DNA of 6,739 nucleotides. It comes from a virus (Duplodnaviria; Heunggongvirae; Uroviricota; Caudoviricetes). The notes under the pieces were generated by a model. It had not been told where the DNA came from. It did no database searches and saw nothing but the letters and a program-made list of their open reading frames with translations. Location: IMG/VR virus record IMGVR_UViG_2711768034_000001, positions 1-6,739 of that record; one strand, given 5' to 3'. This document shows, piece by piece, positions 1 to 6,739 of this stretch (its first letter is position 1; every line of letters starts with the position of its first letter). The translations under genes were made by a program, and so were the position numbers.

Positions 1-170
1 CGCTTCCGCATGTCAGCGATGGTGGCGTTCGCCTTCTCCAGTTCACTGGCCTTGTTATCGCGCTGCTCTTTGTAGGCGATTGCGTTATCACGGTAATGAT
101 TAACAGCCCATGACAGGCAAACGATGATGCAGATAACCAGAGCGGAGATAATCGCGGTTACTCTGCTCAT
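1..170 (-). CDS. Rz: Rz spanin (inner-membrane subunit), N-terminal part only; the gene continues beyond position 1
   Basis: Reverse complement of 1..170 translates [57 protein letters not shown] with no stop, which I recognise as the lambda Rz N-terminus. Its ATG (168..170) overlaps the R stop (167..169) as ATGA. It sits directly downstream of R as in lambda. Confidence 0.85.
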
Positions 171-643
171 ACCTCAATCTCTCTGACCGTTCCGCCAACT
201 TCTTTGAATTTTGCAATCAGGCTGTCTGCCTTATGCTCAAACTGGCCATAGCCTGCCCCGGGCAATGACGCCCAGATATTGCTGCAACGGTCGATTGCCT
301 GACGAATATCACCGCGGTCAATCATCGGTAAAGCGCCACGCTCTTTAATCTGTTGCAGTGCCACAGCGTCCTGGCTTTTCGGAGAGAAGTCTTTCAGGCC
401 AAGCTGCTTGCGGTAGGCATCCCACCAACGGGAAAGAAGCTGGTAACGTCCGGCGGCTGTTGATTTGAGTTTTGGGTTTAGCGTGACAAGTTTGCGAGGG
501 TGATCGGAGTAATCAGTGAATAGCTCTCCGCCAACAATGACGTCATAACCATGATTTCTGGTTTTCTGCCGTCCGTTATCAGTTCCCTCTGACCACGCCA
601 GCATATCGAGGAACGCCTTACGTTGATTATTGATTTCCACCAT
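167..643 (-). CDS. R: Endolysin R (lambda-type lytic transglycosylase)
   Basis: The 158-aa ORF is near-identical to my recollection of lambda R ([24 protein letters not shown]...), including the catalytic-Glu WSEGTD context. ATG at 641..643. It overlaps the 3' end of S by 17 nt, as in lambda. Confidence 0.95.
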
Positions 644-950
644 CTTCTACTCCGGCTTTTTTAGCAGCGAAGCGTTTGATAAGCGAACCAATCGAGTCAG
701 TACCGATGTAGCCGATGAACACGCTCGTTATATAAGCGAGATTGCTACTTAGTCCGGCGAAGTCGAGAAGGTCACGAATGAACCAGGCGATAATGGCGCA
801 CATCGTTGCGTCGATTACTGTTTTTGTAAACGCACCGCCATTATATCTGCCGCGAAGGTACGCCATTGCAAACGCAAGGATTGCCCCGATGCCTTGTTCC
901 TTTGCCGCGAGAATGGCGGCTAACAGGTCATGTTTTTCTGGCATCTTCAT
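627..950 (-). CDS. S: Holin/antiholin S with dual-start motif (S107 from Met1, S105 from Met3)
   Basis: The 107-aa ORF begins [20 protein letters not shown], the lambda S dual-start motif, and is hydrophobic with TM segments. ATG at 948..950 and second ATG at 942..944. The upstream minus-strand sequence CCCCTTATTGGGGCTAAGACATGAAGATG matches the lambda S leader. Confidence 0.95.
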
Positions 951-970
951 GTCTTAGCCCCAATAAGGGG
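951..970 (-). promoter_or_regulatory. S translation-initiation leader with sdi-type stem-loop (CCCC-TTATT-GGGG) just upstream of the dual start
   Basis: Plus 958..970 is ccccaataagggg, a 4-bp GC stem with 5-nt loop, positioned as the lambda sdi hairpin that sets the S107/S105 ratio. The role is inferred from established lambda biology. Confidence 0.5.
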
Positions 971-1070
971 ATTTGCTCTATTTATTTAGGAATAAGGTCG
1001 ATTACTGATAGAACAAATCCAGGCTACTGTGTTTAGTAATCAGATTTGTTCGTGACCGATATGCACGGGC

Positions 1071-1105
1071 AAAACGGCAGGAGGCTGTTAGCGCGACCTC
1101 CTGCC
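1071..1105 (-). terminator. Candidate intrinsic terminator (tR'-like) between the tRNA genes and S
   Basis: Perfect 9-bp GC-rich inverted repeat ggcaggagg (1076..1084) and cctcctgcc (1097..1105) with a 12-nt loop. On the minus strand the stem is followed by GTTTTG (plus 1071..1075 aaaac). The U-tract is short, so confidence is modest. Confidence 0.35.
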
Positions 1106-1192
1106 ACCCGCTTTCACGAAGATCATGTGTAGAAGGCCGCAGCGTAACTATCACTGATGAATTCAGGATAGCCAGTGGCTACGGCTCAGTTA

Positions 1193-1268
1193 TGGTGCTG
1201 TTTAACGGACTTGAACCGCTACCCATTCGCTTACAAGGCGACCGCTCTACCATTGGAGCTAAAACAGC
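1193..1268 (-). tRNA. tRNA, anticodon read as UGU (Thr-like), 76 nt with encoded CCA
   Basis: Minus-strand sequence GCTGTTTTAGCTCCAATGGTAGAGCGGTCGCCTTGTAAGCGAATGGGTAGCGGTTCAAGTCCGTTAAACAGCACCA folds as a cloverleaf: 7-bp acceptor GCTGTTT/AAACAGC, D-arm GCTC-CAATGGTA-GAGC, anticodon loop CTTGTAA, T-arm AGCGG-TTCAAGT-CCGTT, discriminator A. One G-A mismatch at the top of the anticodon stem. Confidence 0.7.
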
Positions 1269-1273
1269 ATGTT

Positions 1274-1348
1274 TGGCGGGACAGCGTGGACTCGAACCAC
1301 GATAAGAAGGTTAACAGCCTTCCGTAATGACCTTTATACGACTGACCC
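1274..1348 (-). tRNA. tRNA, anticodon read as GUU (Asn-like), 75 nt with encoded CCA
   Basis: Minus-strand sequence GGGTCAGTCGTATAAAGGTCATTACGGAAGGCTGTTAACCTTCTTATCGTGGTTCGAGTCCACGCTGTCCCGCCA. Perfect anticodon stem GAAGG/CCTTC with loop CTGTTAA, T-arm CGTGG-TTCGAGT-CCACG, discriminator G. The acceptor stem has one T:T mismatch at pair 4-69 and the D-stem is only 3 bp, so it may be a degenerate or pseudo-tRNA. Confidence 0.55.
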
Positions 1349-1411
1349 AAATAAAAAAAGCCACCGTTGCAACTTAAGAGTCACTAATGGCAGCTTACCT
1401 TCTAATTATGG

Positions 1412-1930
1412 CTAAATGGATAATTGCATGTCAAGGCTTTTAACAGCAACATGCTTAACTTTCTCAACACGTTTACGCATTTTAAAAGCATTTTGCATTG
1501 GCTGGTATAAAACAAATAATGACGCTTTCAGGATGTCGTCAATTTCGTTTCTACAGGTTGCCAGTGAAGGTTTTCTCCATCCCTCGCCACCACGTCCACA
1601 CATCTTGCGTGGCTTTGCAGTCGCGTGATAGTAGGATGCAATTGCTCGCTTAGATGAACCATGAGCGTAGTAGCTTAGGAGGATGCCAAAGGCTTTCTTG
1701 TCAATGTACATGACGGAATCGACGACCTGAGAAATCAACATTCCATCATCATCATTACACATTGGCCTTGTCATAACTCTTCCCGGCTCTACGCTCTCCA
1801 TGAACTTCGCTATTACGCTGCTCATGCGCTTTTCCAGACGACCTGAATAAACCCATGCGCCCCACAGTTCAAGCCAGCCATTCAGCCACTCATGCTGTTC
1901 TTTGGTGAGGTTTAGTTCTCTTATGCCCAC
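1412..1930 (-). CDS. Q: Late-gene antiterminator Q, non-lambda type (82/933W-like Phage_antitermQ family)
   Basis: The 172-aa ORF lies between ninI and the lysis genes. It has the W-x-x-W-G-A-W motif (LELWGAWV) and the Cys/Asp-rich [10 protein letters not shown] segment, which parallel the ERWGAWA and RPQCCDDDAM motifs I recall from 933W-type Q. It is not lambda Q. The start is GTG at 1928..1930, with no in-frame ATG nearby, and overlaps the ninI stop by 10 nt. Confidence 0.7.
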
Positions 1931-2592
1931 GCGCCTTCTCCCTGTACCTGAATCAATGTGAGGTTTCCGCAGAACACTGCGCCGGTATCGATATACATCT
2001 GGTTGGCAAATTTGAGTGGTTTCACTGCTGGCGTATGACCAAAGATGAACGTGTCCGCGCCTTTGATTTCTTTCACGATCCCGTCTTGTGAGTTGCCGAT
2101 TCGTTCGCGGTTCCAGATTACCTGCTGATGATCAACTGGCTTTCCAAACTCGTATTCATCACAAGGATAATCGGCGTGGCAAATGACATATTTTTTACCT
2201 TTGCTCACCAGTTCGATAATTAACGGAAGTTCATCTGCTTTATGGGCAAGAGCTTTAGCCAGAATCTCTTTGTCGTAATCGAGATTGAAGAACCAGCCAC
2301 CGCCATTAAGCAGCCAGTGATTGACGTTTCCGCGCTCTGATAAGCCATCAATCATCATTTGCTCATGGTTTCCACGTACAGCTCTGAACCAGGGGAATGT
2401 GATTAATTCCAGGCATTCGACGTTCTCTATACCGCGATCAACCAAATCGCCAACCGAGATAAGCAGGTCTTTTTTGGTGTCGAATCCAATTGTCTCCAGT
2501 TTTTTCATCAGGTTCGTGTAGCATCCGTGCAGATCGCCAACTACCCAAATATTTCGGTATTTGCTGCCATCAATTCTTTCGTAGATATTCAT
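1921..2592 (-). CDS. ninI: NinI Ser/Thr protein phosphatase (lambda PPase homolog)
   Basis: The 223-aa ORF has the metallophosphatase motifs GDLHG, GDLVDRG and GNHE, and is near-identical to lambda NinI as I recall it (…[26 protein letters not shown]…). ATG at 2590..2592 overlaps the ninG stop as ATGA. Confidence 0.95.
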
Positions 2593-3203
2593 GCAGCCTC
2601 ACTTCTGCTGTTTCGCAGTTTTTTAAGTTTCTGTTGATACTCCGCCTTGATGGTCCTGCACTCTTCGACAGTCCAGCGATGGCGGTTATGGTTTGATTCG
2701 ATTTCGTCTACTGTTTCCTGCCCGATGCGGTTAATCAGTTCGACGCGATACGGAACGAGATTTCCGCTTTTGTGCTGGTTGCACACCACGCATTGCTTGT
2801 GAATATTGCGTTCATCAAATCGGAGTTGAGGTGCCGCAGCAGTTGTCCGGTAATGCCCGGCATCCCACTGAGCAGACGTGAGCGTCCCGCACGAGATACA
2901 TGGTAAGTCGCGGTCTCTTTCTCTGATGAAGGCGTTTACGGCTTGTTGGGCTTGTTTAATCCAGTAACTGCGGGGCTTTAAGGCGAGTTTTCGAATCTTA
3001 AGTTTATCTTTCTGTTTCTGCTCCTCTCGTCGCCGTTTCTTCTCTGCTGCTTTTTCCGCTTTTTCGCGTTCTTTACTTCGTCGTTCGAGTGCTATCTTGG
3101 TTCCACACTCTGGAGAGCACCACCACTGATTAGCGAATGCAGGGTGAAACCATTCCCGACATTCATCGTTTTTACATCGTCTTCGCGCTGGTTTAGCCAT
3201 CAT
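2589..3203 (-). CDS. ninG: NinG (Rap) recombination-associated structure-specific endonuclease
   Basis: The 204-aa [39 protein letters not shown]... matches lambda NinG/Rap from memory. It is Cys-rich with a basic KR-rich linker. Tandem ATGs at 3201..3203 and 3198..3200 leave the start ambiguous by one codon. Confidence 0.9.
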
Positions 3204-3363
3204 CTTCTTCCTCGTGCATCGAGCTATTCGAATCGCTCATCAGCTCTGCACAGCAGTGCTCACACACGTGAACTTCCAGCACATGCAGCTTCTGACCGCA
3301 GTTAGCGCACGTTAAAGCCCGCTCGACGCTTTCTTGTTCGTAACTTCGATTTGGGTCAATCAC
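3193..3363 (-). CDS. ninF: NinF (small Cys-rich zinc-ribbon-like protein)
   Basis: The C-terminal 56 aa ([43 protein letters not shown]...EEEDDG) match lambda NinF. I place the start at GTG 3361..3363, preceded by GAGGAA and overlapping the ninE stop as GTGA, mirroring the lambda ATGA junction. The ORF track's longer 3193..3405 version also starts with GTG and is an alternative. Confidence 0.7.
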
Positions 3364-3542
3364 CTTGTATTCCTCGCACGATGTCTTAGCCACCGGATAT
3401 CCCACAGGTGAGCCGTGTAGTTGAAGGTTTTTACGTCAGATTCTTTTGGGATTGGCTTGCGTTTATTTCTGGAGCGTTTCGTTGGAAGGTATTTGCAGTT
3501 TTCGCAGATTATGTCGGTGATACTTCGTCGCTGTCGCCTCAT
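3360..3542 (-). CDS. ninE: NinE
   Basis: The internal Met of the 90-aa track ORF yields the 60-aa [60 protein letters not shown], matching lambda NinE. ATG at 3540..3542 overlaps the methyltransferase stop as ATGA. The track's N-terminal extension overlaps the upstream gene and is unlikely to be translated. Confidence 0.85.
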
Positions 3543-4093
3543 GCCGCCCTCCTGACGCCCTGCCCGATCGCCATCAATGCCGCTTTGGATACGGTAGTAA
3601 ACATCCGTCGAGGACTGATGAACGGTCGCCAAATCAGCAGCATGGAACCTTTGCTGTTTCCCTTCTTCTCCAGCCCTGTCGATGGTTCGATAAAATTAAT
3701 CCGTCCATCAGTGATAATACGAACTTCGTCGACACTCTCCAGAGCCTTGCTGAACCATCCGACTGACATATCCTCTGGCACAAGCATAACTACCGTCTGT
3801 CGCTGTTGTATGCACTGCTCAGCGGCTTTTTCCACCCACGGCCTGATATTGCTGTACGGTAGGTTATTCCAGATTGCACCGTGGCTTATCCACTCAGAAT
3901 TGAGCGCGTCGTCAGCCTCAGTTAGCCAGTGAGCGCACAGAGCATTTTTGTCGCTCGCTGCCGAATCCAGCCAGAATCCAAACTCAATATCCAGTGCATC
4001 AAAAAGCCAAAGCGGCGTTTGCCAGCAGTCCTTGTCGTGTGCTGGCGTATTTGATTTGATAGTCATGCAGCCTTCCCTTTTCGTTGTGACCAT
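3539..4093 (-). CDS. Phage Dam-family DNA N6-adenine methyltransferase (orphan; occupies the lambda ninC/ninD slot)
   Basis: The 184-aa ORF carries the N-terminal [26 protein letters not shown] signature typical of phage Dam-type methyltransferases (Pfam Dam, PF05869) and an NLPY motif resembling the catalytic (D/N)PPY motif. An alternative ATG at 4064..4066 (Met10) overlaps the ninB stop as ATGA and may be the true start, giving 175 aa. Confidence 0.75.
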
Positions 4094-4509
4094 TCATACT
4101 CTCGCCGGGAGTCATCACTCCACCGCACGTTGCGCTCTGAGCCGAACCAGAACATGATTTCGATAAGCTCAGTCATGCTGGCCTTTCGCATTTTGCTGGT
4201 ACGCACGCCAAGCATAACAACGCCACCGTCGATACCAGGCGCACTTCGTTGCTCCAGTTTTTTGGTCTTAAGCCACAGGGCAGTGAACAGATCTTTCCAG
4301 TCCTCCGGCGCAAGTCTCTCTCCATGCCAGAGCACCTGACGCGATACGTCCTGCAATAACGCCCACATAAGGCGGTTTTGAGGATTGCTCCGCTTTGGTT
4401 CTTTAATGTGGACTTCGTGAGGTGACTTGTCGTCGATCGGAAGTGAGAGTATTGCGTCTATGGCGTTGTTTCTGATTGCTTCGTTGCGAAGCATGTATAT
4501 TTGCTTCAT
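4063..4509 (-). CDS. ninB: NinB (Orf-family recombination mediator)
   Basis: Homologous to lambda NinB from memory (…NPQNRLMWALLQDVSRQVLWHGERL…RWSDD…EW…RKGKAA against lambda …DQNRKLWACLGDVSRQVEWHGRWL…KWSDE…EW…RWGDRAA). I place the start at ATG 4507..4509, preceded by GAGGT and aligning with the lambda N-terminus. The track start at 4527 is a TTG that overlaps the upstream ORF. Confidence 0.85.
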   Translation of the reverse strand: MKQIYMLRNEAIRNNAIDAILSLPIDDKSPHEVHIKEPKRSNPQNRLMWALLQDVSRQVLWHGERLAPEDWKDLFTALWLKTKKLEQRSAPGIDGGVVMLGVRTSKMRKASMTELIEIMFWFGSERNVRWSDDSRREYEWSQRKGKAA

Positions 4510-4516
4510 CGTTACC

Positions 4517-4723
4517 TCAACTAACAAAACGCCACGCCATTTTTGCTACAGCGACAGGCATAACACCGATAATCACCCAGACAAATGCAGCGCCAAACAA
4601 CGTATACCATGGGTCTTTACCGTCATTCACAAGACGAATGTAGCTATGCAGAACAATAAAAAACGTCAGAAGAATCCATCCAACGCCAACGCATTTGAGT
4701 GCGACGAGCATAAACTCAGCCAC
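4517..4723 (-). CDS. Small hypothetical membrane protein (68 aa, two predicted TM helices), function unknown
   Basis: Two hydrophobic stretches (GVGWILLTFFIVLHSYI and LFGAAFVWVIIGVMPVAVA) separated by a short polar loop RLVNDGKDP. GTG start at 4721..4723 is preceded by a strong SD, GGGGGAGAG; an in-frame ATG lies at 4709..4711. It is co-oriented and tightly packed with the operon. No homolog recognised. Confidence 0.55.
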   Translation of the reverse strand: MAEFMLVALKCVGVGWILLTFFIVLHSYIRLVNDGKDPWYTLFGAAFVWVIIGVMPVAVAKMAWRFVS

Positions 4724-4738
4724 GATTTACTCTCCCCC

Positions 4739-4770
4739 AAATAAAAAGGCCTGCGATTACCAGCAGGCCT
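4739..4770 (-). terminator. Intrinsic terminator (tR2-like) between the helicase gene and the nin region
   Basis: 8-bp inverted repeat aggcctgc (4747..4754) and gcaggcct (4763..4770) with an 8-nt loop. On the minus strand the stem is followed directly by TTTTTATTT (plus 4739..4746). It lies 29 nt downstream of the helicase stop and just upstream of the membrane ORF SD. Confidence 0.55.
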
Positions 4771-4798
4771 GTTATTAGCTCAGTGATGTAGATGGTCA

Positions 4799-6235
4799 TC
4801 AGAATCCTCCTTTCTTCTTGGACTGCGGTTCCTCGCGTTCACGGCGGCGCATTTCAGCAGACTGTTGGTCTGTGTCATAAATAGCGCCATTTGCCTGAAT
4901 GCAATACACCGTGCCGGTATTGCCATGACGATTGAGGCGAAGGATTAGTTCGGTTTCACCAGGAGGAACGCTGTCATCAAAAGCACCTTCCCGATGGATC
5001 CCAACCCAATAATCGCAATCCTGTTCAATCTGCCCTGTATCTCGTGAGTCACTTGGTAATGGGCGTTTATTGGTTCGGCTTTCCAGTGCGCGGTTAAGCT
5101 GCGTCAGAAGCACAACAACGCAATCAAGCTCTTTGGCAAGGTTCTTCAGTCCTTTGGTGATCATGCCGTAAGCAAGGTCGTTGCGATCGGCCTTCTCAGC
5201 GGTCATTAGTGTCAGGTAATCGACCAGAATCATGCCAACACATCCTTTTTCTCGCTTGATTCGACGGCTTTCGCTGACGATTTGAGCCAGAGATAATCCC
5301 GGCGTGTCGTCGATGTAAAGCATGTCGATTTCACTCAAGCGATTAGCTGTTTCGATCGCCCTGTTGAAGTCACCATCGTAATCACCCTGATAGCCGTCAT
5401 CAGCGTCATTTGTCGCCGGAAGGTAAAAAATATTCGGGTTAACACCTGACTTCTGTCCTACCAGTTTTTCCAGTATCTGGTCACCGGGCATTTCAAGGCT
5501 GAACATCAGAGCGGGCTTTTTCTCATGCACTGCGCAGTTGATTGCCATCTGGCTGTATAGCGTCGTTTTCCCCATCTTAGGGCGAGCGCCAATGACAAAC
5601 AGAGAGCCTTTCACCAGACCTTTCGGTGACAGCATCCTGTCCAGCGATGGGATCCCTGTGCTCATTCCTCGTTGTTCGCCTGACGGGTCAAATCGCTTCT
5701 CAAGGTCGCTAACCCAGTCTTCCATGACCTCACCAAATGAGCGAAGGCCGCGACGCGATCCGGTGTTTGCATGGTCTGTCAGTTGCGTGAAAATCGCCTG
5801 AATAGCTTCGTACTTCTGCGTTGCAGTCATTCCGTTGCGGGAATAGAGCAATTCCGTAGCTTCAGTCATGCGGTTGATGGCGTAGCGTTCCATTGCGGTT
5901 TCACGAACCTGCATTGCATAGGCAACGATGTTTGCTGCGCTTGGCGTGTTCTTTGCGATCTCAGCGATATAAGCAAAACCGCCAACAGACGCCGTTAACG
6001 ATTTGCGCTCCAGTTCATCGAAAAGCGTCAGGCCATCTACTGGCTTTTGCTCCCGGTGCATTCTGGTTATTTCTTCGAAAAGGATTTTGTGTGGTCGGCT
6101 GTAAAATGAATCAGGCTTCAGCATCGCCAGAACTTTCCGGACGCGCTCACTGCTGTCATCATCCAGAAGCAATCCACCAATCACCGCCTGCTCTGCCTCG
6201 ATGCTATTGGGCGGCGCATAAAAATTATCGGTCAT
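4799..6235 (-). CDS. DnaB-family replicative DNA helicase (P22 gene 12-like), replacing lambda P
   Basis: N-terminal DnaB-like segment IEAEQAVIGGLLLD, Walker A GARPKMGKTT, Walker B-like GMILVDYLTLM. I place the start at ATG 6233..6235, 7 nt after the O-like stop and preceded by GAGGGTGA. The track's GTG at 6250 would overlap the upstream gene by 26 nt. Confidence 0.85.
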   Translation of the reverse strand: MTDNFYAPPNSIEAEQAVIGGLLLDDDSSERVRKVLAMLKPDSFYSRPHKILFEEITRMHREQKPVDGLTLFDELERKSLTASVGGFAYIAEIAKNTPSAANIVAYAMQVRETAMERYAINRMTEATELLYSRNGMTATQKYEAIQAIFTQLTDHANTGSRRGLRSFGEVMEDWVSDLEKRFDPSGEQRGMSTGIPSLDRMLSPKGLVKGSLFVIGARPKMGKTTLYSQMAINCAVHEKKPALMFSLEMPGDQILEKLVGQKSGVNPNIFYLPATNDADDGYQGDYDGDFNRAIETANRLSEIDMLYIDDTPGLSLAQIVSESRRIKREKGCVGMILVDYLTLMTAEKADRNDLAYGMITKGLKNLAKELDCVVVLLTQLNRALESRTNKRPLPSDSRDTGQIEQDCDYWVGIHREGAFDDSVPPGETELILRLNRHGNTGTVYCIQANGAIYDTDQQSAEMRRREREEPQSKKKGGF

Positions 6236-6739
6236 CGTGTTCACCCTCACGAACTTTCAGGTAGGTATTATCGTTAAGCAGGAAATCAAATCCCTTTTTG
6301 TGCCAGACGGTTCCGCGTTGATGGTTTGGACGCTCTTCGAACATCCATCGGCAATTTTCGCCTACGTAGCTCAAATAATTTCTCCAGTCCTGCATCGTGA
6401 ACCCATGCCCGTCAAGCTGGCGGGTTATCACTCCGGCTTTGCGCCAGAACGTTCGGATCTGGTTTTTACGCTTGTCATTCAGTGCGCGGATTCTTGGCGC
6501 TTCAGGAAGGATTTCGTGGTAAGCATCGACAACATCCTGACAGCTGACGGGAGGTTTTTTCTTGTCAGACTTTTTGTCTGCTGTGGCACTCTCTAATACG
6601 TCAGTATTAGAGATAATATTATTATATTCTTTATCTGTGGTAATTTGCTGGTAATCTGCTGGTACAGTATTTCTTACAGGCATTGGTATTGCTGACTTTG
6701 ATGTGGTAATTTGCTGGTAATCTGCTGGTACAAAATTTG
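6225..6739 (-). CDS. Replication initiator, O-like (C-terminal portion; 5' end beyond the window), with origin iterons inside the coding sequence
   Basis: The frame of the 6225..6683 ORF stays open upstream to the window edge (…NFVPADYQQITTSKSAIPMPVRNTVPADYQQITTDKEY…). The DNA direct repeats encode a repeated VPADYQQITT peptide, as in lambda O where the ori iterons encode the interdomain linker. Position immediately upstream of the helicase fits. No sequence homology to lambda O was recognised, so the call rests on position and architecture. Confidence 0.55.
   Translation of the reverse strand, partial: NFVPADYQQITTSKSAIPMPVRNTVPADYQQITTDKEYNNIISNTDVLESATADKKSDKKKPPVSCQDVVDAYHEILPEAPRIRALNDKRKNQIRTFWRKAGVITRQLDGHGFTMQDWRNYLSYVGENCRWMFEERPNHQRGTVWHKKGFDFLLNDNTYLKVREGEHDDR
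6636..6732. repeat. Iteron-like direct repeats: two perfect 31-bp copies, each built of ~11-bp sub-repeats, flanking an AT-rich tract; candidate phage replication origin
   Basis: tgtggtaatttgctggtaatctgctggtaca occurs at 6636..6666 and again at 6702..6732. Inside each copy, tgctggtaat(c/t) recurs with ~11-bp spacing, and a degenerate copy ttggtattgctg lies between them. An AT-rich tract (tattagagataatattattatattctttatc, about 6605..6635) is adjacent. The array may continue past 6739. Confidence 0.6.

Follow-up and report, generated by a model that had tools for sequence, protein, structure and literature searches.

A known tRNA-Asn(GUU)/tRNA-Thr(UGU) cassette lies downstream of the late terminator tR′ in a lambdoid phage and very probably heads its Q-dependent late operon

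The Q-to-S interval of a lambdoid phage sequence of 6,739 nucleotides (IMG/VR record IMGVR_UViG_2711768034_000001; the whole stretch analyzed is referred to below as the window) carries two tRNA genes that are the long-annotated, already known tRNA-Asn/tRNA-Thr pair of lambdoid phages. This tRNA-Asn(GUU)/tRNA-Thr(UGU) cassette very probably forms the first genes of the Q-dependent late operon, where it would add decoding capacity for Asn and Thr(ACA) codons. Both genes lie on the minus strand directly downstream of an intrinsic terminator, and both retain a conserved tRNA structure. As a finding this matters little, since annotation of the genes, their location, and their likely late expression goes back to the phage 21 and Sf6 records, and the phage L and epsilon34 genome papers discuss the genes. 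Among the small points added here is that the U4:U69 mismatch of tRNA-Asn is a conserved trait of the cassette and not damage. An initial annotation of the same DNA was correct in its observation but partly wrong in its interpretation, namely on the terminator, the transcript, and the idea of a pseudogene.

RESULTS

Two tRNA genes occupy the interval between Q and S

The window corresponds to the late-control region of a lambdoid phage. It is read from right to left in window coordinates, on the minus strand, which the initial annotation had left unstated, and has the gene order DnaB-like helicase, nin genes, NinI-type phosphatase, Q, two tRNA genes, S, and R. A Pfam run identified the NinI-type phosphatase (1921-2592, minus strand) and, likewise, NinG. 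The late antiterminator Q (1412-1930, minus strand; 172 aa) matched PF06530 (Phage_antitermQ) with 90 bits and is of the phage 21/phage L gp23 type, sharing 98% identity with phage L gp23 and 86% with phage 21 Q. The holin gene S (627-950, minus strand), which has a dual start and is the first protein gene of the late operon, matched PF05106 with 105 bits; the endolysin gene R (167-643, minus strand) had no Pfam match and was named by similarity hits. The Q and S matches bear out the flanking genes that the initial annotation had assumed. Examination of the ORFs in the Q-to-S interval revealed no credible protein ORF, in agreement with the earlier statement that a toxin gene is absent from this locus. 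Neither complete E. coli genomes nor phage records contained an exact source of the whole window; the best matches were mosaic, at 97% identity.

Across the whole window, ARAGORN called exactly two tRNA genes, both on the minus strand: tRNA-Asn(GUU) at 1274-1348 and tRNA-Thr(UGU) at 1193-1268, separated by a 5-nt spacer. The same two genes were the only Rfam matches in the window, with RF00005 scores of 55.3 bits (E = 3e-11) for tRNA-Asn and 61.2 bits (E = 8e-13) for tRNA-Thr; the gathering score of this family is 29 bits, and both matches span the full length of the model. The two methods therefore agree on the Thr-like UGU and Asn-like GUU genes, and on the folds and anticodons, that had been read from the sequence at this position. 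The tRNA-Asn gene has its anticodon at 1315-1313, discriminator base G73, and an encoded 3′ CCA, and its T-loop, G18 G19, and U33 are intact as well. The tRNA-Thr gene has its anticodon at 1235-1233, the pairs G1-C72 and C2-G71, A73, and an encoded 3′ CCA. In the Rfam alignment, the T:T acceptor-stem mismatch and 3-bp D-stem noticed earlier in the Asn gene reappear as U4:U69 (bases 1345/1281) and as a nonstandard U13:U22 pair that shortens the D-stem to 3 bp. The alignment also flags a G27:A43 mismatch in tRNA-Thr, which was absent from the initial annotation.

The pair belongs to a widespread and previously annotated cassette

The novelty implied by the initial annotation did not hold up, as many records already annotate the cassette and it is treated in PMC8022706 and PMC2629481. 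The Q-to-S interval shows 96-98% identity to many phage records that annotate both tRNAs (96.5% to Sf6 with a 491-base Q-to-S query), and the tRNA stretch by itself shows 98.2% identity to phage 21 and BTP1 (171-base query). Carriers include phage 21, Sf6, BTP1, HK446, vB_SosS_Oslo, and SPN9CC, and out of 5426 complete E. coli genomes, 369 (about 7%) have the cassette, annotated by RefSeq as tRNA-Thr and tRNA-Asn. The Sf6 record lists, in order, pR′, a qut site, a “putative late mRNA leader terminator tR′,” tRNA-Asn, and tRNA-Thr (“similar to phage 21”), and in the phage 21 record the two tRNAs come after the −35/−10 elements, a Q-binding element, the start site, a sigma-dependent pause element, and a terminator (PMID 1704887).

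Phage 21 (OL657228, AJ237660) and Sf6 (AF547987) share with the window the same genes in the same order with 5-nt spacing, an identical tRNA-Asn, a tR′ directly upstream of the tRNAs, and a Q gene of the Q21 family. The window differs from both by one rare base change in the tR′ stem. It differs from phage 21 in that its Q-binding element and its −10 region follow the phage L/Sf6 type, and also in its lysis genes, which are lambda-type S and R where phage 21 has a pinholin and a SAR endolysin. Its tRNA-Thr has three bases unlike Sf6, including a compensated 5:68 pair (U5-A68 versus G5-C68 in Sf6). Phage L and ST64T resemble the window in Q (98%), in the putative Q-binding element, and in an identical tRNA-Asn (PMC8022706). 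tR′ is also the same as in phage L except at base 1388 and for one fewer T in the U-run, but the second gene of phage L is a diverged derivative that is annotated as tRNA-Leu(UAA) and was not called by ARAGORN. The phage L paper reports this same arrangement; according to it, the first tRNA lies 46 bp past the putative late start, and the Asn and Thr tRNAs of Sf6 occupy the corresponding position (PMC8022706). These tRNAs are likewise marked for P22-like prophages in the epsilon34 genome paper.

Relatives also carry Phe, Arg(UCU), Gly(UCC), and Leu-like tRNAs at this position, a variety suggestive of general tRNA cargo. The ileZ-argN-argO tRNAs of Stx phages such as 933W occupy this Q-to-S slot too, on the Q-dependent late transcript; those tRNAs differ in serving rare Ile and Arg codons and in being followed by the stx genes.

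The late terminator tR′ lies between pR′ and the tRNA genes

The top promoter-like site of the whole window (11/12 matches) is located at 1405-1434 on the minus strand and comprises a −35 hexamer TTGACA (1434-1429), an 18-nt spacer, and a −10 hexamer CATAAT (1410-1405). We assign it as the late promoter pR′, which is annotated at the corresponding site in the Sf6 and HK75 records. Between the hexamers, at 1425-1410, are the tandem 8-mers AATTATCC/ATTTAGCC, which have been proposed as the Q-binding element of phage L (PMC8022706). This putative Q-binding element shares base 1410 with the −10 hexamer and extends over the 3′ end of Q. The start site is predicted at about 1395-1398, from alignment with the one annotated in phage 21.

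The late-leader intrinsic terminator tR′ (1349-1394, minus strand) consists of a hairpin (1394-1360) and a U7 run (1359-1353) followed by AUUU; tRNA-Asn starts at 1348, the terminator ending 5 nt before it. The late leader folds with −14.4 kcal/mol (z = −2.7). The window tR′ equals the annotated phage 21 terminator (PMID 1704887) and the Sf6 terminator save for base 1388. From TAAGCUGCC to the last base of tRNA-Asn, a single base and the number of Ts in the T-run are all that distinguish the window, Sf6, phage 21, phage L, and JLK-2012. The G-to-A change at 1388 is rare (2/103 copies) and breaks one tR′ stem pair, giving a hairpin of −11.6 kcal/mol compared to −17.4 kcal/mol for the consensus. 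The terminated leader would be about 40-46 nt long, with both tRNAs downstream of the terminator, and the promoter scan found no other promoter-like site between tR′ and the tRNAs. Given that the first terminator (1394-1353) is upstream of both tRNAs and that no promoter intervenes, the cassette falls outside the short constitutive pR′ transcript and is predicted to stand at the head of the Q-dependent late operon.

Other members of the family show the same disposition. In mEp506, which has a lambda-type Q, the leader is near-identical to that of lambda through the hairpin and U-run, and the same tRNA-Asn starts directly after this U-run, the junction falling inside the T-tract. We take the mEp506 leader to represent lambda pR′, the 6S leader, and tR′, and its U-run to be the 6S RNA terminator. 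In a Klebsiella phage with a diverged cassette, an 11-bp hairpin followed by T7 lies ~90 nt upstream of tRNA-Asn. Among 174 family copies, 102 have a leader of the Q21/L type and 17 one of the lambda type, and 130 have a T-run of at least 5 ending within 16 nt upstream of tRNA-Asn. A terminator thus precedes the tRNAs in each of the three Q/leader contexts that were studied closely, and in the two most frequent ones (Q21/L type and lambda type) the cassette is joined exactly at the terminator U-run, a junction that would fix its regulation as Q dependent. These systems share the logic of lambda 6S RNA, in which a constitutive promoter yields a short terminated leader and Q permits read-through; the leader is about 45 nt (phage 21 type) here compared to 194 nt in lambda, and the tRNAs are outside it.

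The hairpin upstream of S belongs to a lambda-type leader

The initial annotation had raised the possibility that a hairpin at 1071-1105, downstream of both tRNAs, is a tR′-type terminator, so that the tRNAs would sit on a 6S-like constitutive transcript and be made in the lysogen. The inverted repeat is real (GGCAGGAGG at 1105-1097 and CCUCCUGCC at 1084-1076, minus strand), folds stably when flanks are included (−28.4 kcal/mol, z = −3.4, for the minus-strand RNA), and has GUUUUG after it on the transcribed strand. Lambda pR′ is moreover constitutive, which also speaks for the proposal. Its position nevertheless contradicts it, since the canonical hairpin and U7 terminator sits between pR′ and the tRNAs, as do the corresponding terminators in mEp506, where the tRNAs start right at the end of the lambda late-leader U-run, and in the Klebsiella phage. 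We therefore regard this arrangement as extremely improbable.

The U-run of the hairpin is only four long and lies inside a larger helix in the predicted fold. Of 73 related copies, most have a mismatch at the fifth stem pair (A:C, T:C, or G:A), and only 2 show a compensated T:A. At 1076-1105 the hairpin corresponds to lambda 45031-45060 with a single loop difference (A in lambda, G at 1085 in the window), an element that is unannotated in both lambda records examined. This correspondence places it within the lambda-type S leader, far downstream of lambda tR′. In the window, the lambda-type leader of the lysis genes spans 951-1190 (minus strand), and between 1190 and the S start the window is near-identical to both lambda and HK75, which have ~200 bp of unrelated sequence in place of the tRNAs. 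The 1071-1105 hairpin is thus not the late-leader terminator tR′, but it may act as a weak secondary terminator or an RNA-stability element. A consensus terminator scan of 900-1500 returned no match; as it also missed the annotated phage 21 tR′, the stem of which is internally bulged, this result is uninformative on either hairpin. A small stem-loop, CCCC-UUAU-UGGGG, is also present at 970-958, just upstream of the dual S start codons.

Some expression in lysogens could arise by another route. Because pR′ is constitutive in lambda, any leak through tR′ would give stable tRNAs, and the window tR′ is weaker than the consensus, making some leak plausible; with the rare stem-weakening base at 1388, Q-independent read-through may be higher in the window. 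In the BTP1 lysogen transcriptome paper, a list of genes with TPM >100 is given as “excluding the two tRNA genes,” a wording that hints at a tRNA signal in lysogen cultures and may reflect a strong one without induction. The supplement of that study reports Q and S at about 5-48 TPM and has no tRNA rows, and BTP1 is spontaneously induced in 0.2% of cells. It is possible that some cassette tRNA is present in lysogen cultures, through leak or through induced cells and not through termination at the 1071-1105 hairpin.

The mismatches of both tRNAs are conserved

The U4:U69 mismatch and the 3-bp D-stem had raised the suspicion that tRNA-Asn may be nonfunctional or need editing. To examine the structure of both genes, ~170 copies of tRNA-Asn and 146 copies of tRNA-Thr were gathered from IMG/VR contigs and reference phages, representing 23 distinct tRNA-Asn variants, in two clades, and 19 distinct tRNA-Thr variants. 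In tRNA-Asn, positions 4 and 69 are an unpaired U4:U69 in 21 of the 23 variants, with U:G or G:U in single variants, and U13:U22 is never paired. Over the same set, other stem pairs have changed by compensatory double substitution, at 6:67 (A-U to G-C), 7:66 (G-C to A-U), and 28:42 (A-U to C-G). The tRNA-Thr variants covary at 3:70, 5:68, 6:67, 49:65, and 51:63, and all 19 keep G27:A43. The covariation scores of 0.117 (tRNA-Asn) and 0.172 (tRNA-Thr) were reached in 0 of 500 shuffles and exceeded all slid controls, although the sequences compared are close relatives and the covariation therefore rests on few events.

Retention of U4:U69 while other stem pairs covary argues for a conserved trait rather than decay. 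As judged from these comparisons, the mismatches of tRNA-Asn and tRNA-Thr are conserved traits of working-looking genes and not damage, and the suggestion that tRNA-Asn is nonfunctional or edited seems unlikely. Decay or loss of function of this gene would be compatible with the two nonstandard pairs, which are real, and with the fully paired acceptor stems of the tRNA-Asn genes of P1, Cyrano, and T5. We nonetheless consider it very unlikely, given a tRNA-Asn sequence that is unchanged among the window, Sf6, phage 21, phage L, and JLK-2012, the compensatory changes around a persistent U4:U69, and the presence of the T-loop, G18 G19, U33, anticodon, G73, and CCA. A non-Watson-Crick 13:22 pair is, in addition, common in working tRNAs.

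The cassette tRNAs only distantly resemble host asnT and thrU. Asn identity in E. coli depends on G34 U35 U36 and G73, and Thr identity depends on G1-C72, C2-G71, G35, and U36; a sequence check found these elements in the respective cassette tRNAs.

A late decoding supplement is compatible with codon use

Together, these features suggest the following course of expression. Transcription would initiate at the constitutive pR′ (1434-1405) and, without Q, stop about 40-46 nt on, at the tR′ hairpin and U7 (1394-1353). Q, a member of the Q21 family with a phage-L-type binding element, would modify RNA polymerase and allow read-through of tR′, producing a single RNA that contains tRNA-Asn, the 5-nt spacer, tRNA-Thr, the lambda-type leader, and the lysis and virion genes. 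Host tRNA-processing enzymes would then excise both tRNAs, and host AsnRS and ThrRS would charge them. The phage could benefit from a raised capacity for Asn and Thr(ACA) decoding during late protein synthesis, and the phage L paper argues likewise for codon supply (PMC8022706).

Codon use in late genes only partly follows this expectation. ACA codons are enriched in the late genes of the carrier Sf6, at 17.3 per 1000 codons (30% of Thr codons), compared to 6.5 in a 37-gene sample of the K-12 host, and Asn codons amount to 48.5 and 35.7 per 1000, respectively. However, the late genes of phage 21, which has the cassette (ACA, 12.5; Asn, 37.7 per 1000 codons), and of P22, which does not (ACA, 12.9; Asn, 52.9), are alike, and those of lambda, also without it, are host-like (ACA, 8.2; Asn, 35.8). 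Codon use consequently does not follow the presence of the cassette, with values in P22 at least as high as in phage 21, and the comparison of carriers and noncarriers is indecisive beyond the enrichment in Sf6. Codon supply is compatible with these mixed data but does not separate carriers from noncarriers. In addition, E. coli has several tRNA-Asn genes, so the supply of this tRNA is not obviously limiting.

Resemblance of the pair to targets of the PARIS effector AriB

A different function would be counter-defense, with the cassette supplying either decoys or substitutes that resist cleavage for host tRNAs under attack by tRNA-targeting immunity such as PARIS AriB. By their anticodons, Thr(UGU) and Asn(GUU) match two of the three main AriB targets, and the Lys, Thr, and Asn tRNAs of T5 together neutralize PARIS; PMC12409363 reports both the targets and the rescue by T5 tRNAs. 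Cleavage by AriB occurs after C40 in U36-A-A-U39-C40-A41 and is abolished by changing U39 to A and reduced by changing A41 to C. Lambda, too, is restricted by PARIS (PMC9122126). At positions 39 and 41, the cassette tRNA-Thr has G39 and G41 compared to U39 and A41 in host thrU, and the cassette tRNA-Asn has C39 and U41 compared to U39 and C41 in host asnT. G39 is shared by the tRNA-Thr(UGU) genes of P1, Cyrano, and T5, and an adjacent Asn-then-Thr pair recurs in P1 and Cyrano. Position 16 of the D-loop was considered as a further AriB determinant and dropped, as the numbering of the tRNA-Thr D-loop (CAAUGGUA) is ambiguous.

Several observations weigh against such a function. tRNA-Lys(UUU), the prime target of AriB, is found in no cassette variant, and the T5 tRNA-Lys was needed for rescue in published tests. 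The cassette tRNAs would be made only late, the P1 tRNA-Asn retains U39-C40-A41, and the Phe, Arg(UCU), Gly, and Leu-like tRNAs of the slot in relatives resemble general cargo. As diverged tRNAs differ at several stem positions anyway, the differences at 39 and 41 are weak evidence. Overall, we think it unlikely that the cassette, with positions 39 and 41 altered, supplies resistant copies or decoys, and a similarly low probability is given to the broader view that the Asn(GUU)/Thr(UGU) pair, recurring in lambdoid phages, P1, and T5-like phages, serves mainly something other than codon supply. A limited literature search found no published link between AriB and the lambdoid cassette. If such a link were true, it would extend a mechanism known from the virulent phage T5 to a cassette carried in about 7% of complete E. 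coli genomes, and the match to AriB targets could explain why this pair recurs in unrelated coliphages.

Late decoding from the Q-dependent operon remains our preferred reading for the window, and the pairs outside the lambdoid family differ from it in context. In P1 (ban operon) and the 108-kb phage Cyrano, the Asn(GUU) and Thr(UGU) genes are adjacent in the same order, 2-5 nt apart, and their tRNA-Thr shares ~80% identity and G39 with that of the window. Their tRNA-Asn genes have fully paired acceptor stems and are much more diverged in sequence from that of the window, and the P1 pair lies in a C1-controlled early operon, unlike the late operon of the window.

Occurrence of the tRNA pair and features of tRNA-Thr

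The order found in the window's cassette, tRNA-Asn(GUU) followed directly by tRNA-Thr(UGU), also occurs in Cyrano, a phage of 108 kb (locus L190, 1473-1625), and in P1 (locus L191, 1125-1278), whose pair follows the ban promoters controlled by C1. The two genes are adjacent in both of these phages; those for the same tRNAs in T5 are separated by about 5 kb. The D-loop of the window tRNA-Thr reads CAAUGGUA. At position 14 of this tRNA (window 1255), a C aligns to the normally invariant A14, and C, U, or G is found among its relatives. In addition, G27 and A43 (window 1242 and 1226) face each other unpaired, as this position is in all 19 of 19 variants. The P1 and Cyrano homologues differ from the window tRNA-Thr in both respects, having A14 and a paired 27:43.

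Variant second tRNAs and possible remnants in tRNA-less phages

In JLK-2012 (locus L007, 988-1141), the second tRNA is a chimera whose 5′ third matches the cassette tRNA-Thr, the remainder being similar to thrU of E. coli; the chimera was absent from the ARAGORN calls for this locus. Downstream of it lie a tRNA-Gly(UCC) and tciA/tciB, and the latter two also follow the Asn/Thr tRNAs in P1. Asn and Gly(UCC) tRNAs were found together in eight IMG/VR loci. In phage L (locus L006), the gene annotated as tRNA-Leu(UAA) (988-1059) has an acceptor stem common to the cassette tRNA-Thr, with a rebuilt and shorter D and anticodon region, and it was likewise not called by ARAGORN on that locus. This gene may have arisen as a derivative that is decaying or has switched its anticodon.

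HK75 carries a T-arm and acceptor-like fragment, GCCGGTTCGATTCCGGC CGCCACAACC, at the slot of the window's tRNAs (locus L002, 838-896), which gives a sub-threshold match to the tmRNA/tRNA clan (20 bits, E = 2e-5). In lambda (locus L003, about 1150-1180), AACAGCAC, which is the 3′ acceptor strand of the window tRNA-Thr, adjoins the junction. The tRNA-less versions of the Q-to-S slot may have had tRNA-bearing ancestors.

Variation in the tR′ stem and other control elements

The leader hairpin (1394-1360, minus strand) has an A at window 1388, within the stem of the late-leader terminator tR′. Of 103 related copies, 88 carry a G at this position and only two, the window included, have the A. This base disrupts a G-C pair of the stem (predicted -11.6 versus -17.4 kcal/mol), and the change might let more transcription pass into the tRNAs without Q.

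At window 957, shortly before the two start codons of S, the sequence is GGGGC, whereas lambda, Sf6, and HK75 read GGGGG. A single base thus differs in the region of the stem-loop and ribosome-binding site, which in lambda sets the holin/antiholin ratio.

Finally, directly past the helicase gene (window 4747-4770, minus strand), the sequence AGGCCTGC-loop-GCAGGCCT then TTTTATTT strongly resembles a terminator; a lambda tR2-like terminator is annotated at the equivalent position in Sf6 and P22.

Follow-up and report, generated by a model that had tools for sequence, protein, structure and literature searches.

The window, i.e., the whole stretch of 6,739 nucleotides analyzed here, corresponds to positions 1 to 6,739 of an IMG/VR record of a virus of the Caudoviricetes (IMGVR_UViG_2711768034_000001), and its minus strand carries the early-right, nin, and lysis region of a lambdoid phage (Table 1). 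We focused on an open reading frame of 68 codons (ORF68), which lies in a short module together with NinA and the terminator tR2. The gene upstream of this module encodes a DnaB-like helicase, and the gene downstream of ORF68 is ninB. No Rfam family other than those of the two tRNAs was found in the window.

Table 1. Coordinates of the features in the 6,739-nt window.
Feature	Positions	Strand	Basis or remarks
O-like replication protein, C-terminal part	6225-6683	minus	
DnaB-like replicative helicase (gene P / P22 gene 12 analogue)	4799..6250	minus	Pfam DnaB and DnaB_C, PHROG 19
NinA (lambda orf26), 27-aa hydrophobic ORF, MTIYITELITGLLVIAGLFIWGRVNRG	4716..4799	minus	Translation; phrog_5907, E 1.3e-18
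tR2 intrinsic terminator	4739..4770	minus	Terminator scan, RNA fold; hairpin 4770-4747, T-run 4746-4739
Shine-Dalgarno sequence GGGGGAGAG	4730..4738	minus	Sequence; 6 nt ahead of the ORF68 GTG
ORF68, 68 codons	4517..4723	minus	ORF list; GTG start 4723-4721, TGA stop 4519-4517
105-codon ORF	4427..4744	plus	In exact antisense register with the ORF68 codons
ninB (recombination mediator)	4063..4509	minus	Pfam NinB covers residues 7-137 of the 154-aa ORF; true ATG 4509-4507
Dam-type methyltransferase	3539-4093	minus	
NinE, NinF, NinG	2589-3203	minus	After the methyltransferase
Ser/Thr phosphatase	1921-2592	minus	
Q antiterminator	1412-1930	minus	
tRNA-Asn and tRNA-Thr	1193-1348		
Lambda-family holin	627-950	minus	
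Lysozyme	167-643	minus	

The initial annotation described ORF68 as a small gene with a strong Shine-Dalgarno sequence, placed directly after an intrinsic terminator, and both signals were found as described. The terminator hairpin has an 8-bp stem with six G-C pairs and is followed by TTTTATTT. The 77-nt segment that contains it is 98.6-100% identical to its counterparts in lambda, 434, and H-19B, and it is present in 421 phage records, including those of lambda, 434, and P22. In the records of HK620 and Lahn2, this segment carries the label tR2, and those of P22 and 434 list it as a terminator. Judged by this identity, the element is more than tR2-like, as it was originally termed; it is the actual lambdoid tR2. 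The GGGGGAGAG site that follows tR2 is a shared ribosome-binding site, as seen in a junction alignment of 17 loci and at the E. coli O111 prophage junction. In lambda, P22, and 434, the GGGGGAGAGGGAAG ribosome-binding site serves ninB, and in the O111 prophage, the shared site serves the gene for a 92-aa protein.

The terminator lies within the NinA ORF. The ATG of this ORF overlaps the stop codon of the helicase gene (ATGA), and its TGA overlaps the start codon of ORF68 (GTGGCTGA here and ATGGTTAA in Salmonella). Among the 12 phage loci that carry ORF68, HK022 is the only one in which the stop codon of the upstream gene is not embedded in the NinA ATGA. The name ninA is assigned to this 27-codon ORF in the HK620, SPN9CC, Lahn2, and P22 records, and its variation in the junction alignment is mainly synonymous. 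In the original HK620 record, ORF68 was left unannotated between ninA and ninB. NinA is a small hydrophobic peptide that adjoins ORF68 and overlaps it translationally, and in the ST64T-type Salmonella prophages, the two are fused in frame into a protein of 93-94 aa. However, NinA differs from ORF68 in having one helix and 27 aa, and in being present in all 421 junction records, with or without ORF68.

The variable position downstream of tR2

The initial annotation held that the position of ORF68 varies among lambdoid phages and proposed a comparison of the junction across them. That comparison confirmed a variable swap site, in which tR2 is followed by ninB, by ORF68, or by a 92-aa protein. 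In lambda, 434, and P22, the gene order is ren or gene 12, NinA/tR2, and ninB. In the window, HK620, HK630, Kapi1, mEpX1, and Huey, ORF68 is inserted between the GGGGGAGAGGGAAG site and ninB, and in mEp213, HK022, H-19B, and SPN9CC, additional small genes are located between ORF68 and ninB. In other respects, the window has its closest match in a prophage of E. coli O111; there, NinA, tR2, and the ribosome-binding site are followed by genes for a 92-aa acidic soluble protein, a DUF7301 protein, Lar, and NinB. The 92-aa protein and the DUF7301 protein were considered as relatives of ORF68 and rejected, because they are soluble and unrelated. On the evidence of these aligned junctions, the site just past the tR2 ribosome-binding site is a true swap position. 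Because ORF68 occurs in 107 phage records and the junction in 421, it is an optional, accessory gene.

The statement that ORF68 occupies the position of lambda ren proved imprecise. Genes annotated as ren are present upstream of the tR2-ORF68 module in H-19B and mEpX1. The two genes are on opposite sides of tR2, ren upstream and ORF68 downstream, and they occur together, so ORF68 does not occupy the slot of ren. Like ORF68, lambda Ren, which gives protection from exclusion by Rex, is the product of an accessory gene in the pR operon, between the replication genes and ninB. However, Ren is soluble, has ~96 aa, and is encoded ahead of tR2, and it has no sequence similarity to ORF68 in Pfam or PHROGs.

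What lies upstream of the module also varies; helicases of several kinds, ren, and ORFs of 89 aa and 203 aa are found there. Among the prophages of Erwinia and Serratia, homologues of ORF68 with ~30-35% identity are situated directly after the replication genes; they abut or overlap the upstream gene, with no terminator between. In one non-lambdoid podovirus-like contig, the homologue lies inside a DNA-metabolism cluster. The position after the replication genes (encoding a DnaB-like helicase, a lambda-P-like protein, or a DnaC-like protein) is therefore kept, and ORF68 commonly precedes ninB, as might be expected if the protein were a membrane tether or organizer for the phage replication or recombination machinery. 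We regard this role as decidedly doubtful, because the close relatives that do not carry ORF68 (lambda, P22, and 434) replicate normally, the unrelated upstream genes leave ORF68 without a fixed partner gene, and the product would offer almost no soluble surface to cytoplasmic proteins.

Coding strand and selection

To evaluate the coding capacity of the locus, we used an alignment of 12 phage alleles with amino-acid identities of 53-100%. All alleles but one preserve the 68-codon frame; the exception among the 12 is the H-19B copy, which has an in-frame internal stop. The start site is the same in all 12, and is GTG or, in Salmonella phage SPN9CC, ATG. The dN/dS of the whole gene (0.26-0.36) was set aside as inflated, owing to saturation at synonymous sites and to a 3' third that recombination has made identical between the allele types. 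Between the window-type and HK630-type alleles, codons 47-68 contain no synonymous and one non-synonymous difference. As this identity extends to the synonymous sites, it indicates a recombination joint near codon 47, not selection. The selection analysis was therefore restricted to codons 2-46, in which pS was 0.72-0.77 (saturated) and pN was 0.41-0.45. The pN/pS of ORF68 in these codons was 0.53-0.63, the lowest among the six frames, and was matched by just 0.1-0.8% of random substitution placements. In the close pair of the window and SPN9CC, there were 5 synonymous and 15 non-synonymous differences (pN/pS 0.92), with no visible constraint. From these comparisons, protein-level selection on the N-terminal two-thirds of ORF68 is real but moderate.

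The 105-codon ORF on the plus strand had been named as a possible alternative to ORF68, and was examined in the same alleles. It is interrupted by stops in 4 of the 12 alleles, its pN/pS (0.77-0.87) is near random, and it has no family match in Pfam or PHROGs. As judged from these sequences, it is a non-coding antisense shadow of ORF68.

These data also bear on the reading that ORF68 is non-functional, either as a side effect of a conserved recombination linker or because the plus-strand ORF is the true gene. Nucleotide-level conservation of the 3' third and of the tR2 segment upstream, an antisense frame without stops in 8 of the 12 alleles, and the pN/pS of 0.92 in the window/SPN9CC pair would indeed be consistent with such a reading. 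However, exactly 68 codons are kept while codons 2-46 are saturated at synonymous sites, and conservation extends to the Shine-Dalgarno sequence and to the start codon, which in Salmonella is ATG instead of GTG at the same site. Furthermore, homologues with 30-44% identity in other genera retain the length, the start site, and the sequence motif described below, and this retention across genera provides the strongest argument that ORF68 is a gene. Together with the state of the plus-strand frame, these observations make a non-functional ORF68 very improbable. We conclude that ORF68 very probably encodes a real, translated membrane protein.

Family and predicted topology of the product

The initial annotation recognized no homologue of ORF68. 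This claim did not hold, because ORF68 matches PHROG 1165 with an E-value of 1.6e-39, with residues 1-68 aligned to positions 1-68 of the 68-position profile, and tblastn identified homologues in 107 phage records. The profile searches returned no significant family other than PHROG 1165, which is itself labeled "unknown function." All 15 diverse members examined, including those of Serratia, Erwinia, and Pantoea, match PHROG 1165 only, and ORF68 has the architecture of this family (60-68 aa, two hydrophobic helices, and the helix 2 motif). The carriers found with tblastn include HK620, HK633, mEp213, HK022, HK630, HK75, mEpX1, Kapi1, and Huey, as well as Lahn2 ("ORF69"), Stx2-converting phage 86 ("orf70"), ~50 Stx2a phages, and ~20 P22-like Salmonella phages. 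HK022 gp58, mEp213 gp58, and Kapi1_027 are other named members of PHROG 1165. Of 5426 complete E. coli genomes, at least 536 carry the window-type allele, which PGAP labels "hypothetical protein." When 1.84 billion representative proteins were searched exhaustively with a profile, only 26 representatives were detected, and the distant relatives, of 60-66 aa, are from Erwinia, Serratia, Pantoea, and Izhakiella. All source names for the family are of the hypothetical, phage, or membrane protein kind. The few matches in a search of plasmids were only phage-sized "plasmids" or mislabeled chromosomes.

The window copy is as long as these PHROG 1165 members (68 aa), like them follows NinA/tR2, and has the same conserved residues K10, W16, W49, G53, P56, V57, K61, and W64. 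The window copy is an N-terminal allele of the HK620/mEp213 type, and has no essential difference from the rest of PHROG 1165. The carriers include both short-tailed phages (HK620, Kapi1, SPN9CC, and the Stx phages) and long-tailed phages (HK022, mEp213, mEpX1, and HK630), so ORF68 is not tied to one virion type. These results show that PHROG 1165 is a small family of predicted helical-hairpin membrane proteins of 60-68 aa, confined to the temperate phages and prophages of Enterobacterales. The family of ORF68 is thus already catalogued, and is uncharacterized.

The two transmembrane segments proposed initially were supported by hydropathy and by structure prediction. The Kyte-Doolittle profile of ORF68 peaks at residues ~11-25 and ~45-58, and the AlphaFold2 model contains helices at residues 2-32 and 37-66, with a mean pLDDT of 91.4. 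The GenBank record of Kapi1 gives DeepTMHMM helices at residues 11-25 and 46-59 for its ORF68 homologue. The modeling therefore confirmed the predicted two-helix hydrophobic membrane hairpin. Counted from the start codon, the conserved residues are K10, W16, F21, V32, G35, D37, P38, W49, G53, P56, V57, K61, and W64, those of helix 2 forming the family motif W...G..PV...K..W. The spacing of these residues, every three to four positions, suggests that they form one face of each helix and the turn between the helices.

The helices contain few polar residues, and the C-terminal tail (AKMAWRFVS) is short, with two basic residues. K10 and K61 (with R65) flank the helix ends, and the turn (R30, D34, K36, and D37) has no net charge. 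Under the positive-inside rule, such a placement of charges favors an orientation in which both termini are cytoplasmic, with a short periplasmic turn. The topology is thus predicted, from the charge distribution only, to be N-in/C-in in the inner membrane. ORF68 was rejected as a lipoprotein, because "ALKC" is not a lipobox and the cysteine is not conserved. A complex of NinA with ORF68 was also considered; however, the AlphaFold2 model of the natural 94-aa fusion had a pLDDT of 56-60 over NinA and a pTM of 0.49, and showed no confident packing.

The other searches for relatives of the product gave no informative match. The only Pfam match of ORF68 was to T4SS_pilin (PF18895), with 14.9 bits and an E-value of 0.029, which is under the gathering threshold of 26.6 bits. 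A role as a Type IV secretion pilin was rejected, because this sub-threshold match was found in just 2 of the 15 family members; a match so weak and so rare points to compositional similarity among hydrophobic hairpins. The only NCBIfam match was to an antiporter subunit (15 bits, against a cut-off of 122). The best E-value in the PDB profile search was 0.13, and Foldseek found no match to the pLDDT-91 model in PDB or BFVD at E ≤ 0.001. A bare helical hairpin is uninformative in fold searches. In full-text literature searches, no paper on the ORF68 protein was found, and in the literature found, ninA appeared only in lists of nin genes without an assigned function.

Expression and candidate roles

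The arrangement of the expression signals constrains when ORF68 could be made. The ribosome-binding site begins immediately after the T-run of tR2, so transcripts that end at tR2 lack it. No terminator was found after ORF68, the stop codon of which is 7 nt from the ninB ATG, and the GAGG ribosome-binding site of ninB overlaps this stop codon. A scan of positions 4000-6739 for the sigma-70 consensus, which weak or non-canonical promoters would escape, detected no sigma-70-like promoter on either strand, with 1.0 and 2.5 expected by chance. As no promoter of its own was found, we infer that pR transcripts antiterminated by N are the only source of ORF68. N would carry transcription from pR through tR2 after infection or induction and so produce the ORF68 message, the translation of which would be part of a chain running from the helicase through NinA and ORF68 to NinB. 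ORF68 is likely to be an N-dependent, delayed-early accessory gene, and it is probably not expressed from the repressed prophage.

This chained anatomy, gated by tR2, counts against a "moron" expressed in the lysogen, i.e., a superinfection-exclusion, abortive-infection, or toxin factor, which was the class suggested initially. That suggestion stood only in part: the product is a membrane protein by prediction, but expression from a prophage fits the signals poorly. A moron has its own promoter and terminator, whereas ORF68 lies behind tR2 in the repressed pR operon, its translation signals overlap with its neighbors on both sides, and no promoter-like site was detected upstream of it or inside it. 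None of the PADLOC-DB defense models matched ORF68 or NinA at E-values up to 1, and ORF68 has no resemblance to SieA. In favor of a moron, ORF68 is optional, its product is a small membrane protein, and its slot varies; known exclusion proteins such as P22 SieA sit in the inner membrane, and the N-terminal two-thirds of ORF68 occur in two anciently diverged allele types, as one would expect of a conflict gene. Nevertheless, we consider a prophage-expressed moron rather unlikely.

A second possibility is that the hairpin forms pores or depolarizes the membrane, either as a holin- or antiholin-like factor in lysis timing or as a small hydrophobic toxin. Class II holins, e.g., S68 of phage 21, have ~68 aa and two transmembrane helices, which are the size and layout of ORF68, and its hairpin model is confident. 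However, class II holins have a long charged C-terminal tail and are encoded in the lysis cassette, and ORF68 has neither feature: its tail is short, without a long highly charged stretch, its helices contain few polar residues, and it belongs to the early operon, ~3.5 kb upstream of the lysis genes; the window contains a separate holin gene. Moreover, ORF68 had no match to a holin or Hok/Gef family in the Pfam and PHROGs searches. A pore-forming or toxic function is, in our view, quite unlikely. Type I toxins come with an antisense RNA partner; ORF68 was rejected as one, since no toxin family in Pfam matched it and the Rfam search detected two tRNAs only.

We instead favor a modulator that binds a partner over a pore or toxin, because the gene is optional and occurs in phages of both tail types, the tryptophan, glycine, and proline residues form a conserved intramembrane face, the helices have few polar residues, the tail is short and not highly charged, and the lysis genes are far away. 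ORF68 would then be a small modulator that binds a host or phage partner in the inner membrane, through a candidate binding surface made up of the conserved face of TM2 and the C-terminal tail (W49, G53, P56, V57, K61, and W64) together with the periplasmic turn (V32, G35, D37, and P38). It might guard the membrane-level processes of the infected cell during lytic growth, e.g., by blocking the DNA entry of competing phages or by countering an exclusion system that acts at the membrane. A partner-binding modulator of the exclusion or protection type is a weakly supported, tentative candidate role. The best overall explanation, which we regard as somewhat probable, is that ORF68 is a delayed-early accessory modulator of the inner membrane that acts in lytic growth.

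Known exclusion proteins were compared with ORF68 in this context. P22 SieA, T4 Imm, and HK97 gp15 are small phage inner-membrane proteins that interfere with DNA entry, and T4 Imm belongs to the early products of the lytic cycle. Such early lytic timing would fit that inferred for ORF68. The best-studied inner-membrane exclusion protein of this phage group is P22 SieA. It has 162-164 aa, three transmembrane segments, and a cytoplasmic FnRYPnEAnnFNK motif, and is expressed from the prophage (10.1101/2023.08.15.553423). ORF68, with 68 aa, two helices, and no such motif, is therefore not a SieA. No sequence relationship of ORF68 to SieA, T4 Imm, or HK97 gp15 was found. A more specific form of the modulator hypothesis, which we consider fairly unlikely, is that ORF68 serves as a membrane guard in the lytic phase, blocking the entry of competitor genomes as T4 Imm does, or neutralizing exclusion as a membrane counterpart of Ren. 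If so, the two diverged N-terminal allele types, which comprise TM1 and the turn, would be specificity variants, and intragenic recombination would shuffle them onto a constant C-terminal helix.

ORF68 is a common gene. It is present in approximately one-quarter of the tR2-junction records and in at least one-tenth of the complete E. coli genomes, and is carried by many Stx-converting phages, as well as by the well-studied model phages HK620 and HK022. The practical value of this analysis lies in the corrected annotation: the gene is on the minus strand, ninA is the adjoining 27-codon ORF, and ORF68 is distinct from ren. As it stands, ORF68 is another conserved hypothetical gene of the nin region. 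If it controls superinfection, exclusion, or the lysis-lysogeny decision at the membrane, it would be a new small-protein player in lambdoid biology, and one that is genetically easy to test.

Allele types of ORF68 and the recombination joint

Comparison of the window with loci L003, L009, L007, and L006 placed a recombination joint within ORF68, the gene for the 68-aa two-helix membrane protein. The N-terminal part of the gene occurs as two anciently diverged allele types, between which synonymous sites are saturated, and the 3′ third is nucleotide-identical in both types, the identity continuing into the start of ninB. In phage H-19B (AF034975), codon 15 of the copy is an in-frame TGA; the record carries no annotation for this homologue, which is either a pseudogene or the product of an old sequencing error.

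A weak terminator-like hairpin also lies inside ORF68, with 9 pairs (3 of them G-C) followed by TTTTTATTGTT and arising from the GVGWILLTFFIVL codons of the gene. The Salmonella allele has this hairpin as well; it is probably a chance feature.

Coordinates of features in the window and in the comparison loci
Feature	Location	Strand	Remark
tRNA-Thr(TGT) and tRNA-Asn(GTT)	window 1193-1348	minus	between Q antiterminator and holin
ORF listed as NinE	window 3360-3632	minus	90 codons
ORF68 codons 47-68	window ~4517-4585	minus	3′ of the joint
Hairpin within ORF68	window 4662-4687	minus	weak, terminator-like
NinA ORF	window 4716-4799	minus	27 codons, across tR2
NinA-ORF68 fusion	L021/L022 2501-2785		proteins P0012, P0013, P0018, P0084
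Closest overall relative	L004 6080-6600		E. coli O111:H- 11128 prophage

Gene content at the post-tR2 junction and beyond

The O111:H- 11128 prophage, overall the closest relative of the window, shares NinA/tR2 and the same ribosome-binding site with it, but its tR2 hairpin loop has a 1-nt deletion. Instead of ORF68 it encodes three other products: an acidic soluble protein of 92 aa, a DUF7301 protein, and a member of the Lar family. Genes for an HNH endonuclease and NinH are further features of this prophage that are absent from the window. In Lahn2 (L006) and Stx2-converting phage 86 (L010), the start of ninB is retained directly 3′ of the ORF68 homologue and reaches a stop after 7 codons (MKQISLQ*). 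This remnant shows that ninB has been lost or replaced there through recombination at the junction.

Stx phages carry tRNAs and toxin genes at the site where the window has its two tRNAs; the window has no toxin genes there. The ORF listed as NinE starts 30 codons upstream of its Pfam NinE match (residues 31-87), and the real NinE is probably a 59-60-aa product initiated at an internal Met.

NinA and its fusion to ORF68

In the Salmonella prophages L021/L022, a 2-nt insertion 3′ of the terminator T-run (TTTGTGGTGGAGAGG) sets NinA in frame with ORF68. The resulting 93-94-aa ORF, with three helices, was found on dozens of contigs and keeps the internal Shine-Dalgarno sequence and ATG; "orf-90" of ST64T is probably of the same type. 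When the fusion was modelled with AlphaFold2, the packing of NinA was not confident (pTM 0.49).

NinA itself appears to be translated. Comparison of codons 2-9 across lambda, P22, HK620, SPN9CC, and Kapi1 gave, at the variable sites, 5 synonymous changes versus 1 conservative I-to-V change. With the sole exception of HK022, every junction examined has the NinA ATG nested in the stop of the upstream gene (ATGA). The NinA stop overlaps the start of the next gene, whichever gene that is. Translation of NinA may carry ribosomes across the tR2 terminator, and it could also modulate termination there.

Follow-up and report, generated by a model that had tools for sequence, protein, structure and literature searches.

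A probable replication origin of the HK022/VT2-Sakai type within the linker-coding segment of a lambdoid initiator gene O

The stretch of viral DNA analysed here, which will be called the window (IMGVR_UViG_2711768034_000001, 6739 bp in full), carries an early-right operon of the lambdoid type that is read leftwards (Table 1). The minus-strand frame of the gene encoding O is open from its stop at 6225 to the window edge, and therefore the repeats described below lie within a gene. The full-length protein comprises 299 aa in relatives, and the full-length homologue belongs to PHROG 345, 'replication initiation O-like' (E=7e-88). Over window positions 6100-6739 the DNA is 98.3% identical to that of HK022, VT2-Sakai, HK620, an Stx1 phage and many others, and the closest complete E. 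coli genome displays 99.1% identity. The first-pass annotation, made from the sequence of the window, had placed the repeats inside an O-like gene, and both the open frame and these homologues bear this out. After the repeat-bearing gene, an HK022-type O, comes the gene of a DnaB-like helicase P of 478-483 aa, whose start overlaps the O stop (an alternative GTG start is located at 6250) and whose homologues in relatives are annotated as P or DnaB-like helicase. Downstream of the helicase gene are found ninB, a Dam-like methylase gene, ninG, a phosphatase gene, Q, two tRNA genes, and the holin and endolysin genes. The two tRNA genes, Thr (TGT) at 1193-1268 and Asn (GTT) at 1274-1348, are located on the minus strand between the genes of the Q antiterminator and the holin, and no toxin gene is present in the Q-to-holin gap. 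An ORF of 119 aa at 6237-6596 (+), antisense to the part encoding the C-terminal domain of O, is listed as 'hypothetical protein' (ORF b66) in AP005153; its match is to PHROG 32009, a family of unknown function, and it probably represents a shadow ORF. Several RefSeq phage records list a 'tail protein' feature beneath the O match, and this feature may be the same antisense ORF.

Table 1. Features of the O-P region, in window coordinates.
Feature	Position	Strand	Remarks
Gene P, phage DnaB-like replicative helicase (HK022 P / P22 gp12 type)	4799..6235	-	Pfam DnaB 1.2e-30, DnaB_C 2.9e-60
Gene O, 3' part (linker and C-terminal domain), HK022-type replication initiator	6225..6739	-	runs off the window edge
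Perfect palindrome/hairpin TCTCTAATAC-gtca-GTATTAGAGA	6590..6613	.	10-bp arms, 4-nt loop
A+T-rich tract, 22 bp, sense AGATAAAGAATATAATAATATTA, A-rich on the sense strand	6614..6635	-	91% A+T
Iteron block 2, adjoins the A+T-rich tract	6636..6666	-	exact 31-bp repeat
Spacer between the blocks, ~35 bp	6667..6701	-	hypervariable, length fixed
Iteron block 1, adjoins the N-domain coding part	6702..6732	-	exact 31-bp repeat

Within the O frame two direct repeats are located at 6636-6672 and 6702-6738, with a start-to-start distance of 66 bp. Their first 31 nt, TGTGGTAATTTGCTGGTAATCTGCTGGTACA on the plus strand, are identical, and the two repeats account for all the repeated 20-mers in the window. 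Each block is built of three units phased at 11 bp, reading xTTACCAGCAx on the sense (minus) strand: TGTACCAGCAG (6732-6722), ATTACCAGCAA (6721-6711) and ATTACCAC.. (6710-6700) in block 1, and the units at 6666-6656, 6655-6645 and 6644-6634 in block 2. The units are direct and lack dyad symmetry, and no inverted repeat was found inside the blocks. Autocorrelation at lag 11 and at lag 66 exceeded that of all 2000 shuffles, and 9 occurrences of the unit TTACCAGCA, with at most one mismatch, were counted in the window where 1.33 would be expected, four of the nine falling in the two blocks. The spacer carries degenerate unit-like sequences, AAAGTCAGCAA and TACCAATGC, and encodes a variable peptide, SKSAIPMPVRNT. 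On the other side of block 2, the A+T-rich core contains only 2 G/C in its 22 nt, and the surrounding 6600-6639, with 22.5% GC, is the lowest point of the profiled stretch 5800-6739. The tract is conserved among close relatives, and it may be regarded as a putative DNA-unwinding element; in enterobacterial homologues the 34 nt upstream of the hairpin are 61-82% A+T. Accordingly, the 31-bp direct repeats 66 bp apart, the 11-bp sub-repeats and the adjoining AT-rich stretch claimed by the first-pass annotation were all recovered, the repeats being exact. A lone exact copy of TTACCAGCA is found at 4757-4765 (+), about 35 bp downstream of the helicase stop and on the opposite strand, and could be due to chance. 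The sequence TTATCTGTGG at 6631-6640 was considered as a DnaA box and rejected by eye as a poor match to TTATCCACA.

The same element has been recorded before. In the VT2-Sakai record AP000422 two misc_binding features, 'ori iteron 1' and 'ori iteron 2', are given with the O protein as bound moiety; they lie at 3604-3633 and 3538-3567 of locus L003 and correspond to window positions 6703-6732 and 6637-6666. The blocks match these features base-for-base and share their location in the O gene, which agrees with the candidate origin (iterons and A+T element) proposed for this gene in the first reading. VT2-Sakai, HK620, HK022 and the Stx1 phage have the same element, and the few substitutions that set the window apart fall mainly in the spacer. 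HK620 (AF335538) carries a two-part rep_origin at the homologous site, phage L (MW013503) a 'putative origin of replication', and the rep_origin of Sf6 (NC_005344) is described as 'putative; repeat region reminiscent of the phage lambda origin; similar to phage HK620'. Likewise, gene 18 of phage L contains six 11-bp repeats that have been discussed as the likely origin of that phage and contrasted with the four ~20-bp iterons of lambda and P22, in a study that reports 25% identity between the gp18 proteins of L and P22 (PMC8022706, 2021). The origin is thus known already: its annotation goes back to about 1999-2004 and its discussion to 2021, and since the element stands in public records the present result is a correct rediscovery and not a discovery. 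No experimental test of an HK022-type origin (ori-plasmid assay, footprint or initiation mapping) was found in the searchable literature, which was also searched with the repeat sequence. A biochemical study of Stx phage O proteins deals with the lambda type only, namely those of lambda, P27 and 933W (PMC7466680), and hence the public annotations of HK022-type origins are all made by analogy. These records mark only the iterons, and neither the A+T tract nor the hairpin, save for one minus-strand 'terminator' label considered below; neither the covariation of the hairpin nor the recognition code described below appears in the annotations or literature found.

The first reading had further assumed that the array probably continues past the window edge, and this was not the case. 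The first residues encoded in the window, NF-VPADYQQ, correspond to the junction found in homologues after the N-domain motif KYDDYQS (KYDDYQSNF-VPADYQQ), so that block 1 is the first block. When the iterons were counted upstream, as had been suggested, in the full VT2-Sakai and HK022 genes, only two blocks were found, with the N-domain coding part directly upstream. Two is the usual number of blocks: each of the 46 phage records with iterons of the HK022 type has exactly two, judged by complete cover of a block-spacer-block probe, as do about 220 of the 230 matching E. coli records, the remaining ~10 showing 69% coverage, as expected of a one-block allele. A second 'place' per record in the phage search proved to be only an off-register self-match of the repeat. 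A dispersed repetitive element, which the first reading had named as an outcome that would speak against an origin, was ruled out, as an E. coli genome has the sequence in 1-3 places, each of them within a replication-protein gene. Nevertheless, block number does vary, in exact steps of 66 bp (22 aa), between one, two and three. Among the IMG/VR contigs, L100 has three blocks (+66 bp) and L102 a single one, and O proteins of 277 aa that lack exactly one 22-residue repeat are frequent in a large protein collection (P0041-P0098), one of them, P0079, being encoded on 288 contigs. Such one-block alleles are frequent in bacterial assemblies and absent from the 46 sequenced phages. As they are common, either the need for two blocks may not be absolute or the prophages that carry one may have a defective origin. 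All three P0079 loci inspected (L147-L149) harbour a transposase gene of the IS3 family or IS605 type, inserted in the early region or between early genes, and at one of the three one-block loci an 821-aa helicase ORF was found; the IS insertions are compatible with origin-defective, decaying prophages, without being proof of it.

The stepwise change in block number might also be read as the trace of a neutral or recombinational process, either a 66-bp duplication or a conserved boundary for module exchange among lambdoid phages, with no role in initiation. Such a reading also fits the occurrence of the N-domain/iteron module with C-domains of different kinds, joined to it close to the A+T tract or the hairpin. 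We consider it very unlikely, for the duplication is old and shared by the whole family, and two blocks are present in every one of the 46 phages just mentioned. Among 104 distinct linkers, taken from IMG/VR contigs as well as from phages and prophages and showing 43-100% amino-acid identity, the best direct repeat lies at exactly 66 bp in 95. The layout of 3+3 units in 11-bp register is kept across the linkers, and the unit sequence is lineage-specific, both blocks of one genome being alike: TTACCA in HK022, TGTCCA in phage L, Sf6 and phages of Cronobacter and Klebsiella, GTGCCA in a Klebsiella ST101 phage, Erwinia phage 59, Yersinia and Pantoea, and AATCCA in Ewingella and Biostraticola. Phage L and Sf6 therefore share the 2x3 layout of 11-bp units with HK022, but not the unit itself. 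Since the spacer has diverged freely, and the blocks are near-identical within a genome and different between lineages, selection or concerted evolution tied to the O protein is called for. Two loci, L035 (Silvania) and L036 (Leclercia), have TTACCA-type units in an irregular arrangement. In a distant homologue from Prevotella sp. oral taxon 376 (L063), a run of 12-bp repeats encoding TNEQ about 10 times occupies the same linker position instead of the 2x3 layout of 11-bp units.

In order to tell constraint on the DNA from constraint on the encoded peptide, variability was compared along the gene in 49 unique HK022-type sequences, a column being called variable when at least three sequences carried a minority state. 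Of 20 iteron codons 1 was variable at its third position, whereas elsewhere in the gene 143 of 224 were (Fisher p=1.9e-7, a value that is indicative only, because the sequences are related), and over all positions the count was 2/60 in the iterons against 251/673 in the rest of the gene, block 2 having no variable column at this threshold. In the spacer, 21 of 36 columns varied against the same 251/673 (p=0.014, likewise indicative only). These numbers bear on the possibility that the repeat serves the protein, with the duplicated peptide VPADYQQITT x2 of the O linker acting in oligomerisation or helicase contact and the DNA repeat being its shadow. The blocks do encode an identical decapeptide, and a two-fold peptide repeat is kept in homologues. 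However, the three units of a block stand in codon phases 1, 0 and 2, and therefore the 11-bp periodicity cannot be a peptide repeat; synonymous positions are frozen; and the peptide changes from lineage to lineage (VPADYQQITT, CPTDVQRMSN, VPTECQQSAN, NPKEIQGKSN) while the phasing of the DNA and the CCA core are kept. We thus regard a peptide function as the source of the repeat as extremely unlikely, and the comparison of the sequences supports a constraint on the blocks that acts on DNA and not on protein.

The palindrome next to the A+T tract proved to be under a constraint of another kind. Its single-strand DNA fold energy lies 4.7-4.95 standard deviations below that of shuffled sequences (z = -4.7 to -4.95), and an unbiased scan of loci L014-L144 (stem of at least 6, loop of 3-6) detected a perfect palindrome of 9-10 bp, closed by the loop T(A/G)A(C/A) and placed immediately behind the A+T tract, in every one of 88 distinct enterobacterial sequences with two blocks. 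Their stems comprise at least 15 different sequences, for instance TCTCTAATAC, TCTCTTCTAC, ACTCTCTTAC, ACTTACTACC, ACTCAATATC and ACTCATTAGA. In an alignment of 24 rows, 10 of the 11 hairpin pairs show double-sided changes, with a covariation score of 0.77 against 0.18 when shuffled and at most 0.18 when slid; as the rows were pre-selected for a 9-bp stem, the '% paired' value is circular and only the counts of pair types are informative. The peptide encoded at the hairpin varies freely (SNTDVLES, SSTDVEES, LLPNGSKY, SISKDIEC), and hence selection acts on pairing, in DNA or in RNA. Rfam has no family at this site, its only matches in the window being the two tRNAs.

A selected hairpin followed by a T-rich flank may suggest a further reading, in which the palindrome is an intrinsic terminator antisense to O, the repeats are binding sites of O or another protein with a non-origin role, such as autoregulation of O and P or exclusion/incompatibility, and the true origin lies elsewhere. 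In a simple terminator scan 6590-6613 is indeed terminator-like on the plus strand (antisense to O), and the phage L record has a minus-strand 'terminator' at 798-840 of locus L006 that, by coordinate arithmetic, spans the palindrome of that phage. Moreover, lambda iterons cloned on a plasmid have been reported to mediate a replication-inhibition phenotype (PMC3349717). Nevertheless, only 3 of the 10 pairs of the stem are G-C and no antisense promoter-like site was found, and for these reasons the terminator is ranked low; the order of iterons, A-rich tract and palindrome copies the experimentally defined origin of lambda, and no other iteron-like array was seen in the 6.7-kb window. A non-origin role therefore seems to us very improbable. 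A second terminator-like hairpin antisense to O, CTGACGGGAGGTTTTTTCTTGTCAG followed by a T-run, is located at 6544-6568 (+) in the coding sequence of the lysine-rich linker.

The first-pass annotation had likened the locus to the arrangement of lambda and P22, which holds for position and element order and fails for the architecture of the repeats. As in lambda, the origin-like element lies inside the initiator gene, in the linker between the parts coding for the N- and C-domains, and the initiator follows the same modular logic; as in both lambda and P22, repeats are followed by an A-rich tract and a palindrome, which in lambda has 12-bp arms and a 4-nt loop and in P22 is shorter. In contrast to the two blocks of three direct 11-bp units found here, lambda and P22 have four iterons of ~20 bp (18-20 bp in lambda) with internal dyad symmetry. 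The two arrays (loci L145, 535-621, and L146, 340-426) have identical start-to-start spacings of 20, 24 and 23 bp and unrelated iteron sequences. The unit differs in sequence from the lambda iterons, in keeping with the distinct specificity that the first reading had claimed. Furthermore, the A+T tract measures ~22 bp against ~40 bp in lambda, and the helicase partner is a DnaB-type helicase and not a loader of the lambda P type. P22 is closer in this last respect, having its origin in the initiator gene 18 and a DnaB-like helicase gene (gp12) next to it, and its half-site TTTACCAG resembles the HK022 unit ATTACCAG, although its four dyad-symmetric 20-bp iterons keep the spacing of lambda. In the alignment of the initiator with lambda O and P22 gp18 that the first reading had recommended, hhalign detected no similarity to lambda O in the N-domain and a match in the C-domain only, a match that says nothing about the N-domain because it is driven by the Erwinia phage 59 row of the alignment, and similarity to P22 gp18 was marginal (probability 3.6%). 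Unlike lambda O, the HK022-type O does not match Pfam Phage_rep_O (PF04492) even at E<=1, nor did it match NCBIfam families or, by sequence, any relative among solved structures.

The N-domain is distantly related to the DnaD-like and replisome organiser families. The HK022-type O reaches only E=0.21 with Phage_rep_org_N (PF09681; 12 bits against a cutoff of 23.3), but its distant N-domain homologues P0204 and P0226 carry this domain, which SPP1-like replisome organisers share, and the N-domain matches PHROG families of 'DnaD-like helicase loader'. Given this distant relationship, gp38 (G38P) and oriL of the Bacillus phage SPP1 come closest, among systems studied by experiment, to the repeat type found here. 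In SPP1, oriL consists of direct repeats and an A+T-rich unwinding element inside gene 38, and a DnaB-family phage helicase is present (PMC6316719), so that, compared by arrangement, the in-gene origin, direct repeats, A+T element and DnaB-family helicase are common to both; SPP1 differs in having a separate helicase loader, gp39, and a second origin, oriR.

An AlphaFold2 model of the N-domain, built on a 62-sequence alignment (mean pLDDT 84, core >86), displays a winged-helix fold, with a helix-turn-helix formed by H81-88 and H92-104 and a beta-hairpin wing formed by E108-112 and E117-121, and it ends at about residue 121-125, just before the repeats. The top PDB matches in Foldseek are winged-helix DNA binders (MarR/ZitR, CAP, TubR, SmtB), none of them at E<=1e-3. 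Residues 96-97 (HK022-type numbering; encoded outside the window, at about 3735-3740 of L003) lie in the second helix of the predicted helix-turn-helix and vary with the unit. Among 71 distinct N-domains, 67 of which fall in the three main unit classes, Q96 and Y97 accompany TTACCA units in 20 and 21 of 22, K/R and S/A accompany TGTCCA units in 22/22, and K-Y accompanies GTGCCA units in 23/23, counts drawn from related sequences and phylogenetically uncorrected. The association recurs across backbones, L016 and L017 combining an HK022-like backbone with KS and TGTCCA, and L035 having QY and TTACCA-type units on a GTGCCA-like backbone, as would be expected if the unit were read by the second helix. 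The C-domain is modular: in L011, L053-L056 and L060 the N-domain, iterons, A+T tract and hairpin are joined to a lambda-O-like C-domain, with the mosaic junction just after the hairpin, and in L011 (Erwinia phage 59) the next gene encodes a lambda-P-like loader and not a DnaB-like helicase, so that, in the loci compared, the helicase partner is seen to follow the type of the C-domain.

Based on these comparisons, we hypothesize that the element is very probably the replication origin of an HK022/VT2-Sakai-type lambdoid module, placed where its own initiator gene encodes the linker. In such an origin the winged-helix N-terminal domain of O would bind the 11-bp units, and the three head-to-tail units of a block, one per helical turn, would present themselves on one face of the DNA. 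Monomers of O might then occupy the six in-phase units, the two trimers cooperating six turns apart as an O-DNA complex, and stress from this complex may open the adjoining 22-bp tract, which is 91% A+T. The hairpin beyond it could form in the unwound DNA or mark the boundary of the bubble. The C-terminal domain of O would recruit or load the phage DnaB-type helicase P, without a loader of the lambda P type, and rightward early transcription would cross the origin because the origin lies inside O, as in lambda. The anatomy of the element, the conservation of its phasing and spacing, the constraint at the level of DNA and the covariation of the units with the putative recognition helix are documented by the analysis, and any specific step of this mechanism is put forward with much less confidence than the identification of the origin. 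A stronger proposal would be that the HK022-type origin is mechanistically distinct among lambdoid phages, with O monomers bound head-to-tail as two in-phase trimers, a two-residue code (QY, KS and KY for TTACCA, TGTCCA and GTGCCA, respectively) and a structure-selected hairpin essential for helicase loading or priming; we offer it tentatively, and at present rather doubt it.

As the origin itself is already on record, the residual interest is modest and resides in the covariation of the hairpin, the correlation of two residues with specificity and the polymorphism in block number. [quoted passage not shown] The comparative results yield hypotheses that can be tested cheaply, concerning the bases of the binding unit, the two residues of specificity, the role of the hairpin, and whether or not the one-block alleles are origin-defective.
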